Sequence record: PX246731.1
Direction: 5' to 3' (one strand)
DNA from: a phage
DNA length: 64,000 nucleotides
The position numbers and the translations under genes are program-made. Under the pieces are notes generated by a model. That model was given only the letters and a program-made list of their open reading frames with translations, made no database searches and had not been told where the DNA came from. Below are positions 1 to 64,000 of the stretch, in pieces. Positions within the stretch are counted from its first letter, which is position 1, and each line of letters starts with the position of its first letter.

Positions 1-434
1 CATTCGCTGATATTAGCTCCAGTACTAACCCATCTGCTGCTACTGCAACACTGACACTTAACGACGTAACAGCTGCTTCCGCTGGTACTTATAAAGTGAT
101 TGCTACTGATGCTAATGGAACCACGGTAGAAGATACGTCACTGCTGGCTGTAGGCTACTACGAAGCAAGCTCCCTGGTAGCTACTCCTGCTTCACTGGCT
201 CTGTCTGTTGCTGCCGATCTTGCTGCTGGTAAGACTGTAACAATTGCTGCTATGCCTGTTGGTTCTTCTGCTGGTACTTTGTCTATCAAAACTGCTCCAG
301 ATTCTGGTCGTGCTACGGCTACCATTGCTGGTAACGTACTGACAGTTAAACCAGTAGCTGCTGGTGATGCTACTTCTGTAGTAGTTACCAACGGTACGGT
401 CGATGTAACCATCGCTGTTACTGTTGCAGAGTAA
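1..434 (+). CDS. Ig-like domain protein, 5'-truncated at window edge (possible capsid decoration protein)
   Basis: Frame is open from position 3 to the stop at 432-434, so the gene enters from upstream. Thr/Ala/Val-rich sequence with TYKVIATDANGT resembles bacterial Ig-like (Big_2-type) domains. N4 has an Ig-like decoration gene in its early region. Confidence 0.45.
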   Translation, partial: FADISSSTNPSAATATLTLNDVTAASAGTYKVIATDANGTTVEDTSLLAVGYYEASSLVATPASLALSVAADLAAGKTVTIAAMPVGSSAGTLSIKTAPDSGRATATIAGNVLTVKPVAAGDATSVVVTNGTVDVTIAVTVAE

Positions 435-486
435 GGGTATCCCTTATTTGGGGTTATAAACCCTGAAAGGAAACCCTCAAGATTGG

Positions 487-514
487 CCTCCCTATTGAAG
501 GGAGGTCTTTTTTT
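487..514 (+). terminator. Rho-independent terminator
   Basis: Stem cctccc(487-492)/gggagg(500-505) with 7-nt loop, followed by a T-run (tcttttttt). Confidence 0.6.
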
Positions 515-539
515 GACTTAAACAAACCGGAGCCAGGAA

Positions 540-728
540 ATGTATAAAGAGATTGCATTCTTCTCGTTCTTATTAGGTGGGTTAATTGGTGCAGGATTTG
601 TAGCTATTTCTAATACCTACTTTGGTTCTACTCCAAACTCTGTAACACAAACCCTCAAGCATGAATGTGAATTGAATATCCCTCGTAATCAAAACTGTGT
701 AATGCAGTTCGTACCGGAGAAGAAATGA
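540..728 (+). CDS. small hydrophobic protein (putative membrane protein)
   Basis: 62-aa ORF with a hydrophobic N-terminal segment (FFSFLLGGLIGAGFVAI); stop overlaps the next ORF start. Confidence 0.35.
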   Translation: MYKEIAFFSFLLGGLIGAGFVAISNTYFGSTPNSVTQTLKHECELNIPRNQNCVMQFVPEKK

Positions 729-910
729 AACTTACTCAGTCCCAAGCAATCTTCCTTCGCATGGTTCAAGGTGGTTCTGCCACTAGTAACCGTAATAACA
801 AAACCGCACAGTCTCTTAAGAAGCTGGGCTTAGTACAGTTCAATGCTGGTCTTGGGTGGTCATTAACCCCTACCGGAGTACTGCAACTCAACGAGATGAA
901 AGGTAACTAA
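725..910 (+). CDS. hypothetical protein
   Basis: 61-aa ORF, start overlaps the upstream stop (ATGA), tightly packed with neighbours. Confidence 0.3.
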   Translation: MKLTQSQAIFLRMVQGGSATSNRNNKTAQSLKKLGLVQFNAGLGWSLTPTGVLQLNEMKGN

Positions 911-1240
911 ATGAAAACTTTACTTAAAGGTATTGCAGTAGCTGCACTGATAGCTTTGGCTCCAAATGCACAAGCAATTGAGCCAGAACCAATTCTGGAA
1001 GGTGCTCAGGCTTATCTGGATGACACTCGCGATGCGTTCGGACAAGGATTCTTCATGGGCAGTATGATCTCTTACATCGAGAGCACAAATAACTGTGTTC
1101 CGGATGGTATGAAGTATTCCGACATTCTACCTAAGATTGCCAAAGTAGTTATTTATGATTCTGCAATCCTCAAATTGAAGAATACATCTCAAATTGTCGT
1201 GTACTCCGTACACAAGGCATATCCCTGCACTAAATCTTAA
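911..1240 (+). CDS. small secreted/periplasmic protein (signal peptide)
   Basis: N-terminus MKTLLKGIAVAALIALAPNAQA has a basic n-region, hydrophobic core and AxA cleavage motif. Confidence 0.45.
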   Translation: MKTLLKGIAVAALIALAPNAQAIEPEPILEGAQAYLDDTRDAFGQGFFMGSMISYIESTNNCVPDGMKYSDILPKIAKVVIYDSAILKLKNTSQIVVYSVHKAYPCTKS

Positions 1241-1274
1241 TCAGTAATCCCATTAGCTTTAGGAGAGTAAGTAA

Positions 1275-1588
1275 ATGGCAAGCATCGACTCCTTGACTGT
1301 ATGTAATTCACGTCAAGCTCGTAACTTTATTATCCGTGCCCTGAAAGCAGGTAACGTACCGTTCCTGACTTCATCACCTGGCATGGGTAAATCTGCAATC
1401 ATTCGTTCTATTGCAGAAGAATTTGGTATGAAGTTAATTGACCACCGTCTATCTACTTCTGCCCCGGAAGACCTGTCTGGCTTACCTTTCCGTAATGGTG
1501 ACCGTGCAGAGTTTATTCCATTCGCTGACTTATTCCCCATTGAGGGAGACGAAGTACCAGAAGGCTATAATGGCTGGCTCTTATTCCT
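1275..1588 (+). CDS. MoxR-like AAA+ ATPase, exon 1 of 3 (join 1275..1588, 2471..2804, 3671..4075)
   Basis: RBS aggag upstream of ATG 1275. Walker A SSPGMGKS. The ORF ends LLFL just before an in-frame stop; the Walker B continuation DEFN is found 882 nt downstream in frame. Confidence 0.7.
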
Positions 1589-2470
1589 TAACTGACGGGG
1601 CTTCATGAGAGCAATCTCATGTCGAAAGTTACCTAAACAGGGAACCTCTTCTAATATGGTTGGCTCAGGTGTATACTTGAGTTTTAATCAATTGGAGACA
1701 ATCCTGTGCTAAATAATGAAATTTGGAAAGATGTGCCCGACTTACCGTATGAAGTTTCCAACTTTGGTGTAGTACGCCGAAAAGAAGGAAAGTATAAATA
1801 CAAAAATAGGACACATATAAAACCGTATCTTAATAACAAAGGGTACTACTGCGTGAACCTGTACATGAATAGTAAAGTGTACAAATATCAAGTTCATCGT
1901 CTGGTAGGCATAGCCTTTGTACCAAACCCCAATAACTATCCAGTTATTAATCATATAGATGGAAACCCTCTTAATAACCACGAGAGTAACCTGGAATGGT
2001 GTACCCAGTCCCAAAATATTAAACATGCTTGGGATACTGGATTATTGTCAAACAGACATGCCAACGCTAGTAACAAAAATCGTGGAGGCTCCTCCAAATA
2101 CGTAGGTGTATCCTGGAGTGAGCAAAGACAAAGATGGTGTGCCCATATAAGGGTTAACAAGAAATCTATTGGTTTGGGACGTTACAAAACAGAGGAAGAG
2201 GCTGCCAAAGCCTATGACTCCTACGTAACTAACAACAATCTTACACAGATTGGGTACAGTACCAATTTCATTTAAACGCCAAACGACTATCGAAAACACA
2301 CAGAAATGTGGAAGTGAGTAGAGTAGGGTGCAAGCCAATGGCACTCGAAACGGTAACAGCCCTAGCAATAGGGCTTTGATATAGTCTCCTCTGCATGGTG
2401 ACATGCAGCAGTCAGTATTCACTGAGTGTACTGACGGCATTAGTAGTTGCGAACTAATGTGAAGATAATG
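1589..2470 (+). mobile_element. Group I intron 1 (self-splicing intron carrying an HNH homing endonuclease ORF)
   Basis: 5' exon ends in U (1588); intron ends in G (2470). GNRA hairpin catgaga-gcaa-tctcatg at 1604-1621. Core 2276-2470 contains gatatagtct (group IA S-element-like) and hairpin ctgcatg-gtga-catgcag at 2391-2408. Strong similarity with covariation to the second element at 2805-3670. Confidence 0.7.
1706..2275 (+). CDS. HNH homing endonuclease (NUMOD4 / HNH_3-type, intron-encoded)
   Basis: GTG start at 1706 with ggag RBS. N-terminal EIWKDV..YEVSNFGVV (NUMOD4-like), HRLVGIAF and NHIDGNPLNNHESNLEW (HNH), C-terminal AP2-like YVGVSW..W.A.I. Lies inside intron 1. Confidence 0.75.
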   Translation: MLNNEIWKDVPDLPYEVSNFGVVRRKEGKYKYKNRTHIKPYLNNKGYYCVNLYMNSKVYKYQVHRLVGIAFVPNPNNYPVINHIDGNPLNNHESNLEWCTQSQNIKHAWDTGLLSNRHANASNKNRGGSSKYVGVSWSEQRQRWCAHIRVNKKSIGLGRYKTEEEAAKAYDSYVTNNNLTQIGYSTNFI

Positions 2471-2804
2471 CGACGAGTTCAACTCAGCTAAGAAAGAAGT
2501 AGTAGCTGCTGCATACAAGCTGATTCTCGACCGTATGACTGGTCAGAAAAAGCTTCATCCTAACGTGATGATTGTCTGTGCTGGTAACAAAGCTACCGAC
2601 CGTGCCATTGTTAACCCATTGGGTACTGCAATGCAGTCTCGTGTGGTTCACTTTGAAATGGAACTTAACTTCGACATCTTTGTTGAAGACGTAATGATTC
2701 CTCAGCAATGGGATGAACGTCTGGTTGCATTCTTACATGCTAACCCAGGTTACCTGCATGACTTCGACCCAGCACACAAGAACAAAACGTTCTGTTGCCC
2801 ACGT
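2471..2804 (+). CDS. MoxR-like AAA+ ATPase, exon 2 of 3
   Basis: Begins DEFNSAKKEVVAAAYKLILDR, completing Walker B (LLFL|DEFN). Contains sensor-1-like VMIVCAGN. Proposed end at 2804 (U, codon boundary), 15 nt upstream of the intron 2 GNRA hairpin, the same spacing as in intron 1. Confidence 0.6.
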
Positions 2805-3670
2805 AAACACACTGCGATTCAGGGGAGTAATTCCCTGTCTAAAGCTGCCTAAAACGGGAAACACTTTACATTCTGTTGCCTAAAGGTAATATGTAAAAGT
2901 CAATCCGTTACTAAATTGGGAGTCAGCATGAGTGAGATTTGGAAAGATGTTGTTGAATTTGAAGGTTTATACCAAGTATCTAATACAGGTAAATACCGTA
3001 AGCATGAGTCACGCCAATCTGTAAATAAGTACAGAGAAGTTAAGCCCCTTATCAGGGCACTTAACAAGAACCGATTAGGTTATCTGTATGCCTCTATGTA
3101 CAAAGATGGGAAGACTCATAAGAAAACTATTCATCAACTCGTTTGTGCAGCATTTAAACCAGGCTTTAAGTATGGTGATCCTGTTAACCACTTAGATGGT
3201 AATAAGGAGAATAACCATGAAGACAACCTGGAACCATGCACCGCACAAGACAATAATCTCCATGCTCATAAAACTGGGCTAGCCCCTAAACCAGGTAAGT
3301 CTGTGTACCACAATGTGCACATACGTCGTAGTAAGTATAAAGATAAAATTTACACTTATTACGAAGCCAAGGTTAAAGATAATTACAAGGTAGTATTCTA
3401 CAAACAGTTTAAAGATGAGGTAGCTGCTGCTAAAGCCGTAGATGCCTATCTGGACTCAATTGGGGATACTAGACGTAAACGTAATTTCTGACTTCCATAA
3501 ATGTCCAACGACTATCCCGGGGAGGGAGTAGAGCATAAGCCAATGATGCTCGAAATGGTAGCCACCCTACAGGTAATGCTAAGGGTGTTGATATAGTCTA
3601 GTCTGCATGGTGACATGCAGCAGTTCATAAGAGAACGGGCGTAGTCTTGCGAACTACGTCGAATATCACG
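2805..3670 (+). mobile_element. Group I intron 2 (self-splicing intron carrying an HNH homing endonuclease ORF)
   Basis: GNRA hairpin cagggga-gtaa-ttccctg at 2820-2837. Core 3520-3670 shares gatatagtct and the ctgcatg-gtga-catgcag hairpin (3603-3620) with intron 1. 3'-terminal hairpin cgtagt/actacg (3640-3658) covaries with intron 1 attagt/actaat (2439-2458). Terminal G at 3670, 12 nt after that hairpin in both introns. Confidence 0.65.
2928..3491 (+). CDS. HNH homing endonuclease (NUMOD4 / HNH_3-type, intron-encoded)
   Basis: ATG 2928 with gggag RBS (ORF track starts at TTG 2916). SEIWKDVVEFEGLYQVSNTG (NUMOD4-like), HQLVCAAF and NHLDGNKENNHEDNLE (HNH). Distinct sequence from the intron 1 endonuclease. 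Confidence 0.75.
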   Translation: MSEIWKDVVEFEGLYQVSNTGKYRKHESRQSVNKYREVKPLIRALNKNRLGYLYASMYKDGKTHKKTIHQLVCAAFKPGFKYGDPVNHLDGNKENNHEDNLEPCTAQDNNLHAHKTGLAPKPGKSVYHNVHIRRSKYKDKIYTYYEAKVKDNYKVVFYKQFKDEVAAAKAVDAYLDSIGDTRRKRNF

Positions 3671-4075
3671 ACCTGGGACTTTGTTAATAAAGACCTCAAG
3701 AACCTACCGGAAGGTGCTCTGCCTGATGAGGATTCTATCTACTATGCAGGACACGTTACTGCTGGTAAGGCTACAGAGTTTGTTCAGTTTACACAGGTGT
3801 ACAATCGTATCATTACGATTGAGAAAGTAGTCAAAGACCCACTGGGCTGTGCACTACCGGAAGATAACAACCTGTGCTGGGCTACTGTTAACCATCTGGC
3901 TAACAAAACTACTGAAGAGAACTTCGCTGATGTTCTTCAGTACATTGAACGCTTTAAAACGTTCACCCATAAGATTCTGTACTTCCGTACAGTAGGCAAT
4001 GCATTACCAGATCTTCAGGCTACCCCTGAATGGCGTAAGGCTGCTGCTAATATCTCTCGCTATATTCACGGATAA
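3671..4075 (+). CDS. MoxR-like AAA+ ATPase, exon 3 of 3
   Basis: Frame is open from 3614; first exon codon proposed at 3671 (acc, TWDFVNKDL...) immediately after the intron terminal G. Stop at 4073-4075. The three exons sum to 1053 nt (350 aa). Confidence 0.6.
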   Translation, partial: TWDFVNKDLKNLPEGALPDEDSIYYAGHVTAGKATEFVQFTQVYNRIITIEKVVKDPLGCALPEDNNLCWATVNHLANKTTEENFADVLQYIERFKTFTHKILYFRTVGNALPDLQATPEWRKAAANISRYIHG

Positions 4076-4082
4076 TCACAAC

Positions 4083-5258
4083 ATGAACCAATTTCCTCAG
4101 CACACACTTAGTGATGAACAACTCATGCGTGAGTATGACCGTATTCAGGCTCAGGCCTTCCTGGGCAAGTCTGCTGCGTTCTTTGGTTCATTGCTGTGTA
4201 GTCTTAAGTTCTCATGGAAACGTGAGGATTGCCCCACTGCATGTACTGATGGGATAGAACTCCATTTCAACCCAGACTTCTTTATCTGGATGTGTCCAGA
4301 TGCAAGAGAAACAGTATTAATGCATGAACTATGGCATGTAGCATATCTACATGACATCCGTCGTGGAAGCCGTGACCCGGAAATCTGGAACCAGGCTTGT
4401 GACCACTTCATTAACCTTCAGTTAGAAGAAGATGGTTACAAGTTCACTGGCATTGACAAAGGCATTTGCAAAGACCCTCAATATAAAGGATGGGTCGAAG
4501 AAGACATCTACGATGACCTGATGAAGAACCCTCAGAAAAGGCAGAAGCCGTCAGGGGGTGCTGGAGCAGGTCTTGCTGGCGACATGAAATCCCCCACTTC
4601 GGGGCAGTCCCAGGGTGCTGTTGTCAACAACGTAGTACGTGCAATGCAGAGCCAAAAGATGGCTGGTGGAACAATGCCCGGTAAGGGTGCTGGTCGTATG
4701 GAAGAGGTTATTACCCAATTCCTTAAACCAGTGGTTCCATGGCAGGAAGTTCTCATGAACTTCTTTACCGACATTGATGACACACATTATACGTGGGCCA
4801 GACCTAACCGTCGTTACACTGACATCTATCTACCTTCACTGGAAGATGATGAAGGTCGTTTACGCCACTTAGCCTACTTTGAGGATGTGTCTGGTTCTAT
4901 TAGTAGTGCTGACTCTCTGCGTTTTAACTCAGAGGTCGCCTATGTTAAGAGCCAGTTTAATCCTAAGAAGATGACCCTAATTACCTTCGACGATACTATT
5001 CAAGAAGAGATAGACATCACTGAAGAAGATACTTTTGAAGAGATTAAGATTACTGGTCGTGGTGGTACAAACCTGGAACCAGTACGCGAGTGGATTATTA
5101 AGAATAAGCCAACCGCTGCAATCATATTCTCCGATATGTATGTTCGCCCAATGGAAGAATTGCCATTTGATATCCCTATCATCTGGTGTGTTCTGAATAA
5201 TCCTAATGCTACCGTACCTTTTGGGGAGGTAGTTCATATCCCTAAAGGAATGAAATAA
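4083..5258 (+). CDS. VWA-like domain protein with HExxH metallopeptidase-like N-domain (MoxR partner, DUF2201/COG3864-like)
   Basis: HELWH motif (HExxH) in the N-domain; C-terminal VWA-like region (MTLITFDDT..ITGRGGTN). Sits directly downstream of the MoxR ATPase, the canonical MoxR-VWA arrangement. Start chosen at the first ATG after the exon 3 stop; ORF track shows an upstream extension from 3999. Confidence 0.6.
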   Translation: MNQFPQHTLSDEQLMREYDRIQAQAFLGKSAAFFGSLLCSLKFSWKREDCPTACTDGIELHFNPDFFIWMCPDARETVLMHELWHVAYLHDIRRGSRDPEIWNQACDHFINLQLEEDGYKFTGIDKGICKDPQYKGWVEEDIYDDLMKNPQKRQKPSGGAGAGLAGDMKSPTSGQSQGAVVNNVVRAMQSQKMAGGTMPGKGAGRMEEVITQFLKPVVPWQEVLMNFFTDIDDTHYTWARPNRRYTDIYLPSLEDDEGRLRHLAYFEDVSGSISSADSLRFNSEVAYVKSQFNPKKMTLITFDDTIQEEIDITEEDTFEEIKITGRGGTNLEPVREWIIKNKPTAAIIFSDMYVRPMEELPFDIPIIWCVLNNPNATVPFGEVVHIPKGMK

Positions 5259-5800
5259 TGGAAACACCCATAAAAACCTGTCGCAAGTGTTTGCAGGAGT
5301 TCCCGGCTACGCTTGAGTTCTTTTACAAGAACGCTGGTGGCAAATATGGGGTAACTCCACGGTGCAAATCATGTGTTAATGAGGATAATGCAGCCGGGCA
5401 TGCAAAACGTTTGGCTGCTAATCCAGAAAAGATACGTGCTCAAGCTGCTGCCCGTAGTAAAAAACATTATTACAAAGATTTGGAACAATCGCGTGAACGA
5501 CAGTGTATAGCTCAAAAGAAAGCGAGAAATGATCCCGTAAGGGGAGAACGTATTAAAGCACGTAAACGTGCAAATGGTGCTGGGCTAACACCGGAAGAGA
5601 TACAACAACTCCTCATTAGTCAAGGAGGCGTGTGTGCTATCTGTGGTGATCCACCTACCGATTTAGACCATTGCCATAAAACAGGTAAAGTTAGATTTCT
5701 ACTATGTAAGCATTGCAATAGAGGACTGGGTGCTTTTAAAGATAAGCCAGAACTAATGCGAAAAGCTGCACAACTACTGGAAGACTTCAATGATAATTAA
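5258..5800 (+). CDS. Endonuclease VII-like HNH nuclease (free-standing homing-endonuclease-like)
   Basis: Paired Cys motifs: CRKC..C.SC at the N-terminus and GGVCAICGD..DLDHCHKTGKVRFLLCKHCNRGLGAFKD (Endonuclease_7/HNH-type zinc site). Start overlaps the upstream stop (TAATG). Confidence 0.65.
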   Translation: METPIKTCRKCLQEFPATLEFFYKNAGGKYGVTPRCKSCVNEDNAAGHAKRLAANPEKIRAQAAARSKKHYYKDLEQSRERQCIAQKKARNDPVRGERIKARKRANGAGLTPEEIQQLLISQGGVCAICGDPPTDLDHCHKTGKVRFLLCKHCNRGLGAFKDKPELMRKAAQLLEDFNDN

Positions 5801-6242
5801 CCGTAATCGCTTACTTGAATTGTCTCCAATAAAAAACATGGTTAACTCAAAGCAAACCTTTAATGGTTTTTCTTGGGGATTAACAGAATGCGGATACGAT
5901 ATTCGTATTAAGCAAGATGTGACCATGTTTTTAGGTCGTCGTTTCGTGTTGGCTTCTGCCATAGAAGAATTCGATGTACCTCATAACCTAATGGGACGAG
6001 TACTCAACAAGAGTACCTGGGCCAGAAAGGGTATTGATGCAAGCATGACTACCAATATCGAACCAGGATGGAAAGGTTTCTTGACTCTTGAGCTTCGTTA
6101 TTCGGGAATATTGCCCATTACAATCAAAGCTGGTACTGGTATTGCACAGGTTATCTTCGAAGAGATAGCTGAACATTGTAGTTACAATGGCAAGTATCAG
6201 AACCAGGAAAACCAACCAGTAGCTGCTAGACCTTCAAAATAA
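5790..6242 (+). CDS. dCTP deaminase-like (dUTPase-fold) protein
   Basis: Motifs resemble the dCTP deaminase/dUTPase superfamily: NKSTWARKGI, NIEPGWKGFLTLEL, GIAQVIF. Start is uncertain (internal ATG candidates exist). Confidence 0.45.
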   Translation: MIINRNRLLELSPIKNMVNSKQTFNGFSWGLTECGYDIRIKQDVTMFLGRRFVLASAIEEFDVPHNLMGRVLNKSTWARKGIDASMTTNIEPGWKGFLTLELRYSGILPITIKAGTGIAQVIFEEIAEHCSYNGKYQNQENQPVAARPSK

Positions 6243-6272
6243 AAGGCTATCCGGCTTAATCAAGGAAACAAC

Positions 6273-6479
6273 ATGTCAGCATTTCAAGTAACTCAAGAAA
6301 GTACTGGTATTCGCCTGACCCTTAATGCGAACCAAGTGATTGCAGTACAAGAACTTACCGCAGGTAACTCTGCTATTACTACCGTAGGTGGTGATGTATT
6401 AATTACCAAAGAAACCTATCGTTCAGTACGTAATTACCTGAAGAAAGCTCTTGCTCCTACAAGCAAAGATGCTGAGTAA
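6273..6479 (+). CDS. hypothetical protein
   Basis: 68-aa ORF with aagga RBS, followed by a hairpin at 6491-6517. Confidence 0.4.
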   Translation: MSAFQVTQESTGIRLTLNANQVIAVQELTAGNSAITTVGGDVLITKETYRSVRNYLKKALAPTSKDAE

Positions 6480-6552
6480 GTAGCTGCCTAAATAGCCCAG
6501 CATTGTTGGGCTATTTGTGAAGAAACTAACTCAACCCCACATAGGAACCATC

Positions 6553-6813
6553 ATGGAATCTTTAGCAGCAATCCTTGTTATGTTGTTTGTATTAGCTGTA
6601 TACCTTATCCCTACTATCATTGCTTTTGCACGAGGCCATGCCTCTAAGTGGGGCATTGGTGTGCTAAACATCGTATTAGGTTGGTCACTGGTATTCTGGG
6701 TAGTAACACTGATTTGGGCACTGTCCAATAAAGGACAGTCTCAGACTACAATCGTTAACGTTGGTAGTGGTAACCAGTACAACGTGTCCCAAACGAGCAG
6801 TAAAGCAGAGTAA
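6553..6813 (+). CDS. Superinfection-immunity-like small membrane protein (Imm_superinfect-like)
   Basis: Two predicted TM helices with IPTIIAFARGH....GVLNIVLGWSLVFWVVTLIWA, matching the signature of the Imm superinfection immunity family. Start at ATG 6553 (aggaa RBS) preferred over 6517, which overlaps the upstream hairpin. Confidence 0.5.
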   Translation: MESLAAILVMLFVLAVYLIPTIIAFARGHASKWGIGVLNIVLGWSLVFWVVTLIWALSNKGQSQTTIVNVGSGNQYNVSQTSSKAE

Positions 6814-6886
6814 CTAACCGAAGTATCCCCAAGAGGGTACTTCTGGAAGTTACTTCCAGCTCATTGCTTATCCATCTCCTAACCCA

Positions 6887-6916
6887 AGCCCACCTAACCC
6901 GTGGGCTTTTTTATTT
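6887..6916 (+). terminator. Rho-independent terminator
   Basis: Stem agcccac(6887-6893)/gtgggct(6901-6907) followed by ttttttattt. It lies inside ORF-track ORF 6864..7310, arguing for a later start of that gene. Confidence 0.6.
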
Positions 6917-6929
6917 AAAGGTACTTCTT

Positions 6930-7310
6930 ATGTCAAGTAGACGAAATGGTAAGTCTATCCTACAAGGACTGGACTTCGGTAAGCTGGAACAAACTGCAAT
7001 GCTTGCTTTAGGTAAAACTATCCATGATCAAGTGGAAAGTGAAATTGAAGCAGATATTTATACAAGAATGCAGGTTCTTATTAAGAAAAAATGGGTTACT
7101 ACCAGATCCCTTCATTCATACATTCCCCCAGAACCTCATCTGAAATCTAAGGTAGACCGAATCATAGATAAGTTCTGGCTTAACCCATGTAAGGATGACA
7201 CGCAACTTTATCTGGCTCAAATACAAAAGAATCCTCGTACTAAGGATGTATTCAAAGGCAAGAGCACTACCCATCACTACCCCTGGTATAGAAGAGGTAG
7301 TAAATACTAA
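6930..7310 (+). CDS. hypothetical protein
   Basis: ATG 6930 downstream of the terminator, with aaagg RBS; same frame as ORF-track ORF 6864..7310. Confidence 0.4.
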   Translation: MSSRRNGKSILQGLDFGKLEQTAMLALGKTIHDQVESEIEADIYTRMQVLIKKKWVTTRSLHSYIPPEPHLKSKVDRIIDKFWLNPCKDDTQLYLAQIQKNPRTKDVFKGKSTTHHYPWYRRGSKY

Positions 7311-7753
7311 TGCGTATTCCATTCCTAAGAAAAAGAGAACGAAATCCTGTTCTTTATAATAAAGGCATAGAGGATGAGTATGAACTCAACCGTAAAGCTC
7401 GTTCCTACACAACAAAATTATTCATGGGGACTAAAAACCCTGATAGATTATTGGACTTTGTTTTTGAACAAGTCTTTATCATATACAGCTTAGCTATGTC
7501 TGCTGGTTCACAAGAAGTGAGTGATAAGGCAAGAGATGCTCTCTGTATGCTCCATAAAGAGTATGAAGCCCTCATGTATGAAGACTTATACTCCTTTAAA
7601 AAAGAAACCGCTGTAGCGTGTTCTGTGGCTCTTACTGAAGGTGTAGCAGTATTACAGGAACTACCTCGTAGTGAGTTTAAGCTGGTATACGTTCAGGTTA
7701 AGAAAATCACAGAGACGAGAAGTGGTATCACCAACTATCTAAGGTCATTCTAA
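7310..7753 (+). CDS. hypothetical protein
   Basis: 147-aa ORF; start overlaps the upstream stop, stop overlaps the downstream start (translational coupling). Confidence 0.4.
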   Translation: MRIPFLRKRERNPVLYNKGIEDEYELNRKARSYTTKLFMGTKNPDRLLDFVFEQVFIIYSLAMSAGSQEVSDKARDALCMLHKEYEALMYEDLYSFKKETAVACSVALTEGVAVLQELPRSEFKLVYVQVKKITETRSGITNYLRSF

Positions 7754-8697
7754 TGATTAAGGCAACTGTCATTGCAGATTCCGTTCATCCAGAAACAGGA
7801 ACTCGTATCACAACCTTTGAATTGGTTTACCCCCGATTCATTCACAGTGAGTTTATGACTCACCGTGTATTTAACCGTAACGCTTCAAGCAGTCGTGCTA
7901 TCCCAACTGCTAAGTTCATCGAACAGGTTCGTAATGAACCAGTGATGCCAAGTCACTGGGGTAAGAACCAGAAAGGTATGCAAGCAGAGGAAGAACTCAC
8001 TCCTTTGGAGATTGTAGACGCTACATTTGCATGGAAGCAAGCTGCCACAAGTGCAGCTATCTATGCTGAAATCCTTCGTCGTGGGCAAGTACATAAGCAA
8101 ATTGTTAACCGTATTCTGGAACCGTTCACACATATCCGTGTAGTGGTAACTTCAACTAGCTGGGCTAACTTCTATGGATTGCGTGACCACAAAGATGCAC
8201 AACCAGAGATTCGTAAACTGGCTCAAGCAATGCGTAAGGCACATGAGGAAAGTACGCCAAGGGCATTACCATATGGGCAATGGCATCTACCTTATATTGC
8301 TCATATTGACCGTGTTGGGGCTTACAATTTCTGCAAACGTAATCGAATTACACGCGATGAACCAAGTGATGCAGAAGTGCATGGACTACTTCTCAAAGTA
8401 AGTGCTGCACGTTGTGCCCGTGCTTCATATAACAACTTTGAAGGACGCCCGTCCACTATCGAAGAAGATCTCGGTTTATTTGCTAAGTTAGTGGAAAACC
8501 AACCTATTCATGCTTCCCCAACGGAACATCAGGCTACGCCTATGAACCTTGGTGAGAAGTACGTGAATAACATGAACCCAGTTACATGGGAGCAAGGTGT
8601 TACATCCATGGATAAAGAAGGGAATCTGTATTCAGGTAACCTGCTCCACTTTATCCAATTCCGTAAGTTAATTCCTGGTGAGACTATTACTGAATGA
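7753..8697 (+). CDS. ThyX-like flavin-dependent thymidylate synthase (putative)
   Basis: HRVFNRNASSSR fits the ThyX signature H-R-x7-S; the N-terminal region resembles ThyX. Longer than typical ThyX, so the assignment is tentative. Confidence 0.45.
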   Translation: MIKATVIADSVHPETGTRITTFELVYPRFIHSEFMTHRVFNRNASSSRAIPTAKFIEQVRNEPVMPSHWGKNQKGMQAEEELTPLEIVDATFAWKQAATSAAIYAEILRRGQVHKQIVNRILEPFTHIRVVVTSTSWANFYGLRDHKDAQPEIRKLAQAMRKAHEESTPRALPYGQWHLPYIAHIDRVGAYNFCKRNRITRDEPSDAEVHGLLLKVSAARCARASYNNFEGRPSTIEEDLGLFAKLVENQPIHASPTEHQATPMNLGEKYVNNMNPVTWEQGVTSMDKEGNLYSGNLLHFIQFRKLIPGETITE

Positions 8698-8933
8698 AAA
8701 AACTAGCTCTATATGCAATGCTAACTAGTGGCTTACTCTCATTAATTTTCGCATACAAAGTCGCCTTTGTATTAGAAACAGATATGCAGTTCATTCGAGC
8801 CAGTATTCTGTTCTTCGTAAGTGAGATTGGTTTGTGGTGTCTTTATTATATTGCCCGTGACTATGAAGCAATTCGTGAGCAAGAAGAAGTGAAAAAACAA
8901 ATGATACGTTTTGTAGAACAAAATCGTAAGTAA
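8694..8933 (+). CDS. small membrane protein
   Basis: 79-aa ORF with two hydrophobic segments (LALYAMLTSGLLSLIFAY; ILFFVSEIGLWCLYYIA). Confidence 0.4.
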   Translation: MKKLALYAMLTSGLLSLIFAYKVAFVLETDMQFIRASILFFVSEIGLWCLYYIARDYEAIREQEEVKKQMIRFVEQNRK

Positions 8934-8939
8934 ACCTAA

Positions 8940-8964
8940 GACCTCCTCCGGGAGGTCTTTTTTT
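8940..8964 (+). terminator. Rho-independent terminator
   Basis: Stem acctcc(8941-8946)/ggaggt(8951-8956) with 4-nt loop, followed by a 7-T run. Confidence 0.7.
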
Positions 8965-8993
8965 GGTTTCAATTAACTCTTTTAGGAGGGTTT

Positions 8994-9206
8994 ATGCCTG
9001 CTAAATACCGTATCAAAGACACACCTGTAATGTGTGAGGGTGAGAAGGGTGACATTGTATATGCCTGTATCCAGGATGATTTCAATGCTGCTCTTATGTT
9101 AACCCAAATGACAAATACACTGCATGTATCTGTAACACTGGACCCTACCGGTGACTATCCATGCTTTCCTATTCCTGCCCATAATCTGGAGCAAATTCAT
9201 GATTAA
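8994..9206 (+). CDS. hypothetical protein
   Basis: 70-aa ORF with ggaggg RBS upstream. Confidence 0.4.
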   Translation: MPAKYRIKDTPVMCEGEKGDIVYACIQDDFNAALMLTQMTNTLHVSVTLDPTGDYPCFPIPAHNLEQIHD

Positions 9207-9513
9207 TCCTGAAGTAATTCATAGTAAAACCGGTAAAGCTGTCCCACTTAGTGAAATTGCAGTAACTGGTGATATTGCTGCTTGTCCAGCTAACATCGCT
9301 TCTCTATGTATGTGCATTGCTGCACTGGCAGAAGAACGTAAGTTATGGCTGGAGCCAAGTAAAGAAATGGTACTGGCTGGTATGGCTGAACTGAATGCAC
9401 TTCTAAAAGAAATGTATGACGAGAATGGTCAATTAGTTGAACCAACCGATGACCAAATTTCTGACGCTGTAGTATTTGTCCTTCAAGCAATGGCAGGTAA
9501 ACGCAATGGCTAA
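9199..9513 (+). CDS. hypothetical protein
   Basis: Start at internal ATG 9199 (ggag RBS), overlapping the upstream stop; ORF track begins at 9151. Confidence 0.4.
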   Translation: MINPEVIHSKTGKAVPLSEIAVTGDIAACPANIASLCMCIAALAEERKLWLEPSKEMVLAGMAELNALLKEMYDENGQLVEPTDDQISDAVVFVLQAMAGKRNG

Positions 9514-9697
9514 TGTAAATATCGCCTCAGAAAAGACGTATAGTATTCAGATTAACGGCTTAACCGAGTATCAGGTCTTATTCCTAATGAATGCTTTTCA
9601 AAATAGTCCTGTAGGTCACCATCCTAATGATGAACCACGGGAAGAAGCTGAACTTCGTAAAGCTATTTTTGATAAGTGTAAACAAATTCTAATGTAA
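9476..9697 (+). CDS. hypothetical protein
   Basis: 73-aa ORF; alternative start at 9506. Confidence 0.3.
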   Translation: MSFKQWQVNAMANVNIASEKTYSIQINGLTEYQVLFLMNAFQNSPVGHHPNDEPREEAELRKAIFDKCKQILM

Positions 9698-9724
9698 GCA
9701 ACATTTAATCTGGAGAGTAAATAA

Positions 9725-12292
9725 ATGTTAGTTGCAGATACCAATGAAGTAGCTACCTCAGCGACACTGGGTGGCAAAGAAACAATTGCCTTTGGCATCT
9801 CTGATGACCCGGCATTCTTCCATGTATTAAGTACTTCCCTATATAACAATCCTACCTTAGCAGTAGTTCGTGAGACTATCTGTAACAGTTGGGATGCTCA
9901 TATAGAAGCTGGTAAGACTGATAATCCTATTCGTATCACTATTGATACTGATAACTTTATTACCTTTCGTGACTACGGTAATGGTATTCCAGATGAACTC
10001 ATTGGTTCCATTTATGGTGTCTATGGTGCATCTACTAAGAAGTCCAACAGTAGTGTTACCGGTGGCTTTGGTCTGGGATGTAAATCCCCATTCGCTTATA
10101 CAGATAGCTTCCAGGTTACTTCATGGAACCAGGGAAAGATGTCGGTATACAACGTAGCTAAGGCTGCGATTGAGAATGATGGTAAGCCTGGTATTGTTCC
10201 TATTGTTACTGGTATTCCTACTGAGAAATCTGGTCTAGAAGTTAAATTCCAGTTAGGCAAACATGACGTAAATACCTTCATACATTACATCACATCAATC
10301 GTATTTAACGGTGAGATTAAAGCTGAGCTTAGTATTCCTAAACTAGTTAAAACAGAAGCAGGAAATAATATTCAACAAGGTGACTACACTTTACTAAATA
10401 CGCTGGGAATGTCATTTGAACCTGGTTCATATGATATGTCTGATAGCTGGTATCAGGGTTATATGGGTAACAGTAACATATTCGTTCGTTACGGCAACGT
10501 AATGTACCCAATAGTATCTAGCCCAGCTAGTGAAGAAGCTGTAGGTCTTATCCTCAACTTTATGAACATCATTGGTGCATCTAATTTAGTAGTTCAGGCT
10601 GCACCGGATACTCTAGCTATTGCCCCTAGTCGAGAAACACTGTCTAATCAGAAGTTAACCGACGATGGTATTACTACTCTATGTGTAGATTTAGTAAACC
10701 GTATGGAGAAAGAGATTAAGGCTAAGATTCCTGAAGCTATTAAGCAGGTTGAAGAATATGCCTCTAAATCCTCTACCTGCTTCTGGACCTATCCGTCTTT
10801 CCTGCTTGCTGTTACAGACAGAATCGTTCAACGTTATATGTCCTCTAGTTTGTGGGCTAAGCAACGTAAGCATCACATCAAGCATTGGCGTAATCTATCC
10901 AATAAAGCATTATTAGCTCGTCCTGAATATGCAGGTCTTAAGAAACTGTATGGTAAGGCTATGCGTGCTCTTAAGGATACTCGCGAAGAAAGTACATACT
11001 CCCCATTCCATGAATTAGTATATCGTCATCTACACTTACCTCAGCTTGCTGCTTTAAAAGCTGCTGGTATTAAGTGGTCTGGTTACATAGTGAACCAGGG
11101 TAACAGTGTTGACTTGGAGAAGGGTAAACTCGCTGACTACTTTAGGATATTCCATAACTCTCATCAAAGTATTGGCATATTCACTACCAAGAACGTTGTA
11201 GTTACCCGACGTTTATCTGATTGTGCAGACTCTTTCTCATACTTCCCCGAATACAACCGAGGTGACCTGGAGCGTACAGCTTTTGTTCACTTAGTTGGTC
11301 CTAAGAAGGGTGCAGCAGAAGAAGCTGTAGCTAAGTTCACTGCTATGGGTTATCGGGTGATTGACCTTACTCAATATAATGAGTGGGACAAACCAACCAA
11401 CTACCGCAGAGAGCAGGCTAAGATAGCTGCTGAGAAACGGGCTAAGACAATAGCTGCCAATAAAACCAAAGCAGGGGGTAAAACTAATGCTCTGATTTCA
11501 TTGAATGCAGTTCTTGGTACTACTCCTGTACATAATAAAAACGGTGATTGGGAATTTAAGCCGTATATTCAGAAGGAGTTTGCTGACCCAAGTCGCCATG
11601 AAAAGTATGGTTTCGTTGAAGTAGAGCATCCTAAGTACTATGTACTGGCTAATCAGGTTGGTTCTGGTAGTCCATTAACTGCCAGAATTGGAACCATGTG
11701 GAAATGGTATGAGCTATCTGATGAGATGAAAGCAGATACTGTTGTCTGTCGCAATCGAATCGAAGCTAATAAGGCCAAACGACGAGGTGCTATCCACATT
11801 GATGATGTTCGCTTTAATGAGTTGATGTCAGTTATTACCAGTAAAGGCTTCAAGAAGTATGTTACTGAACACCGCATCAGTATTCTGGATTACATAGGAC
11901 TGGATGACAGAGAGTATTGGGAAATCCTTGACATACTGGGTCTAACGTTCAAACCATTACAGAATCTGATTTTTAAACCAGAGTATGAATGGGCATATGA
12001 CTTTCTACGGAGTCGACCACATGACAACAAAGAAAAACTTGTTGAAATGGGCTGTATTAAATCAGTAGATGACTTAGAGCCATATAGAATGATGGCTAAT
12101 CCACGTAATCATAAGTACTTTAAAATTCTTAATGATTACAAAGAATTATTCAGTTATAGCTGGAATAAAAATGACATCCTACAGACGCTGGACTTAGGTA
12201 GTTTGGTAAAACACCTTAAGAAGAATCCAGAGGATATTCCTGGGTTTAAGTCCCTCTACCGTAACCGTCTAAATAAACTGAAAGGTAACTAA
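9725..12292 (+). CDS. rIIA: rIIA-like protein (GHKL-type ATPase domain)
   Basis: N-terminal GHKL/HATPase_c motifs: ICNSWDAH (N-box-like), FRDYGNGIP (G1-like), TGGFGLGCKSPF (G2-like). 855 aa, directly followed by a second large ORF, the rIIA-rIIB pair arrangement known in N4-like phages. Confidence 0.65.
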   Translation: MLVADTNEVATSATLGGKETIAFGISDDPAFFHVLSTSLYNNPTLAVVRETICNSWDAHIEAGKTDNPIRITIDTDNFITFRDYGNGIPDELIGSIYGVYGASTKKSNSSVTGGFGLGCKSPFAYTDSFQVTSWNQGKMSVYNVAKAAIENDGKPGIVPIVTGIPTEKSGLEVKFQLGKHDVNTFIHYITSIVFNGEIKAELSIPKLVKTEAGNNIQQGDYTLLNTLGMSFEPGSYDMSDSWYQGYMGNSNIFVRYGNVMYPIVSSPASEEAVGLILNFMNIIGASNLVVQAAPDTLAIAPSRETLSNQKLTDDGITTLCVDLVNRMEKEIKAKIPEAIKQVEEYASKSSTCFWTYPSFLLAVTDRIVQRYMSSSLWAKQRKHHIKHWRNLSNKALLARPEYAGLKKLYGKAMRALKDTREESTYSPFHELVYRHLHLPQLAALKAAGIKWSGYIVNQGNSVDLEKGKLADYFRIFHNSHQSIGIFTTKNVVVTRRLSDCADSFSYFPEYNRGDLERTAFVHLVGPKKGAAEEAVAKFTAMGYRVIDLTQYNEWDKPTNYRREQAKIAAEKRAKTIAANKTKAGGKTNALISLNAVLGTTPVHNKNGDWEFKPYIQKEFADPSRHEKYGFVEVEHPKYYVLANQVGSGSPLTARIGTMWKWYELSDEMKADTVVCRNRIEANKAKRRGAIHIDDVRFNELMSVITSKGFKKYVTEHRISILDYIGLDDREYWEILDILGLTFKPLQNLIFKPEYEWAYDFLRSRPHDNKEKLVEMGCIKSVDDLEPYRMMANPRNHKYFKILNDYKELFSYSWNKNDILQTLDLGSLVKHLKKNPEDIPGFKSLYRNRLNKLKGN

Positions 12293-12296
12293 TCTG

Positions 12297-14345
12297 ATGA
12301 AAATCGAACTGATTTCTATCATCGCACTGGCAGTTGACAGTCGTAATCTTACATTGTGGAAGCCTGATGGCTCCACGATTGTATATCCTCAGAGCGACCC
12401 ACGGGTTGCTCGCATTGTATCTGAAGCACAAACCAAAGGTTTGGGAACTACTAAAGACCAGATAGAAGTAAACATTGCACCAGAAGAAAACCTGCGTACT
12501 GAATATCTGGAAGCAGAGAAGAACACTAATGGATTCGTCCGTTTCTTCAAGGTAGCTAAAGCTAAACTTAAAGAGTTCTTCCAGGATGGTACAGGTGTCC
12601 AACCTGCACACATAGTCTCAGATATTAAGTTGGGTAATCCTACTAAGACATTAGTATCTAAAGCCATGGATACCTTCCTGGCTGTACAGGCTAATGAACC
12701 AGAAGTAACAGTAGTAGATGGTTGTTATGACAGACGTGACAACCTGATGTGGGTTACTGGCTGGGATAAGGACCATAACCATCTTGCACTGGTTCGCTTT
12801 ATTAACGATGTATTGTATTGGGGTTATGTCCATACCGACCGTATTCTTGCACAAGAGTGGCCTATTGCAATTCGTGCAGTATCCGATGATGAAATGAGTG
12901 AGTTTGCTAAACAAGCTAAGCACATCAAAGGAGTACACATTGTATTTACCAGTCGTGATGTAACTCCATTTCCTTACGTAGAAGTAGCTAAAACTACGAA
13001 CCAGGATAAACTGGCTGCTGCTTCTGAGAAGTTAGCTGCATTGGGGGCTATTAGTACCGATGATGCTAACTTCCATACTGATGTGAAAGAAGATGAGGTG
13101 GTTGTTGCTGTTACCAACAATGGGGTTATCCCTGGGGTTGAAAACCTGCATCGTCACTTACGTCAGTCTGCCAAGCTTAAAGACTACAAGGGCTTTACTA
13201 AGTTCCTTGAACGCCTGGCTCCGGTTATTAAAGACCGTCTGCACTCAGTAGAAGACCTGATGAAGTTCATGGAGACTGCTGAATTACCTATTGCTGATGA
13301 TGGTTCAATCCTGTTCCTGAAACGCCTGCAGTATAAAGGCAACGAAGATGGTAAGCGTGTATTCGTTGACTGTCACTCAGGTAACATCAAACAGTGGGTA
13401 GGTTGTAAAGTGCAGGTACGTGAAGACCTGGTAGACCCTGACCGTCGTCAGGACTGCTCAAATGGTCTGCATGTAGCATCCATGAGTTATATCCGTAGCT
13501 TCGGTGGTAATGTGACCATCCTTGGTAAAGTAGCACCAGAAGACGTATTTGCTGTTCCTCAGTACAACACTAATAAGATGCGTGTATCTGCGTATCATAT
13601 TATTGCTGAACTACCGGAAGAGGAGCGTAATAACGTTAACAATGGTATCTACCTGTCTAAGACAGAAGTAGGTAAAAAGCTGCTTAATGATGCCATCGTT
13701 GGTAACCATAGTTCACCTACCACACTTATTATGGTTGGTGGTCATTATGGTACTAACCTCAAATACACTAATCTCACATCTGGTTCTGTAGAACAATTCC
13801 GTACAATTGCTAGTAAAGAAGCACTGAACATGGAAGAGTCACTGAATGAAGCTGTAGCTGCTGAACCAGTGAAGGCTACTGACCTTAAACCTGTTATTAA
13901 GAAGGCTCCTACTGTGAAAGAACAAATCCAGGAACTGGTAAAAGAGTTCCTCAATGCAACAACACCAGAAGATAAGTTAGCTGCTGCTGATTTGCTTGTG
14001 GAAATGCGAGGCAAGGCTCGTAAGCCATGGGCTGCTTTAGGTGTTAGTTCCGATGTGGTGGATGCAATTGCTACTATCCGTAGTACTCGCATTCCTGTAC
14101 CTAAAGCTGTTAAGCAGGATAAGACAGTTAAACCTACGCGTTATGCTACTGCCACTAAAGTAGCTACGTCTGGTAAACACGCTGATAATCTGCGAAGCAT
14201 CCTTAATGATACGACGTACTCTGACTATCAGAAAGGCCATGCTCTGCAAGACTATAAGCGTCATGCTAAGAAGTCATTCACTGCAATGGGTCTGACTGAG
14301 GAAGAAGCTAAGTTAGCTACCAATCTGGTCAAAGCTGCTAAGTAA
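12297..14345 (+). CDS. rIIB: rIIB-like protein (putative)
   Basis: 682-aa ORF immediately downstream of the rIIA-like gene; assignment is by synteny only. Confidence 0.4.
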   Translation: MKIELISIIALAVDSRNLTLWKPDGSTIVYPQSDPRVARIVSEAQTKGLGTTKDQIEVNIAPEENLRTEYLEAEKNTNGFVRFFKVAKAKLKEFFQDGTGVQPAHIVSDIKLGNPTKTLVSKAMDTFLAVQANEPEVTVVDGCYDRRDNLMWVTGWDKDHNHLALVRFINDVLYWGYVHTDRILAQEWPIAIRAVSDDEMSEFAKQAKHIKGVHIVFTSRDVTPFPYVEVAKTTNQDKLAAASEKLAALGAISTDDANFHTDVKEDEVVVAVTNNGVIPGVENLHRHLRQSAKLKDYKGFTKFLERLAPVIKDRLHSVEDLMKFMETAELPIADDGSILFLKRLQYKGNEDGKRVFVDCHSGNIKQWVGCKVQVREDLVDPDRRQDCSNGLHVASMSYIRSFGGNVTILGKVAPEDVFAVPQYNTNKMRVSAYHIIAELPEEERNNVNNGIYLSKTEVGKKLLNDAIVGNHSSPTTLIMVGGHYGTNLKYTNLTSGSVEQFRTIASKEALNMEESLNEAVAAEPVKATDLKPVIKKAPTVKEQIQELVKEFLNATTPEDKLAAADLLVEMRGKARKPWAALGVSSDVVDAIATIRSTRIPVPKAVKQDKTVKPTRYATATKVATSGKHADNLRSILNDTTYSDYQKGHALQDYKRHAKKSFTAMGLTEEEAKLATNLVKAAK

Positions 14346-14357
14346 TAGCCTGTTCAA

Positions 14358-14391
14358 ATAGCCTCACTTATAATAAAGTGAGGCTATCTTT
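14358..14391 (+). terminator. Terminator-like hairpin
   Basis: Perfect 11-bp stem atagcctcact(14358-14368)/agtgaggctat(14377-14387); the downstream T-run is weak (ctttg). Confidence 0.45.
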
Positions 14392-14407
14392 GAAGAGGAA
14401 ATAAGCT

Positions 14408-14803
14408 ATGTCTAAAGTATTCAGAAGTAATCGCAAAGCAACTGATGAAGACATCATTCGTATGAATGCTGTTGGTCTGTCCCTCGCAACTATCGCTAAG
14501 ACGTTGGGGGTTCACCCCACTACGGTTACTTTGCGATTGCGTTCTCTAAACATTGAACCAGCCGACACACGTCGGACGTTCATGGAAAACGTATTACGAC
14601 CTTTACCAACCCATGTGGCTGATTGGCTGTCAGAACAAGTTGGTCCTGCTTATGAGATTCGCTCATATGTAAGAGACTTGATTCTGGAAGCATATAATAA
14701 TCGCCACCTTAACCAAGAGAGTGAGCATGACAAGTTCATCCGTTTGTACGCTGGCAAATACGGAAGCCTGGTTCCGGAAAGCAGTACCAAATCCGACAAG
14801 TAA
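14408..14803 (+). CDS. HTH-type DNA-binding protein (putative regulator)
   Basis: Helix-turn-helix-like segment LSLATIAKTLGVHPTTVTLRL; gaggaa RBS. Confidence 0.45.
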   Translation: MSKVFRSNRKATDEDIIRMNAVGLSLATIAKTLGVHPTTVTLRLRSLNIEPADTRRTFMENVLRPLPTHVADWLSEQVGPAYEIRSYVRDLILEAYNNRHLNQESEHDKFIRLYAGKYGSLVPESSTKSDK

Positions 14804-14819
14804 GAACATTAGTACCCAG

Positions 14820-15182
14820 ATGGGTTGCCATCTGGAAGAAGTAGAAGAAATGCTTCAAACCATTTATCCAAATGGTAGCTACGATGCAGAATTACTGCAA
14901 CGTGCACAAGATGCTCTTACAAATCTGGCAAACCATATGAAACGTAATGATGATGCTTATCGCATTGACGCTAGTACCAACCTGCTGGATTCACTGGCAG
15001 ACCAGATTGTTACAGCAACTGGCGTCGGTACTTTCCTTGGGATGAATGTCCCTGGAGCATTGGCTGAGGTCAATCGCTCAAACTATTCTAAGTTTGAGGA
15101 TGGGGAACCAGTCTTCAACGAGAATAAAAAAGTTATGAAAGGGAAAGACTACACTCCCCCGGATTTAACCCCTTACATCTAA
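14820..15182 (+). CDS. hypothetical protein (possible MazG-like nucleotide pyrophosphohydrolase)
   Basis: Start at the first ATG after the upstream stop (ORF track 14721). Helical E-rich sequence with a weak resemblance to MazG/HisE-like pyrophosphohydrolases. Confidence 0.3.
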   Translation: MGCHLEEVEEMLQTIYPNGSYDAELLQRAQDALTNLANHMKRNDDAYRIDASTNLLDSLADQIVTATGVGTFLGMNVPGALAEVNRSNYSKFEDGEPVFNENKKVMKGKDYTPPDLTPYI

Positions 15183-15202
15183 CCCTCTACGGAGGGTTTT
15201 TT
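15183..15202 (+). terminator. Rho-independent terminator
   Basis: Stem ccctc(15183-15187)/gaggg(15192-15196) with 4-nt loop, followed by tttttt. Confidence 0.65.
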
Positions 15203-15215
15203 ACTGGAGATTTTA

Positions 15216-16526
15216 ATGTTTTCCAAATCTACCAAAGCCCCACTGAACAAGGGGCAAGAAGCGGTTGCGAAGGAGTTCTTCGACTTCCTGCTCAACCCTA
15301 ATGCTACCGAATTCAATATTAGTGGCCCAGGGGGAACTGGCAAGACATTCCTGATGTCGCATCTCATTGATGACACTATGCCTGCATATATGGAAACTTG
15401 CTCCCTTATGGGAACCAAGCCCCTGTATAACGAAGTTGTTATGACTGCGACCACGAACAAGGCTGCTGAAGTTCTGGCTCAGGCTACTGGACGTTCAACA
15501 TCTACCTATCACTCCTTTCAGGGACTGATTGTTAAGAATGACTTTAAGACTGGTGAGGCTAATGTCGTACCTTCTAAATCATTCAATATTAAGAAGAACA
15601 AAATCATCTTCGTAGATGAAGCATCCATGATTGACCGTCAGTTACTTAAGTATGCTCGTGAAGGTACTCACCAGTGCAAACTGGTATTTGTAGGTGATGC
15701 TTCTCAGCTTCTGCCTGTTAAAGAGAATAAGTCTCCAGTGTATGCAGGTAATATCCCAACACACTATCTGACTGAACAGATGCGTACCGATGCACCGGAA
15801 CTCAAAGCATTGCACCAGCAATTGCGTGATACGGTGGAGGGTAAGACGGGCTTCCTGCCTATTAAATGTATTCCAGGCATTATTGACTGGGTACAAGGAG
15901 AGGAGATGGAGAAACTGGTTCTTAGTCACTTCACTCAACCTACCAACAGCCGTATTGTTGCTTACACTAATGACCAGGTTATTAATTACAATAACTACAT
16001 TCGTGAAGCCAATGGCTACGTGGGTGAATACTCCATCGGTGAGCAGTTAGTATCTAACTCTGCTGTTCGCTTAGGGGTGGAAGACCGTCTGTCTATTGAG
16101 CAGGACGTAAAACTCATTGACCAGGATAGTAGTACTCGAATGATTCAGGTTACTGGTGACCTGGAACTAGAAGTCCGTGATAGTACACTTGACCTTGGTT
16201 ATGGTGGTATTGTAAGTGAAGTTCCAGTACCCACTGACCCAGAATACTTCAACCGTTTGGTTAAGTGGCTAGGAAAGGAGAAGAACTGGGAACCTTACTT
16301 CCGTCTTAAAGAAACCATTCCAGACCTACGTGCTACTCATGCATGTACTGTCCATAAATCACAAGGCTCTACTTACGACACAATCTTCATTGATGCAGAT
16401 GACCTCTCAAGCTGTCGCCAACCCGATATGGTTGCCCGTCTGCTTTACGTCGCTGTGTCCCGTGCACGTAAGCGAGTAGTGTTCTATGGCAATCTTGCCA
16501 GTAAGTATGGTGGTCTAACTTTCTAA
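15216..16526 (+). CDS. SF1 DNA helicase (Dda/RecD-like)
   Basis: Walker A GPGGTGKT, Walker B IIFVDEASM, C-terminal VHKSQGSTYDTIFID and LLYVAVSRARKRV, typical of RecD/Dda-family helicases. Confidence 0.8.
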   Translation: MFSKSTKAPLNKGQEAVAKEFFDFLLNPNATEFNISGPGGTGKTFLMSHLIDDTMPAYMETCSLMGTKPLYNEVVMTATTNKAAEVLAQATGRSTSTYHSFQGLIVKNDFKTGEANVVPSKSFNIKKNKIIFVDEASMIDRQLLKYAREGTHQCKLVFVGDASQLLPVKENKSPVYAGNIPTHYLTEQMRTDAPELKALHQQLRDTVEGKTGFLPIKCIPGIIDWVQGEEMEKLVLSHFTQPTNSRIVAYTNDQVINYNNYIREANGYVGEYSIGEQLVSNSAVRLGVEDRLSIEQDVKLIDQDSSTRMIQVTGDLELEVRDSTLDLGYGGIVSEVPVPTDPEYFNRLVKWLGKEKNWEPYFRLKETIPDLRATHACTVHKSQGSTYDTIFIDADDLSSCRQPDMVARLLYVAVSRARKRVVFYGNLASKYGGLTF

Positions 16527-16536
16527 GGGAGGATAT

Positions 16537-17067
16537 ATGCCTCAGATTGGTTCAGCGACTATTGGTCAGGTTGCCAATAGCAGTGAGATAGTCAAACACC
16601 TGTTCTTAGCAGAACTGGTTCGTCTTGATAGTGTGTTAAACGGTATCATTGATAAGAACGACCGTATTAATGGTATTGATGTATCGGCTGGGTTCCTTTA
16701 TCAAGGGGAGTTCTATCAGCGTTCTAATGCTGCCAGACCTCCAACCTACGGTGAACGATTAACGCTTAATCCAGAACTCTGGCCTGCAATGGACAAGTAT
16801 CTGAAAGCCTCCAGCCGTCTGATTATGGAAGTACACCTTGTGAACCAGACTGTATATCGCCTGGTTCGTGGTTGTATGTCCTATCAGGATGTACGTGATG
16901 CTTTGCCTGAATGTTTGGTAGCACAGGACCAGACTGGTAAGTACAAGGAACTGCCACGTACTCGTGAAGCAGCCTGGACACTTGCCGGTGATCCTATGGC
17001 AATAAAGCAGTATGAGAAGATTCTGCCTTCTATTGAGTACTATGCAGCTTCCCATCTGATTTTCTAA
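16537..17067 (+). CDS. hypothetical protein
   Basis: 176-aa ORF with gggagg RBS, in the replication module. Confidence 0.45.
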   Translation: MPQIGSATIGQVANSSEIVKHLFLAELVRLDSVLNGIIDKNDRINGIDVSAGFLYQGEFYQRSNAARPPTYGERLTLNPELWPAMDKYLKASSRLIMEVHLVNQTVYRLVRGCMSYQDVRDALPECLVAQDQTGKYKELPRTREAAWTLAGDPMAIKQYEKILPSIEYYAASHLIF

Positions 17068-17076
17068 GGTAAAGCT

Positions 17077-19656
17077 ATGCGTTACATCACCTCTCAAGAT
17101 ACGGGTAAGTATCCCATTGCTATCCTCGGTCATCAAATCCGAAGGGAGGAGATGATTAAAACCTACTTGCTGCCTAATGACCTAAGTATGGAAGATTTCA
17201 TCTTCATTGAACTTCATTCTGCCCCTGGTAAGAAGAAGACTCCTGCAAGGGAGATTAAGGAGTTCATACAGCAGGAACTGCAACAAGTACTGGATGATGC
17301 AGAGACTCAGTACATTATCTGTACCGATTCTGATTACTTTAAAATACTGACTAAAGAAGCTAAAGCAGAGGCTAACCTCGGCTATGTTTGTGACTCAGTA
17401 TGGGGTAAGCAGAAGGTTATCTATGCACCTAGCTACAGACAGGTCTTTTATGACCCTCCTGTAGTGAAATCCAAGATTGCTCAGGGTATGGATGCATTAC
17501 TTAACCACATTCGTGGACAGTATGCTGAACCAGGTCATGGAATCATTGAGTTTGAAGCCTACCCGGATACTCCAGAAAAGATTAAAGCCTGGCTAGACCA
17601 GTTGCTTGAGATGAATAAGCCACTGGCTATAGACATTGAAGCATTCGGTTTAAAGCACTATAACGCAGGTATAGGGACAATTACATTCTGTTGGAGTAAG
17701 ACACAAGGCATAGCCTTTAATGTGGACTACGAGCCAATTCCTGGAGCTACTGAAGCACCATATGGACGTATCAACAGGAATGATGTTGTTCGAAATCTTC
17801 TACGCGAGTTCTTCATTAAGTACACACAACGGCAGATGTATCACAACATTAGCTATGACGTGTATGTACTTATCTATCAGTTATTCATGGATAACCTGAT
17901 TGATACAGAAGGCTTACTGCATGGCATGGAAATCATGCTGCGTAATTGGGACTGTACTAAGCTAATCACTTACTTAGCTACTAACAGTTGTGCTGGTAAT
18001 CACCTTAGTCTGAAAGATCAAGCTCAGGAGTATGCTGGTAACTATGCTCAGGATGATATTAAAGACATTCGTCTTATTCCTAATGAGCAACTGTTACGCT
18101 ACAACCTCATTGATGGTTTATGTACTTGGTACACCTATGAGAAGCACTGGGATACCTTGGTAGCTGATGACCAACTGGATGTTTACAACAACATCTTTAA
18201 GCCAGCTTGTGAAGACATCATCCAGATGCAATTAACCGGTATGCCTATGAATATGGATACCGTTAACCAAGTAGCTAAGGAGATGGAAACTGACAGGAAC
18301 CAAGCTCTGAAAACTATTCGTGAGTCTAAGCTCATGAAGAACTTCACCCTGATGCTTCGTCAGGAATGGGTAGATGATAAGAATGCTAAGCTTAAGAAGA
18401 AACAAGTAACGCTTGCTGACTGTGACATCGAGTTTAATCCAAACTCCGGTCCACAATTACAGAAGCTGTTATTTGATTATATTGGCTTACCGGTTCTTGG
18501 TCTTACTAAGAACAAGCAACCTGCTACTGACGGTGACACTATTAAAGCACTGCGTACACACACGCAGAGTGAAGATGTTAAGGAACTGCTCAATGCACTT
18601 ATCGACTATAAGCTCGTGGATAAGATTATCACTAGCTTTATACCAGCTTTCAGGAATGCCCAACCCGGGCCGGATGGATGGCACTACCTATTCGGCAACC
18701 TCAATTTGGGAGGCACAGTCTCCGGTAGGCTATCGGCTTCAGAGCCAAATCTACAAACAATTCCATCCGGCTCTAAATATGCCAAGAAGATTAAGAAATG
18801 CTTCGAAGCTCCTCCAGGCTGGATATTTTGCGGCTTGGATTTCGCCTCGCTGGAAGACAGAATCTCTGCACTAACTACTAAAGACCCACAGAAGCTTAAG
18901 GTATATACCGATGGCTATGATGGGCACAGTCTCCGTGCATATGCTTACTTTGGTGAGCAGATGCCAGACATAGAAGACACAGTAGAATCCATTAACTCCA
19001 TTCAGCATAAGTACAAATCATTACGTAGTGACTCGAAGGCTCCAACCTTCTTGCTTACCTATGGTGGTACGTATATGGGGTTAATGAAAAACTGTGGCTT
19101 CTCTGAAGAGAAAGCTAAGACTACAGAGAAACGTTATCACGACCTCTATGTAGTTAGCGACAAGTGGGTTCAGGCTAAGCTAGACGAAGCTGCCAAAACT
19201 GGTTATGTTACTGCCGCATTCGGTTTGAGAGTGCGTACTCCTTTACTGGCTCAGGTTTTACGTGGGACATGTAAGACTCCGTATGAAGCAGAAGCAGAAG
19301 GCAGAACTGCTGGTAATGCTTTAGGGCAAAGCTGGTGTCTACTGAATAACCGTGCTGGTTCAGAATTTATGCGTAAAGTCAGAGCCAGTGAGTTCAGGTT
19401 AGATATACGTCCTAGTATTCATATTCACGATGCTCAGTACTTCATGATTCGTGACAACATGGATACCTTGCAGTTCACGAACAAGCACTTGGTTGAGGCC
19501 GTTAACTGGCAAGACCATCCCGATATTGCTCATCCAGAAGTTGGTTTGGGTGGGGAACTATCCTTGTTTTACCCAACGTGGGCTAACGAGATTGAAATTC
19601 CAAATCACGCTACCCCAGAAGAAGTTCATCAAATAATTCAAAAGGCATTCGCATGA
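17077..19656 (+). CDS. DNA polymerase, family A (with 3'-5' exonuclease domain)
   Basis: Exo motif LAIDIEAFG; motif A GLDFASLEDRI; motif B KAPTFLLTYGGTYMGL; motif C IHIHDAQYF. Size (859 aa) is similar to the N4 DNA polymerase. Confidence 0.85.
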   Translation: MRYITSQDTGKYPIAILGHQIRREEMIKTYLLPNDLSMEDFIFIELHSAPGKKKTPAREIKEFIQQELQQVLDDAETQYIICTDSDYFKILTKEAKAEANLGYVCDSVWGKQKVIYAPSYRQVFYDPPVVKSKIAQGMDALLNHIRGQYAEPGHGIIEFEAYPDTPEKIKAWLDQLLEMNKPLAIDIEAFGLKHYNAGIGTITFCWSKTQGIAFNVDYEPIPGATEAPYGRINRNDVVRNLLREFFIKYTQRQMYHNISYDVYVLIYQLFMDNLIDTEGLLHGMEIMLRNWDCTKLITYLATNSCAGNHLSLKDQAQEYAGNYAQDDIKDIRLIPNEQLLRYNLIDGLCTWYTYEKHWDTLVADDQLDVYNNIFKPACEDIIQMQLTGMPMNMDTVNQVAKEMETDRNQALKTIRESKLMKNFTLMLRQEWVDDKNAKLKKKQVTLADCDIEFNPNSGPQLQKLLFDYIGLPVLGLTKNKQPATDGDTIKALRTHTQSEDVKELLNALIDYKLVDKIITSFIPAFRNAQPGPDGWHYLFGNLNLGGTVSGRLSASEPNLQTIPSGSKYAKKIKKCFEAPPGWIFCGLDFASLEDRISALTTKDPQKLKVYTDGYDGHSLRAYAYFGEQMPDIEDTVESINSIQHKYKSLRSDSKAPTFLLTYGGTYMGLMKNCGFSEEKAKTTEKRYHDLYVVSDKWVQAKLDEAAKTGYVTAAFGLRVRTPLLAQVLRGTCKTPYEAEAEGRTAGNALGQSWCLLNNRAGSEFMRKVRASEFRLDIRPSIHIHDAQYFMIRDNMDTLQFTNKHLVEAVNWQDHPDIAHPEVGLGGELSLFYPTWANEIEIPNHATPEEVHQIIQKAFA

Positions 19657-19958
19657 CCAAAAGCACTAAAGAAACTGTAGTCAGAAAATATCATTGGATG
19701 GTAGCAGCACAGGTAGTATTCCAACTTCCTAAAGTGGATGATGGTTCCCTGCTTACCATGAATACAATGTTGCTCACTGATGAACCTTATGTGACCTATA
19801 AAGATTTGGCCCGTGCCAATCACTCCCTGAAAATTAGTCTGGACCAACGCTTCGATACCTCAGTTGACTTGAAAGACATTGTTTACCTGTCTCTTAGCAA
19901 CCTGGGTCTGATGTCTGAACCAGAGTTCCAGGCAAACATGATTCCTAAGGAGAAGTAA
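19653..19958 (+). CDS. hypothetical protein
   Basis: 101-aa ORF overlapping the polymerase stop. Confidence 0.4.
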   Translation: MTKSTKETVVRKYHWMVAAQVVFQLPKVDDGSLLTMNTMLLTDEPYVTYKDLARANHSLKISLDQRFDTSVDLKDIVYLSLSNLGLMSEPEFQANMIPKEK

Positions 19959-20425
19959 TGGCTAAGCTCTCCGGTGGATTGAATAACTGGTATGTAGTAC
20001 CAGTTAAGCACCCTCAACGGAAAGAGCAAGAGCCATATCAAGCGGAGTGTGAGGATATTATCCAAGCACTGGGCATGACCTTCGATGAAGGTTGTGCCTT
20101 TAAAGCTCTATGGCGAAATGCTGCTGCCCGTATGGGTAATGGTAAACCAGGAAACACTTCAGTATATGACGCTGAAAAGCTAGTTCATTACGCTAATCGT
20201 ATTCTTACTAAGGAGAAGTTAGTAGATGAATTGCCTGCCACAGATACCACTGCTATTGGGAGATGCTGGCATTACCCAGGAAATGGGAAGCCTTATATAA
20301 CAACAAACTTTCAGTTCATTGAGGTAGCGTACAAAGGTGAGCTAGATAATATAGTCAGCTATAACTTCGATGAGGTAGAGGGTATTCGCTGGAACCAGGT
20401 GCATAAATACAGGATTACTTACTGA
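19958..20425 (+). CDS. hypothetical protein (replication-module associated)
   Basis: 155-aa ORF, translationally coupled to its neighbours. Confidence 0.4.
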   Translation: MAKLSGGLNNWYVVPVKHPQRKEQEPYQAECEDIIQALGMTFDEGCAFKALWRNAAARMGNGKPGNTSVYDAEKLVHYANRILTKEKLVDELPATDTTAIGRCWHYPGNGKPYITTNFQFIEVAYKGELDNIVSYNFDEVEGIRWNQVHKYRITY

Positions 20426-21405
20426 TGAAGATAACCAACAATCATGGTGTCTCACTGGCCCTGGCTGTATGGCTATTACATGACGAGTATGATTACGTAG
20501 ACAATCCTAAGTATTTGTCTGTTACTACATTGCTTAAGCCTATTAAGCAAATCGTCATGAAACATCGTGTAGATCTTAGTGACCAGTCAATTGATGTTAT
20601 GGATTTCGTCTCCACATCAATGGGTACTGGTTTACATGATTCTATCGAGAAAGCCTGGAAGCTGGGACATAAGACTGCATTGAAGAAGTTGGGATATCCT
20701 CAGCGAGTAATTGATGCAGTAGTTATTAACCCAACCAAAGCAGACTTTGATGCTAACCCTGACCTTATCCCAATCTACATTGAACAACGTGGAACCAGGG
20801 TAGTTAAGGGTTGGACTATCGGTGGTAAGTTCGACATCGTAACAGAAGGTCTGCTGCAAGACTTTAAGTCCACCTCAACCTATTCCTGGGTTGCTGGTTC
20901 CCGTGATGATGAACACAAGATGCAAGGCAGCTTGTACCGTTGGATTCACAACGACATCATTACTGAGGATGTAATCCGTATTAACTACATCTTCACTGAT
21001 TTCATGAAGCACATGGCTAATAGCAACCCGAACTATCCTGCTAATCGTATTATGCACAAGGATATTCCGTTGCTATCTGTCGAGAATACTGAACGTTGGG
21101 TAGAAGAGAAGATTCACCTCATTGAGAAGTACTGGAATGCACCTGAAGAGGAAATTCCTGAATGTACTGACGAGGAGTTGTGGCGAACAGAGCCACAGTT
21201 CAAATACTTCTCTGATGCTTCCAAGGTAGATGTGCCTGGAGCCAGAAGTACCAAAAACTTTGACGATATGGCATCTGCTCGTATCTTCATGGCTGAAAAA
21301 GGTGGCAAGGGTGCTATCAAGGTCGTGGAGGGGCAGGTTAAGCGTTGTCTATACTGCCCTGTCGCGTCCATTTGCAAACAAAGAGAGAGATATTTTCCAT
21401 CATGA
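20425..21405 (+). CDS. putative nuclease (PD-(D/E)XK / Cas4-RecB-like, tentative)
   Basis: 326-aa ORF in the replication module with a C-terminal Cys cluster (CLYCPVASIC); the call is tentative. Confidence 0.3.
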   Translation: MKITNNHGVSLALAVWLLHDEYDYVDNPKYLSVTTLLKPIKQIVMKHRVDLSDQSIDVMDFVSTSMGTGLHDSIEKAWKLGHKTALKKLGYPQRVIDAVVINPTKADFDANPDLIPIYIEQRGTRVVKGWTIGGKFDIVTEGLLQDFKSTSTYSWVAGSRDDEHKMQGSLYRWIHNDIITEDVIRINYIFTDFMKHMANSNPNYPANRIMHKDIPLLSVENTERWVEEKIHLIEKYWNAPEEEIPECTDEELWRTEPQFKYFSDASKVDVPGARSTKNFDDMASARIFMAEKGGKGAIKVVEGQVKRCLYCPVASICKQRERYFPS

Positions 21406-23555
21406 GTATTGACCTGACCGGAGTCACTCACCACCCTGCAATTGAAGAAATTGTAGACGTGCTGTGTAACAAGACGCAAAACAACGACAGAGGATTCTTC
21501 CGTGTCGAAGTAGCCTACTTCCTGGCTAAAATGGCATCCTGCATGGGTGCAACCATTGTCACTAAAGACCGTGGTGACTTACCAGTCAACATTTACGCTA
21601 TGGCATTAGCAACGTCTGGCTTCGGTAAAGGTCACTCGGTAAATATTATTGAAGACGGGTTCATGACTGGCTTCCGTAAACGCTTTATGGAAGACACCAT
21701 GCCCGTCATTGCAAATGACCGTTTATGGAAGATTGCTAACGAACGTGCTGCTCGTCAGGGTACAGACCAGAACGATGAGTTTGATAAAGTTGAAGCAGAA
21801 TATAAACGTGCTGGGGCATACCCGTTTACGTTTGACTCGGGTACTCCACCAGCAGTGAAACAGCTACGGCATAAGCTGTTAATGGCTGGGTGTGGTTCAA
21901 TCAACCTTCAGATTGATGAGATTGGTTCAAACCTGTTGGCTAACACAGATGTATTAACCCTGTTCCTGGAATTATATGACCAGGGTAAGGTTAAACAGAA
22001 GTTAACCAAGAATACTGCTGAAAGTGTCCGTGGGGAAGAACTGGATGGTAAGACTCCAGCTAACCTGTTGCTGTTTGGTACACCAAGTAAGCTACTGGAT
22101 GGTGGTCAGACTGAAGACCAGTTCTATGACTTTCTGGATACAGGATATGCTCGTCGCTGTCTGTTTGCCATTGGGCATATAGACAAACGAGCACATGCAA
22201 CAATGTCTCCAGAAGAAATCTACCGTAACCTGATTAAGCAGGATAACGTACAGTCTCTAGGTAAGTGGGCTAATCATTTCCATAGTTTGGCTGACCCAAA
22301 CCTGTTTGGCTTTAAGATGGTTGTGGAAGATGCAGTGGGCATTGCTCTGATTACTTACAAGATTGATTGTGAGAAACAAGCAGAAGCTATGGCTGACCAC
22401 GAAGAAATTCGTAAAGCTGAAATCTCTCACCGTTACTTCAAAGCTCTTAAGCTGGCTGGAGCACTGGCGTTTGTTGACCAGAGTTCATTCATTGAGATGT
22501 CCCACCTTAAACAAGCAATTCTGCTTGTAGAAGAATCCGGAGCAGCATTCCAGGGTATCCTCAATCGTGAGAAAGCCTACGTGAAGCTGGCTAAGTACAT
22601 TGCCTCTGTAGGTAAAGAAGTGACTCATGCTGACTTACTGGAGTCATTGCCGTTCTATAAGAGTGGCAATGCAGCTCGTAATGAGATGATGACTCTTGCT
22701 ACAGCATGGGGTTATAAGCAGCACATCATTATTAAGAAGACCTTCAATGAAGGTATTGAGTTCTTCCGTGGGGAAACTCTGAAAGAAACTGACATCAATG
22801 AGATGATAGTGGCATATAGTGATAGCTTTGCTTATGACTACATTGGTGAACGTGTACCGTTCGACCAGTTGCATGTATTAACCCAAGCTCCCGGTATGCA
22901 CTGGGTGAACCACCACATGAAGAATGGACATCGTTCTGAAGAGAACGTTATTCCAGGATTTAACATGATTGTTATTGACTGTGATGGTGGAGTACCACTG
23001 CATACGTGCCATGAACTGATGAAGGAATATAAGTTCATGACCTATACCACTAAGCGTCATTCCGATGAAGAGAATCGCTTCCGGCTGATTATTCCAATGA
23101 ACTATGAGTTACACCTCGATACCGAGGAATACAAAGAGTTCATGAATAACGTCATGTCTTGGCTACCGTTTGAAACGGATGAATCTGCTAATCAGCGAGC
23201 CAAGAAGTGGATGTCCTGTGAGACTGGTTCTTATCATTACAACCTTGAAGCAAATCTGTTGGACGTGCGTGACTTTATTCCTCGTACTAGTAAGAACGAG
23301 CAGTTCCAGAACCAGATGAAGGAAGTACAGTCGTTGGATAATCTGGAGCGTTGGTTCGCTAGTCGTATTGCTACCGGTAATCGTAATAATCAAATGATTA
23401 AGTACGCACTGGCATTGGTTGACAGTGGTTGGGATTTTGCCCAAGTACAGCAAGCCGTCCACTCATTCAATAAGAAACTGGCTAATCCATTGCCTGATGA
23501 TGAATTGAATGCAACCGTAATGGTCACCGTGGCTAAACGCTTCGCTGGCAAGTAA
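21402..23555 (+). CDS. putative DNA primase (N4 gp43-like by position)
   Basis: Start at ATG 21402 overlapping the upstream stop (ATGA). About 717 aa, placed between the polymerase and SSB as the N4 primase is. Confidence 0.4.
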   Translation: MSIDLTGVTHHPAIEEIVDVLCNKTQNNDRGFFRVEVAYFLAKMASCMGATIVTKDRGDLPVNIYAMALATSGFGKGHSVNIIEDGFMTGFRKRFMEDTMPVIANDRLWKIANERAARQGTDQNDEFDKVEAEYKRAGAYPFTFDSGTPPAVKQLRHKLLMAGCGSINLQIDEIGSNLLANTDVLTLFLELYDQGKVKQKLTKNTAESVRGEELDGKTPANLLLFGTPSKLLDGGQTEDQFYDFLDTGYARRCLFAIGHIDKRAHATMSPEEIYRNLIKQDNVQSLGKWANHFHSLADPNLFGFKMVVEDAVGIALITYKIDCEKQAEAMADHEEIRKAEISHRYFKALKLAGALAFVDQSSFIEMSHLKQAILLVEESGAAFQGILNREKAYVKLAKYIASVGKEVTHADLLESLPFYKSGNAARNEMMTLATAWGYKQHIIIKKTFNEGIEFFRGETLKETDINEMIVAYSDSFAYDYIGERVPFDQLHVLTQAPGMHWVNHHMKNGHRSEENVIPGFNMIVIDCDGGVPLHTCHELMKEYKFMTYTTKRHSDEENRFRLIIPMNYELHLDTEEYKEFMNNVMSWLPFETDESANQRAKKWMSCETGSYHYNLEANLLDVRDFIPRTSKNEQFQNQMKEVQSLDNLERWFASRIATGNRNNQMIKYALALVDSGWDFAQVQQAVHSFNKKLANPLPDDELNATVMVTVAKRFAGK

Positions 23556-23611
23556 GCAAACAGGAGTCTTTCTTTGGTTTGAAGGACTCCTAAATTAAAT
23601 GAGGAAAAATA

Positions 23612-24364
23612 ATGTCCGAAGTAATTCCCAATGATATGAACACTCAGCTAATCCTGATTGCAGGATTCTCAGCGAGTGGTAAATCAGCATCACTGCGTAA
23701 CATCCGGAACCAGGAACGCTGGCTCTATCTGAATACTGAAGCAGGTAAACGTCTGCCTTTCCGTAACAAATTTAATACTTACAACATTGAAGACCCATAC
23801 CAGATTTGGGAAGCATTTGATGTTGCATCTCCTGGTGGAGAAATGGCAGATGATGTTGATGGTATCATCATTGACTCAGCAACCTTTATGATGGATATGC
23901 TGGAATCCCAGTACGTATTGCCTTCTGCAAATACGCAAAAGGCATGGGGTGACTTTGCACAGTTCTTTAAGATACTGCTGCAACAAAAAGTCGTTAAGTT
24001 TGGTAAGCCAGTAATCATTACTGCTCATGCTAAAGACGAACTTGATGAAGCTGCTGGTGTAATGAAAACATTCATCCCAGTGAAAGGTTCTCTGAAGAAT
24101 AACGGGCTTGAAGCCTACTTCTCTACAGTGGTTTACGCAGAACGTGTAGACATTAAAGAACTGGAGAAGTACGGAAACAAGATGCTTGAAATTACGGAAG
24201 AAGAACGTGACTTAGGGTATAAGCACGTATTCCAGACCCGTCCAACTAAGAAGTCGGTCGGTAAACGACTTCGTTCTCCAATGGGTATGTTCGATAAGTC
24301 CGAGACTTACATTGATAACGATGCCCAAAAACTCTTAGACCATCTGGCTGAATACTACGCTTAA
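23612..24364 (+). CDS. P-loop ATPase (putative)
   Basis: Walker A-like ILIAGFSASGKSAS and Walker B-like GIIIDSATFM; gaggaa RBS. Confidence 0.45.
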   Translation: MSEVIPNDMNTQLILIAGFSASGKSASLRNIRNQERWLYLNTEAGKRLPFRNKFNTYNIEDPYQIWEAFDVASPGGEMADDVDGIIIDSATFMMDMLESQYVLPSANTQKAWGDFAQFFKILLQQKVVKFGKPVIITAHAKDELDEAAGVMKTFIPVKGSLKNNGLEAYFSTVVYAERVDIKELEKYGNKMLEITEEERDLGYKHVFQTRPTKKSVGKRLRSPMGMFDKSETYIDNDAQKLLDHLAEYYA

Positions 24365-24403
24365 GCGTTTGCCTGGTTGTTAATCACTTATTAGGAAAAT
24401 CAT

Positions 24404-25201
24404 ATGTCATTGTTCAGTAATCTGAAAGAAAAAACCAAAAACGTTGAAGCTGTTAAAGACTCCCTGGGTGGTGGTGGCTTCGGTGCAAAAGAAACCGATA
24501 TCTACACTGGTACTGTAAAAGTAGCTTACGTAGGCAAAGCTGACTCTGGTGCAGATTGGATGCAGTTAATCATTGAAGACCTGAAGAACTCTGATGGCGT
24601 ACCTGCTGGTGAGTTCCGTGCTCAGGTGTACTTCACTTCTGGTAATGCTAAAGGCAACAAGCCGACTTACGAGAAGAACGGTAAAGAGTACTTCTTGCCT
24701 GGCTACACTGTCATTAACGACATGATGCTGATGGCTACCGGTACTGAACTGCCTGAAGCTGACTTCGAAGAGAAGATTGTTAAAGTCTATGACTTCGATG
24801 CTAAAGCAGAAGTTAATAAATCCGTCATGGTTCCGGTTGACCTGGTAGGTCAGACTGTTACCTTCGCTCTGGAAAAGGTTCTGGAATCCAAGCAGGTTAA
24901 AGGTGACAACGGTTACGTTGACTCCGGTGAAACTCGTGAAGTAAACGAGATTCAGAAAGTGTTTCATCCGGAACTGTTGGTCACAGTCGTCGAAGCTCAG
25001 GAAGCAGAGAAGGCTGAGAAAGAACTGACCCCAGAACTGGCTGTATTCTATGCAGCATGGCTAGAGAAGAACAAAGGCAAGACTCGTGACAAGACTAAGA
25101 GTTCTGCTGGTGGTAATGGTAAAGGTGGCTTGCCTCCTAAACCTGGTGCTGGCACGGGTACTACTCCTACTGGTGGTAAATCACTGTTCGGTAAACGTTA
25201 A
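24404..25201 (+). CDS. single-stranded DNA-binding protein (N4 SSB-like)
   Basis: Position after the primase/ATPase genes and length (265 aa) match what I recall for the N4 SSB; Gly-rich segments. Identity is by synteny and size. Confidence 0.5.
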   Translation: MSLFSNLKEKTKNVEAVKDSLGGGGFGAKETDIYTGTVKVAYVGKADSGADWMQLIIEDLKNSDGVPAGEFRAQVYFTSGNAKGNKPTYEKNGKEYFLPGYTVINDMMLMATGTELPEADFEEKIVKVYDFDAKAEVNKSVMVPVDLVGQTVTFALEKVLESKQVKGDNGYVDSGETREVNEIQKVFHPELLVTVVEAQEAEKAEKELTPELAVFYAAWLEKNKGKTRDKTKSSAGGNGKGGLPPKPGAGTGTTPTGGKSLFGKR

Positions 25202-25755
25202 TGAAAATCCCAATTGTCGGTGCAGACATTAGTCTCCGCAATTGGGGTTTAGCTCGTGGGATGCTGGACATTGAGTCCGGCGTCTTCGAGCAGGTCGAAC
25301 TTAAACTGGTTCAAACTGAAGTTGACCACAACAAACAAGTTCGAACCAACTCCAAAGATATACAAGCCGCTCACGATTTGTTTCTTGGTTGTGAGGAATG
25401 GTTACGGTCTGCTAAAGCAGTATTCGTAGAAGTACCAGTAGGCTCTCAGTCTGCTAACGGTATGAAATCCTATGGCGTATGCGTAGGATTAATAGGTGCA
25501 TTTCGTGCATTGGGTTGTCCAATCTTTGAAGTATCCCCAATTGAAAACAAACTTGCACTGGTCGGTGATAAAACTGCATCCAAGGACACGATGATTCGTG
25601 CTGCTCATGCCATCTATCCTGAAGCCAACTGGCTCACGGATAAGAAAGGCAAACTTCTGAATAAGAATGAGCACTTAGCAGATGCAATCGGTGCAATCCA
25701 TGCTGGTGTAAATCTCCCAGCTTTCCAGAACCTCATTAAATTATTAAAGGCGTAA
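25201..25755 (+). CDS. RuvC-like Holliday junction resolvase
   Basis: IVGADISLRNWGLA resembles the RuvC N-terminal catalytic motif, and LADAIGAIHAG the C-terminal RuvC motif. Confidence 0.55.
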   Translation: MKIPIVGADISLRNWGLARGMLDIESGVFEQVELKLVQTEVDHNKQVRTNSKDIQAAHDLFLGCEEWLRSAKAVFVEVPVGSQSANGMKSYGVCVGLIGAFRALGCPIFEVSPIENKLALVGDKTASKDTMIRAAHAIYPEANWLTDKKGKLLNKNEHLADAIGAIHAGVNLPAFQNLIKLLKA

Positions 25756-25756
25756 T

Positions 25757-26203
25757 ATGCAAATCATTTTGAACCAGTCCGAAGTAGAAGCTGCTGTACA
25801 GGCTTATGTCGATGATCAAATCAATCTTGCTGGTGACATCAATATTGTCATCAATGCAGATGGTACTGCCTCCGTTGGTATTAATGAAGAGGTAAGTCAT
25901 GATGATGACACCCCACCCGTGGTAGAGAAGAAGACTCGTCGTTCTCGTAAGAACCCACAAGAAGCTAAACATCGTCCGGTAGAACCAGAACCGGAAGAAG
26001 TAGCTGAAGAGGTAAAGGTAGAAGAAACCCAGACCTCTACTGGTGGTCAGAACGAGAGTTCTACGCCGGAACCTGAAGAAGAAGAAGCAGTAACTGAACC
26101 AGAAGCACAAGAAGAAGTTGTGCAGGAAGAAGTTAAGGCTGAAGAACCAGCAGAAAAACCTGCTACTAAGCCTTCACTGTTCGCTGGCCTTAAACGTAGT
26201 TAA
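25757..26203 (+). CDS. highly acidic low-complexity protein
   Basis: The C-terminal two-thirds is E/P/T-rich (PEPEEVAEEVKVEE, EPEEEEAVTEPEAQEEVVQEEVKAEEP). Confidence 0.45.
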   Translation: MQIILNQSEVEAAVQAYVDDQINLAGDINIVINADGTASVGINEEVSHDDDTPPVVEKKTRRSRKNPQEAKHRPVEPEPEEVAEEVKVEETQTSTGGQNESSTPEPEEEEAVTEPEAQEEVVQEEVKAEEPAEKPATKPSLFAGLKRS

Positions 26204-26434
26204 TCTGGTAGGTGGCTCAGAAGCTGCTGCTAGGTGTGGTAGTGTTTATAGTCCTGATGCTACTACTGGTCAGGATTATAGACGTGTCGGCTCCATACAT
26301 AGCTTTTATCATCACTGTCATTATCCTGTGGAAATGCAGTGGTAAACACGGTGGTGACAAGCCGCCAGAGTAACAACAACCGAACCAGTGTGCAGGAATA
26401 CTCTCCCCTGTGCATTGGTTCAACTGAGGCCAAT

Positions 26435-26605
26435 ATGAACAAATTTACTATTCACTGGTTTAATGGAAAGGTTAGTTCTTTCATGGGTGGAGAACCTGCT
26501 GAAGGAAAGAAAGCATTTCACATTGAATCAGAAGGCTGCAAAATCTTAGTACCGTATGTTTGGTATAAAGATGGTGAAGTAGAAGCATTAAAAAAGAGTA
26601 GTTAA
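26435..26605 (+). CDS. hypothetical small protein
   Basis: 56-aa ORF from an internal ATG with tgagg RBS (ORF track 26339..26605). Confidence 0.3.
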   Translation: MNKFTIHWFNGKVSSFMGGEPAEGKKAFHIESEGCKILVPYVWYKDGEVEALKKSS

Positions 26606-27185
26606 TATCGTGAAGGGTTCTGTTAGAATCCTTTGAGATAGGAACTCCTATCATAACCTTTCTTAACTTAATCTTTGCCGTATGGCACTGACGCTAGGGT
26701 TGATGCCCATCCGTCAGTTAGACTATTTTAAGAATGGGTTATCACAGAAAATGTAAAGCAACATTCGGGTTAATCAATGGCCTCTCCCTATATGGGCCAT
26801 TTCTGAATCTTAGGCTATATCCCAAAGGTTAGTATCTTTGGGATAAGGCTTCAGATCCCTTATCAAACTAACGCTCATGTTGAGCACAACATTAACCCTT
26901 AATGTCGGATAGTTCATTAGGCTATTCCTCCAACATCGAGATGTTAGGTCTTACATGTAAGCTAAAACATAGGGTAAAGAGGGACTTGTCATCCCTCCCC
27001 TATTATGACATCCTATCAATGAGTACATTAAGCTAACGTGCGGAGGTTTACACTGTAGCCGGTGTAGATAGAGAAGACGGCAGGATAGCTACCTGTGCTT
27101 AGTGTACTCTTTGATAGGTTGTGCTATCAAAGTCCAGACGATATCTGAGTGACTTTAAAAACAGATGGAGCCAGGTGGAATCCCT

Positions 27186-27261
27186 GGCAATTAATTCCGG
27201 TGTAGGTACTAGTGTCGTGCACGGCATGAGCATTCTGGTTCGAGTCCAGACGCCGGAACCA
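27186..27261 (+). tRNA. tRNA-like gene 1 (3' half well defined; 5' boundary approximate)
   Basis: T-arm tctgg-ttcgagt-ccaga (27234-27250), 3' acceptor strand cgccgga (27251-57), discriminator A, encoded CCA (27259-61). A complementary tccggtg lies at 27196-27202, only 63 nt upstream, so the cloverleaf could not be completed by hand. Confidence 0.45.
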
Positions 27262-27263
27262 AT

Positions 27264-27387
27264 TACCAGTTGCACGAGATGGCTTGACATGTTCAAGTTT
27301 GGACTAAGTATGACACCGCTAGATTGGAGGGCTGCTGCGGTAAGCTATAGACTCCAACCGGGGGTTCGAATCCCTCACTGGTAACCA
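27264..27387 (+). tRNA. tRNA-like gene 2 (possibly carrying an insertion; boundaries approximate)
   Basis: T-arm ggggg-ttcgaat-ccctc (27360-76), 3' acceptor strand actggta (27377-83), A, CCA (27385-87). The only perfectly complementary 5' strand, taccagt, is at 27264-70, giving about 121 nt, longer than a canonical tRNA. Confidence 0.4.
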
Positions 27388-27439
27388 ATTCAAAGTAGCA
27401 TTGTGATAATCCATCCCGGAGTTCAAAGGCCAAACATGG

Positions 27440-27514
27440 AGCAGTGCTACTTTGAATTAGAAGAATTATGGCGGGTCTGGTGAAGTAGATGGGGTTCGAT
27501 TCCCTCCGGTGGGT
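27440..27514 (+). tRNA. tRNA-like element 3 (T-arm/acceptor-like 3' half; uncertain)
   Basis: ggggttcgattccctc T-arm-like motif at 27491-27506 followed by cggtggg; no convincing 5' acceptor strand found by hand. Confidence 0.3.
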
Positions 27515-27581
27515 AAAACCACTAGCGTGCTTGGTGCACGAATAAGACTTAATACTGGTGGTTCGATTCCATCCCCCGTTA
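27509..27581 (+). tRNA. tRNA-like element 4 (uncertain)
   Basis: T-arm ggtgg-ttcgatt-ccatc (27557-73), 3' acceptor-like ccccgtt (27574-80); partial 5' complement ggtgggt at 27509-15 (73-nt span). Candidate anticodon hairpin at 27525-41 with UGG in a 7-nt loop. No encoded CCA. Confidence 0.35.
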
Positions 27582-27890
27582 TTTGAAGTCGCCAGGTACT
27601 TATGGCAAACGGGTAGTAACGAACTAGTCATTCGTCAAACGCCCACCTTATTATGAGTCAGCAAGAACGCCTTCACTTAAACTTAAACAAAAAAAAGCTT
27701 AACGCAATAATTATGTAGGGGTATGTAAGGATTGCGAAGAAGGAGCCAGTTAAAGCCTGGCATGACTCAACTTATTAATAGAGAACATAGTCCTGATTGC
27801 ATTGCACTCTAAAGACAATGCCGGTGAGACAGTCCGGCACTCTAATTATTGTAAACATACAAGACTCGTTAGCTGCGTTAAAGCTACTAA

Positions 27891-27918
27891 GTCCCTCTTC
27901 GGAGGGACTTTTTTATTT
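27891..27918 (+). terminator. Rho-independent terminator
   Basis: Stem gtccctc(27891-97)/gagggac(27902-08) with 4-nt loop, followed by ttttttattt. Confidence 0.7.
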
Positions 27919-27978
27919 GAGTATTAATAAGCGCAACCATGTTTAAGTACAAATTCAAACCACTCTATGAGGCTAATA

Positions 27979-28359
27979 ATGGCAACAGTAAGTAAAGAAG
28001 CAATCGAATCTAAGATTAAGAGCGTTTACTATTTCAATGAAGCTGATGCAGTGAAGTCTGCATTCGTTGACCCATCCGCACTTCCAGCAGATGATTTGAC
28101 TAACCTGGGTCTGACAACCCATTGCATTATCATCTTGGAAAATGGCTTCAAAGTTGAAGGTGTCTCTGCCTGTGTAGACCCGGCTATCTATGATGAGCAA
28201 AAGGGTCGTCAGTATGCATATGAAAATGCATTCAATAAGATTTGGGAATTAGAGGGTTACCTGCTACGTCAGGCACTGCATGAGAAAGAAGAGACTGCTA
28301 AGGCTCTGGCTTCCTTTGCAGAAAACAATACCTGTGATGGTGGTGGTTGTACAATCTGA
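27979..28359 (+). CDS. hypothetical protein
   Basis: ATG 27979 with gagg RBS (ORF track 27967); C-terminal CDGGGC; isolated plus-strand gene between the tRNA region and the late block. Confidence 0.45.
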   Translation: MATVSKEAIESKIKSVYYFNEADAVKSAFVDPSALPADDLTNLGLTTHCIIILENGFKVEGVSACVDPAIYDEQKGRQYAYENAFNKIWELEGYLLRQALHEKEETAKALASFAENNTCDGGGCTI

Positions 28360-28440
28360 TCCAAAGGAGTAAGGTAGTTTTTACCGAAAGGTACTGAACT
28401 ACCCGACAAGTAGCAAGGCTCATGAAGCCAGTAAAATAAA

Positions 28441-28469
28441 AGCCCCTCTAATGAAGGGCTTTTTCATTT
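28441..28469. terminator. Bidirectional terminator hairpin between convergent genes
   Basis: Stem agcccct(28441-47)/agggct(28455-60) flanked by A-runs upstream and T-runs downstream; sits at the 3' ends of the plus-strand gene 27979..28359 and the minus-strand vRNAP gene. Confidence 0.6.
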
Positions 28470-31400
28470 AGTTAGTGAGGTTGAGCCATGGGTTCAGGGT
28501 ATGGGCACGTAAACCTTGTCCGAAACCGAAGGAGTAACCGAGATTACCCTGTGCAGCAATGCTAAAGATGTTGTCCTGAATAGGTAAACCAACGTTACCA
28601 AACATGGTAGGAGTTGGTGCTAACATAGCCATAGCAGCATGTACCGGGTTATTACGAATCATGGACACTGCAACTTTTGCAGAACGAATCTTAAAGTTGT
28701 AGAACCACATTAAACCAACACTTTCCATATATCCACGGAAGCGTCCTGGTAAACGGTCATAGTTAATGAACTCTTCCGTTACACGTCCTAGTGCTTCTTC
28801 ACGAGTCTTACCCTTACGCTGAGTCAGTTCATCATAAATGATTGCTTTAGCGATAAAGTCAGAGTACTCAACTGTCTTCTGAATACCCTGGAACAGAGCA
28901 GTATCCTTAGTGATAAGTGCATAACGACCAGCGTTACGTACAGACTTAGGCAGCTTATCAGCCAGCTTATCCATGTATTCGTGAAGTTTACCTTCAGTAA
29001 TCAGAATGTCATCACGCCCGATACCAGCATCTGCAATTGAAGAGAACTCTCCAGCTTCCAACAGAGGCCAGATACTCAAACGTTTATGGCTATCAGAGAT
29101 GGACTGAATCTCAGCCTTAAGTTTACGAATCTGGTTCGGGTTAGTAGCTGCACGTAATTCTGCTTCTGCATCTACCTGACGCAGACGAGATTTCAAGTAC
29201 TGGTTAATCTCAGCAGTTTTCTGTGGAATGCTCTTAGCAATATTCTTAACAGGTACACCACGAGCAACCATCTGGTAAAGGTTAGCCAGGAAGTTAACAG
29301 CAGGTACGACTACTGACTTAACTACAATCAGAGTCTTAGCTTCTTTAACTAAGTTCTGAACCAGGTTCTCACCACCCATTACGTACTTATAGGCACGGTT
29401 ACCAAATACACCCAGCATAGCTTTCTTGAAGGTATCCAGTGTTTCTGGGGACCAACGAGAATTACCAGACCAGGCATCACCAACAGAAGCTGCACGATAA
29501 CCAAGAGCATCATTCAGCATGTCACGACGTACCCACAATTCACCAGGACCAAACAGACTTTCTGCTTTCTGACGTGTTTCGCTGTTCATCAGTTTAAGAG
29601 CATCAGCAGTTACTGGGTCCAGTTTAGAACCAAGAAGGTTAACGTACTGGGACTTATTAGAGGCAGACATCTTAATGTCGTTCTCATACATGCTATGCAG
29701 GTTCTCAATCAGCATATCGTTGAAACGCTGAGCCTTAGCCTCTTCTACCTGACGTCCACGCCATACACCGATTGCACGAGCAAGATGGTTCTCACCTTCA
29801 ATATGCTTCAGCATGTTAGGGTCAATAGATTGCTCGTAAGCAACCACATTGCCATTGGCATCATATACAGGCAGCAGGGGTTCATTACCACGTTCACCAC
29901 GAGCCAGTGCTTTAGTGATACGGTCTACGGAAGGCTTGTCAGTAATACGACCAGCTACCATGGTTCCCATCGTAAAGCCTGTACCTAGGTCTACACCACC
30001 AGCAGTATTACGAACGTTCTGCAGGATACCCTGTGAGAATGGAGCCTGTGCCTGTACTGGTGCAAAGTAGTAGCTACGAGCAGAACCACGATTAGCAGAG
30101 CTACCCTGATACGTACCCAGTCGTACATAGGATTTCTCAATCAAATCAGCAAACTGACTATCTTCAGCAACAATCAGGTTAACGCCCTGTTTAGTTTCAC
30201 CAGGAATATACCCTTTGTACTGGTTCAGGGTTGCACGGCTATCAGACTTGGCTTTAGCCATTTCATCTTTACGCTGACCAACCAGGTAAGAAGTAGCAAA
30301 GTCCATGCCTTCAATTTCTGTCTGAGCCAGCGAAGATAACATCTCACGGTCAATCTTATTCATTGCTTCCAGTGCATATAGGGTAATGAGTTTATCCAGC
30401 TGAGCTACATCAACAACAGAACGTGTAGTCTTACGTTCACCAAGCAAGCGAGAAATTGCAGTAGCATTACGCAGTAGGTTATTACCAACTGTACCATTAA
30501 TCATGTACTGAGCCAGTTGCTTAGATTTACGATTAATCAGAGGCCAGTTACGCCCTGCTTGTTTCTGCAAATCTGCTTCCAGTTTATTAACCTCACGGTC
30601 AACAATCTTCTGGTCAGTCAGCAGGTCACGGATTTCATCCAGAGACATAGTGTCACGTAGAACAGCTAAGTCAGTTTTACCCATACCGGTATGCATTGCT
30701 TTCCACTCATCGTTGGTCAGCTTACGGCTGAACTTAGCTGCGATAGTGGTAGGCAAGTGTTCACGGAACTGTTGACGGTCAGCCTGTACCTGTGCACGTA
30801 CTGCTTTAATCAAATCATACACAGAAGCATTGCTCTTAGTACGTCCGATTATGTCATTAACCAGGTCATGGAAAGGTTGCCATACTTTACCCTGATTCAT
30901 TGCAGCCATAACACCCTCAGCTACGATTGAACCATTCTTCTCTGTAGCAATAGCAGCTACCAGTTGTGCAGCATGAGCAGCACCTTTAACCAGTGGGTTC
31001 TTGGTATTAGCTGCAACTTCACGAGCACCTTCCAGAGCACGGGTAGACAGTACATCAATAGAGTCCACCAGATACTGGTTAGCACGGTCAATAGCATTAC
31101 CAGTAGGAGTAGCAACGGAATCATAGAAGGACTCTGCATTAAGACTGGTCTGCATGATTGTCTGAGCCAGTGCATCCATACCTTCCTGTACGTTAGTGGC
31201 TTTAGTATCACCTGCTACACGAGCATTCAGACTAGCCATTGCAGCAGTACCGATGTTAGTCAGCATTGCATCAACAGTATTGCCTGACTTCTTATCCGCT
31301 TTCATAACAGGAATATCAGCCAGTACCTTACGTACCTCTTCACTTACCATTGCCAGACCTACAAAGGTAGGCAGCAAGGAAGAACGACCCTGTGCATCAA

Positions 31401-34400
31401 ACTCAATATTGTTAGCACCCATGATGGTATCGAACTTCTGCTGTGCATAGTAACGGTCAGCAGGGTTAGTACTATCCGGGTCAGCCATGAACGCTTCAAC
31501 AGTCAAGTTCTTAGTAACGTGTGTGTAGTATTCCTGTGCACGAGCCATAGCAGCAGGATTAATAGCAGCCTCGGTAGCCAGTGCAGCAACAATGTTAGTA
31601 AAGAGACGCTGTTCCTGCATATTCATGGTGAAGCCATGAGCCTGAACATCACGGGTTACTTTAGTTGCATTCACTACTGCATCAGAGAACTTACCTTTAC
31701 GAATTACTTGCTGTACTGGTTCTGAACCAATGTAGTTAGTAATTAGCTTATCGAAGGTTTTCCCTAACTCTTCCAGACGAGTATTGTCACCATATGCTTT
31801 GTTATGGAACAGGGTAGTGTCCTTAGCTACAGCAGCAGTAGGAGCTTGCCCACGCATTACTACAGCAGAGTTAAACAGTAAGCCAGAGAACATATCATCT
31901 GCATTAGCTGGAGCTTTCTTACGACCAAATACCAGACGTTTGATTGCTTCGTATACAGCCTGAACCATAGTTTTAAGTGCAGTGGTTTTCTTCTGCTTAC
32001 TAATCAGTTCTCGGTTGGTTAAACCCCAAGCCATGTACTCGTTCAGTGCAGCAGCTTTAGCCATTGCTGGTTCAATGAAGCCATTAGACAAGTGACCATT
32101 AATGGTATTAAGTGCATCAGCATATGCTTCACGTACTGCCGGAGATTCATCATTAACATCCAGAGCACGGAACTGGTTCATCAGGTCTTCAATATTCTGG
32201 ACAGCTTCATTAGGAGTACCTTCGTAGTGAGCCAGTACAGATTCAAAAGTAGAAGCATGTACCAATTCATGAACCAGAGTCTCTAATGAAGGAGTAACTA
32301 AGTAGATGGTCTTATCTTCAAAGTTAGTCCAGCCATATGCATTACCTGCTTCAGCAGCCTCAATATCTTCTGGTGCTGGGCGAGTAATATTCTTCTCAAT
32401 AGCATAGGCATCCAGTTGAGAAGGTGTACCATAAACAACCTTATAGTCTTTAGCAGCAAGGGATTTCTGTATTTCTTTCAATACTTCTTGCTGTTCAGGA
32501 GACATCTCTTTAGCCAATTTAGTAATAGCAGTATTAGACAGCAGACGTACACCAGATTTCAGTACACGACCAACTTGTTCCATTGCTGGTACTTCTTTCA
32601 CTGGTTCTGCTTTAGCAGCACGTACTGCATCACGACGCTTGTTTAATTCAGCATCAAACAGTTCGTTCAGCTTAGCTACTTGCTGGTCTACAGTAAGCCC
32701 TTCCAGAGAGATTTTACCGTTGTTCACATAAGGAGCACCAACAGCAGCCATCTGGTCAACAGTGACTTGTACCTGGTCCATTACCTTGTGACGAATATCT
32801 ACACCCAGGGCAATGTTACGCAGATTACGCTCAATCAATGCAATACCAGAATCCTTAATCATAGAAATTTTATAATCTCTATCACCATCTACTCTGGCAA
32901 TATGAGTACGTTGCTCAAAGTCTAAAGCAGACTTTGCAATAGCATCTATTGCTGAATCGGACAGCTTATTTAAATCAACATTCTTAACAAACTTAGAGAA
33001 AGACTCATAAACATTCTTGATAGGGTTACCCTGCCAGGAAGTGTATACAGCCTCATTAGCTTTACGGCTTGCATCAGTAATGTCATTGATACCAATGTTC
33101 ATACCATCAAAGATTTTAAGGGTATTCTTCGGAGCACCCTTCATAGTAGAAAGAGTCTGCATCATCATGCCATCACCAGTACCAATGGTCATAAATGGAA
33201 TACCTGCAACACCTGCTTGTGAAGGAGCATAGATGCTCATTGGCACACGCATACGGTCATCTAAGTTGGTAGCCAATACTTGGTTAGCAACATCAGTATT
33301 CTCGCTGCCAGCAATGTAGAAAGTCTGGGAACCAGTCTCAATCATTGGAGCCAGTGGTGCTAAACTATTCTGAATTTCATTCAGTTCTTTCTGTGTTAAG
33401 AAATCACCCTTCTTCCATGTTGGGTCTTTTTCTTTTTCTGCCAGTTTAGCCTGTACTGCCTGTTGGAACATATCCTGCAATACCAGAGATTGAATCTGAG
33501 TAGCCTTCTGCAAGTTCTCCGTAGATTGCATTAACCCATCGCCAACAGTGAATCGGATACCTTGTCTCATTGGCTCAACAAAGAAGTGCAGCATATTCTC
33601 TTGTAAGTTCTTAAGAGCATCTCCGGATACGGTAAACTCCTGGGGGTCTAACTTACCAGTCAGAACACCATCTACTTCTTTAATGAATAACTTACCTTTA
33701 CGCTTAGCTGGAATATTACCAGTCAATGCTTTCATAGAAGTAAGGAAGGTATCCAGCATAGCCTGAGCATCAGCCTCAGAAGCAGCCTCCTTACCAAACA
33801 TCGCCATAGCTGGGGAAATGTTAGGGTCAACAGCACGGGCTTTCAGAACGTCGCTTAGACGCTCATAGATGGTATCAGTAATTGCACTTACCATCTTGCC
33901 TGCAATACCACGAGCACCAGAACCATAAATGGTAATAGTCAGTGGGTTTTTAGCGATACCACGCTTCAGGTCCAGAGTACCATCTTCATTAAGATTGAAG
34001 TCTTTGATGAACAGGTCCATTAACTTCTGGAGATGGTCCATCTGGTTTATAACAGGAATATTTTTACTATAAGCATTGCGTAATTCATTTAGATAGAATT
34101 GCAGACTATTAGTAGATGCTTCATACAGGTCAACACTGTCTTCCTGAGTATGATGCTCATTCATGGTCTTACCGGCTTTACCGAAGAACAAACCACCTTT
34201 GGCAGTATTCTTAATCCAGTTTGGAGTGAACTTACCACCGGTCATTAATACCATTGCGTTGATTGGACCGTTGGTTACACCATCGGCTTCAACGTACAGT
34301 GGGGTATTAAAGTTGGCACGGTCATCACTGTTAAGGTAACGGGCATATTCCATAAGAGCCATAAGAGCTACAAAGGATTTATCATTACCCAAAGAGGTCG

Positions 34401-37400
34401 TCAGAATATTCACTGCATCGGTAGGTAAGTATCCAGACTTATCAAACTCAACCATCATATCTACAGCAGGTTTCAGCTTACCTTCCAGAGCTTTGGTAAG
34501 TTCCTCTGACATAGTTTCACGAGTCATTTTATGAACTTTGATACCCAATGCCTGAGCCAGTCCAAGCTGGAAGCCTGAGAAGTCTTCATTGTTCTGGTTC
34601 GATAAATCCAGAGTAGCTTTGGTAGGTAAGATAGCCTCACGAACTAGCTTAGCTGATTGAGGGTTATATTTACCTAACATCTGCATACGACCAACACGGG
34701 TCATATTGTAAGCATAGTGAATAGGTACAGAAGAAATGTCTTCACTCTGTGCTCTTACCTGTTCAATAACAGAGAACAATTGGTTGTAAGAATCCTCTAC
34801 TGAACGGTTTTTACCTTCCAGAGATTTAGCATGGTTCTTATTAAGTAAATCCTTATCCAGAGTACCAGCACCCATCAATTCGAGAATACGGTCTTTACCT
34901 AAAGCCTCATAGAACTGAACCATTGGGGTATGCACAAAGAACTCTGTAGCCTGCTCTGCTTTAAGGGCAGCTTTCTGTTCCGGAGTATTACGGACAGCAG
35001 GGTTACGTAACTGAGTATGAGCCACGGGAGGAATGTCATCACCGAAATACAGTTTCTCTACTGGTTCTACGAGGACAGCTTCCTCGATAGCAGTAGGGAA
35101 TTTGTTAATAGCGTCGGTATCATCCAGCTTCTCAATGGTATACAGACCAATAGTCTTATTGGATTCTGGGTCAATTTCAGACACATCCAGCATGGACTCT
35201 TTAACTTCACCCATTTCAATAAGGGAAGACAGAATCTCTGTAGCCATTGCCATCGGGATACCTTTGGTATAACCAAGTGGTGCATCAGCATTACGATTAA
35301 GTCCCCAGTAAGATTCAATCTTTTGAGCCAGTGAGTTAGTAGCTTCTACTAAGGTTTGTGCATTCTCAAATTCTGCGAGGATACCTTCTGGTAACAAGGA
35401 AGCATTTACACCAGTAATTGCAGCCACATCCTGCATGTCTTTAATAGCAGCATTCTGTGTAGCAGTAAGTCGCCATTGCAGACCAGCAAGTACAGCAGTC
35501 TCTAACAACTGGTCATTGAACTTAAAGGTGTCTCCGTCTTTCTCTACGATATTAAGTAACTTACCACCTACCCAACGGTTAGCTTCAGTACCTTCTGCAA
35601 AACGTTTACCAACGTTCTTGTTAGCAAGGAATTTAGCCAGACGGTCAGACAAAGTAGTCTTCAGAGTTTCACCAAACTCAAATAAGTCCTGGTAACGCTT
35701 AATCACATCACTTGTGAGAGCGTTATTTTCTTTTTGAGTAAATGCTTCAAAACGAGCAGCAGAAGACAGTGCTTTCTTAACATCAGTTAAAGGAGATTCA
35801 GAACCAATGGTACGGGACTTAGGTTCTTCTGGCAGACTAAATGCTTTAAGGAACTGGTTCGGTGTCTTTTCATTGTTATAGACAGGGAACACTGCTTCCA
35901 TTCCCGATAGAGGTTTACCACCAACAGTATAGTCTGCTTTCAGTTGAGCCAGTGATACTTCTTCTTTCTCAACATTATTGGTATTAAGCCCAGATGTATC
36001 TACACCAATCTGAATCAGTGCATTGTTTGCTTCTACGAATGATTGAACAGTATTGAATTGTTCAGCAGTTAGCTTCTGATTATCAAACAATTGCAGAGAT
36101 ACGAACGGTTGCTCACTACCTTTATAGAAAGTAGAACGTACAGCACCAGTATCCAGAGACATGTCACGATAACCATCATGACCAAATACGTCAGACAGAC
36201 TGATATGGTCGCCATTGGAACCAACAACAGTACCATCAGCGAATAGCCATGGACTATCTCTACGGTCACCATACTTATTAAGAGTATCTTGTGAAATAGT
36301 ATTCTCTTTCACATAAGAATCTCTTTCAGATTCAGTAGGCTGTTCAACGATATCCTGTTTTTCAGACTGGTTCTCAGGTTCTTTTACGGTTTGTGGTTTA
36401 GACTCTTTAATAGTAGGTTCTGTTTTAACAGCTTCACTAACAGAGGGTTTAGTCTGTACAGTAGGGGTAACTGGTTCCTGTTTTATAACAGGAGCTTCAT
36501 CAACCTGATTCACTGGTTCATTGGTCTGTTGGGATTGAGCAGCATCAAGATTGCCCTGACGGAACTCTTTAACTACCTGGGCAGCAGGTTTGTCCAGACG
36601 TGAATCCAATGGGGTAACTTTCACATGAGAAACATTAAGCTCCGGGTAAGCCGTAGCAAGTGCGTTAGCAATATCAGCTACGGTCTTGGCTTCCAGTCCT
36701 ACTTGCTGGGCAAACTTAACAGACTTGGTATCATACGGATTGACACCGAGGCCAGTACGACTACGTACCCATTCACGCGAGGGAGTAAGAGCCTGATAAT
36801 GGACAGACTTATTCTTATCCGCATTCCCAGAAATCAAATGCTCATTCAATGCTCCGACCTTATTCTGCATGTGCTGGGCGAACTTCATAAAGTCGTCGAG
36901 ATAAGCGGAAGCCAAATCGAAGTTACCAGAGTTGTACGCAGAACGAATGCGTTTAGCATGTTGCAACGCAGAGTACTGGCCTTCATTAGAACGAGATTCG
37001 TCGGTTTTAATCTGTTTACTAACAATGTCTTGAGGACGTAAGCCTAGTTCTTCTGCTTTAGCGTCAAATTCTCGTGCTCCTTGCAATAAAGCAGCAGCAG
37101 ATTGCAGGGCAGCACGCTGACGATTACCCAGTGTAATCTTACCTTCACTTGCATGTTTCAGAACCATGTTCACTGAATCCGCATCCAGCACTTCTGGAGA
37201 CATATCAGCAGCCATAGCAATGTTGTTTGCCTGAGCTTGGTTAGCTTTTTCAGTAGCTTTCAGTTTACCTGCTTCAGCCTGTTCCTGAATCATAGAATGG
37301 ATGGCACGGAATGCACGGAGTACCTTCGGTGTATTCTGAACATTAGCCATCAGGCCAGAGAATTGGTCAACAATATTAGCAGCAGGAGAACCCTGTTCCA

Positions 37401-39273
37401 GATTAGCCAGAGCACCCGGGTCACGGTTAATGAAGCTATCCATAGACATGATGTTGTCATACATCTGGATTGCAGCTTCCATTTGAACGTTAGGGTCTTC
37501 GGCAGTATTAACCAAGTCAGCCATCTTCTGAATAGCTTCAACACGGTTAGTGGAACCAGAAACAGCTTCACGGATTGCCGGGCTAGCCTGTTCCAGTTCT
37601 ACTGGGTCAAACTTCATTACCTGAGTTAAGTCAGCAGCATACTGTGTAGCAGCAGCTTTCTCTTCAGGAGAAATGTCCATTGCATCTACTGCTTCCTGAA
37701 CAGTTGCCTGTGCCTGTTCTGCCTGAGCAGTAGCTTCTTGTGCAGCAGCGTTAACCGTAGCATCAGATACAGGGGATGCTTGCTCATTACGCTTAGCAAC
37801 TTCTTCACCACGCTGAACCAGGATGTTAGTAATAGGTGAAGCTACTTTCGCTAATGCTTTACCAGCCAGAGAAGCACCAGCCAGGGTAGTACGTACAGCA
37901 GGACCTACGGCAGCACCAGCAGCCTTAACAGTTGCACCAGGAGCTTGAGCAACTCCAGCACTACCGAAGCCATACAGTGCACCAAGCCCGGTTTGTTCAC
38001 CCACACCTTTAAGCAAATCACGATTAGCATCTACATTACCTTGAATTGCTTTGTTCTGTGCAAACTGACTTGTACCAGACTGGATACCTTCTTCTACAGT
38101 CTCACGCAGCATGTTAGAACCAGCTCCAGCCAGTGAACCTACCTTAAGTGGGTTAAGTTCAAACTTGGATACCAGTGGAGCAGTAAGAGCAGCAACTGGA
38201 GCAGTTAAGCCAGCAGCAGTGATACCTGTTTCAGATGCAGTCTGACGACGTGCTTCTTCAGGAGACAGACCATCTTTAATATGCTGTTGGTATACAGGAG
38301 ATTTAGCAGCCAGTTCACTGAACGGCATTTCCATAATTTCATTAGCAGTCTGCTGGTATGCACCACCAGCTTCCATACCACCAATTGCTATAGCAGGTGC
38401 AGCAACACGACCAGTAGCTAATGCAGTACGTGCAGGACGCGAACCTAATTCAGCAGCTAGGGTAATACCCTTAACAGCTTTATCACCACCTACCATTACT
38501 TTACCAAGTGCAGATACACCACGGATAAGTGGACCACCAGTAAACAATGAACCAACACCCTCAGCCAGACCATCTGTAGCAGCCATGCCATTAGATAAGG
38601 TGTTAGCAACAGAATCATAAGCATCACGACCAATTCGAGATAGGGAAGCAACGAGTTCACTTTCTCCTTTATCAATATCTTGCTTATAGAGTTTCTCATT
38701 CTCCTGAGCAGATATTACGTTCTGGTTCTGTACTACATTACGGCGAGCATTCAGTGCATCAGACTGTAGGTTGTGTACACCTTTATTTAACCAGTCAAGA
38801 CCGGAAGCAGTGGATGCCCCGGCATTATCATTGACCAAACCTGTGCCAAGAGCAGCAATGCCCCCAAGGGTATTAGCAACACCAAGACCAACACCAGAAA
38901 GGGTATCACCAAGTGCTTCACCATATGTACGACTCTTAGTTAAATCACGACGAACAGCATTAGCTGCATTGACACGAGCATTGAGAATGTCCATTCCTTG
39001 CTCATTGCCATACTTGTTTATGATTTCAAGAGGAGAGGCATTAGTAAAATCTGCCTGAATAGAACCTGGGTTAAATGCACCAGCACCTAAGTTACCAGCA
39101 CGGCCTGCCTGTAATTGGTAGGCGTTCTGTGGGGTTAATTGGAAAGGGTTTTGCCCTTGTTCAGCTTGTTTCCGAGAGGTTGCAGTAGAGACATCGACTT
39201 GCTTAGCAGTAGTGATGCTGTCTGCGAAACCTGCCAGACGGTCAAATGTTGACATAGCATGATTCCTGTTCAA
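28468..39273 (-). CDS. virion-encapsidated RNA polymerase (N4 vRNAP-like giant protein)
   Basis: Single uninterrupted 3601-aa ORF. A roughly 3500-aa virion RNA polymerase is the hallmark of N4-like phages, and the position at the start of the minus-strand late block matches N4 gp50. Confidence 0.8.
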   Translation of the reverse strand: MNRNHAMSTFDRLAGFADSITTAKQVDVSTATSRKQAEQGQNPFQLTPQNAYQLQAGRAGNLGAGAFNPGSIQADFTNASPLEIINKYGNEQGMDILNARVNAANAVRRDLTKSRTYGEALGDTLSGVGLGVANTLGGIAALGTGLVNDNAGASTASGLDWLNKGVHNLQSDALNARRNVVQNQNVISAQENEKLYKQDIDKGESELVASLSRIGRDAYDSVANTLSNGMAATDGLAEGVGSLFTGGPLIRGVSALGKVMVGGDKAVKGITLAAELGSRPARTALATGRVAAPAIAIGGMEAGGAYQQTANEIMEMPFSELAAKSPVYQQHIKDGLSPEEARRQTASETGITAAGLTAPVAALTAPLVSKFELNPLKVGSLAGAGSNMLRETVEEGIQSGTSQFAQNKAIQGNVDANRDLLKGVGEQTGLGALYGFGSAGVAQAPGATVKAAGAAVGPAVRTTLAGASLAGKALAKVASPITNILVQRGEEVAKRNEQASPVSDATVNAAAQEATAQAEQAQATVQEAVDAMDISPEEKAAATQYAADLTQVMKFDPVELEQASPAIREAVSGSTNRVEAIQKMADLVNTAEDPNVQMEAAIQMYDNIMSMDSFINRDPGALANLEQGSPAANIVDQFSGLMANVQNTPKVLRAFRAIHSMIQEQAEAGKLKATEKANQAQANNIAMAADMSPEVLDADSVNMVLKHASEGKITLGNRQRAALQSAAALLQGAREFDAKAEELGLRPQDIVSKQIKTDESRSNEGQYSALQHAKRIRSAYNSGNFDLASAYLDDFMKFAQHMQNKVGALNEHLISGNADKNKSVHYQALTPSREWVRSRTGLGVNPYDTKSVKFAQQVGLEAKTVADIANALATAYPELNVSHVKVTPLDSRLDKPAAQVVKEFRQGNLDAAQSQQTNEPVNQVDEAPVIKQEPVTPTVQTKPSVSEAVKTEPTIKESKPQTVKEPENQSEKQDIVEQPTESERDSYVKENTISQDTLNKYGDRRDSPWLFADGTVVGSNGDHISLSDVFGHDGYRDMSLDTGAVRSTFYKGSEQPFVSLQLFDNQKLTAEQFNTVQSFVEANNALIQIGVDTSGLNTNNVEKEEVSLAQLKADYTVGGKPLSGMEAVFPVYNNEKTPNQFLKAFSLPEEPKSRTIGSESPLTDVKKALSSAARFEAFTQKENNALTSDVIKRYQDLFEFGETLKTTLSDRLAKFLANKNVGKRFAEGTEANRWVGGKLLNIVEKDGDTFKFNDQLLETAVLAGLQWRLTATQNAAIKDMQDVAAITGVNASLLPEGILAEFENAQTLVEATNSLAQKIESYWGLNRNADAPLGYTKGIPMAMATEILSSLIEMGEVKESMLDVSEIDPESNKTIGLYTIEKLDDTDAINKFPTAIEEAVLVEPVEKLYFGDDIPPVAHTQLRNPAVRNTPEQKAALKAEQATEFFVHTPMVQFYEALGKDRILELMGAGTLDKDLLNKNHAKSLEGKNRSVEDSYNQLFSVIEQVRAQSEDISSVPIHYAYNMTRVGRMQMLGKYNPQSAKLVREAILPTKATLDLSNQNNEDFSGFQLGLAQALGIKVHKMTRETMSEELTKALEGKLKPAVDMMVEFDKSGYLPTDAVNILTTSLGNDKSFVALMALMEYARYLNSDDRANFNTPLYVEADGVTNGPINAMVLMTGGKFTPNWIKNTAKGGLFFGKAGKTMNEHHTQEDSVDLYEASTNSLQFYLNELRNAYSKNIPVINQMDHLQKLMDLFIKDFNLNEDGTLDLKRGIAKNPLTITIYGSGARGIAGKMVSAITDTIYERLSDVLKARAVDPNISPAMAMFGKEAASEADAQAMLDTFLTSMKALTGNIPAKRKGKLFIKEVDGVLTGKLDPQEFTVSGDALKNLQENMLHFFVEPMRQGIRFTVGDGLMQSTENLQKATQIQSLVLQDMFQQAVQAKLAEKEKDPTWKKGDFLTQKELNEIQNSLAPLAPMIETGSQTFYIAGSENTDVANQVLATNLDDRMRVPMSIYAPSQAGVAGIPFMTIGTGDGMMMQTLSTMKGAPKNTLKIFDGMNIGINDITDASRKANEAVYTSWQGNPIKNVYESFSKFVKNVDLNKLSDSAIDAIAKSALDFEQRTHIARVDGDRDYKISMIKDSGIALIERNLRNIALGVDIRHKVMDQVQVTVDQMAAVGAPYVNNGKISLEGLTVDQQVAKLNELFDAELNKRRDAVRAAKAEPVKEVPAMEQVGRVLKSGVRLLSNTAITKLAKEMSPEQQEVLKEIQKSLAAKDYKVVYGTPSQLDAYAIEKNITRPAPEDIEAAEAGNAYGWTNFEDKTIYLVTPSLETLVHELVHASTFESVLAHYEGTPNEAVQNIEDLMNQFRALDVNDESPAVREAYADALNTINGHLSNGFIEPAMAKAAALNEYMAWGLTNRELISKQKKTTALKTMVQAVYEAIKRLVFGRKKAPANADDMFSGLLFNSAVVMRGQAPTAAVAKDTTLFHNKAYGDNTRLEELGKTFDKLITNYIGSEPVQQVIRKGKFSDAVVNATKVTRDVQAHGFTMNMQEQRLFTNIVAALATEAAINPAAMARAQEYYTHVTKNLTVEAFMADPDSTNPADRYYAQQKFDTIMGANNIEFDAQGRSSLLPTFVGLAMVSEEVRKVLADIPVMKADKKSGNTVDAMLTNIGTAAMASLNARVAGDTKATNVQEGMDALAQTIMQTSLNAESFYDSVATPTGNAIDRANQYLVDSIDVLSTRALEGAREVAANTKNPLVKGAAHAAQLVAAIATEKNGSIVAEGVMAAMNQGKVWQPFHDLVNDIIGRTKSNASVYDLIKAVRAQVQADRQQFREHLPTTIAAKFSRKLTNDEWKAMHTGMGKTDLAVLRDTMSLDEIRDLLTDQKIVDREVNKLEADLQKQAGRNWPLINRKSKQLAQYMINGTVGNNLLRNATAISRLLGERKTTRSVVDVAQLDKLITLYALEAMNKIDREMLSSLAQTEIEGMDFATSYLVGQRKDEMAKAKSDSRATLNQYKGYIPGETKQGVNLIVAEDSQFADLIEKSYVRLGTYQGSSANRGSARSYYFAPVQAQAPFSQGILQNVRNTAGGVDLGTGFTMGTMVAGRITDKPSVDRITKALARGERGNEPLLPVYDANGNVVAYEQSIDPNMLKHIEGENHLARAIGVWRGRQVEEAKAQRFNDMLIENLHSMYENDIKMSASNKSQYVNLLGSKLDPVTADALKLMNSETRQKAESLFGPGELWVRRDMLNDALGYRAASVGDAWSGNSRWSPETLDTFKKAMLGVFGNRAYKYVMGGENLVQNLVKEAKTLIVVKSVVVPAVNFLANLYQMVARGVPVKNIAKSIPQKTAEINQYLKSRLRQVDAEAELRAATNPNQIRKLKAEIQSISDSHKRLSIWPLLEAGEFSSIADAGIGRDDILITEGKLHEYMDKLADKLPKSVRNAGRYALITKDTALFQGIQKTVEYSDFIAKAIIYDELTQRKGKTREEALGRVTEEFINYDRLPGRFRGYMESVGLMWFYNFKIRSAKVAVSMIRNNPVHAAMAMLAPTPTMFGNVGLPIQDNIFSIAAQGNLGYSFGFGQGLRAHTLNPWLNLTN

Positions 39274-39358
39274 ACTTATATCGTATAAGAAGATTCACTG
39301 TACAGTAAGTGAATGTAAGAGAAAAGCCCCGGATGGGGCTTTATTAGTATGTAAGATT

Positions 39359-41305
39359 TTATCGAGGTTGCATATAGGGAGGTAAACCCTCTGCCAATTT
39401 TCGATAACGTTTAGCTCGTTCTTCATCTTCACGACTACGCTCACGTTCTACTGAAGCATTAGAACGGAAGTTCTGTGGAACCAGGTTTCCTTGGTTAGCC
39501 ACCACAGTATTAACAGCAGCATCAAGTGCAGCACGTGCTCTTGCTAACTCAGCCTCACGAGCAGGAATAGTAGCAGCAAGTCCACTTTGCCCAGCAGCCA
39601 CACGACGACGAGTATCAGCAAGCAAGGCTTCTGCTTGTGTTACCTGGTTCTGAGCATTTTCAATATTACCCTGTACCTGAGTAAGAACATTATCACGAGC
39701 AGTAGCTTCAATACCTTCTCCACGTCGTACTGAACGTGCTAGTTCTCTGGCAACGGTATCATCAATACGAATACCATTACCACCCTCGTTAGAAATGAAT
39801 GGGTTAATAGCATCTAGTGCTCGACTAATCATACCTTCAGGTACGTTGGTAGTAGACTGCTTAAGAATCTCAGCAGCTACAGCAGGAGACTGCCCGGATT
39901 CCTGCATAACATCATTAAGTCGAGCTATCATCCATCCTTTCTCAGAACCTTTGAAAGCATCCTTAAGAAGACGGTCTGCTACTTCACCAATAGTAGAGTT
40001 GTCACGCAATGCACGGGCATAGTTAGCAGTAATAGTTCCAGTATTATCTTCAGACTGGCGAGCAGCAACTGTATTGCCTGCCATGTTTGAGACTACTTGC
40101 TGGGTCTGTAACTGTTCAAGAGGTGCACCTACTTCTGCCTGTGCAATTAACTGACGTGCTTCACTCCATGGCATATCCTTATAACCACCAACACCCAAGT
40201 CAGGCAATGCAGCCCAAGTCTTAGAAAGGTTACCACTCTTACGGTCATTGAAGATTGCTTCAGCTATTTTGTCCTGTACTTCAGGAGTCATTTGCTGATT
40301 ACGCCAATCTGAACCAAGCACCTTAGGTGCATAGTCTTCCAGAGTAGCTTTATTAATCTGAAATGCTCCTACAGGGGAATGACCTTGTGACGGGTTATTA
40401 ATCATAGTTTGTTGATGATTAGTAACCTCACCCAGTGTCATTTCAGTAATAGGCTTATCAGTAGCAGCAAAGGTATATGTTGCATCATAAGGAGAACCAG
40501 AACGAGTACCAGCAGTTCCCGGAGCAGAGCCAGAAGGAGACACAGCATAAGTACCCGGGAATCTCTGATTCACACCTCGCATGATTGCAGCACGTACACC
40601 AGGAGAAGCATTCTGCATAGCAGACTCTGCCAGTGTAAGAGCATCCATAGGTGTAGAAGCACTACGGAAAATGTCTGTCAATATACCGGATGCAGCTTGT
40701 GAATCAGCATCATTACGTTGAGCCACACCCAAATCAAAACGGTTCTGTGCTTGGTTAATAGCCTGACCACCTTGCCCTTGAAGACGACTCAGCATATCCA
40801 GTTGTTGATCAGCAGGGAGTGTAGACAGTGACTCTCGGGTTTGTCCCAATGCAGAATTAATACGGTTCTGGTCACCGGACTGATAAGCCTCAGACAGCAA
40901 TCGAATAGCTGGAGAAGCATTATCCAGTGCAGAGTTAACATCCTTTAAGCGACCAAAGTTATAAGCATTGAAGTCATTGATTCCCTGTTGACCTTGCTGA
41001 GTCAGAAGTGTACCTGCTCGCTCATCCAGATTCTGAAGGGTATGTTGGTTTACCAATGAAGGGTCAACCCCCTGAAACAGTGCACCAGATGCCAGAGCAT
41101 TACGATACTCAGTAGGGTCTTGATACTGCATAGCATTCATCATGACGGCATTGCCAGCCTCCTGCTTGGCAGCGTTCTGGAAGTTACCCAGTGCATCACT
41201 TAAGCCGGAGGTGGCGTTACCAATCATGCTTCCAAATGTGCGAATGCTGTCACCAACTCCGGAGAAGTTAGGTGCATCAACATTACGCCATGTAATTTGA
41301 GCCAT
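39359..41305 (-). CDS. virion protein (N4 gp51-like by position)
   Basis: 648-aa ORF immediately upstream (in transcription order) of the vRNAP gene; Gly/Ala/Ser/Gln-rich. Confidence 0.45.
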   Translation of the reverse strand: MAQITWRNVDAPNFSGVGDSIRTFGSMIGNATSGLSDALGNFQNAAKQEAGNAVMMNAMQYQDPTEYRNALASGALFQGVDPSLVNQHTLQNLDERAGTLLTQQGQQGINDFNAYNFGRLKDVNSALDNASPAIRLLSEAYQSGDQNRINSALGQTRESLSTLPADQQLDMLSRLQGQGGQAINQAQNRFDLGVAQRNDADSQAASGILTDIFRSASTPMDALTLAESAMQNASPGVRAAIMRGVNQRFPGTYAVSPSGSAPGTAGTRSGSPYDATYTFAATDKPITEMTLGEVTNHQQTMINNPSQGHSPVGAFQINKATLEDYAPKVLGSDWRNQQMTPEVQDKIAEAIFNDRKSGNLSKTWAALPDLGVGGYKDMPWSEARQLIAQAEVGAPLEQLQTQQVVSNMAGNTVAARQSEDNTGTITANYARALRDNSTIGEVADRLLKDAFKGSEKGWMIARLNDVMQESGQSPAVAAEILKQSTTNVPEGMISRALDAINPFISNEGGNGIRIDDTVARELARSVRRGEGIEATARDNVLTQVQGNIENAQNQVTQAEALLADTRRRVAAGQSGLAATIPAREAELARARAALDAAVNTVVANQGNLVPQNFRSNASVERERSREDEERAKRYRKLAEGLPPYMQPR

Positions 41306-41317
41306 GATGGTTTCCTA

Positions 41318-41761
41318 TTAACGAGTTAGCTTATTAGCTGCAATGTAAGCATCAGCTGAAGACTGGTCACGGTTCTCTGCTGTAGCACGACTACGAGCAC
41401 GGTCTTCTAGTGCAGTGTTATAAGACTTAATCTGGTTATTCAGGTTAGTGTTAGTAACACTCTTAGCAAAGTTCAACTGGTCTTTGGCTAACTTATTAGC
41501 CTGGAAACCACTGTAGATATTAGCTAATGAACCAAGTGCACCAAGCCCTAACTGAAAGGTAGGTACGTTTAGGCCCAACTGATTAGCTGAACCAGACATG
41601 AAAGAAGTAGGGGAAGATGCCCCTAAACTCGTACCCATACCAATAGCTGCACCAGGGTTATAGTTCATAGCCGGGGTATTAAAGTTCTGATTGTTATTAG
41701 ACATCCAAGACATAGCAGCTGGCTGTGGGGTTTGGTTGCCTGTTAAGAATGACAAATCCAT
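41318..41761 (-). CDS. virion protein (N4 gp52-like by position)
   Basis: 147-aa ORF in the structural block; Asn/Gly/Ala-rich. Confidence 0.4.
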   Translation of the reverse strand: MDLSFLTGNQTPQPAAMSWMSNNNQNFNTPAMNYNPGAAIGMGTSLGASSPTSFMSGSANQLGLNVPTFQLGLGALGSLANIYSGFQANKLAKDQLNFAKSVTNTNLNNQIKSYNTALEDRARSRATAENRDQSSADAYIAANKLTR

Positions 41762-41774
41762 GGGGATTCTCCTG

Positions 41775-44429
41775 TTAAACTAGGTCAGTATTAAGGGTCA
41801 TGTCAGAGTAGTTGCCAATCATGTCTAGAGACAAGTCAGCTATATCTGAACCAGTCATAAGAGTACGTGATAAGAATGAATCCAGTGACTCCATTGACAC
41901 GAATTGCATTGGGTCAATTACACCCTGCCCAGCAGTACCAAACATTTCTTCATACTGCTTATTGATTGCCATCATATCAGTATTGTACTGCTGCATTACT
42001 TTCTCTGCTTTCTGAATAGTAGCAGCCGTAGATGCATTAATATACTGACTAATACCATTACCTACCGAACTGGTAAGCTGCATGATGTTTTGGGCATTCA
42101 TCATCTCACCTGCTAGGGTGGATAAGGATGTACCAGTAGACAAAGCAGTACCAACATTCATAGCTACCAATGAAGCAATAGCAGCAATGATAAAACCTAG
42201 CTTATCTCCGAACAGTGCAGTGGATACTTTTGTAGTAATGGATATCAGAATCATTGCAGCAATAGCATTTGCTACAGCACCAACTATTACAGCAGCTAAT
42301 CCAACAAAACCAAGAGAAGCACCAACTGCACCATATGCTCCAAGTATACCTGCACCACCAGCACCCATAGTGAATACGGATACAACGACAGCAACTACAA
42401 CAACCACAATCTTAAAAGCAGATGTTTGATACCACTTCTGCTTAACCTTCTTATATGAGTTCATCACTAAGTAGGAACAGGCAGTGGATAACTGAGTACT
42501 TCGAACCAGTGACATTGAACGGTAGATGTTAGTATGTAGTGGAATAATGAATCCACTCTCCTCTGCATCACCCATTGCTTCGGCAACATCAATGTGCACT
42601 GACTTATTCTTATATACCCTGTTATTGTGGTTTAGACCCAGTACCCTGAGTTTACGGTAAGTGTTATTACCATCCTGCCAAAGCAACTCATACTCCTGCA
42701 TCGAATAGAATGTATATGTTACTTCAAGTTTCTTAGCAGAACCGGAGTTAGAAGCTGTCCTTATGTTCTTGCGAGTAAGAGTTATATCTCCTGCATACCT
42801 GGCTCGAAGTTGTCCTTGCTTAGCACCAGACCATGCTTGTCCTGAGTGAGTAGTTTCGGATACATAGTTCCAGCCAATAGTCATGTCATATTTGTAATGC
42901 TTATTACTATGTACCCTAAACTCTCGCTTAGGTATGACTGGATATTCTGGAAGTGGCGGGGGAGTTCCAATAGTATGCCCTTCAGTCCTGTTCCACCATT
43001 CTACATATGCATCAACTGCATCATTAGCTGCCCGATAACCTGCAATTACTGCTTCCAAAGTTGGGTAGGTTGGGTCAGGTGGGAATGCTTCAGTAGCCAT
43101 CTGAAAGAAACGGTAGATGTATTCCTTAGCAGTATCCTCTGGAGTATTAAGAGATACACCGAATGTGCCATAAATGTACTGAATATCACCAATATCCTTA
43201 TTCTTCTTAAGTTCTGTCACTACCTTATCAATTTTTCCACCAGTAGCTTTATAAAGAGCCTTTTTACAGTGAGGGTAGATTGAGTCATTCTCTACCCATT
43301 GCTTGTCATTCCTGATTGGAATGAATGGATAGAATCGGTTATCAGTAGCCTCAGTTTCAAACAGTGAATCTAGTGCAACGTTACCAGAGTTCTGCTTATA
43401 GATAAGCATCTTAGGTGTACCAACAGCAGTCATCTCAGTATCAGTACGAGTAGTCTGAGATGAGTACTTACGAACCAATGTCTCTGTGGTTGTAGTAATT
43501 GTATCAGTACGAGTAACTCCACCACCTATATCAACTACATTGGTAGTTACATTAGTACTGGATTGAACCTCACCAAACTTTTTATGGGTCATTACCCTGT
43601 CAGATACAACTACAGTCACATCATCAGGTTTCTCAGTGAATCCTCTACGGTAAACCTTAACGTAAGAGTTCCAGTTATCCACACTTGGCTCAGTGACAGT
43701 ACTATCTTCATCTGGTCTGCCATCAGAGTAAACAGAATGAGTATGTATAGTCTTAATAAGGTTGGTTGTATTAGCCGTCGTATCGCTTGAAATGGTAGTC
43801 CATAACAAAGTGGAGGGTAAGTCATCCTCATCATCATAGACAGTAGTCGGTCCTACTACAGGTGGATTAATAGAAGGGGATTTGTAAAAAGAGTAATCAG
43901 CATAGAGATACAAAGCACCTGGTTCAAAGTTAGTAGGTGTGAATTTAATAGTAGAACCTCCATCCAAGGAGGTCATAGTAATTTCATTGGTATCTTCATC
44001 AATGTCGATGTCGAATCGTTCCATGATTCGACTTGGAGCATTCTCATAAAGATACTGGTCACACCATTGTTCAAAGTCAGCAAAGCCAATCTCTGCTGCC
44101 TGAACGTAGACAGACTCTCCAGCAGGTGGTGTAATTTGACCCTCTATAACAGTAGGGTCAATCTTAGCCAGTACACCTAATGAAGAACCAGCCATGCCAA
44201 CTTCTGAATCATAGTGATTCTTACTCCAGCTGGAGAACAGTCGCATACGAATACCCGGCCCATTCAGATAACTATCAGAGATAGTGTCTGCCATAGTGAA
44301 TCCTGTATTTGAAACGATATTGCCTATGACTACAGTCTTCATATAGTTAGGGCGTTTATGTATATCCCCTGCCATGTTATAGACAGAGGATGCTACGTAT
44401 ACTTTGGTCTTCCCACTGAATAAGCCCAT
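41775..44429 (-). CDS. large virion protein with glycine-zipper hydrophobic segment (N4 gp53-like by position)
   Basis: 884 aa; about 90 residues of Gly/Ala/Val-rich hydrophobic sequence (VVVVVAVVVSVFTMGAGGAGILGAYGAVGASLGFVGLAAVIVGAVANAIAAMIL...). Confidence 0.45.
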   Translation of the reverse strand: MGLFSGKTKVYVASSVYNMAGDIHKRPNYMKTVVIGNIVSNTGFTMADTISDSYLNGPGIRMRLFSSWSKNHYDSEVGMAGSSLGVLAKIDPTVIEGQITPPAGESVYVQAAEIGFADFEQWCDQYLYENAPSRIMERFDIDIDEDTNEITMTSLDGGSTIKFTPTNFEPGALYLYADYSFYKSPSINPPVVGPTTVYDDEDDLPSTLLWTTISSDTTANTTNLIKTIHTHSVYSDGRPDEDSTVTEPSVDNWNSYVKVYRRGFTEKPDDVTVVVSDRVMTHKKFGEVQSSTNVTTNVVDIGGGVTRTDTITTTTETLVRKYSSQTTRTDTEMTAVGTPKMLIYKQNSGNVALDSLFETEATDNRFYPFIPIRNDKQWVENDSIYPHCKKALYKATGGKIDKVVTELKKNKDIGDIQYIYGTFGVSLNTPEDTAKEYIYRFFQMATEAFPPDPTYPTLEAVIAGYRAANDAVDAYVEWWNRTEGHTIGTPPPLPEYPVIPKREFRVHSNKHYKYDMTIGWNYVSETTHSGQAWSGAKQGQLRARYAGDITLTRKNIRTASNSGSAKKLEVTYTFYSMQEYELLWQDGNNTYRKLRVLGLNHNNRVYKNKSVHIDVAEAMGDAEESGFIIPLHTNIYRSMSLVRSTQLSTACSYLVMNSYKKVKQKWYQTSAFKIVVVVVAVVVSVFTMGAGGAGILGAYGAVGASLGFVGLAAVIVGAVANAIAAMILISITTKVSTALFGDKLGFIIAAIASLVAMNVGTALSTGTSLSTLAGEMMNAQNIMQLTSSVGNGISQYINASTAATIQKAEKVMQQYNTDMMAINKQYEEMFGTAGQGVIDPMQFVSMESLDSFLSRTLMTGSDIADLSLDMIGNYSDMTLNTDLV

Positions 44430-44430
44430 A

Positions 44431-45273
44431 TTAGTTCAGCCCGTTGTTAGACTTCAGCTTGGTCAGAATGGTATCAATACTTGCGTTAGTGAAGCCATTC
44501 GGTGGGTTCAAGCCTTCGTCAATAGTCTTCTGAGTAATCCATGCATCAGTAAACAACTTAGATGCTTTAACCTCTGCATCACGTTGGTAAGAAGTAATCT
44601 GTTGAGAGTACAACTCTTTCTGTTTACCTACAGAACCCTTAACTACTGCACCATCAGTACGAGTGTCCAGCGTCTGTGCACGTTGTGCTTCTGTCTGCTC
44701 AGTAAGCAATTTAAGCTGTTGGGGTAACATCTGACTAGCATTAAACAATGCAGCACAGTATGTCTCAGACTCAGTAGCAATCTTTAACTTAGTAAGTGCA
44801 TATTCACTCTTAGCAGACAGTGCCTGAAGCTTAGCCAGTACAAACTGTGCTTTAGAAGTTGCCAATGTAACACGTGCAGTAACTGCCTGAATCTGTGCCA
44901 GTGCAGCAGCCCAGTATGCCTGGTCACGACCAAGTAAGAACTGAACAGCATTACTCATGCAAGATTCCATCATAGCAATATATGCTTTGGTATATTCACC
45001 ACCCGTAATACGGTTAGCTTTAAACTCAGCTTTAAGGTGATTATGTGCAGATTCCATTAATGCATCAAACGTACCACTACCACCTACTTCACGGGTAGTA
45101 AGGGATTCATTGGTTATTTTAGTAATAGCACCAAAGATTGGAGAACCATCTCCACCAGGGATATCCCATTCAGGACCAGACATATCAATATCAGGAAGGG
45201 TAAAGTCATCACCCTTAGTTAGCTCTTCTAGGAGTCGGTTAGCTTCTACCTCAGCAGAACAAGACATAATCAT
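44431..45273 (-). CDS. structural protein (N4 gp54-like by position)
   Basis: 280-aa ORF tightly packed in the late operon; helical, Ala/Gln-rich. Confidence 0.4.
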
Positions 45274-45343
45274 TCCTCTTGGTTCAAAAAGAAACGGCCC
45301 ACGGAGTTACCCCAGTGAGCCGTGTTGAACTGTAGCTTATACG

Positions 45344-45985
45344 TTAATCGTTAAGGCTACCAGCAGCAATCTGTGCTTGAGCCAGCTGAGCCAATTCTGC
45401 TTCAGTCAACGGAGGCAGTACTTCAATGGAGAACTCACGTGCTTCTGTTGCACGGATGTCCGGTAAGCCATTCTTACCTTTACGGGTAGTAATGTTAATG
45501 AACTTACGTTCTTTAAGGAACTCGTAGATACAGTACGGAATATGATAACCATTGTCCGTTACTTCACCGAACGGGACAAACTTACGTACAGTACCCATAT
45601 ATTCGTTAGCTACGGTGATAATTTCACCCGGCAGGTCTTTCTTCTTAGGATCAAGGTTCTGGATACGTACACGAATCAGTCGAGTCTGTTCTGCACGAAT
45701 CTTCTGACCCAGGGTCATCTTCTTAACACCAACTTCCTGTTTTTCACCAAGGGGGTTAACAGCAGCTTCCTCTACTACTGGTTCATCTTTTACTTGTGCA
45801 GCTTCAATCTTCTCACGAAGCTTCTCAACGGAAATGTTGTTAGAGAACTTAATATTCATCAACGTTGCACGTTGCTTAAGAACTTCAAGTTCGCTAGGCA
45901 TTGCAATATCGTTAACGGTATCTTCGTTGCCCTGTACGTTTACTTCTACGTCAGTGGTCGGTTTATCGTTAATGCTCATGTTCAT
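45344..45985 (-). CDS. structural/assembly protein (N4 gp55-like by position)
   Basis: 213-aa ORF just downstream (in transcription order) of the capsid gene. Confidence 0.4.
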   Translation of the reverse strand: MNMSINDKPTTDVEVNVQGNEDTVNDIAMPSELEVLKQRATLMNIKFSNNISVEKLREKIEAAQVKDEPVVEEAAVNPLGEKQEVGVKKMTLGQKIRAEQTRLIRVRIQNLDPKKKDLPGEIITVANEYMGTVRKFVPFGEVTDNGYHIPYCIYEFLKERKFINITTRKGKNGLPDIRATEAREFSIEVLPPLTEAELAQLAQAQIAAGSLND

Positions 45986-46015
45986 ATTTCCTGTGGTTCA
46001 TTTAGTTTTATTAAG

Positions 46016-46046
46016 AGGGGGACATAAGTCCCCCTTGTTTTATTTC
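46016..46046. terminator. Stable hairpin between capsid gene and next late gene (terminator/attenuator)
   Basis: Perfect 8-bp stem agggggac(46016-23)/gtccccct(46028-35) with ataa loop, T-rich tract on the plus strand (tgttttatttc) and A/T-rich flank on the minus strand. Confidence 0.5.
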
Positions 46047-46052
46047 GGACTA

Positions 46053-47255
46053 TTACAGAGGAGCAACAGTCTTAATCAGAGCCAGACGTTCTGGGCGTTT
46101 AACCAGGATACCATAGTACCACTTGATAGAACTGAAGCCAGTTTCACCATACGGGTCATTACGGTCAGCAGTTTCTTTACCAGGCATCTTAGTCATGATG
46201 GTGAACTTAACAGACTTACCATCAGTCTGGAAGCCAATGGTAGAGAAGGAGTCATCACCAACTACCAGCATCGGGAACACGTCGTAGTGCTCCTGACCAG
46301 ATACCATAGAGCTACGATAACCTGGGTTATTGCTAACCTGTGCACCAGCACCTGCCCAATGCAGCATCTCAGGAACCTGGATAATACGGAACTTATCAAT
46401 ACAACCGATTTCACCATTCATCAGTGTACCAGCATCAGCATAGTGCTGAACTTCGATGAATGCTTTATTACCAAACAGGTCTTTCATCGCTTTCAGTTCT
46501 GGAACTAGTTCAGAACCAACGTACATCACACGAGTACCACCAAGTACTTTGGTATCTGTCAGTTTAGAACCAGTGATGATAGTAGTCTGGGTCGGGGTAC
46601 GGTTCTCAGTAAGAATCTGGTCAAGACGCATCAGGTTCTTATAAGAAACTACAGACGGAGTAGCACCTTCACCAGTGATGGTAGCATCAGAGACAGCAGC
46701 ACCTGCATACAGTACAGTACCAGCAGCAGCCAGCAGGTCTTTCTGGAGAACAGCTTCAGTCAACTGTACGGCACCATTCATCAGTTCACGAGACAGGTGT
46801 TCTTTCAGTTGGTCATCAGAATCAAAGTCCAGAGACTCTTGGGTAAATTCGTAGAAGAAACCGAACTTATGAATAGAACCTTCACGAGCCAGACGAGTGA
46901 AGCCTACACGGTTAACACGACCACCGTTCTCTGACAGCAGAGGCAGTTTAGAGGTGATGTTACCAACGTCTTTGGAAGAACCATACAGGTTACCGTTAAC
47001 GATGGTAGCACCATTAGCATCAATACCCTGGTCGTTAATGTTCTTATCGTCGAGCAGAGGAACGTACTCATACACCTTAACAGTCTTACCGTAGTTCTTC
47101 GGCATGTTAACGGTGTTAGCCAGAGGCATAAAATACTGATCTTTACGGGACTGAATAATAGCTTTCTTCAGCCAGTAATAGGTATTCATCTGGTCGGAGC
47201 CAGCACCATCAATGCTAGATTTCTGACCGTCAATTGGAGCGTTATAGTTTAACAT
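46053..47255 (-). CDS. major capsid protein (N4 gp56-like)
   Basis: 400 aa, matching what I recall of the N4 major capsid size; canonical position downstream of portal and scaffold; strong hairpin after its stop. Confidence 0.6.
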
Positions 47256-47271
47256 ATCATCTCATTCCTGT

Positions 47272-48492
47272 TTAAAGACTACCCGGTACTGGGAGTTTAG
47301 CGAAATCTTCATCACTCATAGCGAGTGGGTTTACAATAGGTGTTGCTTTACGTGTAGCAGCCCGATTAAGGGAAGCTGCTTTAGCTTGCTCGTTGTTAGC
47401 CAGAGTCTGCTTAGGTTGTGCTACACGCACTACCGGCTGAACTGCTGGTTTAACTGCTTGTACCGGTTCAGGCTTAGCCACTTGGTTAAATGCTCCCTGT
47501 TGTGCAAGGAGGTTACCAACGTAGTTATAAGCCTGAATGAACGGAGTACCTACCGGAATCTGACCTAACACCTGAAGACGATTCACTTCATTAGCAATGG
47601 TGTCATAAATACCATTCTCACGTTGTTCGTGAATAGTGTGGAGTAGACCACGATTCTGATAAAGAGCATCTTTACTGGCAGCATCCCATGTCGAGCTAAT
47701 AACACCTAATGTAGCTTGTCCTTCTTGAGTAGACTTTAAGTCGTCAATTTCGGTTGCAAAATCTGCTTCGGTGTCTGTAACACGGTGTTTGCCACCCTGG
47801 TAGTTAATTTCCTCTTCTGGATTAAAGTCCAGAGGATCTGTACCAGAGTCTTTCAACAACTTTTTAATGGCTTCAGGATTCTTCTTATCCAGGTCAATAA
47901 GGAAAGAAAGTTTTTCCTCATCCATTAAACCGTTGTTTTGTAACATCAGCATTACCTTACGGTACGGCTGAAGTTCTTGCATCTTACGAGTATAATTAGC
48001 ACCCATCTGCATCAGGCTAATGGCCTCCTCCGGTGAACGGGGAGTAATCATTTTGCCGTTAGCTTTAAAAGGAGCCATCAACTTCTCATAACCTTCCTTA
48101 TAGTTGAAGTCAGCAGGCAGACCTTCAGACTGTTTACCTTCTTCTTTCTGTTCCTGGCCTGGTTCAGTAGTAGAAGGTTCAGCTTCAGTAATCGGCTTAC
48201 CGTTACTATCAACTTCTGTGTCAACAACTTTATCATCAACTTTATCAGAAGTTAAAGAATTTGCTGAATCATCTTCAACTGGGTCAGTTTCAGTGGAGGT
48301 TTCTTCGGTTGGTAGGTCTTCAACAGCAGGGGGGTCAACTTCTTCATCAGGAGTCTGTACGCCGTTGGTTTCTGGGTTGTTCTGAGTGGAAGAATCTTCC
48401 TCAGCAATAATTGCTGGGGCTTCCATATTCAGAATCTCATCATCCGACATTGCGAGAATGTCGGAAGCTGTGGTTGCAGCTTCCGTAGTCAT
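47272..48492 (-). CDS. scaffolding-like protein (acidic N-terminus)
   Basis: 406 aa with a very acidic, low-complexity N-terminal third and helical C-terminal part; lies between the portal and capsid genes. Confidence 0.45.
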   Translation of the reverse strand: MTTEAATTASDILAMSDDEILNMEAPAIIAEEDSSTQNNPETNGVQTPDEEVDPPAVEDLPTEETSTETDPVEDDSANSLTSDKVDDKVVDTEVDSNGKPITEAEPSTTEPGQEQKEEGKQSEGLPADFNYKEGYEKLMAPFKANGKMITPRSPEEAISLMQMGANYTRKMQELQPYRKVMLMLQNNGLMDEEKLSFLIDLDKKNPEAIKKLLKDSGTDPLDFNPEEEINYQGGKHRVTDTEADFATEIDDLKSTQEGQATLGVISSTWDAASKDALYQNRGLLHTIHEQRENGIYDTIANEVNRLQVLGQIPVGTPFIQAYNYVGNLLAQQGAFNQVAKPEPVQAVKPAVQPVVRVAQPKQTLANNEQAKAASLNRAATRKATPIVNPLAMSDEDFAKLPVPGSL

Positions 48493-48511
48493 AGGAAATA
48501 TCTCCGGTTAA

Positions 48512-48856
48512 TTATTCGTCTTCAGGTTCAGCACGAACTGCATCGAGTTCTTCTTCTACCTGTAGAATAACGTCAGCTTCGTTTTCACCCATACGAATGG
48601 CGAGGTCGAGCCAACGACGTAGATGACCAGCAGCTTGAGCCATGTTCAGTGCGTCTGCACGGTTATTAGGTTCAAGCAGTGGGTCACCAGACTCCTGCAC
48701 GTAACGTGCACAGTCTTCCACACAGAACTGGCGAAGGATTACTTTACGGAACAGTGGGTTCTCCAGAAGTTTACGTACATCTTCTGCGTGTGCAACTGCA
48801 CCTTTAGCAGCTTCCAGTCGATGTTCCAGTCCTGCAATTGTTGATTCTTTACTCAT
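48512..48856 (-). CDS. hypothetical protein
   Basis: 114-aa ORF between portal and scaffold genes. Confidence 0.4.
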   Translation of the reverse strand: MSKESTIAGLEHRLEAAKGAVAHAEDVRKLLENPLFRKVILRQFCVEDCARYVQESGDPLLEPNNRADALNMAQAAGHLRRWLDLAIRMGENEADVILQVEEELDAVRAEPEDE

Positions 48857-48869
48857 GTGAAGGTCTGCC

Positions 48870-51140
48870 TTATAGGTTCATACCAAGAGCCGATGCTGGG
48901 TCTTGGCTAGGGTCATAATACTGGGAACTAAGTGAATAAGTCGGGTCTTGCTGTGCAGCTAAGTCACGTTCCTGTAAAGAGTTCCCGTTAGTCAAAGCGT
49001 TATATCCGACAGCAGCAGATATGTTGGGGGTAGTTTCACCTTCTTTAGTAGGTGTTGTCAACGCCTTAGTTATTTGAAGGTTCTGGTTTCCTTGCGATTG
49101 TGCTTTTTGTTTTTCCATATCACGAGCATGTTTAGTACCAGATTCCTGTTCCAGATAATCCAGGTCTTTAAGGTCACCACTAGAAATAGCTTCTTTAGCT
49201 TTAGCATTATTGAGTGCAATTTTACTTTTCAACTCTTCATTCTCAAGCTGTGCTTTCTGAATTGCTAGTTGCTTAAGCTGCTCTTCCATTGGGTCTGGTT
49301 GTGGTTTCCAGGTACGTAATTCATGAGCAAGGTCTGGCATACGTTTAAGTTCTGCAATCTTAGCTACGAGAGATAACGTAATAGTCTGGTCAACCGTATT
49401 ACCTAACGTTTGAACCATGAAGCTCAAGTCCTGAGATTTCTGGTTATCAATTTCAGCAGTATTAATATCAACCTCAATATCGAAGTTACCTTTAAGGTCT
49501 TCACGATTAATTTCTACATACTGCTCATTAGTAATACGTACTACTTCTTTCTCAGATAAGAACACAGCATTCATTGCACAAATCTTAGTACCAATGTCTG
49601 CCATACCCTTAGCTAACCGACGAAGGATTGCCATCTCACGTTTGGACGCTGCATCGAGTGCACCACGAATACCAGCAGCCACATCCCCGTAAGCTGCACC
49701 AGTTACACCACCAGAGAATGCTTTAACACCAGTTAGTGCTTCTGCTTCCTGGTTCTGCATCTGAGTCATTACTATTGCCGACTGAGGTAACTCAGGGAAC
49801 TTATGCTCCATAATGGCCTGACTAGGATTACCCTGCATTGGGTTGTATTCATAGTCTTGCCCGTCATCATATCGACGTCGGTTCAGGGTATCTAACATCC
49901 CTTTAGGATAACCACGTTGCCCGTTTGCACTTCGGCCTAACAGGTCAATCATCCCACGCATGGTTGCACCAAGAATTGCTTGGTTATCCCCCAACAATTC
50001 AGCATCAGCTTCACCATAGAGTTCACGTTTACGAGGCATATAGGGAACAACTACCAAGGGCAACTTACCATCCGGGAATGGGTTCTTCTCCATACGAATA
50101 AGAGTAGAGCCAATCCAGGTAGCGACAATTGGTTCCAGTGAACCATCATCGTTGATGTCATAGAATCCCCAGTATTCATAAGCGACTACTTTCTTACGAA
50201 GTGCATCCTTAAACTGGAAGTCACCAGGAGTTTTACTTTCATGGTCTGGGTCAGTCATAGGACTGGAACTTTCCCAGTCAATCTTATCCAGGTTATGGTA
50301 ACGGTCTTTGTTCTTCATAAGGTCTGCTTTGCACGTCTCAAATGAGATAACTGCATAAAGAGCCTTATCCAAATCACCATTACAGCTTGGGTCAATAACT
50401 ACGTTATTTGGGTTAAGCATTTCAACAGTAGGTCTGTTAACCAGTGCTTTCTCTACTTCTACTTCAGTAACACCAGTCTGAATTGCATAGGTAGCTTCTC
50501 CAGTTTCATTGAAGTAGTTAACAGCTTCCTTGATATCTTCCGGCATTGTTTCATCATACTCACGGGGATTCTCTGCCTGAAGCTGTAGAGCCTGCTGAAG
50601 AATATCTGCTTGTTCCTGGTTCTCAATTGGATACAACTGGAAGACTGGAGTTTCTGTTTTAATCTTAACAGTCTTACGTTCCCAACCGATACGAGCAATA
50701 CCAGTACCATCATCTACGACACTGTGTACGTAATCATCCACCAATTTTACTTTATTAAGCTGGGTACGGAATTGGTAGTTAAGAACTAGCTCATTCTGAC
50801 GTGCAGCTAACTCATCTTCAAAAGTTACAGGAGTTACCTTAAAGAGTTTATTGGATGAGAGGAATGGTTCAGACAATGGTGCATAACGCCATTCTGCCTG
50901 ACGGCGAACCAGTCTAGGTTGGACTTGTGAACGACCTTTAACCTTTGGGGGTTTAGCCTTACCCTTAACTTCCATCAGGTCATTCCACTCACGAATCTGT
51001 GCCATGATTGCATCGTGAGCAGGTTTAGCTGATTCCAGATCACCTTTCAGTAATTGGATACTTGGTTCCTTCTTCCAGTCCGTTAACTTCTCTGATTGAG
51101 CCGGGTCTGGTAAAGGCTTAAAAGTGTCTTGGTGTTCCAT
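48870..51140 (-). CDS. portal protein (N4 gp59-like)
   Basis: 756 aa, similar in size to the N4 portal; position upstream of scaffold and capsid genes. Confidence 0.55.
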
Positions 51141-51142
51141 AG

Positions 51143-51649
51143 TTATTCCTGTTCAAAAAGTTTACGGTCAGCCTGAATCTGCTTACCCAACTCAATTAGT
51201 TGGCTGTCACGGAGTCTAACAGTTGCCCGGAGTTCTTCAACCAAACGTCTGCCTTCTTCAAGACTGTTGTCGAGTCTGGCTGCATGGCTTGCAAGACTTC
51301 TGCACTCAAAGGTTCCGGCTTCGGCTTGACGTTTATATACCGATGCCCGTCTTTCAGACTGTTGCATCCGGCTGTCATAATCACTGCTAACGCGAGCAAG
51401 CTCGCTTGCGTAATTACTCTCAGCCGTCTGCAACCGGGAAGTGAGTAACCCGACTTCATAACTATGGTTTCTTTGGAGAGCATTGTATTTGTCCTGTAAT
51501 TTTTGCAGTGCCTTACGGTCTTCAATCTTTTGGTCATCCCACTTCTTTTGAACAGTAGACTGCCCATTGGAATTACCCCAAAAGTAAATGGTGGCCCCTA
51601 GGACCACCACCAGAAGATAAGGCCAACCTTTAGAGATTAGCATCTTCAT
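51143..51649 (-). CDS. i-spanin (Rz-like)
   Basis: N-terminal TM ([21 protein letters not shown]) followed by coiled-coil sequence; directly downstream of the endolysin gene; contains an embedded lipoprotein ORF in another frame. Start placed at an internal Met (ORF track 51670). Confidence 0.6.
51196..51459 (-). CDS. o-spanin (Rz1-like lipoprotein) embedded within the Rz reading frame region
   Basis: Alternate-frame ORF entirely inside Rz. Signal peptide ends in lipobox-like MTAGC; the mature part is short and Pro-rich ([18 protein letters not shown]). Start at the internal Met is inferred. Confidence 0.55.
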   Translation of the reverse strand: MKSGYSLPGCRRLRVITQASLLALAVIMTAGCNSLKDGHRYINVKPKPEPLSAEVLQAMQPDSTTVLKKADVWLKNSGQLLDSVTAN

Positions 51650-52265
51650 TACATGCCTCCAGTGGCACATTGCCTATTCGGTTAGCTACCCAACCATACG
51701 TAAAGTCTGGCATGTTTAATGAGGTGTAGTGGTTCAGTTGTTTGGCATCAAGTAACTTAATCATTACCTGACATGCTGCAACTTTGCCTCGTTTTTTCTG
51801 TAATGCTTTATATGCATTAACAGTACTTGTACCGACTTTACCATCAACCTGTATTTTAGGGTAGTCTTTGCCATCACGGGACATTTCATTGAGAGATTGC
51901 TGTAACCACTTAGCCGGACGGGTTACACCCGTATTAACACCAGCATCTACCAGCTTATGTGTTACAGCAGGAGATATATCAGCGAAGGCTACGAAGTTAG
52001 GCTTAAGTACGTAGTCATCAATGTATATCTCAGCAGCCATCTCTTTAGATAAACCTTTCATAGAACCATCCCAACCATACTCAGTAGCCAGAACTTCTTT
52101 ATGTGTCTTAGCTACAGCTTGGGTAATTCCGTGGTTAGTTTCCCCACCTGGGTCACGAAGATTGTTTACGTAACCCCCTTCCATATAGAACACTGCCCCC
52201 AGGATAGCAGCGATAACTCCTCCCACTGCACCACCTTTCGCAGCAAGTTTCTGTTTAGCTTTCAT
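51630..52265 (-). CDS. endolysin, GH108-type N-acetylmuramidase-like
   Basis: EGGYVNNLRDPGGETNHGIT matches the GH108 lysozyme signature (EGGYVNDP.D.GG.T..GIT); C-terminal region is consistent with a peptidoglycan-binding domain. Confidence 0.7.
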   Translation of the reverse strand: MKAKQKLAAKGGAVGGVIAAILGAVFYMEGGYVNNLRDPGGETNHGITQAVAKTHKEVLATEYGWDGSMKGLSKEMAAEIYIDDYVLKPNFVAFADISPAVTHKLVDAGVNTGVTRPAKWLQQSLNEMSRDGKDYPKIQVDGKVGTSTVNAYKALQKKRGKVAACQVMIKLLDAKQLNHYTSLNMPDFTYGWVANRIGNVPLEACNEDANL

Positions 52266-52515
52266 GTGAATCTTCCTTTGGTCGGAATCGTATCAATCTA
52301 CCAACGATGTTTAAGGCAAACAGTGCGATTGCAATATTGGAACCATGGGGAATATCTTCCAGGATGTGACGGGGTAATCCTGTCAACATTGGTTGTATAA
52401 TATCTACAGCAGAAAACAGAATTAAACCAAACGTACTAATCTGAATGGATGACCACTTCCAGCATCTTTTCCAGTTAGGTACTAACTCTACCTTTCTTTT
52501 TAACCTGCGAACCAT
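52255..52515 (-). CDS. holin-like small membrane protein
   Basis: About 86 aa from an internal Met, with two hydrophobic segments (ISTFGLILFSAVDII; IAIALFALNIVGRLI), immediately upstream of the endolysin. Confidence 0.45.
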   Translation of the reverse strand: MVRRLKRKVELVPNWKRCWKWSSIQISTFGLILFSAVDIIQPMLTGLPRHILEDIPHGSNIAIALFALNIVGRLIRFRPKEDSHES

Positions 52516-52829
52516 GCGAATATCTCCCGTCTTGCAGCAGCCAATACACCAATAATTGCACCTGCCCCAGCCCACACCCACTTACCGAAAATCCCAGCAC
52601 CAACGACTTTATGCTTAATGGTAATGAACTCTTCAATAGTAGGTTCGTTCTTAGCTAAGCTATCCTCCACGTTTTTCAGTCTATTGCCTATGTCATTGAT
52701 TGAATCCCGTAGTTCTACCAAAGTTTCCTCCAGTTTCTCACGGTCCTGTCTTTCCCTTGTCTGGTTCTCAAACAGAGTCTTCAATCGTTCCTCCAGTCTG
52801 ACTAGAAGCAGTTCACCCGATTCATTCAT
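52500..52829 (-). CDS. coiled-coil protein with C-terminal transmembrane helix (lysis-cassette associated)
   Basis: Charged helical N-terminus and C-terminal TM (GAGIFGKWVWAGAGAIIGVLAAA); overlaps the holin-like gene start. Confidence 0.4.
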   Translation of the reverse strand: MNESGELLLVRLEERLKTLFENQTRERQDREKLEETLVELRDSINDIGNRLKNVEDSLAKNEPTIEEFITIKHKVVGAGIFGKWVWAGAGAIIGVLAAARREIFAWFAG

Positions 52830-53186
52830 AATATTACCGTAGTTGTGTAGTTAGAATCCCCAATGGGGTCATATCATAAGATGCCTCTTAGATAATACTT
52901 AGTATGATGATGTACATCCAGACATAGTGTCTGCCCTAGAAATTATTGTAAGAAGTGCCGGTACAGCAAGAGAACGGAGAACACAAACAAGGCGAACCAA
53001 TGGAATCACAGTAGTAGGTTCAGACGCTAGTATTAAAGTACAGGGTACGGACATATCTAATAGAGATAATATATTAGCTGCATACACACTTGGTTCAACA
53101 GAACCTTTCATGGTAGAAGGTATTCAGTTAGGGTAATGCAAACAGTAACTCTATATAAAAAGTAATATTAATAAGTTAAAAACTAA

Positions 53187-53209
53187 CCCCGCCGAAGCGG
53201 GGTTTTTAT
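53187..53209. terminator. Terminator hairpin downstream of the tailspike gene
   Basis: Stem ccccgc(53187-92)/gcgggg(53197-53202) with cgaa loop, followed by tttttattt on the plus strand; adjacent to the tailspike stop (53210). Confidence 0.55.
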
Positions 53210-55774
53210 TTACATTGCTGATATGATGAAGCAAAGAAGCTGAGAGTATTCTATCCCCCAGCGATTGCCTGCTGGTTTTGCTGCGGAAAGAATTTTACCG
53301 GTCTTTTCATCAATGACTTCTGGAACATCGTCCCACTCCTCATAAGACAGGAAGTGATATAATTTATGATCAAGTCCGTTACGATTCAGTATCTCAGCAA
53401 CCTCTTGAGCCATTACACCGAAATGCCATTTAGCACCATCACCGTCTCTTTCAACTTCGTCATTGCGCTTGTATGCTCTGATTGATAACTTTATTTCAGC
53501 AGCCGCCTTCTTCTCTGCATCATAAAGCAATCTCTGCTGCTGTTTTTCTCTGATGTCTGATGTGTTAATCGTGCCGTTAACAGCGTAAATCTGTGCCCAC
53601 CTAAGCGAGGCCGATCCATTTGATTTGCTGTTATCCACCATCGGAGCAATTATGCCTTTGACGCTGACGTTACCTGACGCGCCAAACCACGTCATCACAG
53701 GGGAATTGTCACCGTTGAACTTGATGCTCCCATTACTCGCTGAGAAATCCAGCCCCTTCGTGACACCATCCATAGTTATCCATCTGAGGCCATCTTTTGT
53801 ATAAAAGTAATAGCCTCCTGGCGATGCTTCACTCGCACCTTCACGGAGCACGATTGCGTCATTCCCATTCGAGAACTGAACTCGGGTATTCGTCTCACGC
53901 CAGTTCTTCAGGATAAATGAACCATCAGTGAAGTCCGTCTTTATCTGTCGGTTGTCCAGAAAAGCATCACGCGGAGTGAACCCGGTGGTATCCGTAGACG
54001 CCTGAATATCTGATGCAAACAGGCGTAGGTTCCCTGTGTACCCCTGAGTTTCCGCGAGACTGTAGGCCACCATTATCCCGTTCTCGAACTCGGAAGATAC
54101 GATCTTCGTATCTCGACAATCCCCGAAAAGTGTATTCCCTTTATCAAAGGTCGTTTGCGCCTTGAACTTGTCGAAGCGAAGGTTACGCATCGGATAGCCA
54201 TCGATTTCAAGAGCAAACGCTACTGGCAAGCCCAACGAATCAGATGATTGTCCGGAAGAATGCCCAAAGCTGGTAGCAACCGTATTCTCGAACACAGTAC
54301 CGGAGAAGTTATTGCCAATGTTAGGGAAGCGAATGACGCCCAGGGACGCAGGCAATGACGGCGTAATACCAGTAAGCGTAATGTTCGTCCCATCACTCGT
54401 TGACCCGGTAAATGTATACAGGGCTGCGCTACCTGAAATCCTAAAGGAGTTGGTCGCGGTCAAACGGAGTGACGGTCTCTGTTTGAATGTAATGGTACTT
54501 GAGGTGTTACTCACCACATCTATTTGTGGGCTATTTCGAATTAGTAAACCACGAATACCCTGAGTATAGAAACGATTGAACCTGGTTCTTTCTGGGTTCC
54601 CTTTCATCGTCAGAGAGCCGTCGTTTTCAGTCAACAGCGTACCAGCAACGCGCCAGTACCCGCAGACCTGAACGTTCTCGATAACAGCCTCAGAGCTATC
54701 GTAGACGTGAAGACCGATATCCCAGTTATCACCCAGTGACGACGAACTAAAGTCGTTGTATCCATCAATGCCGTTGTTACTAAGCATGATGCGCAGGTTT
54801 TTTAGTTGCGATGTGTGAGTAGCCGTCACCGCCACACTGAACGATTTTAACGTTGCGGGAGTCGTTCCTACCGCGTCCTCATTCGTGAAAGACGTGAACT
54901 TGCAGTCAACGCCATTGACAGACTTAAGAGGCCGCTCGTTAGAGATATTTCCAAACGTTTTATCCTTCACGCCGGTCCCGGTGAACACCAGATGTGTGCC
55001 TTTGGACCAGCTTTTTAACAACCGGTCAGGGGCTGGGCGGTATGTGTCCCAGTAGTCGATACCGCTACCCTCAAGCGTTACCCCAGACGGAACAGCTATG
55101 GTCTTAGAAAGAATACAGCGGCCAGCGGGTATGCGTAATTTAGAACGACCTGAGTTAATTGCTGCGATCAGCGCATCTGAGTCATCTGTCTCACCGTCAA
55201 CTTTAACGCCCCAGCCCCGGACATCCCCTTCGTCGCGCCAGCGCGACATCTGAATGTCCGGAAACTTCTCTGCACCATCTGGGTCCGTTAACTGTGATCG
55301 CAGCACACCATCGCCAACACTAATCCACTTCCCTAAACCAATCCCACCAGCAGTTTCTGGAGTTGAGCCAGCAGTTACTGTTTTAGGGAATTCGCCATCC
55401 CAGCGATACTTACCTGTTGTATTGGTAAGCAATTCATTTTTAACATTAAGTGTAGCACCGGAATCAAACGACCCAGGCAATGTAACGTACTCTTCACGGG
55501 ATACGGCTAATTCCCCAAGGTCTACGGAACCTGCTGAATGTACAAGTACTGCCTGTTCACTAAGGCTTACGGCAGTGGTTCCTACTGGAAGTACGGGTAA
55601 TGAGTAAGCACGTTGGGTAATTTTATCGTAAATGACTTTGTATCCACCTAAGTCTACACCTACAGCAAAGTAGACTACCTCGTTCTGCTTAACACCAAAC
55701 TTACGGGCAATGGCTTGTTTGTTGGTAAGAATACCAGTGGAGCCTTTACCACCTTGTGAGAACATTCCGTTCAT
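53210..55774 (-). CDS. tailspike protein with C-terminal intramolecular chaperone (peptidase S74-like) domain
   Basis: Ser/Thr/Gly/Asn-rich repetitive central region typical of beta-helix tailspikes. C-terminal SDIREKQQQRLLYDAEKKAAAEIKLSIRAYKRNDE...WHFGVMAQEVAEIL matches the autoproteolytic chaperone domain of endosialidases and tail fibres. Confidence 0.65.
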   Translation of the reverse strand: MNGMFSQGGKGSTGILTNKQAIARKFGVKQNEVVYFAVGVDLGGYKVIYDKITQRAYSLPVLPVGTTAVSLSEQAVLVHSAGSVDLGELAVSREEYVTLPGSFDSGATLNVKNELLTNTTGKYRWDGEFPKTVTAGSTPETAGGIGLGKWISVGDGVLRSQLTDPDGAEKFPDIQMSRWRDEGDVRGWGVKVDGETDDSDALIAAINSGRSKLRIPAGRCILSKTIAVPSGVTLEGSGIDYWDTYRPAPDRLLKSWSKGTHLVFTGTGVKDKTFGNISNERPLKSVNGVDCKFTSFTNEDAVGTTPATLKSFSVAVTATHTSQLKNLRIMLSNNGIDGYNDFSSSSLGDNWDIGLHVYDSSEAVIENVQVCGYWRVAGTLLTENDGSLTMKGNPERTRFNRFYTQGIRGLLIRNSPQIDVVSNTSSTITFKQRPSLRLTATNSFRISGSAALYTFTGSTSDGTNITLTGITPSLPASLGVIRFPNIGNNFSGTVFENTVATSFGHSSGQSSDSLGLPVAFALEIDGYPMRNLRFDKFKAQTTFDKGNTLFGDCRDTKIVSSEFENGIMVAYSLAETQGYTGNLRLFASDIQASTDTTGFTPRDAFLDNRQIKTDFTDGSFILKNWRETNTRVQFSNGNDAIVLREGASEASPGGYYFYTKDGLRWITMDGVTKGLDFSASNGSIKFNGDNSPVMTWFGASGNVSVKGIIAPMVDNSKSNGSASLRWAQIYAVNGTINTSDIREKQQQRLLYDAEKKAAAEIKLSIRAYKRNDEVERDGDGAKWHFGVMAQEVAEILNRNGLDHKLYHFLSYEEWDDVPEVIDEKTGKILSAAKPAGNRWGIEYSQLLCFIISAM

Positions 55775-55831
55775 AACAACCTCTTTGTTTTTCTAGTAAA
55801 CCACCCCCTTGTGGGGGTGGGGAGTAGTTAA

Positions 55832-58800
55832 TTAGCTTAAGGGTTTTAATTCCCAACGCTTGTCGTAGTAATGTGCAAAACCACAGTAGGATACAGACAG
55901 ATGAACGATTGCATTTGTTAGGTTTGCCGTAGGCAATGCGATTCTAACAAATGTTTTACCATCTCGTACCAGTTTAGTTACTGTTATCCCGGAAAGGGAT
56001 TTATCACCAGCAATCATATTAGACCAGACTGCACCAGTGGCTACATTTTCCTGTGTGCTACCGGATAGCCCAAACAGAATACTGCCACCTGACTCAGTAC
56101 CAGCCAAACCATTTTTGTTAACTGGAATGATATCTGCACGTCCTGCAATGAAACAACCATCCGGGATTTTAGTCTCTTCCCCTACAGCACAAAGGAATAT
56201 ATCTAAAGCCCTGTTCCATGGAACCAGTACAGTAGCTTCCTTATGGTCAACACTTCTGAAGAAGGAATTACTATTAGAATGGATTGCTGACAAAGTAGTA
56301 CCCGTGTACGAGTTACGACCTTGTGCAATATCTTCTCCATATACCCTGCCCCGGTAAAGGTTGCCACGGTTATATGTAGATATTGTGTAGGAACCATCGC
56401 TAACTTTTAAAAATTCAAAATTACTGTTTAATGTAACACTACGCCCAATGTACTGGTTACTTGGGGAAGTAGAATTCTCCATTAATTTAATGACATAGTC
56501 AGAGTTAACGTAACCACTGTCAAAAATAATCCTACCAGCCTGGTACTCATTAGCAGGCAACTCAATAAAATGAGTTACACCAGTATTCATACTAGACTGA
56601 ATCCAACAAGAGACATCTCTGAACACAATTGTTGTTTGTGCAGCAGGAGAAGCTAACTGCGAGAAGTCTAATGCCACTGGACCATTTATCCCTTCAATAC
56701 CAAAGCCAGAGAACGAGAGGCTACGAATATCCCCATAGAATTTATGAGGTAAAGTACAACCATCTGCTGCAATGTTGCTGGTAGCAACATACATGACAGG
56801 TGTTCCATTATTAGCTGGCTCATACGTAGTACGGTTAATGGCAGCTCCCCACAAAAAGCCAATGTCGCAATGGTGTGCCCAAATAGATGACATATCCGTA
56901 CTAGTACTTCCACTGATACCGAATCCATAAGTACAGTCATATGCATACAAATTGGTCATAACACTGACAAAGCAAGCCATAGGTAAGGCGAACTTATAAT
57001 GGTAAAAATCTACATCATGCACATTAAATGTTTTACCACCACCACCGATGCCATTATTTTGGTCGAATGCGCTAATAATAAGAGGGCTACCCACATAAGC
57101 TGAATCAGCATTTCGGAAAGAGAGGCGACCAATAGTAATATTGTGTCCCCATCTGGTAGAGATGAATCCACCTTTACCTGATGTATAAATAATACTTTGT
57201 CTCTGACCAAGACCCATAATAGATAGAGATCTACCAGTCCAACGTGCATTACTAATATCAATCTGTGTATCACCAATATACATTGGCTGGGTAATTTTAA
57301 TATTCAACCCATTAGCTACAGCATACGAGTAAGTTGCCTGCAAAGCATCCCCATCATTATGCACACCAGACAGGTCAGCAGCCCCCATGCTTGGTGCTTT
57401 AGGGTACGGAGTTCCCTGAATGGTGTTGCCGTCGATATATGGGGCATCCATCCACGCACCAAACATAGATGGGGTAACTTCGGTGCTACCCCGTAAATCA
57501 CGTACCCAACGCTTGCCGGATGCAGTAACAATAGTCATACCATTGTCATCTGCTGATGTAACAGATGGTTTATATACAAAATACCCACCACCTAAATCGC
57601 CTGCATTGGTTGCAATCATACCGTCAGTATGGGCTTCTACGTAAATACGTTGTTCAGCATAAGTGGGTTCAATTGTTCGCAGTACTGCAATATTGGGGCA
57701 TGTACCAATCAGCTTACTACCATCAGGCTTACTCAGGTCTACCCTGAGACTAACACCAGAATTAGGAACTTCCAGCAAATCTACGGTAATGTTGCCCGGG
57801 CTGTAAGTTAACTGACCGTTAGATATGGAACTAATATAGACATTGGTCGGTAATGAAGGTAGACCATACAATTTCTGGGCAACTACGTCATAAATAATCT
57901 TCTTACCGTTCAGGTACTGAGTAGTGTTAGTACTCAAAATGACTTCAGTATCTTTAACGTTAGCAGAACGAGCCACTTCCTGAATGGTACGGTCAGACAT
58001 AATCAATGTCTCAGACTCACCACCAATCGTAACAATCAGACGGTCATTAGTTGCCAGTGGTTCAGTTAACAAAATACGCTGGTTAGCTGCATCAACGGTA
58101 TAAGAGTTTTCAGCCAGACCAGCATAGTAACGGACACCATTCTTATAGATAGCAGGTACAGACTGGAAGGTATATGGAATCTGAATTACCTGTTCACCAC
58201 CAGAAGCATAACCGCCATTATACAACCAGTTAATCTGAACCCAGTCAGTTACATTGGGGTTATCTGGAACAGCAGGAGTACCAGTCAGGAACAGATGTAC
58301 TTCATCACCTGGTTCCAATGCCTGAGCCAGGGTAACAGTTAATGTAGTCGCATCATAAGTAAAACCGTATCCAACTAAATTAGTGTAACCCCCTACTACA
58401 ATCATTGGCACACCAACGGTTCCAACAGGAACTGCAATAGTTGTTTCACCTCCTATAGCAGAACCATTGTTATAAGTGTAAGGGATGTATGGAGGCGATG
58501 TCTTACCATCAGTATCCTCACCACCACCAGAGTTAGTTGTAGCAACCAGAATCCAGGAACCAGTAGCAGCCGGGTCATCCGGAATTACACCAGTACGATC
58601 ACCATCTACATACAGATAGTCTGTAACAACTCGTTTATTAGTATTATCAAAACCATACAGTCGTGCGTAGGAGGCACTGGTAGTCATGGCCTTAAGTTCT
58701 GCCTCAGACTGTACACCAATAACCATTCCATATTGATTCAAGAAATCATACAGGAGTTTCAGGTTACCAAGGTTGCAGTACACAGTACGAACCACGTGGT

Positions 58801-58909
58801 AAGCATTGCCGAGTAGTGCATCTACCATTGGGTCATTGGAACTGTTCTGACAGTAAGGATTAGACCAATCCTTATTTGCATCAAAGGGGGTATGTGCGTT
58901 CATCGCCAT
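55832..58909 (-). CDS. tail fibre/tailspike protein (second receptor-binding protein)
   Basis: 1025 aa, Gly/Ser/Thr/Asn-rich with beta-strand repeats, adjacent to the other tailspike gene. Confidence 0.5.
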   Translation of the reverse strand: MAMNAHTPFDANKDWSNPYCQNSSNDPMVDALLGNAYHVVRTVYCNLGNLKLLYDFLNQYGMVIGVQSEAELKAMTTSASYARLYGFDNTNKRVVTDYLYVDGDRTGVIPDDPAATGSWILVATTNSGGGEDTDGKTSPPYIPYTYNNGSAIGGETTIAVPVGTVGVPMIVVGGYTNLVGYGFTYDATTLTVTLAQALEPGDEVHLFLTGTPAVPDNPNVTDWVQINWLYNGGYASGGEQVIQIPYTFQSVPAIYKNGVRYYAGLAENSYTVDAANQRILLTEPLATNDRLIVTIGGESETLIMSDRTIQEVARSANVKDTEVILSTNTTQYLNGKKIIYDVVAQKLYGLPSLPTNVYISSISNGQLTYSPGNITVDLLEVPNSGVSLRVDLSKPDGSKLIGTCPNIAVLRTIEPTYAEQRIYVEAHTDGMIATNAGDLGGGYFVYKPSVTSADDNGMTIVTASGKRWVRDLRGSTEVTPSMFGAWMDAPYIDGNTIQGTPYPKAPSMGAADLSGVHNDGDALQATYSYAVANGLNIKITQPMYIGDTQIDISNARWTGRSLSIMGLGQRQSIIYTSGKGGFISTRWGHNITIGRLSFRNADSAYVGSPLIISAFDQNNGIGGGGKTFNVHDVDFYHYKFALPMACFVSVMTNLYAYDCTYGFGISGSTSTDMSSIWAHHCDIGFLWGAAINRTTYEPANNGTPVMYVATSNIAADGCTLPHKFYGDIRSLSFSGFGIEGINGPVALDFSQLASPAAQTTIVFRDVSCWIQSSMNTGVTHFIELPANEYQAGRIIFDSGYVNSDYVIKLMENSTSPSNQYIGRSVTLNSNFEFLKVSDGSYTISTYNRGNLYRGRVYGEDIAQGRNSYTGTTLSAIHSNSNSFFRSVDHKEATVLVPWNRALDIFLCAVGEETKIPDGCFIAGRADIIPVNKNGLAGTESGGSILFGLSGSTQENVATGAVWSNMIAGDKSLSGITVTKLVRDGKTFVRIALPTANLTNAIVHLSVSYCGFAHYYDKRWELKPLS

Positions 58910-59610
58910 CCTCGTTGTTCAAATTTAGTTTCGGTAATTGAAATACTTCCATTAGCCAGGTCGTAATCAACAACCTCACCACAGATGCTTTCATACGTTT
59001 GCAGATACTCTGCTGCCTTAGCATTAGCTTCGGGAGTATTCAAACCAGTGTGGTAACGATAACCAACCCAGTTATGAAGTGCTGTCATTAGTGTGTCTGC
59101 TAAGTCAACTTCCTGTTCTTCATCACCCGTAAGTACTGGGTGCTTAGCTTGATAAGTTACGTTAAGTGCCTCGAAGTGTCGAGGCCGCATACACTGAATA
59201 GTATCAGGCCGAGGGGTGAAGATTGCATTAGGGTCTGAATCGTCGTTAAGTCTACGGCGATTTCCTGAGTTATCAAACACATTTAAGATTTTAATAACGT
59301 CATCCTGGAAAGGTTTCATGAACCCATCCATGATATATGGATATTGAATCTCAAGAGTAGGCTTAGTAAATCTGGAATAAGCATATTTGGATTGAAGGGG
59401 ATAGTCGGTGCGACCTTCCTTCATCTCCACAATACAACTATTAGTCCTAAGAGGGAAACGACTATGTAGTCGTATTAACCCTTCATTAATAGCAGCCAGT
59501 ATCTCAGGCTTGCTATCTGGTTCAATATCTAATCTGTCATCAGTGACTGCACCAGTACCCTTCAAGGTACTTAGTGCCAAGCCACGATATACTTCCGATA
59601 ATTTTTGCAT
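58900..59610 (-). CDS. virion/tail-associated protein (hypothetical)
   Basis: 236-aa ORF between the terminase and tail fibre genes; start overlaps the downstream gene. Confidence 0.4.
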   Translation of the reverse strand: MQKLSEVYRGLALSTLKGTGAVTDDRLDIEPDSKPEILAAINEGLIRLHSRFPLRTNSCIVEMKEGRTDYPLQSKYAYSRFTKPTLEIQYPYIMDGFMKPFQDDVIKILNVFDNSGNRRRLNDDSDPNAIFTPRPDTIQCMRPRHFEALNVTYQAKHPVLTGDEEQEVDLADTLMTALHNWVGYRYHTGLNTPEANAKAAEYLQTYESICGEVVDYDLANGSISITETKFEQRGWR

Positions 59611-59616
59611 GGTTCC

Positions 59617-61227
59617 TCACACAATGTATGAACGTAGAGGGTTAACACTATCTTCTTCTTCATCATCCCACATTGGGTCACCCTTGTTATCCACCATAGT
59701 CATACCTGCTTGTGGTTTCCAAGGATTGAGATAACCCAGCATGGAGATAGTATCAATACAGTCATCCTTACCTTTGATTCCATTAATGGTAGCTAGTTTA
59801 ATCTGGCCCATGAACAGACCCATAATAGTTGAATCTCTCAACTCTTCCGGGAAATACATCTTACCAGCCTTGAACCAGGGAACTACCAGGTTAAAACGTG
59901 ACAGCTTAGAGGTTACAGGACGTATACCTGGCTTACCACCCTCAGAGGATGCAAAGTTAAAGAAGACATTACGGTTAATCATTTCTTTCTGAAGGAGTGA
60001 AATGAAACCACCTTGTTGCCCTGTAATTTCGACCCCAACGTTTTGGGGTTGGTATTCTTGAACCAGACGGAATAAGTCATCAAAGTTTTTATCCATAAGC
60101 TGACGATTAGCCACACCATCAACCCAGAACCAATCTCCATTAGAACTATAAGCCCAAACTGATATGACACTGTAGTCACTGGTCTGTTTCTCCGAAGTAG
60201 CAAAGTCGGTTGTAATGTAATAGTTATAGCAAGACTTCATCCTTAACAGTTGCTGTCTGCTATACCATCTAATTTCACTATCCTGAACCAGTCTCTCATC
60301 TTCGGAGCTAATACGGAGCATAAGTTCCTGATAGAAGCCAGCCAACTTACCAGTTTTAACTGCCATGTCATATTGGGCTTTGATATAGTCGTAAGAGAAA
60401 CGGTCATCCCATGCACCCTGAAATTCTTCCCTACTACAGGGGAACTTCTCACACACAGGCCATACGTTGACATCCCATGCACCAGACTCTACTGCTTCAA
60501 TGATAATGTCTTCCTTATTAAAAGGAGTACCGTTGAAGATTACTTTACGTCGAGTTGGATCAAGAGCATGGTTCACACCTTTATAGACGGTATCCTTAAT
60601 AGCTTCCATGCTAGTCTTGGAGTTAGCATCACCATCACTAATCAAGTCATCCAGTACACATAGTGTTGGACGTTTACCATATATCTTCGTACCACGAAGA
60701 CCTGTCTTAGCACCAAACAGCTTAACACCAAGACGATGCCCTTCTACATTACGGAACTCCAGTAGGTTATCCGTAAAGGTAGCTTCAGGTATCCATTGCT
60801 GGAGGAACTCACTATTCTTGTAACGAAACTCAATGTTCTTACGTGCAGATTTAGCACCGTTATCCATTGAGTCAGATACGTAAATCATTCCTTCTACTTT
60901 ACCCAGGCTTGGTAAGTGACCAAACACTGCCAGGAACAGAGTAAAGTATTCCATGAACACAGCAGTCTTACCAGCACCACGGAAGCATAGGTTAACTACA
61001 TACTGGTTCGGACTAATCATCTTATCCAGCATCTTCAAGTGAACTGGAGGTGTTTTGTTGGATTCACCCTCTTTGCCATTAACCAACTTAATAAAGTTGG
61101 CAAAGGTAAGAGCAAACTGACTAGGAACATAGTTAGATGAATTAAGGTGTGAGTAATCCACCTGGTCCAGCCATTCATCCAGTTCCTGCTTAATTAACTC
61201 AGACATCTGTAATGTCCTCATCTGCAC
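59617..61227 (-). CDS. terminase large subunit
   Basis: Walker A-like LCFRGAGKTAV, Walker B-like LCVLDDLISD, C-terminal nuclease-like acidic motifs; 536 aa at the canonical end of the late block. Confidence 0.7.
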   Translation of the reverse strand: MQMRTLQMSELIKQELDEWLDQVDYSHLNSSNYVPSQFALTFANFIKLVNGKEGESNKTPPVHLKMLDKMISPNQYVVNLCFRGAGKTAVFMEYFTLFLAVFGHLPSLGKVEGMIYVSDSMDNGAKSARKNIEFRYKNSEFLQQWIPEATFTDNLLEFRNVEGHRLGVKLFGAKTGLRGTKIYGKRPTLCVLDDLISDGDANSKTSMEAIKDTVYKGVNHALDPTRRKVIFNGTPFNKEDIIIEAVESGAWDVNVWPVCEKFPCSREEFQGAWDDRFSYDYIKAQYDMAVKTGKLAGFYQELMLRISSEDERLVQDSEIRWYSRQQLLRMKSCYNYYITTDFATSEKQTSDYSVISVWAYSSNGDWFWVDGVANRQLMDKNFDDLFRLVQEYQPQNVGVEITGQQGGFISLLQKEMINRNVFFNFASSEGGKPGIRPVTSKLSRFNLVVPWFKAGKMYFPEELRDSTIMGLFMGQIKLATINGIKGKDDCIDTISMLGYLNPWKPQAGMTMVDNKGDPMWDDEEEDSVNPLRSYIV

Positions 61228-61888
61228 GTACTAGTTTAGAACCAGCAACCTCTTTAGTAGGTACTCCACTATTGATTGCATTAATTTGCTGTTCAGCTAA
61301 TGCAGCAAGCGTTGCCTTGAGGTCAGTTAATCCGGAGTTCTCTCTCAAGTCCAGATTGATATTCGTTACCTGGTCTTTTGGTTTAGCTAAGTGAGTAAGG
61401 ATAGAGTTAGCTGCATCACATCTTACTTTCTCACTTGCTGCTGTAGTCATCAGTTCAACCTGAACATTGATTGCCTTCTGATAATTGTCCTGGTTCACAA
61501 TCCACACTGGAACCAAACTTTGTTCCATGATGAGGTTAACTAGCTTACCTCTGTGATAAGCAGATACATAAGCACTAATATCTTTTTCACTGGTTCCTCG
61601 TGCTACAAGTTCTGCTTGTCGGTTGGGGAATGTCTTGAAGTAGGCTTCCTTGTTTGAGTAGCCCATATGTTTATAAGTCACATATTGAACTGCATTCATA
61701 TAGTCCTGTGTCTTAAACTTACCTTCCTTCATTACACCAGAGTAGGAGATAAAGTTTTCACGGAAGGACTCAGCAACCAGTTGGTCTTGGGTAATGTTGT
61801 TAATTGTATCTACTAACTCTTGGGTCACACTGTTTTTGAAGTTAGCAGGTAAGGCATTAATAATCTGCTGCTTAGTTAGTTCACTCAT
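61199..61888 (-). CDS. putative terminase small subunit / DNA-packaging protein
   Basis: 229-aa ORF immediately upstream of, and overlapping, the large terminase gene; first gene of the late block. Confidence 0.35.
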   Translation of the reverse strand: MSELTKQQIINALPANFKNSVTQELVDTINNITQDQLVAESFRENFISYSGVMKEGKFKTQDYMNAVQYVTYKHMGYSNKEAYFKTFPNRQAELVARGTSEKDISAYVSAYHRGKLVNLIMEQSLVPVWIVNQDNYQKAINVQVELMTTAASEKVRCDAANSILTHLAKPKDQVTNINLDLRENSGLTDLKATLAALAEQQINAINSGVPTKEVAGSKLVRADEDITDV

Positions 61889-62059
61889 ACTTATCTCGCT
61901 ACAAAGTTATGTCTATTAAAGAAGATTCTTTTCTTGGGGTGAGATACCCCTTGAAGAAACGATACCATACAGTTACACTTTAGTCATGATATAGAAAAAG
62001 TTCATGATACTAAATAGTATGTAATGTTCCGATGATCCTATTCCCAAAAGGAGTAACCT
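61889..62059. promoter_or_regulatory. Divergent intergenic region (candidate promoters for late minus-strand operon and right-end plus-strand genes)
   Basis: 171-bp AT-rich gap between divergent gene starts; contains hairpin ggggt-atctc-acccc and candidate sigma70-like hexamers (ttgaag, 17 nt, tacact); aaggag RBS before 62060. Confidence 0.35.
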
Positions 62060-62350
62060 TTGAGAATCTATATGAGAGTCCACGACTCTAAAGATGAATA
62101 CAAGGAGCTAGACCACACCAAAGCTGGTATTCTTTCAGATGATATTATCATTACTCATGATGAAGATACCTACCATGCATTAGCTGGGATGATGCTTTTA
62201 GAGAATCGACCTGGCATTAAAATCTTAGAACCAAGAGAAACTTACTCTTTAGAAAAACGCCCATCAGCTCTTGTGTTCTTCACAAAATTACCTCATAGTA
62301 TCTCCGTCAGGCGAAGCAAAGACAGTGTTCGGATGACGGTGACGATGTGA
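62060..62350 (+). CDS. small protein, member 1 of a tandem paralogous family
   Basis: TTG start 6 nt after aaggag RBS. Shares the motif block IIITHDEDTYHALAGMMLLEN with the four downstream ORFs. Confidence 0.4.
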   Translation: MRIYMRVHDSKDEYKELDHTKAGILSDDIIITHDEDTYHALAGMMLLENRPGIKILEPRETYSLEKRPSALVFFTKLPHSISVRRSKDSVRMTVTM

Positions 62351-62498
62351 TTAGTCATGCCGCCTAGTAGACAGTGGCGGTACTCGTAAAGAGTTAATAA
62401 CTTCTACAGTCAGGGTTGCCCGGCTCCTTTCCTACCTAGTAGGCTAACGATACACATGTATCTAGGGTGATGAACTGACCCGTGATAGAAAACGGTAA

Positions 62499-62535
62499 GG
62501 GGTAGAGTCGAGAGGCTCTACCCCATTTCTTTTTC
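62499..62535 (+). terminator. Rho-independent terminator
   Basis: Stem ggggtagag(62499-62507)/ctctacccc(62516-24), followed by atttctttttc. Confidence 0.6.
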
Positions 62536-62550
62536 AGGAGGTATGCAAAT

Positions 62551-62949
62551 ATGAGCATCTACTGTTTTGATATTGATATTACCGGAGTACTACTTAAACA
62601 GGAACCTTATTACCTTGGGGAACCAGAAGTAGTAAGTAAGTTAATTACCCCATGGCAAACAGTATTCTTACCTGACTGCGAAGAGTCCCATGAGGTTATT
62701 GGTTCTCTTTTCTTATCCAACCTGCAACTCAATACTAAGATACTTACTGAACCAAAGGTGTATGATCTTTCCTTTTACAGCGACTTTCAAATGATCTTCC
62801 CTGGTGTACGTTTCTATAAGATAGATGGTTGGGAATTGATAGCTGACCATAATGTTTTTAATAAAACACTTTCCATTTACTTCAGACCTATTCCTAAAGG
62901 AAGGAAAATCAATCATGAAATTCATAATGACCATCCCCAGTTTTGCTGA
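62551..62949 (+). CDS. small protein, member 2 of a tandem paralogous family
   Basis: Strong RBS aggagg; motif block TVFLPDCEESHEVIGSLFLSN. Confidence 0.5.
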   Translation: MSIYCFDIDITGVLLKQEPYYLGEPEVVSKLITPWQTVFLPDCEESHEVIGSLFLSNLQLNTKILTEPKVYDLSFYSDFQMIFPGVRFYKIDGWELIADHNVFNKTLSIYFRPIPKGRKINHEIHNDHPQFC

Positions 62950-63226
62950 AGAGCCTATGTATACAACTGATTTCACTTTAGAAGAAGTCATGAACAGCAA
63001 TCCTCATCAAGTAATCTTGGTTCCAACCTTAAAGGACTACCATGAAGTAAGGGGACAACTTTTCTTAGCAGGTAATGACCGTAAGGTTGTATGCATTATT
63101 CCTCCTTCTGTCTATACCAACTATAACGCTAATGACCCCATCCCATACATGATGGTATCTGATGACTACCAGTGGGAGAGTCATTATGAGAAGGGTGAGT
63201 ACCGTTACTACTATGTGAGGAAGTAA
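62915..63226 (+). CDS. small protein, member 3 of a tandem paralogous family
   Basis: ATG 62915 with aaggaagg RBS (ORF track 62852); motif block VILVPTLKDYHEVRGQLFLAGN. Confidence 0.5.
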   Translation: MKFIMTIPSFAEEPMYTTDFTLEEVMNSNPHQVILVPTLKDYHEVRGQLFLAGNDRKVVCIIPPSVYTNYNANDPIPYMMVSDDYQWESHYEKGEYRYYYVRK

Positions 63227-63229
63227 GCT

Positions 63230-63550
63230 ATGCACTTCTACTCATTAATTGCACTAAGTACAAGCTGCTATCGCAGTAAGGTAACTAAGCAAGATTTCTT
63301 AAGTGGTATACTGGATGGTGCTACCGTCTTATATGAACCAAGTGAAGAAGCTGATGAGTTTATAGGTTCCTGCCTAATGTTAGGTATACCAATTACATTC
63401 ACTAAGATAGATACATCGGTTGAAGTATCTGAGTTTGCACGGGTATACATATTCTCCTCCTGTGATCCTATGGTAGCTACTACTCTTACAGGTAGACTTA
63501 TTACTCTGTATCCTTCTTCCTCATATTTATCTAGCGACGGGAGCCTCTAA
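63230..63550 (+). CDS. small protein, member 4 of a tandem paralogous family
   Basis: RBS gaggaag; motif block TVLYEPSEEADEFIGSCLMLG. Confidence 0.5.
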   Translation: MHFYSLIALSTSCYRSKVTKQDFLSGILDGATVLYEPSEEADEFIGSCLMLGIPITFTKIDTSVEVSEFARVYIFSSCDPMVATTLTGRLITLYPSSSYLSSDGSL

Positions 63551-63593
63551 TGAAACTAAACACATCCCCCTATCCAGTACAAGGTGCAGAATC

Positions 63594-63932
63594 ATGAACG
63601 TTAAACTCTTAGGTATGCGTGGTACAGACTTACTGCACTATTCTTCTGAACCAGAGAAAGCAATCATCCACCTTATGTCCTTTGGGGATTCCACACTAAT
63701 AATGGAACCAGGAGAGTTAGCAGACTTTGCACAAGGACATAAGATTCTTACTAACAGCAATGCAAAGATAGTTATCTTGCAAAATGGTGAGTCAGCCTTC
63801 ATCTTATTAGGTGATTATGCTCATGTGTTTATCAAAGATGCTGCCGTAAGACATAGTAGTGGTAACCCTAACCATCCTGACTATTACTCTGGTATAGCTC
63901 GTATCATCACCCGAAAGCTCCCTCCTATTTAA
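63594..63932 (+). CDS. small protein, member 5 of a tandem paralogous family
   Basis: Motif block TLIMEPGELADFAQGHKILTN; last gene before the window end. Confidence 0.45.
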   Translation: MNVKLLGMRGTDLLHYSSEPEKAIIHLMSFGDSTLIMEPGELADFAQGHKILTNSNAKIVILQNGESAFILLGDYAHVFIKDAAVRHSSGNPNHPDYYSGIARIITRKLPPI

Positions 63933-64000
63933 CTGCTTATAAGTAAGATAGCTATCATATTTTTGCATATGAGAAGTAGCATAGTTATGTATAGCTACAG

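Follow-up and report, generated by a model that had tools for sequence, protein, structure and literature searches.

Two predicted group I introns carrying HNH endonuclease genes interrupt the gp24-type ATPase gene of a Gamaleyavirus

Results

An AAA ATPase gene divided into three exons

The window, that is, the whole 64,000-nucleotide stretch of DNA analysed (sequence record PX246731.1), comes from an N4-like phage of the G7C type, a Gamaleyavirus. Its ATPase region contains three ORFs at 1275–1595 (with the C-terminus GWLLFLN directly before the stop codon), 2535–2852, and 3647–4075, which are separated by HNH ORFs at 1706–2275 and 2916–3491. The interrupted gene encodes an AAA ATPase homologous to gp24 of phage N4. 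The gp24-type gene is intact in G7C and most relatives, and uninterrupted homologues are widespread. BLASTN comparison with the intact gp24 of St11Ph5 gave three collinear blocks (1275–1589, 2472–2805, and 3671–4075), which, like the three ORFs, agree with the two breaks of the ATPase frame noticed in an earlier sequence-only reading of this DNA. The junctions proposed there also held: joining the exons at 1588/2471 and 2804/3671 yields 1053 nt coding for a 350-aa protein, which is identical to the uninterrupted St11Ph5 gp24 at 346 of 350 positions, and the exons contain neither frameshifts nor stops.

All exons, introns, and endonuclease genes described here lie on the plus strand. Exon 1 (1275–1588) comprises codons 1–104 with bases 1 and 2 of codon 105 and contains the Walker A motif (SPGMGKS), and its 3′-end falls inside the Walker B strand (LLFL/DEFN). 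Exon 2 (2471–2804) supplies the last base of codon 105 and codons 106–216, opening with C/GAC GAG (DEFN, Walker B) and closing with CCA CGT (PR), while exon 3 (3671–4075) opens with ACC TGG GAC (TWD) and consists of codons 217–350 and the stop codon. The predicted ligated junctions are ...TTATTCCT/CGACGAG... (peptide LLFL-DEFN) and ...CCCACGT/ACCTGGG... (peptide CCPR-TWDF). At the DNA level the first junction can be shifted by 1 nt to 1589/2472, giving an identical protein, but 1588/2471 was preferred, as it alone provides a terminal G, and the resulting intron starts with UAA..., like most related introns. With these boundaries, the U at the end of each 5′ exon and the G at the end of each intron were read at both inserts as earlier claimed.

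The family assignment of the ATPase relies on motifs readable in the sequence (SPGMGKS as Walker A, LLFLDE as Walker B) and on the Pfam AAA model, which the protein passes with 27.2 bits (cut-off 21.2). The AAA_5 model gave 17.4 bits, just under its cut-off of 22, NCBIfam had no match to the ATPase, and the closest solved structure in the PDB was the AAA domain of midasin (E 4e-4). Some GenBank records label homologues as "MoxR-like ATPase", and the neighbouring ORF at 3999–5258 matches DUF2201_N and the VWA-like DUF2201 (E 1.8e-56 and 3.4e-35). The "MoxR-like" name given in the earlier reading is thus reasonable with respect to the Pfam AAA match and the VWA-like neighbour, but loose considering the AAA_5 score and the midasin structure.

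Anatomy of the two introns

Both inserts are group I introns of the T4 nrdB/td type (IA2-like), and helices P1 to P9.2, including P7.1 and P7.2, could be drawn for each. Intron 1 (1589–2470, 882 nt) begins with UAACUGAC and ends with ...GAUAAUG. Its P1 (1585–1600) pairs the exon sequence UCCU (1585–1588) with the internal guide GGGG (1597–1600), with U1588·G1597 as the splice-site wobble. The 5′ ribozyme half (1604–1720) extends from P2 (1604–1621, loop GCAA) through the 5′ strand of P3 (1628–1633), P4 (1638–1642 with 1702–1706), and P5 (1647–1650 with 1695–1698) to the 5′ strand of P6 (1715–1720). The 3′ half (2267–2470) starts with the 3′ strand of P6 (2267–2272), continues with P7 (2285–2289 with 2382–2386), P7.1 (2297–2310), P7.2 (2326–2346), the 3′ strand of P3 (2352–2357), P8 (2358–2375) followed by J8/7 (UUGAUA), P9 (2391–2408, loop GUGA) with P9.1 behind it, and P9.2 (2438–2459), and terminates at G2470.

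Intron 2 (2805–3670, 866 nt) begins with AAACACAC, ends with ...AUAUCACG, and is close in sequence to the T4 nrdB intron in its 3′ part. P1 is formed by the exon sequence CGU and A2805 with UGCG (2813–2816), the splice-site wobble pair being U2804·G2814. P1 is short, 4 bp in both introns, and in intron 2 it consists of three exon base pairs and one A-U pair. The 5′ half (2820–2922) includes P2 (2820–2837, loop GUAA), the 5′ strand of P3 (2844–2849), P4 (2854–2858 with 2904–2908), P5 (2863–2866 with 2897–2900), and the 5′ strand of P6 (2917–2922), while the 3′ half (3492–3670) includes the 3′ strand of P6 (3492–3497), P7 (3510–3514 with 3594–3598), P7.1 (3516–3526), P7.2 (3531–3551), the 3′ strand of P3 (3557–3562), P8 (3563–3587), P9 (3603–3620, loop GUGA), P9.2 (3640–3658), and the terminal G3670. 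The two P2 elements are the GNRA-capped hairpins that had been seen 15 nt past each 5′ splice site. It was also correct that each gap holds an HNH ORF followed by a core of about 190 nt, but the ribozyme additionally includes about 130 nt upstream of the ORF, from P1 to the 5′ strand of P6.

The endonuclease genes are looped out of P6 in both introns, and both ORFs scored over the cut-offs of the Pfam NUMOD4 and HNH_3 models. The intron 1 gene (1706–2275) encodes a 189-aa protein with NUMOD4, HNH_3, and AP2 domains, which matched I-HmuI (PDB 1U3E) with an E value of 2e-12. A candidate ribosome-binding site of this gene (GGAG, 1694–1697) lies in the 3′ strand of P5, and its last codons constitute the 3′ strand of P6. 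The intron 2 gene (2916–3491; NUMOD4 and HNH_3) likely starts at the ATG at 2928, located 3′ of a GGGAG ribosome-binding site in the 5′ strand of P6, and its TGA stop codon (3489–3491) is inside the extended 3′ strand of P6.

Evidence for group IA2 ribozymes

The prediction of three exons and two HNH-carrying group I introns was supported by every computational test run, namely, frame restoration, U/G boundaries, homology to T4 nrdB, covariation in P1–P9, independent MFE folding, and presence or absence in relatives. In a structural alignment of nine introns, which was made by hand so that its pair counts are biased towards the model, 98.6% of the pair cells were paired compared with 73% after shuffling and about 40% when the partners were slid, and double (compensatory) changes were detected at 42 of the 58 pairs. 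All six pairs of the long-range P3 covaried in this alignment, P7 was invariant, and the U·G pair at the splice site was found in nine of nine introns. P9.2 was excluded from the covariation count because MAFFT disturbed its columns; counted by a separate script, it was 100% paired. The extra helices typical of IA2 introns, P7.1 and P7.2, are present in both introns between the 5′ strand of P7 and the 3′ strand of P3, with compensatory changes in each. Unguided MFE folding of the ORF-deleted introns recovered P2, P3–P6, P8, P9, and P9.2 in both cases (z-scores −3.5 and −3.9), and the fold of intron 2 additionally gave P1, P7.1, and P7.2.

At the sequence level, the 3′ core has homologues by BLASTN in 616 phage records; one of these matches, 94% over 51 nt, is with the T4 nrdB intron, and the tail of intron 2 could be aligned with the known 3′-end of that intron. 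A profile built from seven introns other than those of the window matched the whole 64 kb only at 3498–3666 (E 7e-37) and 2271–2468 (E 3e-23). The profile of the 5′-half matched 1589–1713 (E 1e-11), and this match opens at the first base of intron 1. The same profile gave no match in intron 2 by nhmmer even with the filters off, leaving structure as the support for the 5′-half of this intron. A by-eye search of the L1 loops for a P10 complement to the first bases of the 3′ exons found nothing convincing in either intron; P10 is weak in the T4 introns too.

The Rfam scan, a check proposed together with the earlier reading, returned nothing at the gathering threshold in the whole window. RF00028 did match at both introns, with 32.6 bits (E 7.6e-6) and, at intron 1, 18.9 bits (E 0.096), both under the threshold of 50. 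The T4 nrdB intron, run as a control in the same mode, reached 35.7 bits and was also under the threshold, as were all ORF-bearing relatives, while the ORF-less relatives scored 72–96 bits. As a proven self-splicer fails and the ORF-less relatives pass, the low scores were not counted against the introns. Two further occurrences of the motif GAYATAGTC, at 56492 and 60382, were considered as additional intron cores and rejected: they have no intron context and their number is near the chance expectation. Scanning for promoters and terminators gave nothing above chance.

Distribution among related phages

The introns are patchily distributed: among about 100 related records, window included, intron 1 occurs in three phages (U1G, NAN33P5, and the window; 95–100% identity, with intact exons) and intron 2 in two. 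The two-intron allele was found only in the window and in the unannotated record of NAN33P5. Compared between these two, the introns show 100% and 99.2% identity and the flanking exons about 91%, and the break in identity lies at most 3–5 nt from the junctions. Introns 99–100% identical within exons of about 91% point to recent homing, with a recent passage of the introns between N4-like phages that have diverged.

Insertion sites in the gp24 homologues are located after codon 67 (Shigella phages pSb-1 and PW8), 105 (intron 1), 119 (Klebsiella phage Pylas), 215 (Pseudoalteromonas phage pYD6-A), and 216 (intron 2). The P7–P7.2 block is about 90% identical between intron 1 and the pSb-1 intron after codon 67. 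A broader scenario can be put forward tentatively, and we consider it possible rather than probable: gp24 may be a gene repeatedly contested by mobile introns throughout the Schitoviridae, with at least four, arguably five, sites occupied by related IA2 introns, some with mosaic cores, and with the introns of the window as very recent arrivals. The introns would then move to new sites within the gene, and the HNH enzymes might act in the competition of co-infecting Gamaleyaviruses as in the marker exclusion of T-even phages.

Discussion

A predicted splicing and homing pathway and its alternatives

Considering these results, we regard it as very likely that the inserts at 1589–2470 and 2805–3670 in the gp24-type ATPase gene of the Gamaleyavirus are mobile group I introns belonging to the T4 nrdB/td (IA2) lineage, and that they are removed by splicing to give a single mRNA. 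Each intron RNA would fold into a bipartite ribozyme, formed by P1–P6 upstream and P6′–P9.2 downstream of the HNH ORF. By analogy with the family, an external guanosine would attack after the U at the end of the exon, whose partner in P1 is a G, then the freed exon would attack after the terminal G of the intron, and the joined exons would provide one mRNA for the 350-aa ATPase. Each I-HmuI-like HNH enzyme may nick or cut the intron-less gp24 alleles of co-infecting relatives, and repair would copy the intron into the cut allele, that is, homing would take place. As the ribosome-binding sites are located in the P5/P6 helices, translation of the endonucleases is probably limited by the folded intron, as in T4.

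An intron-like appearance is not proof of splicing, since an intron-like HNH insertion in the DNA polymerase gene of a G7C-like phage is reported not to be spliced (bioRxiv 10.1101/542787). The inserts of the window could similarly be non-splicing HNH cassettes, with the ATPase made as two or three polypeptides that reassemble, as proposed for the 10Gb DNA polymerase insertion of G7C-like phages and for the NrdA of Aeh1. The sub-threshold Rfam scores and the databases, where the fragments are kept as separate proteins or families (annotations of U1G and pSb-1; phrog_16335 and phrog_21479), would be consistent with this. However, both inserts retain every core helix and the conserved elements P7 and J8/7, and their differences from the homologues include compensatory changes. 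Moreover, the first start codon of exon 2 (ATG, 2535) is downstream of the DE residues of Walker B, exon 3 has a TTG inside the intron as its only start, and the site of intron 1 splits the Walker B strand (LLFL/DEFN), presumably an unlikely place for a viable split of the protein, so we judge such reassembly highly improbable.

That only one of the introns is competent for splicing, the gene being inactivated or leaky and gp24 dispensable, appears highly improbable. The lower Rfam score of intron 1 and the weak P1 of intron 2, with its three exon pairs, could be taken in this sense, but the P1 of T4 nrdB itself is likewise 4 bp long, intron 1 has been kept at high identity in U1G, NAN33P5, and the window along with intact exons, and the open frame and near identity of the spliced product to intact homologues argue against decay of the gene. 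Joining of the three frames by inteins, that is, by protein splicing, or by programmed translational bypass has practically no likelihood: nothing but the interruption itself speaks for it, and it is effectively refuted by the ribozyme cores and by the in-frame stops directly after the exon ends (TGA at 1593–1595). The HNH ORFs, furthermore, occupy frames of their own, and the domain search revealed no intein or Hint domains. Splicing of both group I introns accordingly remains the preferred reading.

The practical value of this reading lies in annotation. In the records of U1G, pSb-1, and PW8, the exon fragments figure as individual "ATPase" or "hypothetical" proteins, and they seeded separate PHROG families (phrog_16335 and phrog_21479); minus-strand ORFs in the intron cores, such as gp64 of pSb-1, are probably spurious. 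ORF-bearing group I introns of phages, T4 nrdB included, escape detection at the Rfam gathering cut-off. The biological gain is an allele with two introns and a clear case of their recent transfer, not a new kind of element.

Comparison with known introns

The supposition that group I introns were undescribed in N4-like phages proved wrong: such introns are already known in these phages (PMC5746245; bioRxiv 10.1101/542787) and in the gp24 gene itself. For vibriophages, an HNH-split gp24 was described in 2013 (PMC3670811), the gp24 homologues of Pylas and pYD6-A are annotated in GenBank as joined CDSs (the Pylas note reads "ATPase split by intron"), and the HNH endonuclease of U1G is annotated as "Phage intron". 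The introns in the gp24 homologues of Pylas, pYD6-A, U1G, pSb-1, PW8, and the vibriophages JA1 and VchO139-I share the gene, the lineage, and the HNH ORF with those of the window, but these phages have one intron each and the window has two. The intron of Escherichia phage U1G sits at the same site as intron 1 and is 95% identical to it, while the pYD6-A relative of intron 2 (77% over 233 nt) is inserted one codon upstream.

Within the same genus, the intron in g16 (RNA polymerase II subunit A) of the G7C-like phages N4G2 and Sz33 was shown to be spliced by RT-PCR, sequencing, and mass spectrometry, despite having no significant Rfam hit (bioRxiv 10.1101/542787). Compared by description, it is also an insert of about 800 bp with a predicted homing nuclease, but its host gene differs from the ATPase gene of the window. 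The endonucleases share the NUMOD4 and HNH architecture of I-HmuI, an HNH nicking endonuclease encoded in an intron of Bacillus phage SPO1; the intron 1 protein differs from I-HmuI by its C-terminal AP2 DNA-binding domain.

The core of the T4 nrdB intron (group IA2, I-TevIII), like that of its relatives td and sunY, has the architecture seen in the window introns, P7.1 and P7.2 included, and the J8/7–P7–P9 segment of nrdB is nearly identical to that of the window introns. In addition, nrdB and intron 2 have in common the P9.1 strand UUCAUAAGAGAACGGG and, ahead of the 3′ splice site, the tail UCGAAYAU..CG. As in nrdB, the P6 loop accommodates the ORF, a U precedes the 5′ splice site, the intron ends with G, and an HNH-type endonuclease is encoded. 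In contrast, the host gene is an AAA ATPase gene instead of one for ribonucleotide reductase, the window introns have a 7-bp GNRA P2 hairpin and a longer P5, and their HNH genes are full length and of the NUMOD4/I-HmuI type, while I-TevIII of T4 is truncated. Splicing is proven for T4 nrdB and predicted for the two introns of the window.

Exon junctions and the host gene

The ORF list contained the three ATPase fragments of the sequence-only reading, with one ORF in each gap between them (189 and 191 aa), and the interrupted gene was a homologue of phage N4 gp24. Megablast with the 1200–4140 region matched 103 GenBank phage records, nearly all of them Gamaleyavirus (G7C-like, N4-like; Schitoviridae); the top match was the unannotated record NAN33P5 (96% identity, 99% query coverage), and in most of the 103 records the three coding blocks adjoin within approximately 1.19 kb. 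Intact homologues were found in G7C, PD38, IME11, many other phages and St11Ph5, whose undivided gene (350-aa product named "ATPase, gp24") was aligned to the window by BLASTN in three blocks, 1275–1589, 2472–2805, and 3671–4075. Joining the exons at the junctions proposed earlier, 1588/2471 and 2804/3671, gave 1053 nt and restored one 350-aa frame, identical to St11Ph5 gp24 at 346/350 residues. The predicted introns thus span 1589–2470 and 2805–3670, and the expected U at the 5′ exon ends and G at the intron ends were both present (T before each insert, G closing it). Although shifting junction 1 by 1 nt later leaves the protein unchanged, the terminal G is obtained only with 1588/2471; with this junction intron 1 begins UAAC, and UAA starts 6/7 of the other aligned introns. 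The first base of exon 2 is C in all three intron 1 carriers and T in intron-less alleles.

The label "MoxR-like" is usable in a loose sense. The Pfam family AAA passed the cut-off, AAA_5 stayed slightly under its own, and an NCBIfam search of the ATPase gave no match. The only solved structure matched by the ATPase was a midasin AAA domain. The neighboring gene encodes a DUF2201 metallopeptidase/VWA-like product. Directly 3′ of the VWA-like gene, a free-standing ORF (5258–5800) carries an Endonuclease VII domain (E 7e-19), and it looks like another mobile nuclease slot because relatives have "HNH endonuclease" genes at the matching position.

Group I identity of the introns

The Rfam scan suggested by the sequence-only reading found nothing at the gathering threshold in the whole window, but RF00028 in E-value mode gave sub-threshold matches at 3447–3620 (intron 2; 32.6 bits, E 7.6e-6) and 2098–2408 (intron 1; 18.9 bits, E 0.096), where the P7 strands (GACUA, UAGUC), J8/7 and the P9 hairpin were visible. 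As a control, the T4 nrdB intron, whose self-splicing is proven, was scored likewise and gave just 35.7 bits. ORF-bearing relatives (pSb-1, U1G, Pylas, Sureiya, and Yep-phi) reached 19.6–26.8 bits, while ORF-less ones scored 71.9 (KIL1) and 84 and 95.6 bits (RudolfGeigy terminase gene); therefore the low score is the expected effect of an ORF inside P6 and does not count against group I identity. A weak match to the sRNA STnc100 at 27837–27920 (27 bits versus a threshold of 47, E 0.07) is probably due to chance.

The 182 nt located 3′ of the second HNH ORF matched 616 phage records by BLASTN, among them the nrdB introns of T4 (94% over 51 nt) and RB3 (90% over 51 nt) and sequences of other phage groups, some of which lie in genes whose annotation shows an interruption, as with the Yep-phi DNA polymerase and RudolfGeigy terminase genes. 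A profile HMM made solely from seven non-window introns was searched against the 64 kb: its 3′ half hit exactly two places, 3498–3666 (E 7e-37) and 2271–2468 (E 3e-23), and its 5′ half hit 1589–1713 (E 1e-11), beginning at the predicted first base of intron 1. The corresponding half of intron 2 escaped detection by this profile. Escherichia phage RudolfGeigy has two ORF-less introns of the same lineage in its terminase large-subunit gene (record L010, 749–1027 and 1385–1611). Each structural element of these and of the KIL1 intron can be aligned with its counterpart in the window introns, and the RudolfGeigy pair offers handy compact references for the family.

Ribozyme structure

P1–P9.2 were parsed in nine introns (the two of the window, pSb-1, Pylas, pYD6-A, T4 nrdB, RudolfGeigy terL, KIL1, and Sureiya nrdB), and every parse was verified against the actual sequence; that of T4 nrdB measured 598 nt, in agreement with the length of that intron. 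Standard pairs occupied 98.6% of the pair cells (shuffles 73.4%, slid partners 37–43%) and both sides had changed in 42/58 pairs, counts that are biased toward the model, the alignment having been fitted by hand. All pairs of the long-range P3, which links both halves across the ORF (1628–1633 with 2352–2357 in intron 1, 2844–2849 with 3557–3562 in intron 2), covary. P7 shows no variation, and 9/9 introns have a U.G pair at the splice site. The GNRA-capped hairpins noted earlier 15 nt past the splice sites correspond to P2, which starts 15 nt into each intron. As a check independent of the hand-fitted alignment, unguided ViennaRNA folding of the ORF-deleted introns recovered P2, P3, P4, P5, P6, P8, P9, and P9.2, and additionally P1, P7.1, and P7.2 in intron 2; fold z-scores were −3.5 and −3.9, and 0/100 shuffles folded as well.

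Intron-encoded endonucleases

Both ORFs (1706–2275 and 2916–3491) are looped out of P6 and encode NUMOD4 and HNH_3 domains, with AP2 besides in the intron 1 product; the two proteins are 34% identical, and that of intron 1 matched I-HmuI (1U3E), an intron-encoded nicking endonuclease (E 2e-12). In intron 1, GGAG lies upstream of the GTG start within P5 3′ and the final ORF codons form P6 3′, and in intron 2 the P6 5′ strand contains a GGGAG ribosome-binding site, with the stop codon in the extended P6 3′ strand. By analogy with T4, the folded precursor probably limits endonuclease translation. Upstream of the intron 2 endonuclease gene, a sigma-70-like TTTACA-16 nt-TAATAT (2865–2892) could be an internal promoter, but the region has fewer such matches than expected by chance.

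Distribution and mobility

Besides the window, intron 1 is carried by NAN33P5 (100% identical) and U1G (95%), and intron 2 by NAN33P5 (99.2%). The gene is interrupted at other positions by related introns: pSb-1 and PW8 have one following codon 67, Pylas has one following codon 119, and that of pYD6-A lies one codon ahead of the intron 2 site. When the window is compared with NAN33P5, intron identity is 99–100%, while that of exons and flanks is 90.7–92.2%, and exon mismatches are present within 3–5 nt of the junctions. This mosaic is a signature that points to recent horizontal transfer and marks the predicted intron as the mobile unit independently of the structural model. The intron 1 site falls in Walker B, between LLFL and DEFN, and homing introns typically occupy such highly conserved sites. 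A 79-nt block of intron 1 (2272–2350, J6/7 to P7.2) is 90% identical to the pSb-1/PW8 intron, and the remainder had no megablast match to it, which suggests that the cores may be mosaic.

In U1G (L002, 559–879), PW8 and pSb-1 (L003, 576–782; compare 1275–4075 of the window), the gp24 exon fragments have protein entries of their own, and two PHROG families appear to have been seeded by exon fragments: phrog_21479, whose 68 positions match pSb-1 exon 1 in length, and phrog_16335. Both the entries and the families are artefacts of databases in which the introns went unrecognised. Antisense ORFs over the ribozyme cores, pSb-1 gp64 "hypothetical protein" (L003, 1629–1805, minus) and 2048–2518 of the window (minus, 156 aa), are probably spurious.

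Splicing and precedents

A non-splicing arrangement of "genes in pieces" was the main rival, and it has a precedent within the genus; it is unlikely here because the cores of both ribozymes are preserved and show covariation, and because no usable start codon is available to the downstream exons. We consider it very probable that two HNH-bearing group I introns split the ATPase gene into three exons, as the structural reading had it, and their splicing is predicted.

The suggestion that such introns might be new for N4-like phages did not hold. In 2013, HNH genes that interrupt the JA1 and VchO139-I homologues of gp24, DNA polymerase and gp43 were suggested to be introns (PMC3670811). In G7C-like phages the g16 insert, for which Rfam had nothing, splices according to RT-PCR, sequencing and mass spectrometry, and the g39 insert does not (bioRxiv 10.1101/542787). 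In GenBank, Pylas bears the note "ATPase split by intron", pYD6-A a joined CDS, and the U1G HNH gene the label "Phage intron". The allele with two introns may be unrecorded, as may, for Gamaleyavirus, an insertion at the intron 2 site. Multiple group I introns within one phage gene are known already: Twort orf142 holds several, and the annotation divides the RudolfGeigy terminase gene into three. Since P7.1 and P7.2 are present, both window introns belong to subgroup IA, like those of T4 nrdB, td, and sunY.

Follow-up and report, generated by a model that had tools for sequence, protein, structure and literature searches.

The first intron of the ATPase gene in an N4-like coliphage of the genus Gamaleyavirus (positions 1589-2470) is, with a probability of about 0.9 by our estimate, a mobile td-type intron of group I (subgroup IA2) that interrupts the Walker B codons of an N4-gp24-like MoxR gene. 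Positions are those of the window, that is, the whole stretch of 64,000 nucleotides that was analysed (PX246731.1), and the features discussed are collected in Table 1. The sequence encodes an endonuclease of its own within a td-like ribozyme, and the distribution of the intron among related phages bears the signature of lateral spread.

Table 1. Features of the ATPase gene, its two introns and the adjacent partner gene (positions in the window).
Feature	Position	Strand	Description
ATPase gene	1275-4075	+	N4-gp24-like MoxR AAA+; three exons, two introns
ATPase exon 1	1275..1588	+	Met1 to the first two bases of the Leu105 codon; colinear with nithesis
Walker A PGMGKS	1377-1394	+	in exon 1
Walker B hydrophobic strand WLLFL	1575-1588	+	in exon 1
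P1 hairpin	1586..1600	+	exon CCU and intron U (1586-1589) pair with internal guide GGGG (1597-1600)
Intron 1	1589..2470	+	group I, subgroup IA2, T4 td-like, 882 nt
5' ribozyme half	1589..1714	+	nhmmer match 1622-1712, E=2.5e-24
P2	1604-1621	+	GCAA loop
P3, 5' strand	1628-1633	+	
P4, 5' strand	1637-1642	+	
P5, 5' strand	~1646-1649	+	
P5a	1664-1681	+	
P5, 3' strand	1694-1697	+	GGAG
P4, 3' strand	1702-1707	+	
Homing endonuclease gene	1706..2275	+	189 aa, GTG start; NUMOD4, HNH_3 and AP2
P6, 5' strand	1708-1709	+	
3' ribozyme half	2276..2470	+	nhmmer match 2274-2411, E=1e-42
P6, 3' strand	2278-2279	+	
P7, 5' strand	2285-2290	+	
P7.1	2299-2310	+	GAAA loop
P7.2	2326-2346	+	
P3, 3' strand	2352-2357	+	
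P8	2359-2374	+	GCAA loop
P7, 3' strand	2381-2386	+	
P9	2391-2408	+	
P9.1	2411-2435	+	
P9.2	2438-2459	+	
ATPase exon 2	2471..2804	+	third base of the Leu105 codon, then D106 E107 ... R216
Walker B DE	2472-2477	+	in exon 2
Intron 2	2805..3670	+	sister td-like group I; after the invariant Arg216 codon (CCPR/TW); RF00028 32.6 bits, E=6e-6
Intron 2 ORF	2928-3491	+	NUMOD4-HNH
ATPase exon 3	3671..4075	+	T217 to the stop codon; colinear with nithesis
Partner gene	4083..5258	+	DUF2201/VWA-like, 391 aa; phrog_1314

The anatomy of the gene follows from comparison with the intron-less ATPase gene of nithesis (XRM24170), which BLASTN aligned to positions 1200-4200 of the window as three colinear pieces (1275-1589, 2472-2805, and 3671-4075). 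One base is ambiguous at each junction of this alignment, and we set the introns at 1589-2470 and 2805-3670, the sole boundaries with the canonical exon-terminal U and intron-terminal G. Exon 1 then ends in GGC TGG CTC TTA TTC CT (G W L L F L; last base U1588) and exon 2 starts with C GAC GAG TTC AAC TCA GCT. The junction, CT/C, lies within the Leu105 codon, one base 5' of the Asp106 codon, and the product reads GWLLFL/DEFNSA. The spliced coding sequence (1053 nt, 350 aa) is colinear with intron-less homologues, and its reading, GWLLFLDEFNSA, matches ten intron-less or otherwise spliced relatives. The unspliced frame runs into an in-frame TGA (1593-1595) and ends ...LFLN; an intein is excluded by this stop codon after exon 1. 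A first-pass annotation had placed the insertion at 1580-2483, which is the same intron with nine and 13 bases of exon included, and had put the break between GWLLFL and DEFNSA; the residues were right, but the junction sits inside the Leu105 codon. Its proposal that the insertion splits the Walker B box (hhhh/DE) is borne out by the junction and by 79 homologues: joining the exons restores an invariant motif. Downstream lies the gene for a DUF2201/VWA-like protein, the expected partner of a MoxR-type ATPase; PF13203 and PF09967 were matched on a product of the same size at the equivalent position of related contigs, and the partnership is in line with the fold matches of the ATPase to NorQ (of the NorQ-NorD pair) and CbbQ.

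The motifs of the ATPase are PGMGKS (Walker A, residues 35-40) and LLFLDE (Walker B, residues 102-107). D106 and E107 are invariant in the 79 homologues (50-97% identity), and so are G38-K39-S40 of Walker A. The protein matches PF00004 (Pfam, E=5.7e-6), and HMMER aligned its LFLDE, with weak E-values, to LFLDE of PspF and to LDELN of Midasin AAA modules. A profile of the 79 homologues found no PDB match at E<=1e-3, and at E<=10 only Midasin and PspF. In an AlphaFold model (pLDDT 91.6), built on an intron-less protein (P0001) that is 97% identical to the spliced ATPase, residues 101-106 lie in a beta strand, with another strand at 29-33, and the best matches of the modelled fold in the PDB are the MoxR ATPases NorQ (E=1.7e-8) and CbbQ2. 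On the strength of the invariant motif, the weak PspF and Midasin alignments and the predicted fold, LLFLDE is a genuine Walker B motif.

The RNA of intron 1 begins UAACUGAC and finishes ...GAUAAUG, with G2470 as omega-G. At the 5' splice site, U1588 forms a wobble with G1598, and this U·G pair (alignment columns 8/18) is shared by the four Gamaleyavirus sequences of the alignment, in which T4 td is misaligned at P1; the helix has just four base pairs, two of them wobbles. The 3' core resembles the intron cores of many phages (BLASTN), and P7.1 and P7.2, which are specific to IA2, are present between P7 and P3. When run unguided on an alignment that includes T4 td, RNAalifold recovered P1, P2, P3, P4, P5, P7.1, P7.2, P8, and P9, and 33 of 68 pairs were compensatory. 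A td-type P1-P9 model including the P7 pseudoknot, fitted on five introns (three independent lineages plus td) and partly derived from these same sequences, comprises 58 pairs, with 97.9% of the cells paired and double changes in 27 pairs. None of 500 shuffles matched it, and slid controls reached 31-43% paired cells and at most four double-change pairs. P7 is invariant in the five introns and thus uninformative for covariation, while P7.1 shows a compensatory change from A-U to G-C in U1G, and P7.2 has three compensatory pairs. Seven differences separate the core of the window from that of U1G; they include one compensatory pair as well as four changes in loops, and a GNRA tetraloop is retained in three of these four.

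At gathering thresholds, Rfam gave no match in the whole window. Intron 1 scores 18.9 bits on RF00028 (E=0.08), below the gathering score of 50; however, the T4 td intron, which is experimentally proven and was used with its ORF as a control, scores 40.3 bits and falls short as well, and thus this threshold is not discriminating for ORF-bearing phage introns. Overall, the comparisons support the assignment of intron 1 to group I, subgroup IA2, as a homologue of the td intron, and self-splicing is predicted. The core word GATATAGTC has a third exact copy at 60382, which we attribute to chance: it lies in seemingly ordinary sequence with no intron-like features and is missed by the HMMs of both core halves.

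The endonuclease ORF sits in the loop of P6a, a helix in which ORF codons 4-7 (1715-1726) pair with the last ORF codons (2262-2272). Its Shine-Dalgarno sequence, GGAG, is part of the P5 3' strand and its start codon part of the P4 3' strand; thus, a given RNA molecule can probably be either translated or spliced, but not both. The sister intron of pSb-1 has ATG where this ORF has GTG. Pfam recognised NUMOD4 (E=1e-9), HNH_3 (PF13392, E=3.8e-8) and AP2 (E=4.6e-10), and the N-terminal 114 residues align with I-HmuI (PDB 1U3E, E=2e-12), the HNH region included. The ORF is intact, without a frameshift, and has been under purifying selection (pN/pS 0.07 against U1G). HNH enzymes of the I-HmuI type introduce a single-strand nick and not a double-strand break, and they nick intron-plus and intron-minus DNA alike; thus, the simple logic of cutting the empty site may not apply.

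The population genetics of the intron make its mobility well supported. Intron 1 is identical to that of NAN33P5 at all 882 bases, compared with 91.4% identity in exon 1 and 90.7% in exon 2. At the divergence of the exons, no difference in 882 bases would have a probability of ~1e-36, and pS is 0.34 in the exons vs. 0 in the endonuclease gene. The same pattern was seen at ten metagenomic loci (intron 99.1-100%, exons ~90-92%), with the exception of exon 2 of one locus (L022, 96.1%). A scan of IMG/VR with a single protein gave only 11 loci and is thus no exhaustive survey of this site in the more distant N4-like genera. Altogether, intron 1 was found on 19 independent contigs, and it is absent from 71 of 77 matching phage records, N4 gp24 included, in which the 60-nt site is contiguous. 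With the pSb-1 intron labelled A, intron 1 B, and the third intron C, the allele types seen are no intron, A, B, C, A+B, and B+C, and B assorts independently of A and C. A C at the first position of exon 2 is found in 8/8 intron-bearing and 0/9 intron-less alleles; this base (C2471) and C2474 are synonymous variants tied to intron presence. We searched for long co-conversion tracts around intron 1 and found none, with only these two bases (exon 2 +1 and +4) tracking the intron. Since mismatches between the window and NAN33P5 occur as close as 5 nt upstream and 7 nt downstream of the identical intron, the tracts can be at most a few bases long. Tracts this short are below the lengths usually reported for phage homing, and they leave room for another route of transfer.

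These results agree with the first-pass annotation in seeing a mobile intron and not a fusion artefact: the td-like core shows strong covariation, the 19 contigs are independent, and exon 2 begins without an in-frame start codon. Polymorphic presence, intron identity of 99-100% against ~91% in the exons, and an intact endonuclease under selection point to movement now or recently. The annotation had also predicted that intron-less relatives carry a conserved target. Besides the contiguous records, eight close alleles uninterrupted at the Walker B site are identical over the 21 nt 3' of the junction. Its further claim that homing endonucleases typically target the most conserved catalytic-site coding sequence stands in part. 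The site ranks in the top 7% at the protein level among distant relatives, but only in the top ~18% at the nucleotide level among close ones; thus, the argument from conserved DNA is good for the protein level and not for near-identical genomes. The three known intron sites of the gene, namely the segment before a predicted beta-hairpin (residues 70-81), Walker B and the invariant Arg216 (possibly sensor 2), rank 11, 24, and 21 in conservation among 341 ten-residue windows. For random sites, the post-hoc probability that all three fall in the top 24 is ~3e-4, and chance placement at Walker B is unlikely.

The site could alternatively have been picked by the ribozyme, through reverse splicing at CCU-bearing RNA followed by reverse transcription and recombination, with the intron persisting because imprecise insertions in essential sequence would be lost. 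This would concern the origin of the site only, and we regard it as unlikely. Introns A and B do share an exon ending in CCU, a UAAC start and (A/G)GGG guides, but intron C follows ACGU, and a three-base complementarity recurs many times in the gene. Extremely short co-conversion tracts would fit such a route, for which a reverse transcriptase is not evident. It would also fit that the three introns are related and their endonucleases merely 34-37% identical; however, a diverged and selected endonuclease at each site is what is expected if the enzyme sets specificity.

We consider it improbable, more so than a choice of site by the ribozyme, that the intron is a resident that no longer moves, with its endonuclease kept as a maturase or an anti-competitor nickase and the identical copies due to ordinary recombination in co-infection. 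Purifying selection on the ORF is silent on which activity is selected, and the use of an intron HNH endonuclease as a competition weapon is documented in PhiPA3 (PMC11620839). Ordinary recombination, however, would bring long flanks, whereas on either side of the intron the match falls from 100% to ~91% identity over a few bases, and the independent assortment from introns A and C also speaks against a resident element. Finally, public records annotate the gene as two or three separate 'ATPase' CDSs plus 'HNH endonuclease' genes, as if a free-standing endonuclease gene split the ATPase into separately translated, reassembling fragments or a pseudogene, but this is very improbable given that the flanks of the ORF build a complete td-like ribozyme, that purifying selection on the exons is strong (pN 0.015, pS 0.34), and that Met127 is the earliest in-frame start in exon 2 (an ATG at 2468 is in another frame and reaches a stop), so that a fragment would have neither Walker motif.

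For a mobile group I intron, we envisage the following course of events. The pre-mRNA would fold so that exon CCU sits on the guide GGGG (P1) with U·G at the splice site, and guanosine-initiated self-splicing would release the 882 nt and join CT to C, giving Leu105-Asp106-Glu107 and an intact ATPase. Ribosomes on unspliced RNA would be halted by the in-frame TGA five bases into the intron. In a mixed infection, the I-HmuI-like HNH enzyme, with NUMOD4 and AP2 as putative DNA-binding modules, would nick or cut the conserved Walker-B-coding DNA of an intron-less Gamaleyavirus. Repair templated by the intron-bearing genome would then carry over the intron and, with it, a very short flank (the C at +1 and +4 of exon 2).

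A literature search found no description of intron 1, the sole prior hint being the RefSeq note 'Phage intron' on U1G gp27. The intron is a good new case among selfish elements of a well-known kind, and its mechanism is not new. Its recognition corrects the annotation of fragmented 'ATPase' and 'HNH endonuclease' genes, brings the N4-gp24-type MoxR ATPase into the small set of phage genes known to host group I introns, and provides an RNA-level counterpart to the Walker B inteins of other AAA+ ATPases. With three polymorphic sites and every observed allele combination in cultured E. coli phages, the Gamaleyavirus ATPase gene is a convenient experimental system, which could be used for short-tract homing, spread to new sites, and the advantage of a nickase in mixed infection (compare PhiPA3); HNH-AP2 endonucleases are candidate new site-specific nickases. 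A broader picture, which we offer tentatively and think less likely than not, is that three td-like introns with their own diverged HNH endonucleases have colonised three highly conserved segments of one MoxR gene and are sweeping through Gamaleyavirus in all combinations with near-zero co-conversion. The gene might then be an arena for endonuclease weapons between co-infecting phages, possibly with seeding by CCU reverse splicing and translation gated by P4-P5.

The closest known relative in structure is the T4 td intron (IA2, I-TevI), whose ribozyme corresponds to that of intron 1 helix for helix from P1 to P9.2. P9, the P7 strands, and J4/6 (GCUAAAU) are identical, and the P1 loops resemble each other in both length and sequence (UAACUGAC in intron 1, UAAUUGAG in T4 td). 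Both introns have an ORF in the P6a loop, an in-frame stop past the 5' splice site, a 3' end in ...AUAAUG and a coliphage host. They differ in the host gene (thymidylate synthase in T4, MoxR ATPase here) and in the endonuclease (GIY-YIG vs. NUMOD4-HNH-AP2). Unlike in T4 td, the ORF of intron 1 reaches back into the catalytic core (start codon in P4, Shine-Dalgarno in P5), and intron 1 has an additional P5a hairpin and a longer P7.1.

The endonuclease instead resembles those of the SPO1/SP82 DNA-polymerase introns (I-HmuI/I-HmuII), including, by reading of the alignment, the conserved DH/NH…N HNH motif, with H83 as the conserved histidine. These introns likewise encode their enzyme and reside in an essential conserved gene of a lytic phage; however, the C-terminus is AP2 in the intron 1 enzyme and differs in I-HmuI, beyond the alignment, and the ribozyme of intron 1 is td-like, unlike theirs. 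I-HmuI is a nickase, and the intron 1 enzyme is a candidate nickase. Another HNH enzyme from a group I intron in an essential phage gene is gp210 of the jumbo phage PhiPA3, in an RNA polymerase gene. Its target is the intron-less allele of a related phage in the same co-infection, and both nicking and a competitive advantage were demonstrated for it (Birkholz et al., 2024, PMC11620839). Inteins with homing endonucleases occur at the Walker B or P-loop of AAA+ and RecA-type ATPases such as PolIII gamma, MCM, and RFC (Novikova et al., 2016, PMC4760082). They share with intron 1 the logic of a selfish element invading invariant catalytic sequence in or next to Walker B of an AAA+ ATPase, but they splice as protein and in frame, whereas intron 1, with a stop codon after exon 1, would splice as RNA. 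Among N4-like podoviruses, Vibrio phage pVa5 carries in its td gene a group I intron that also has an HNH endonuclease (PMC5746245); this intron differs from intron 1 in host gene (thymidylate synthase), phage genus, and insertion site.

Alignment with the intron-less ATPase gene of the relative nithesis resolves the ATPase gene into three colinear blocks (1275-1589, 2472-2805 and 3671-4075), and joining the exons yields a 1053-nt ORF of 350 aa, reading ...EGYNGWLLFLDEFNSAKKEV..., that agrees with the relatives examined; the first-pass annotation's observation of an intron within this gene is thus confirmed. The nithesis alignment leaves one base ambiguous at each junction, and only the boundaries 1589-2470 and 2805-3670 provide a U at the end of the 5' exon together with an intron-terminal G. 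The junction of intron 1 falls inside the Leu105 codon (CT/C), one base upstream of Asp106. The unspliced reading frame ends at a TGA (1593-1595), and inspection of the sequence revealed no in-frame start codon at the beginning of exon 2.

That intron 1 splits the Walker B motif, as claimed from the sequence alone, is borne out by several analyses. D106 and E107 are invariant across an alignment of 79 homologues (50-97% identity), as is Walker A (G38-K39-S40), and W101, F104 and L105 are each at least 90% conserved. Pfam AAA (PF00004) spans residues 31-146. In HMMER alignments, GWLLFLDEFNSA falls on Midasin AAA-module segments reading ...LDELNLA and on GGTLFLDELATAP in PspF, a protein whose Walker B residues are D107/E108. 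An AlphaFold2 model (pLDDT 91.6), made on an intron-less protein 97% identical to the window ATPase, places a beta strand at residues 101-106; the PDB structures it matches best are NorQ and CbbQ2, both MoxR ATPases. Given the invariance of D106/E107, the AAA match, the HMMER alignments, the strand and fold of the model and the VWA-like neighbor, the Walker B assignment is correct. Insertion into a catalytic motif fits the general rule that self-splicing opens highly conserved sequence to homing endonucleases (Stoddard, 2014; PMC3943268), and this position has a parallel in the inteins that PolIII gamma and MCM carry at Walker B (PMC4760082). Literature searches found no paper describing intron 1; the RefSeq record of U1G bears the note "Phage intron."

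Megablast of 1200-4200 against phage genomes placed the window in Gamaleyavirus (Schitoviridae, N4-like, G7C/Bp4 group), with NAN33P5 as the nearest record (96% identity). The interrupted gene is homologous to N4 gp24, and tblastn gives 99.1% identity between its spliced product and the PD38 protein. Intron 1 is identical to the NAN33P5 intron at 882/882 bases within exons that are 91.4% and 90.7% identical (pS is 0.34 for the exons and 0 for the endonuclease gene); if it had diverged as the exons have, 882 bases would be free of differences with a probability of ~1e-36. Nineteen contigs from different samples encode exactly this endonuclease protein. Where its context was examined (ten places), it is preceded by the same 106-aa exon 1 ORF or, at one relative's locus (L023), by intron A. 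In ten of these loci, the intron is 99.1-100% identical to that of the window and the exons ~90-92%, the exception being exon 2 of locus L022 (96.1%). Aligning intron-less homologues at the insertion site, the check proposed initially, found the 60-nt site contiguous in 71 of the 77 matching phage records and split there only in U1G and NAN33P5. This polymorphic presence and the near-identical intron within diverged exons point to mobility of intron 1; overall, the initial reading of a mobile intron and not a fusion artefact is supported. In a comparison of window 1275-4075 with L004, L028 and L001, the window exons are nearer those of intron-less PD38 and nithesis (~95%) than those of any intron-bearing genome (~91%), and these sequence relationships suggest a recent arrival of both introns in a PD38-like background. 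Exon 2 carries C at +1 in 8/8 intron-bearing alleles compared with the window (0/9 intron-less) and C at +4 in 6/8 (0/9 intron-less). These bases represent either adaptation or a co-conversion tract of minimal length; we infer that the +1 C would strengthen a P10 pair with G1597.

Residues 7-120 of the intron 1 ORF align with I-HmuI (PDB 1U3E; E=2e-12) and its tail with plant AP2 domains; by this homology, the predicted enzyme is an I-HmuI-like HNH family member with an AP2 module. Relative to the U1G copy, pS is 0.23 and pN 0.017 (pN/pS 0.07), which indicates that the protein is under selection. Among other phage systems, PhiPA3 gp210 has a documented role in fitness when phages compete (PMC11620839). 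Like I-TevI in T4 td, the ORF occupies the P6a loop; unlike that of td, it extends back into the core, its GTG start (1706) overlapping the P4 3' strand and its Shine-Dalgarno GGAG (1694-1697) forming the P5 3' strand. The sister intron of pSb-1 has ATG in place of this GTG. Translation of the ORF and folding of the ribozyme would therefore probably compete on one RNA molecule.

At Rfam gathering thresholds, the window gave no match. An E-value search brought up RF00028 in both introns, intron 1 scoring 18.9 bits and intron 2 scoring 32.6. Our control, the proven T4 td intron still containing its ORF, scored 40.3 bits, also under the threshold of 50; failure at the gathering threshold is a property of ORF-bearing phage introns. 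Many phages (T4-like, Vibrio, Pseudomonas, Campylobacter, Bacillus) have intron cores that resemble the 3'-terminal 140 nt of intron 1. We aligned five ORF-stripped cores (window introns 1 and 2, U1G intron 1, the pSb-1 intron and T4 td), from which unguided RNAalifold recovered P1, P2, P3, P4, P5, P7.1, P7.2, P8 and P9; of the 68 pairs, 33 are compensatory. Under a td-type model with the P3/P7 pseudoknot, 97.9% of cells are paired (shuffles 85.6%, slid partners 31-43%), 27 pairs change on both sides by explicit count, and none of 500 shuffles reached the observed value on four of five measures. All four Gamaleyavirus introns have the splice-site U paired to G. The window and U1G intron 1 cores differ at seven positions: two form one compensatory pair in P7.1 (A-U to G-C), three preserve GNRA tetraloops (P2, P7.1, P8), and one each lies in the P1 loop and the P5 extension. 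The intron 1 ribozyme falls into the td-like IA2 group. Across the 64 kb of the window, profile HMMs built on each core half match only introns 1 and 2; the core word GATATAGTC recurs exactly at 60382, without other intron-like features nearby or a core-HMM match, and this copy is thus a chance occurrence.

Two sister introns occupy other sites in the same gene. Intron C (intron 2) follows an arginine that is possibly sensor 2, and the Shine-Dalgarno GGGAG of its ORF is paired in P6a with the ORF 3' end. Intron A, seen in other phages, lies at codon 67, after ...EDL(CT/T) and before SGLP; its endonuclease and that of intron C are 34-37% identical to that of intron 1. The alleles seen are none, A, B (intron 1), C (homologue P0024, with read-through ...CCPRKHTAIQ), A+B (L023) and B+C. 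When 341 ten-residue windows are ordered by conservation, the three sites come at ranks 11, 24 and 21. The exon 3' of the intron A site in pSb-1 is heavily but synonymously recoded (TCT GGC TTA CCT to AGT GGT CTG CCA). The main value of the locus lies in a tractable three-intron system and in annotation correction.

Introns, endonuclease ORFs and adjacent genes at the ATPase locus (window coordinates unless a relative's locus is named)
Feature	Position	Description
Intron 1 (B)	1589-2470	Splits Walker B codons
Intron 1 endonuclease ORF	1706-2275	189 aa; NUMOD4, HNH_3 and AP2 domains
Intron C (intron 2)	2805-3670	After invariant R216, CCPR/TW; td-like group I
Intron C ORF	2928-3491	NUMOD4-HNH endonuclease of its own; 34% identity to the intron 1 enzyme
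Intron A, L003 (pSb-1)	1776-2643	td-like; NUMOD4-HNH-AP2 ORF
Intron A, L005 (PW8)	1776-2643	td-like; NUMOD4-HNH-AP2 ORF
Intron A, L023	1902-2769	td-like; NUMOD4-HNH-AP2 ORF
DUF2201/VWA-like gene	4083-5258	Next after ATPase gene; usual MoxR partner
Endonuclease_7-family ORF	5258-5800	Free-standing, 180 aa; between VWA-like and dCTP deaminase genes

The DUF2201/VWA-like protein is named "HNH endonuclease" by phrog_1314 and several GenBank/RefSeq records (public records L001 and L002), a name that finds no support here and looks like a propagated misannotation. In U1G its gene is annotated as two ORFs, which suggests a frameshift or sequencing error. The Endonuclease_7-family ORF has a 78%-identical copy at two relatives' loci (L020 and L024) and is missing from nithesis, IME11 and L022, where its flanking genes adjoin; this presence/absence marks it as a second polymorphic nuclease gene, which its distribution indicates is probably mobile. 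Finally, the ATPase of Escherichia phage vB_EcoS_Uz-1 (P0056, 268 aa) is normal until ~residue 186, beyond which the frame is a different one, probably through a frameshift error or as a pseudogene and not through an intron.

Follow-up and report, generated by a model that had tools for sequence, protein, structure and literature searches.

An intron-split MoxR-class ATPase gene and its VWA/HExxH partner gene in an N4-like phage

The window analysed here, 64,000 nucleotides of phage DNA (PX246731.1), carries on its forward strand a gene for a MoxR-class AAA+ ATPase that is interrupted by two group I introns and followed, after a gap of 7 nt, by a gene for a protein with a zincin-like putative metallopeptidase domain and a VWA domain. 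Its two genes are orthologues of N4 gp24 and gp25 and lie in the same syntenic context. On balance, we think it somewhat probable that gp24 and gp25 act as a two-protein, two-chain machine of the middle phase of infection, in which ATP-dependent remodelling is combined with proteolysis and the target is captured by the MIDAS site of the VWA domain. This proposal draws on observations of gene structure, family assignment, fold, motif invariance, tight linkage and wide distribution on mobile elements, from which we infer that the two proteins form a complex, that gp25 is proteolytically active and that the two activities are coupled.

The orthologous groups of the two proteins are PHROG 1297 (E 1e-133) for gp24 and PHROG 1314 (E 1e-145) for gp25, and the gene order follows that of N4 (a gp17-like gene, small ORFs, gp24, gp25, dCTP deaminase, ThyX). 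Other Gamaleyavirus copies are 97–98% identical, and a homologue in the Escherichia phage AlfredRasser (Bas69), which we take to be N4-like, is 62% identical. Most relatives have either none or one of two features, introns in gp24 and an EndoVII-type gene; unlike them, this phage has two group I introns in gp24 and an extra EndoVII-type endonuclease gene after gp25.

The pair itself is already known. A gp24 (AAA ATPase) and a gp25 (vWFA) have been recorded for the N4-like phages, Schitoviridae (PMC2784036, PMC4193335), and discussed, so that their identification is not new and, for the window, amounts to the correct re-identification of an annotated, uncharacterised module. The module matters because gp24 and gp25 belong to the set of just 14 core genes common to all N4-like phages (PMC4193335). 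Conservation across relatives, which the initial annotation had deduced from the introns, is therefore upheld, while its placement of the pair in an early region is not borne out, as the N4 literature assigns these to the middle genes (PMC4193335). In the searchable literature we found no experiment on gp24 or gp25; papers on DUF2201, COG3864, DUF3150 and the essentiality of N4 gp24/gp25 held no functional data, nor did the CRISPRi-ART and phage transposon-mutagenesis papers. What is added here is the position of the introns, at the codons for Walker B and probably for sensor 2, and the presence of the pair in jumbo phages and others, next to type IV secretion system (T4SS) genes on conjugative plasmids, and by LRV/HEAT-repeat genes in cyanobacteria.

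The interrupted ATPase gene and its group I introns

Mapping by blastn against the uninterrupted gp24 of St11Ph5 resolves the ATPase gene into three exons, all on the forward strand. Exon 1 (1275–1588) encodes residues 1–104 and 2 nt of codon L105, and contains the Walker A motif SSPGMGKS (1371–1394, with G38, K39 and S40 invariant) as well as the DHRLSTSAPEDLSGLP segment. Exon 2 (2471–2804) runs from the last base of codon 105 to residue 216 and contains the Walker B residues D106 and E107, sensor 1 N144, the Arg finger R162 and CCPR216, while exon 3 (3671–4075) encodes residues 217–350, an all-alpha C-terminal region, and the stop codon. When joined, the exons form an ORF of 350 aa, identical to St11Ph5 gp24 at 346 of 350 positions. 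The initial annotation had described an ATPase gene split by introns from position 1275, and this is what the exon map gives, with two group I introns that both contain HNH ORFs.

Intron 1 (1589–2470, forward strand, 882 nt, td-like) interrupts codon L105, one base upstream of the codon for the Walker B Asp, and contains a homing endonuclease ORF of 189 aa (1706–2275, forward strand; PHROG 59) with NUMOD4 (E 1e-9), HNH_3 (E 3.8e-8) and AP2 (E 4.6e-10) domains. Intron 2 (2805–3670, forward strand, 866 nt) is inserted in phase 0 between R216 and T217, where the arginine is probably that of sensor 2, and its ORF of 191 aa (2916–3491, forward strand) encodes NUMOD4 (E 1e-8) and HNH_3 (E 4.1e-6). 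Each intron is preceded by a U at the 5′ splice site and ends in a G (U1588/G2470 and U2804/G3670), and their removal restores the exact frame in the spliced ORF. At gathering thresholds, Rfam finds no RNA family in the whole window; the matches to Intron_gpI came solely from a permissive scan, with 18.9 bits (E 0.096) for intron 1 and 32.6 bits (E 7.6e-6) for intron 2 against a gathering score of 50. The two introns have a common core, with compensatory changes in P2, P3, P4, P8 and P9.2 in an alignment read by eye. Over 70% of its length, the 3′ half of intron 2 shares 70–72% identity with T-even td introns, and over 51 nt it shares 94% with the T4 nrdB intron. Intron 1 is present in U1G and NAN33P5 and absent from St11Ph5. 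From these sequence features, both intervening sequences are predicted to be self-splicing group I introns. Readings of the ATPase gene as a pseudogene, or as one split by free-standing endonuclease genes, are rejected because the junctions are frame-exact and a group I core is present, and the split 'ATPase' fragments annotated in Gamaleyavirus are exons belonging to one gene.

The assignment of gp24 to the MoxR class is supported by its motifs, fold, model features and homology. Its motifs (GxxGxGKS, [ST]xxPxDLxG(L/I)P after beta-2, hhhhDE, AGN and SR) include one of AAA_5 type, [ST]xxPxDLxG; G38, K39, S40, D106, E107, N144 and R162 are invariant in 41 relatives, and the catalytic motifs also align across divergent homologues. 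In an AF2 model (pLDDT 86.6, pTM 0.81), a 40-residue insert with short strands lies between beta-2 (53–58) and beta-3 (101–106), and short strands at 127–133 precede beta-4 (137–144); read from this predicted secondary structure, they are the helix-2 insert and the pre-sensor-1 hairpin. Foldseek places the NorQ hexamer (9qh4, E 5.6e-7), NorQD complexes (9qhd, 9qhg) and CbbQ (6l1q, 5c3c) at or near the head of the matches to the model, with E values from 5.6e-7 to 1e-5 and the best TM-scores, of up to 0.65 on the target, followed by dynein, MCM and midasin AAA modules. The homologue on the Synechocystis plasmid pSYSA, which matches a gp24 HMM at E 1.8e-44 and passes AAA_5 at 25.3 bits, carries the NCBI name 'MoxR family ATPase'.

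The initial annotation had expected a Pfam match of the ATPase to AAA_5/MoxR, and here the outcome was divided: motifs, fold and homology support MoxR, but AAA_5 itself falls under its cut-off (17.4 vs 22 bits), as does bpMoxR (13.8 vs 27 bits), and the generic AAA model is the sole one to pass (27.2 vs 21.2 bits). NCBIfam has no match for gp24 or gp25, and a PDB sequence search with gp24, as single sequence and as profile, gave only a weak match to midasin. With Pfam hits taken up to E 0.1, none was to CobS, CobT, CbbQ_C or a NorD-type region, and the CobS/CobT identity, a frequent annotation in phages and plasmids, is dropped because there are no profile matches.

The partner protein and the distribution of the pair

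The gp25-like partner (4083–5258, forward strand, 391 aa) begins 7 nt past the ATPase stop codon. Pfam finds the two domains of the DUF2201 family (PF13203 and PF09967; a 'predicted metal-dependent peptidase'), DUF2201_N (residues 17–253, 192.5 bits, E 1.5e-56) and the VWA-like DUF2201 (residues 263–386, 121.5 bits, E 3e-35), both above threshold and in the expected order; these are the families predicted in the initial annotation, and the HExxH motif and C-terminal VWA-like region that it had noted are likewise recovered by coordinates and Pfam. The HExxH motif, HELWH (residues 81–85, nt 4323–4337, forward strand), lies with D107 in the N-terminal domain, which is zincin-like and placed by Pfam among putative metallopeptidases, and in a plasmid homologue this motif is covered by a weak match to Peptidase_M48. 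The VWA domain (nt ~4869–5240, forward strand) has a complete MIDAS (DxSxS...T...D), formed by DVSGS (nt 4884–4898, forward strand) with T329 and D351. Across N4-like phages, Bacillus phage G, jumbo phages and plasmids of Burkholderia, Rhodococcus, Synechocystis and Pontibacillus, the HExxH, NxAxD, DxSGS, GGGT and TD motifs are invariant, with the sole exception of DxSLS in the Pontibacillus sequence. The CLCA1 VWA was the top Foldseek hit of gp25 (E 7.9e-4), and the VWA matches include the NorD VWA and BchD; among the matches listed, all were to the VWA and none to the N-terminal domain. A PDB sequence search, with single sequence and profile, matched no solved structure. The 'HNH endonuclease' label of gp25 orthologues in RefSeq and PHROG, which traces to PHROG 1314, is rejected because Pfam gives DUF2201_N and DUF2201 and no HNH domain, and thousands of database entries that call gp25 an 'HNH endonuclease' are mislabelled.

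Beyond the N4-like phages, the MoxR–VWA pairing recurs in bacteria, as the initial annotation had supposed, and on plasmids and in other phages; at 50% identity, the public sequences of the family fall into about 21,000 clusters. In the 384-kb coliphage WPEC3 the homologues of the two proteins adjoin each other (HMM E 3e-39 and 2e-41), directly 3′ of three 'virion structural protein' genes and with thymidylate synthase also a neighbour, and those of Rhizobium phage TM27B flank DNA polymerase I; in phage G and rV5-like phages the two genes are not adjacent. A scan of contigs with gp25 patterns returned N4-like sequences only and no cellular homologues, which were found instead by plasmid tblastn and a search seeded with the Synechocystis protein. 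Homologues occur in 113 plasmid records, including some conjugative plasmids in which the pair lies beside T4SS genes, and the pair is also present on cyanobacterial chromosomes. In cyanobacteria and on Synechocystis pSYSA the two coding regions share 4 nt, and in Pontibacillus the overlap is 11 nt. The cyanobacterial copies are found among TA, HEPN/MNT, E2-CBASS/JAB/ThiF and HIRAN genes, and in 5/5 cases the pair adjoins an LRV/HEAT-repeat protein of variable size; pSYSA has many TA and DUF262 genes. Two neighbouring genes were set aside: in rV5-like phages, the gene annotated 'anti-sigma factor' that lies upstream of the one for the gp25 homologue is not the ATPase gene of the pair and has no relation to the plasmid middle gene, and the 'AAA family ATPase' neighbour in Rhodococcus is an SF1 helicase and not a gp24 homologue.

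Possible functions of the pair

Once both group I introns are spliced out, gp24 would be a MoxR-class AAA+ ATPase, presumably a hexameric ring, with gp25 as its co-transcribed partner. The intact MIDAS metal site in the minimal VWA of gp25 would grip an acidic residue on a target protein, the VWA would couple the captured target to the ATPase ring, and the N-terminal HExxH/NxAxD zincin-like domain may cleave the protein once captured or remodelled. The precedent is NorQ/NorD, where it is the target and not the ATPase that the MIDAS binds, and ATP hydrolysis drives remodelling via the VWA partner (PMC9976466, PMC13036017). More likely than a virion component, in our view, is a target within the host cell or at the interface between element and host, because the pair occurs on conjugative plasmids, in cyanobacterial variable regions and in several unrelated groups of lytic phages. 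Against such a machine, a universal phage core gene is more typical of replication or assembly than of host-specific conflict, phage G and rV5-like phages lack the adjacency of gp24 and gp25, and gp24 does not reach the AAA_5 and bpMoxR thresholds. If an ATP-driven, MIDAS-targeted protease is indeed encoded here, it would represent a novel type of AAA+ protease and would explain a universal step of the N4 middle phase. A bolder version, which we consider quite unlikely, is that the pair represents a widespread but hitherto unrecognised class of two-component ATP-dependent protease by which incoming mobile DNA removes a conserved host protein soon after entry. The protein removed would be, for example, a DNA-bound or defence protein and the users lytic phages from several families and conjugative plasmids, and the LRV/HEAT-partnered versions of cyanobacteria would be the cellular counterpart of this phage and plasmid weapon.

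A role in virion assembly, with the MoxR–vWA pair folding or assembling capsid, tail or internal proteins and the zincin trimming them, seems to us unlikely. It was proposed by Iyer et al. 2021, as a proposal and not a result, for jumbo phages with the same architecture, by analogy with the MoxR–vWA proteins required for tail development in Acidianus two-tailed virus (PMC7824862). The position of the WPEC3 pair directly downstream of structural genes agrees with it, as does the core status of the pair in a family that packages a 3,500-aa RNA polymerase. However, clear homologues of the two proteins are present where no virions are built, on conjugative plasmids by T4SS genes, on pSYSA and on cyanobacterial chromosomes, the genes of N4-like phages are in the middle block (dCTP deaminase, ThyX, replication) far from the late structural module, those of TM27B flank DNA polymerase I, and gp24 and gp25 are absent from the virion proteins reported for N4-like roseophages.

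The cyanobacterial neighbourhoods, rich in TA, HEPN/MNT, E2-CBASS/JAB/ThiF and HIRAN genes and with the LRV/HEAT-repeat neighbour in all five cases, speak for a conflict module, as do the TA and DUF262 genes of pSYSA and the transfer genes beside plasmid copies. Here the bacterial pair and a variable third component (an LRV/HEAT-repeat or DUF3150-like protein) would be a defence or thresholding system as in Kaur et al. 2020, and the copy borne by phages and plasmids would serve, as they enter, to destroy the immunity proteins of the host or act as a decoy for them. MoxR–vWA couples are documented as switches in conflict systems (PMC7159879), but the phage lacks the third components that define the published ternary systems, no VMAP, inactive STAND, FtsH or vWA-fused beta-propeller being encoded beside its pair. 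In PADLOC gp25 has no match and the ATPase has only marginal, partial ones (DolB E 0.0064, IetA E 0.065), bpMoxR is far under threshold for gp24, and strict core-gene conservation in phages of alpha-, beta- and gammaproteobacteria speaks against host-specific anti-defence; we regard this explanation as improbable. About equally improbable, in our judgement, is a chaperone of the NorQ/NorD, CbbQ/CbbO or CobS/CobT type, which would insert a metal cofactor into a phage or host metalloenzyme of, for example, nucleotide metabolism, or activate it, with the HExxH handling metal and not acting as a protease. The solved structures nearest gp24 are NorQ, NorQD and CbbQ, the NorD VWA and BchD are among the VWA matches of gp25, and the neighbours include dCTP deaminase and ThyX in N4-like phages and thymidylate synthase in WPEC3. 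Yet Pfam has no matches to CobS/CobT, CbbQ_C or NorD-type regions, the strictly conserved HExxH...NxAxD module (a putative metallopeptidase in Pfam) is unlike NorD, CbbO and CobT, and neither plasmids nor cyanobacteria keep the nucleotide-metabolism genes as neighbours.

Comparison with known systems

The introns resemble those of T4 td and nrdB in the U before the 5′ splice site and the terminal G, in an ORF looped out between the ribozyme halves, and in their insertion at highly conserved codons. They differ in that the host gene codes for a MoxR-class ATPase, that their Rfam scores are below gathering, and that the ORFs are HNH/NUMOD4 (one with AP2) and not the GIY-YIG I-TevI.

By architecture, the pair is like the jumbo-phage group 2.2 of Iyer et al. 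2021, a MoxR AAA+ with a metallopeptidase–vWA (PMC7824862), although, unlike the N4-like pair, the jumbo-phage proteins are longer (442 and 469 aa) and have insertions. With NorQ/NorD and CbbQ/CbbO, which act in NO reductase metal insertion and Rubisco activation, it shares a MIDAS-intact VWA and one adaptor gene beside one MoxR gene. In NorD and CbbO the N-terminal domain is large and non-catalytic, and a 'finger' of the VWA reaches into the ATPase pore, whereas the N-domain of gp25 is zincin-like and its VWA, at 125 aa, is minimal, and no such pore-inserting finger, the element of NorD–NorQ coupling, was identified in this ~125-aa DUF2201 domain. In the model, gp24 carries an extra helical C-terminal extension of ~90 aa that NorQ and CbbQ lack, and, unlike in NorQ/NorD-type chaperones, the adaptor also bears a predicted peptidase.

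FtsH, a membrane-anchored member of the classical AAA clade, holds its AAA+ and HExxH M41 peptidase in one chain, and CLCA1 has the domain order of gp25, zincin then VWA, with no ATPase partner for CLCA. For the peptidase domain of gp25, the likeness to FtsH and CLCA is an analogy: as in FtsH, an ATP motor would be joined to an HExxH zinc peptidase, here in two chains.

Identity and gene order of the gp24-gp25 region

When window positions 1000-6000 were searched with megablast, 106 phage records were matched, nearly all of them N4-like podophages of the genus Gamaleyavirus (Schitoviridae), and the closest was Gamaleyavirus NAN33P5 (95.7% identity over 81% of the query). The counterparts in phage St11Ph5 are annotated as gp24 (ATPase, 350 aa) and gp25, flanked by gp17-like and small genes and, at the opposite end, by dCTP deaminase (gp26) and thymidylate synthase. 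Gene order in the window agrees, running from a gp17-like fragment through small ORFs, the ATPase and its partner to dCTP deaminase (5790-6242) and ThyX (7753-8697). Whereas gp25 abuts dCTP deaminase in St11Ph5, in the window a gene for a 180-aa Endonuclease_7-type protein (5258-5800, plus strand; Pfam 7.4e-19), which St11Ph5 lacks, lies between the two, overlapping the end of each, and probably encodes a free-standing homing endonuclease.

The window pair is 97-98% identical to its annotated orthologues. The genes of N4 itself have been described in a roseophage genome paper as a putative AAA ATPase (gp24) and a vWFA-superfamily protein of unknown function (gp25) (PMC2784036), and a gp25 orthologue was annotated with pfam13203 in a paper on a Sinorhizobium N4-like phage. 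Chan et al. 2014 assigned both to the 14-gene core that they defined from 25 N4-like phages, and to the five core genes without a known function (PMC4193335). The pair is therefore already known, being orthologous to annotated genes and having its architecture in print, while our literature search found no experimental work on the N4-type gp24/gp25 pair. The initial annotation had assigned it to an early region, which does not hold, as gp24 and gp25 are middle transcripts in N4 (PMC4193335).

The gp24 ATPase and its predicted group I introns

Pfam returned only the generic AAA family above threshold for gp24 (27.2 bits), with AAA_5 (17.4 against 22) and bpMoxR (13.8 against 27) below it, and the top PDB sequence match was an AAA module of midasin (E 3.7e-4). 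Residues invariant in 41 N4-like relatives include G38 K39 S40, D106 E107, N144 and R162, as well as the segment DHRLSTSAPEDLSGLP after beta-2. The motifs [ST]xxPxDLxG, DE(I/F)N and xxSR are typical of the AAA_5/MoxR/midasin group. In an AlphaFold2 model built on a 97%-identical orthologue (pLDDT 86.6, pTM 0.81), an insertion separates beta-2 from beta-3 and short strands precede beta-4, predicted features that correspond to the clade's helix-2 insert and pre-sensor-1 hairpin; a long, all-alpha C-terminal region comes after them. In a Foldseek search of the PDB, the NorQ hexamer, NorQ-NorD complexes and CbbQ were the highest-ranked matches or close to them (E 5.6e-7 to 1e-5, target-based TM 0.62-0.65), followed by dynein, MCM and clamp-loader modules. 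The gp24-family profile also matches a Synechocystis pSYSA protein named 'MoxR family ATPase' by NCBI (E 1.8e-44), which scores above the Pfam AAA_5 threshold. On these motifs, the predicted fold, the Foldseek ranking and the pSYSA homologue, we accept the MoxR-type assignment of the initial annotation, for a window protein that itself lies below the cut-offs of the curated MoxR-type profiles AAA_5 and bpMoxR.

The ATPase gene had also been described as intron-split, which is upheld here in the form of two predicted group I introns. With the uninterrupted gp24-gp25 region of St11Ph5 as blastn query, and a 1-nt ambiguity allowed for at each junction, three collinear blocks were found in the window, giving gp24 exons at 1275-1588, 2471-2804 and 3671-4075; once joined, these form an exactly in-frame ORF of 350 aa, identical to St11Ph5 gp24 at 346 of 350 residues. 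A U closes each upstream exon and a G closes each intervening sequence (1589-2470 and 2805-3670), the arrangement needed for a group I intron. Each intervening sequence contains a NUMOD4 + HNH_3 ORF, the first with an additional AP2 domain (Pfam). Rfam at gathering thresholds returned no RNA family in the window; a permissive scan gave Intron_gpI at 3447-3620 (32.6 bits, E 7.6e-6) and at 2098-2408 (18.9 bits, E 0.096), with the P9 hairpin and GACUA...GAUAUAGUC segments conserved. The two introns can be aligned with each other over their ORF-free halves, and helices identified by eye from these two sequences as P2 (CAUGAGA/UCUCAUG against CAGGGGA/UUCCCUG), P3 (UUACC/GGUAA against CUGCC/GGUAG), P4, P8 and P9.2 seem to keep their pairing despite two-sided changes. 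Among proven introns, those of T-even td share 70-72% identity with the 3' half of intron 2 over most of its length, and the T4 nrdB intron shares 94% over 51 nt; this half also resembles intron sequences from the DNA polymerase gene of a T7-like phage and the terminase gene of an rV5-like phage. These are the only two copies of the intron core in the window.

Intron 1 splits codon L105, one base upstream of the Walker B Asp, while intron 2 lies between R216 and T217, within FCCPRTW, a segment that hardly varies; R216 is probably the sensor-2 arginine, given where it sits in the lid and how closely the site recalls the 'SPR' motif of MoxR proteins. Homing elements usually target the most conserved codons, and the predicted introns appear to do so in gp24. 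Their presence is polymorphic, NAN33P5 having both, U1G the first only, and St11Ph5 and most others none.

In Shigella phage pSb-1 a related intron (777-1653), with its own HNH ORF, occupies a third gp24 site, inside the APEDL|SGLP motif, which brings the number of catalytic-motif codons of gp24 targeted by introns among close relatives to at least three. The 5' ends of the pSb-1 intron (TAACTAATAGGG) and of window intron 1 (TAACTGACGGGG) are alike. A 10-nt direct repeat, TTCTGTTGCC, is also present at the end of exon 2 (2790-2799) and 81 nt downstream inside intron 2 (2871-2880), and may reflect chance, an alternative pairing or the trace of a homing event.

The gp25 partner and its distribution

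The partner gene starts with an ATG at 4083, 7 nt past the ATPase stop. Its DUF2201/VWA family is as the initial annotation predicted, Pfam matching DUF2201_N at residues 17-253 (E 1.5e-56) and the 'VWA-like' DUF2201 at 263-386 (E 3e-35). Residues H81, E82, H85, D107, D268, S270, G271, S272, T329 and D351 are invariant among 42 N4-like relatives. HExxH, NxAxD and the MIDAS-type motifs (DxSGS, GGGT and TD) are kept in eleven very distant homologues. Four kinds of phage are represented among them (Bacillus phage G, a 60-kb Rhizobium phage, a 384-kb coliphage and an rV5-like phage), together with plasmids from Burkholderia, Cupriavidus, Rhodococcus, Synechocystis and Pontibacillus, the sole departure being DxSLS in Pontibacillus. 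Both the MIDAS and the HExxH site are strictly selected across very large evolutionary distances. In the AlphaFold2 model (pLDDT 77) the N-domain is predicted with confidence and the C-terminal domain is alpha/beta; the Gly-rich, helical linker joining them is modelled poorly. No solved relative of the N-domain was found by PDB sequence search or among the fold matches listed; its motifs, its Pfam label and a weak M48 match in a plasmid homologue point to a putative zincin-like metallopeptidase.

The label 'HNH endonuclease' given to gp25 in RefSeq and PHROG 1314 was rejected, as the Pfam search found no HNH domain. The mislabelling is systematic (window 4083-5258; comparison loci L001 4336-5511, L002 5001-6175 and L011 3938-5116), with 'anti-sigma factor' or 'homing endonuclease' sometimes used for orthologues instead, and probably stems from confusion over the HExxH motif or from the neighbouring homing endonuclease genes.

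Relatives of gp25 were found by tblastn in 752 phage records, spanning N4-likes of many hosts, Bacillus phage G and 350-380-kb enterobacterial jumbo phages, Pseudomonas phage Paride, and rV5-like, ~145-kb Klebsiella/Erwinia, Aeromonas and 60-kb Rhizobium phages. Among 1.84 billion cluster representatives searched with a profile, 21,441 are relatives with E <= 1e-3, of which 5,223 reach E <= 1e-30. A gp24-family ATPase adjoins the gp25 homologue in jumbo phage WPEC3 (followed by DprA-like and thymidylate synthase genes), lies 1 kb upstream of it beside DNA polymerase I in Rhizobium phage TM27B, and is 3.6 kb away on the opposite strand in an rV5-like phage; none was found within 4 kb of the homologue in phage G.

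Homologues also occur in 113 plasmid records. Two conjugative plasmids, one from Burkholderia (L015, 4889-8158, with VirB-type transfer genes alongside) and an MPF_T one from Cupriavidus (L017, 4939-8161), have a three-gene cassette. It encodes a gp24-like ATPase (full-length match to the gp24 profile, E 1e-45 to 1e-51), a protein of 305-309 aa, which in Cupriavidus alone gives a weak, sub-threshold match to DUF3150, and a DUF2201 protein. A conserved, uncharacterised ~506-aa gene is found upstream. On Synechocystis pSYSA, sll7028 and its MoxR neighbour overlap, with TA and DUF262 genes around them. Five cyanobacterial contexts were inspected (L021, L022, L024, L025 and L026), four of them independent, as two Synechococcus loci are near-identical. 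In four of the five the DUF2201 gene is paired with an AAA gene, with a 4-nt overlap in both Synechococcus loci, and an LRV/HEAT-repeat protein of very varied size (226-1170 aa) adjoins in all five; the three may form a three-component system. Nearby lie TA, TraG-like or defence-type genes, the last being BrnT, HEPN/MNT, E2-CBASS/JAB/ThiF and HIRAN.

Two bacterial contigs, from a Roseococcus MAG (L004, 296 kb) and Mesorhizobium yinganensis (L005, contig2, 727 kb), hold N4-like synteny blocks matching gp24, gp25, dCTP deaminase, ThyX and other ORFs farther along the window's replication block; either N4-like elements have integrated there or the contigs are chimeras of assembly or binning. The 75-kb record of the Acinetobacter baumannii 'plasmid' pRBH2-3 (L016) has the look of an N4-like phage genome deposited as a plasmid, with genes for a phage-type RNA polymerase, a gp24-like ATPase (E 1e-97) and a gp25-like protein.

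Possible roles of the pair

For the same MoxR plus metallopeptidase-vWA architecture in jumbo phages, a role in virion assembly and proteolytic processing has been proposed by Iyer et al., with a precedent in the MoxR-vWA proteins needed for tail development in Acidianus two-tailed virus (PMC7824862). We consider assembly unlikely here, since the pair is also found on plasmids and in cyanobacterial chromosomes, is located in the middle/replication block and is absent from reported virion proteomes. A part in conflict or host takeover would fit the mobile-element distribution, but sits poorly with strict core-gene status and seems less probable again. Insertion of a metal, as the structural neighbours would suggest, is the most doubtful of these roles, given the misfit with a conserved HExxH module.

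Our somewhat favoured reading is a biochemical one, in which the gp24 ATPase would work with gp25 to capture and cleave a client protein. gp24 has all the catalytic residues of a MoxR-class ATPase, and gp25 is tightly linked to it. Weak points are that the peptidase fold and activity of gp25 are putative, and that its VWA domain is minimal, with no recognisable pore 'finger'. What remains of interest is that two genes at the core of an entire phage family, common to plasmids and bacteria, have no known function; the data yield clear, testable predictions. The comparison is with NorQ/NorD, where a single VWA protein docks on the hexamer, its MIDAS binding the client and not the ATPase, and transmits ATP hydrolysis to remodel that client (PMC9976466, PMC13036017). 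By analogy, gp25 would hold a protein through its MIDAS for gp24 hexamers to act on, and would cleave that protein with its N-domain.
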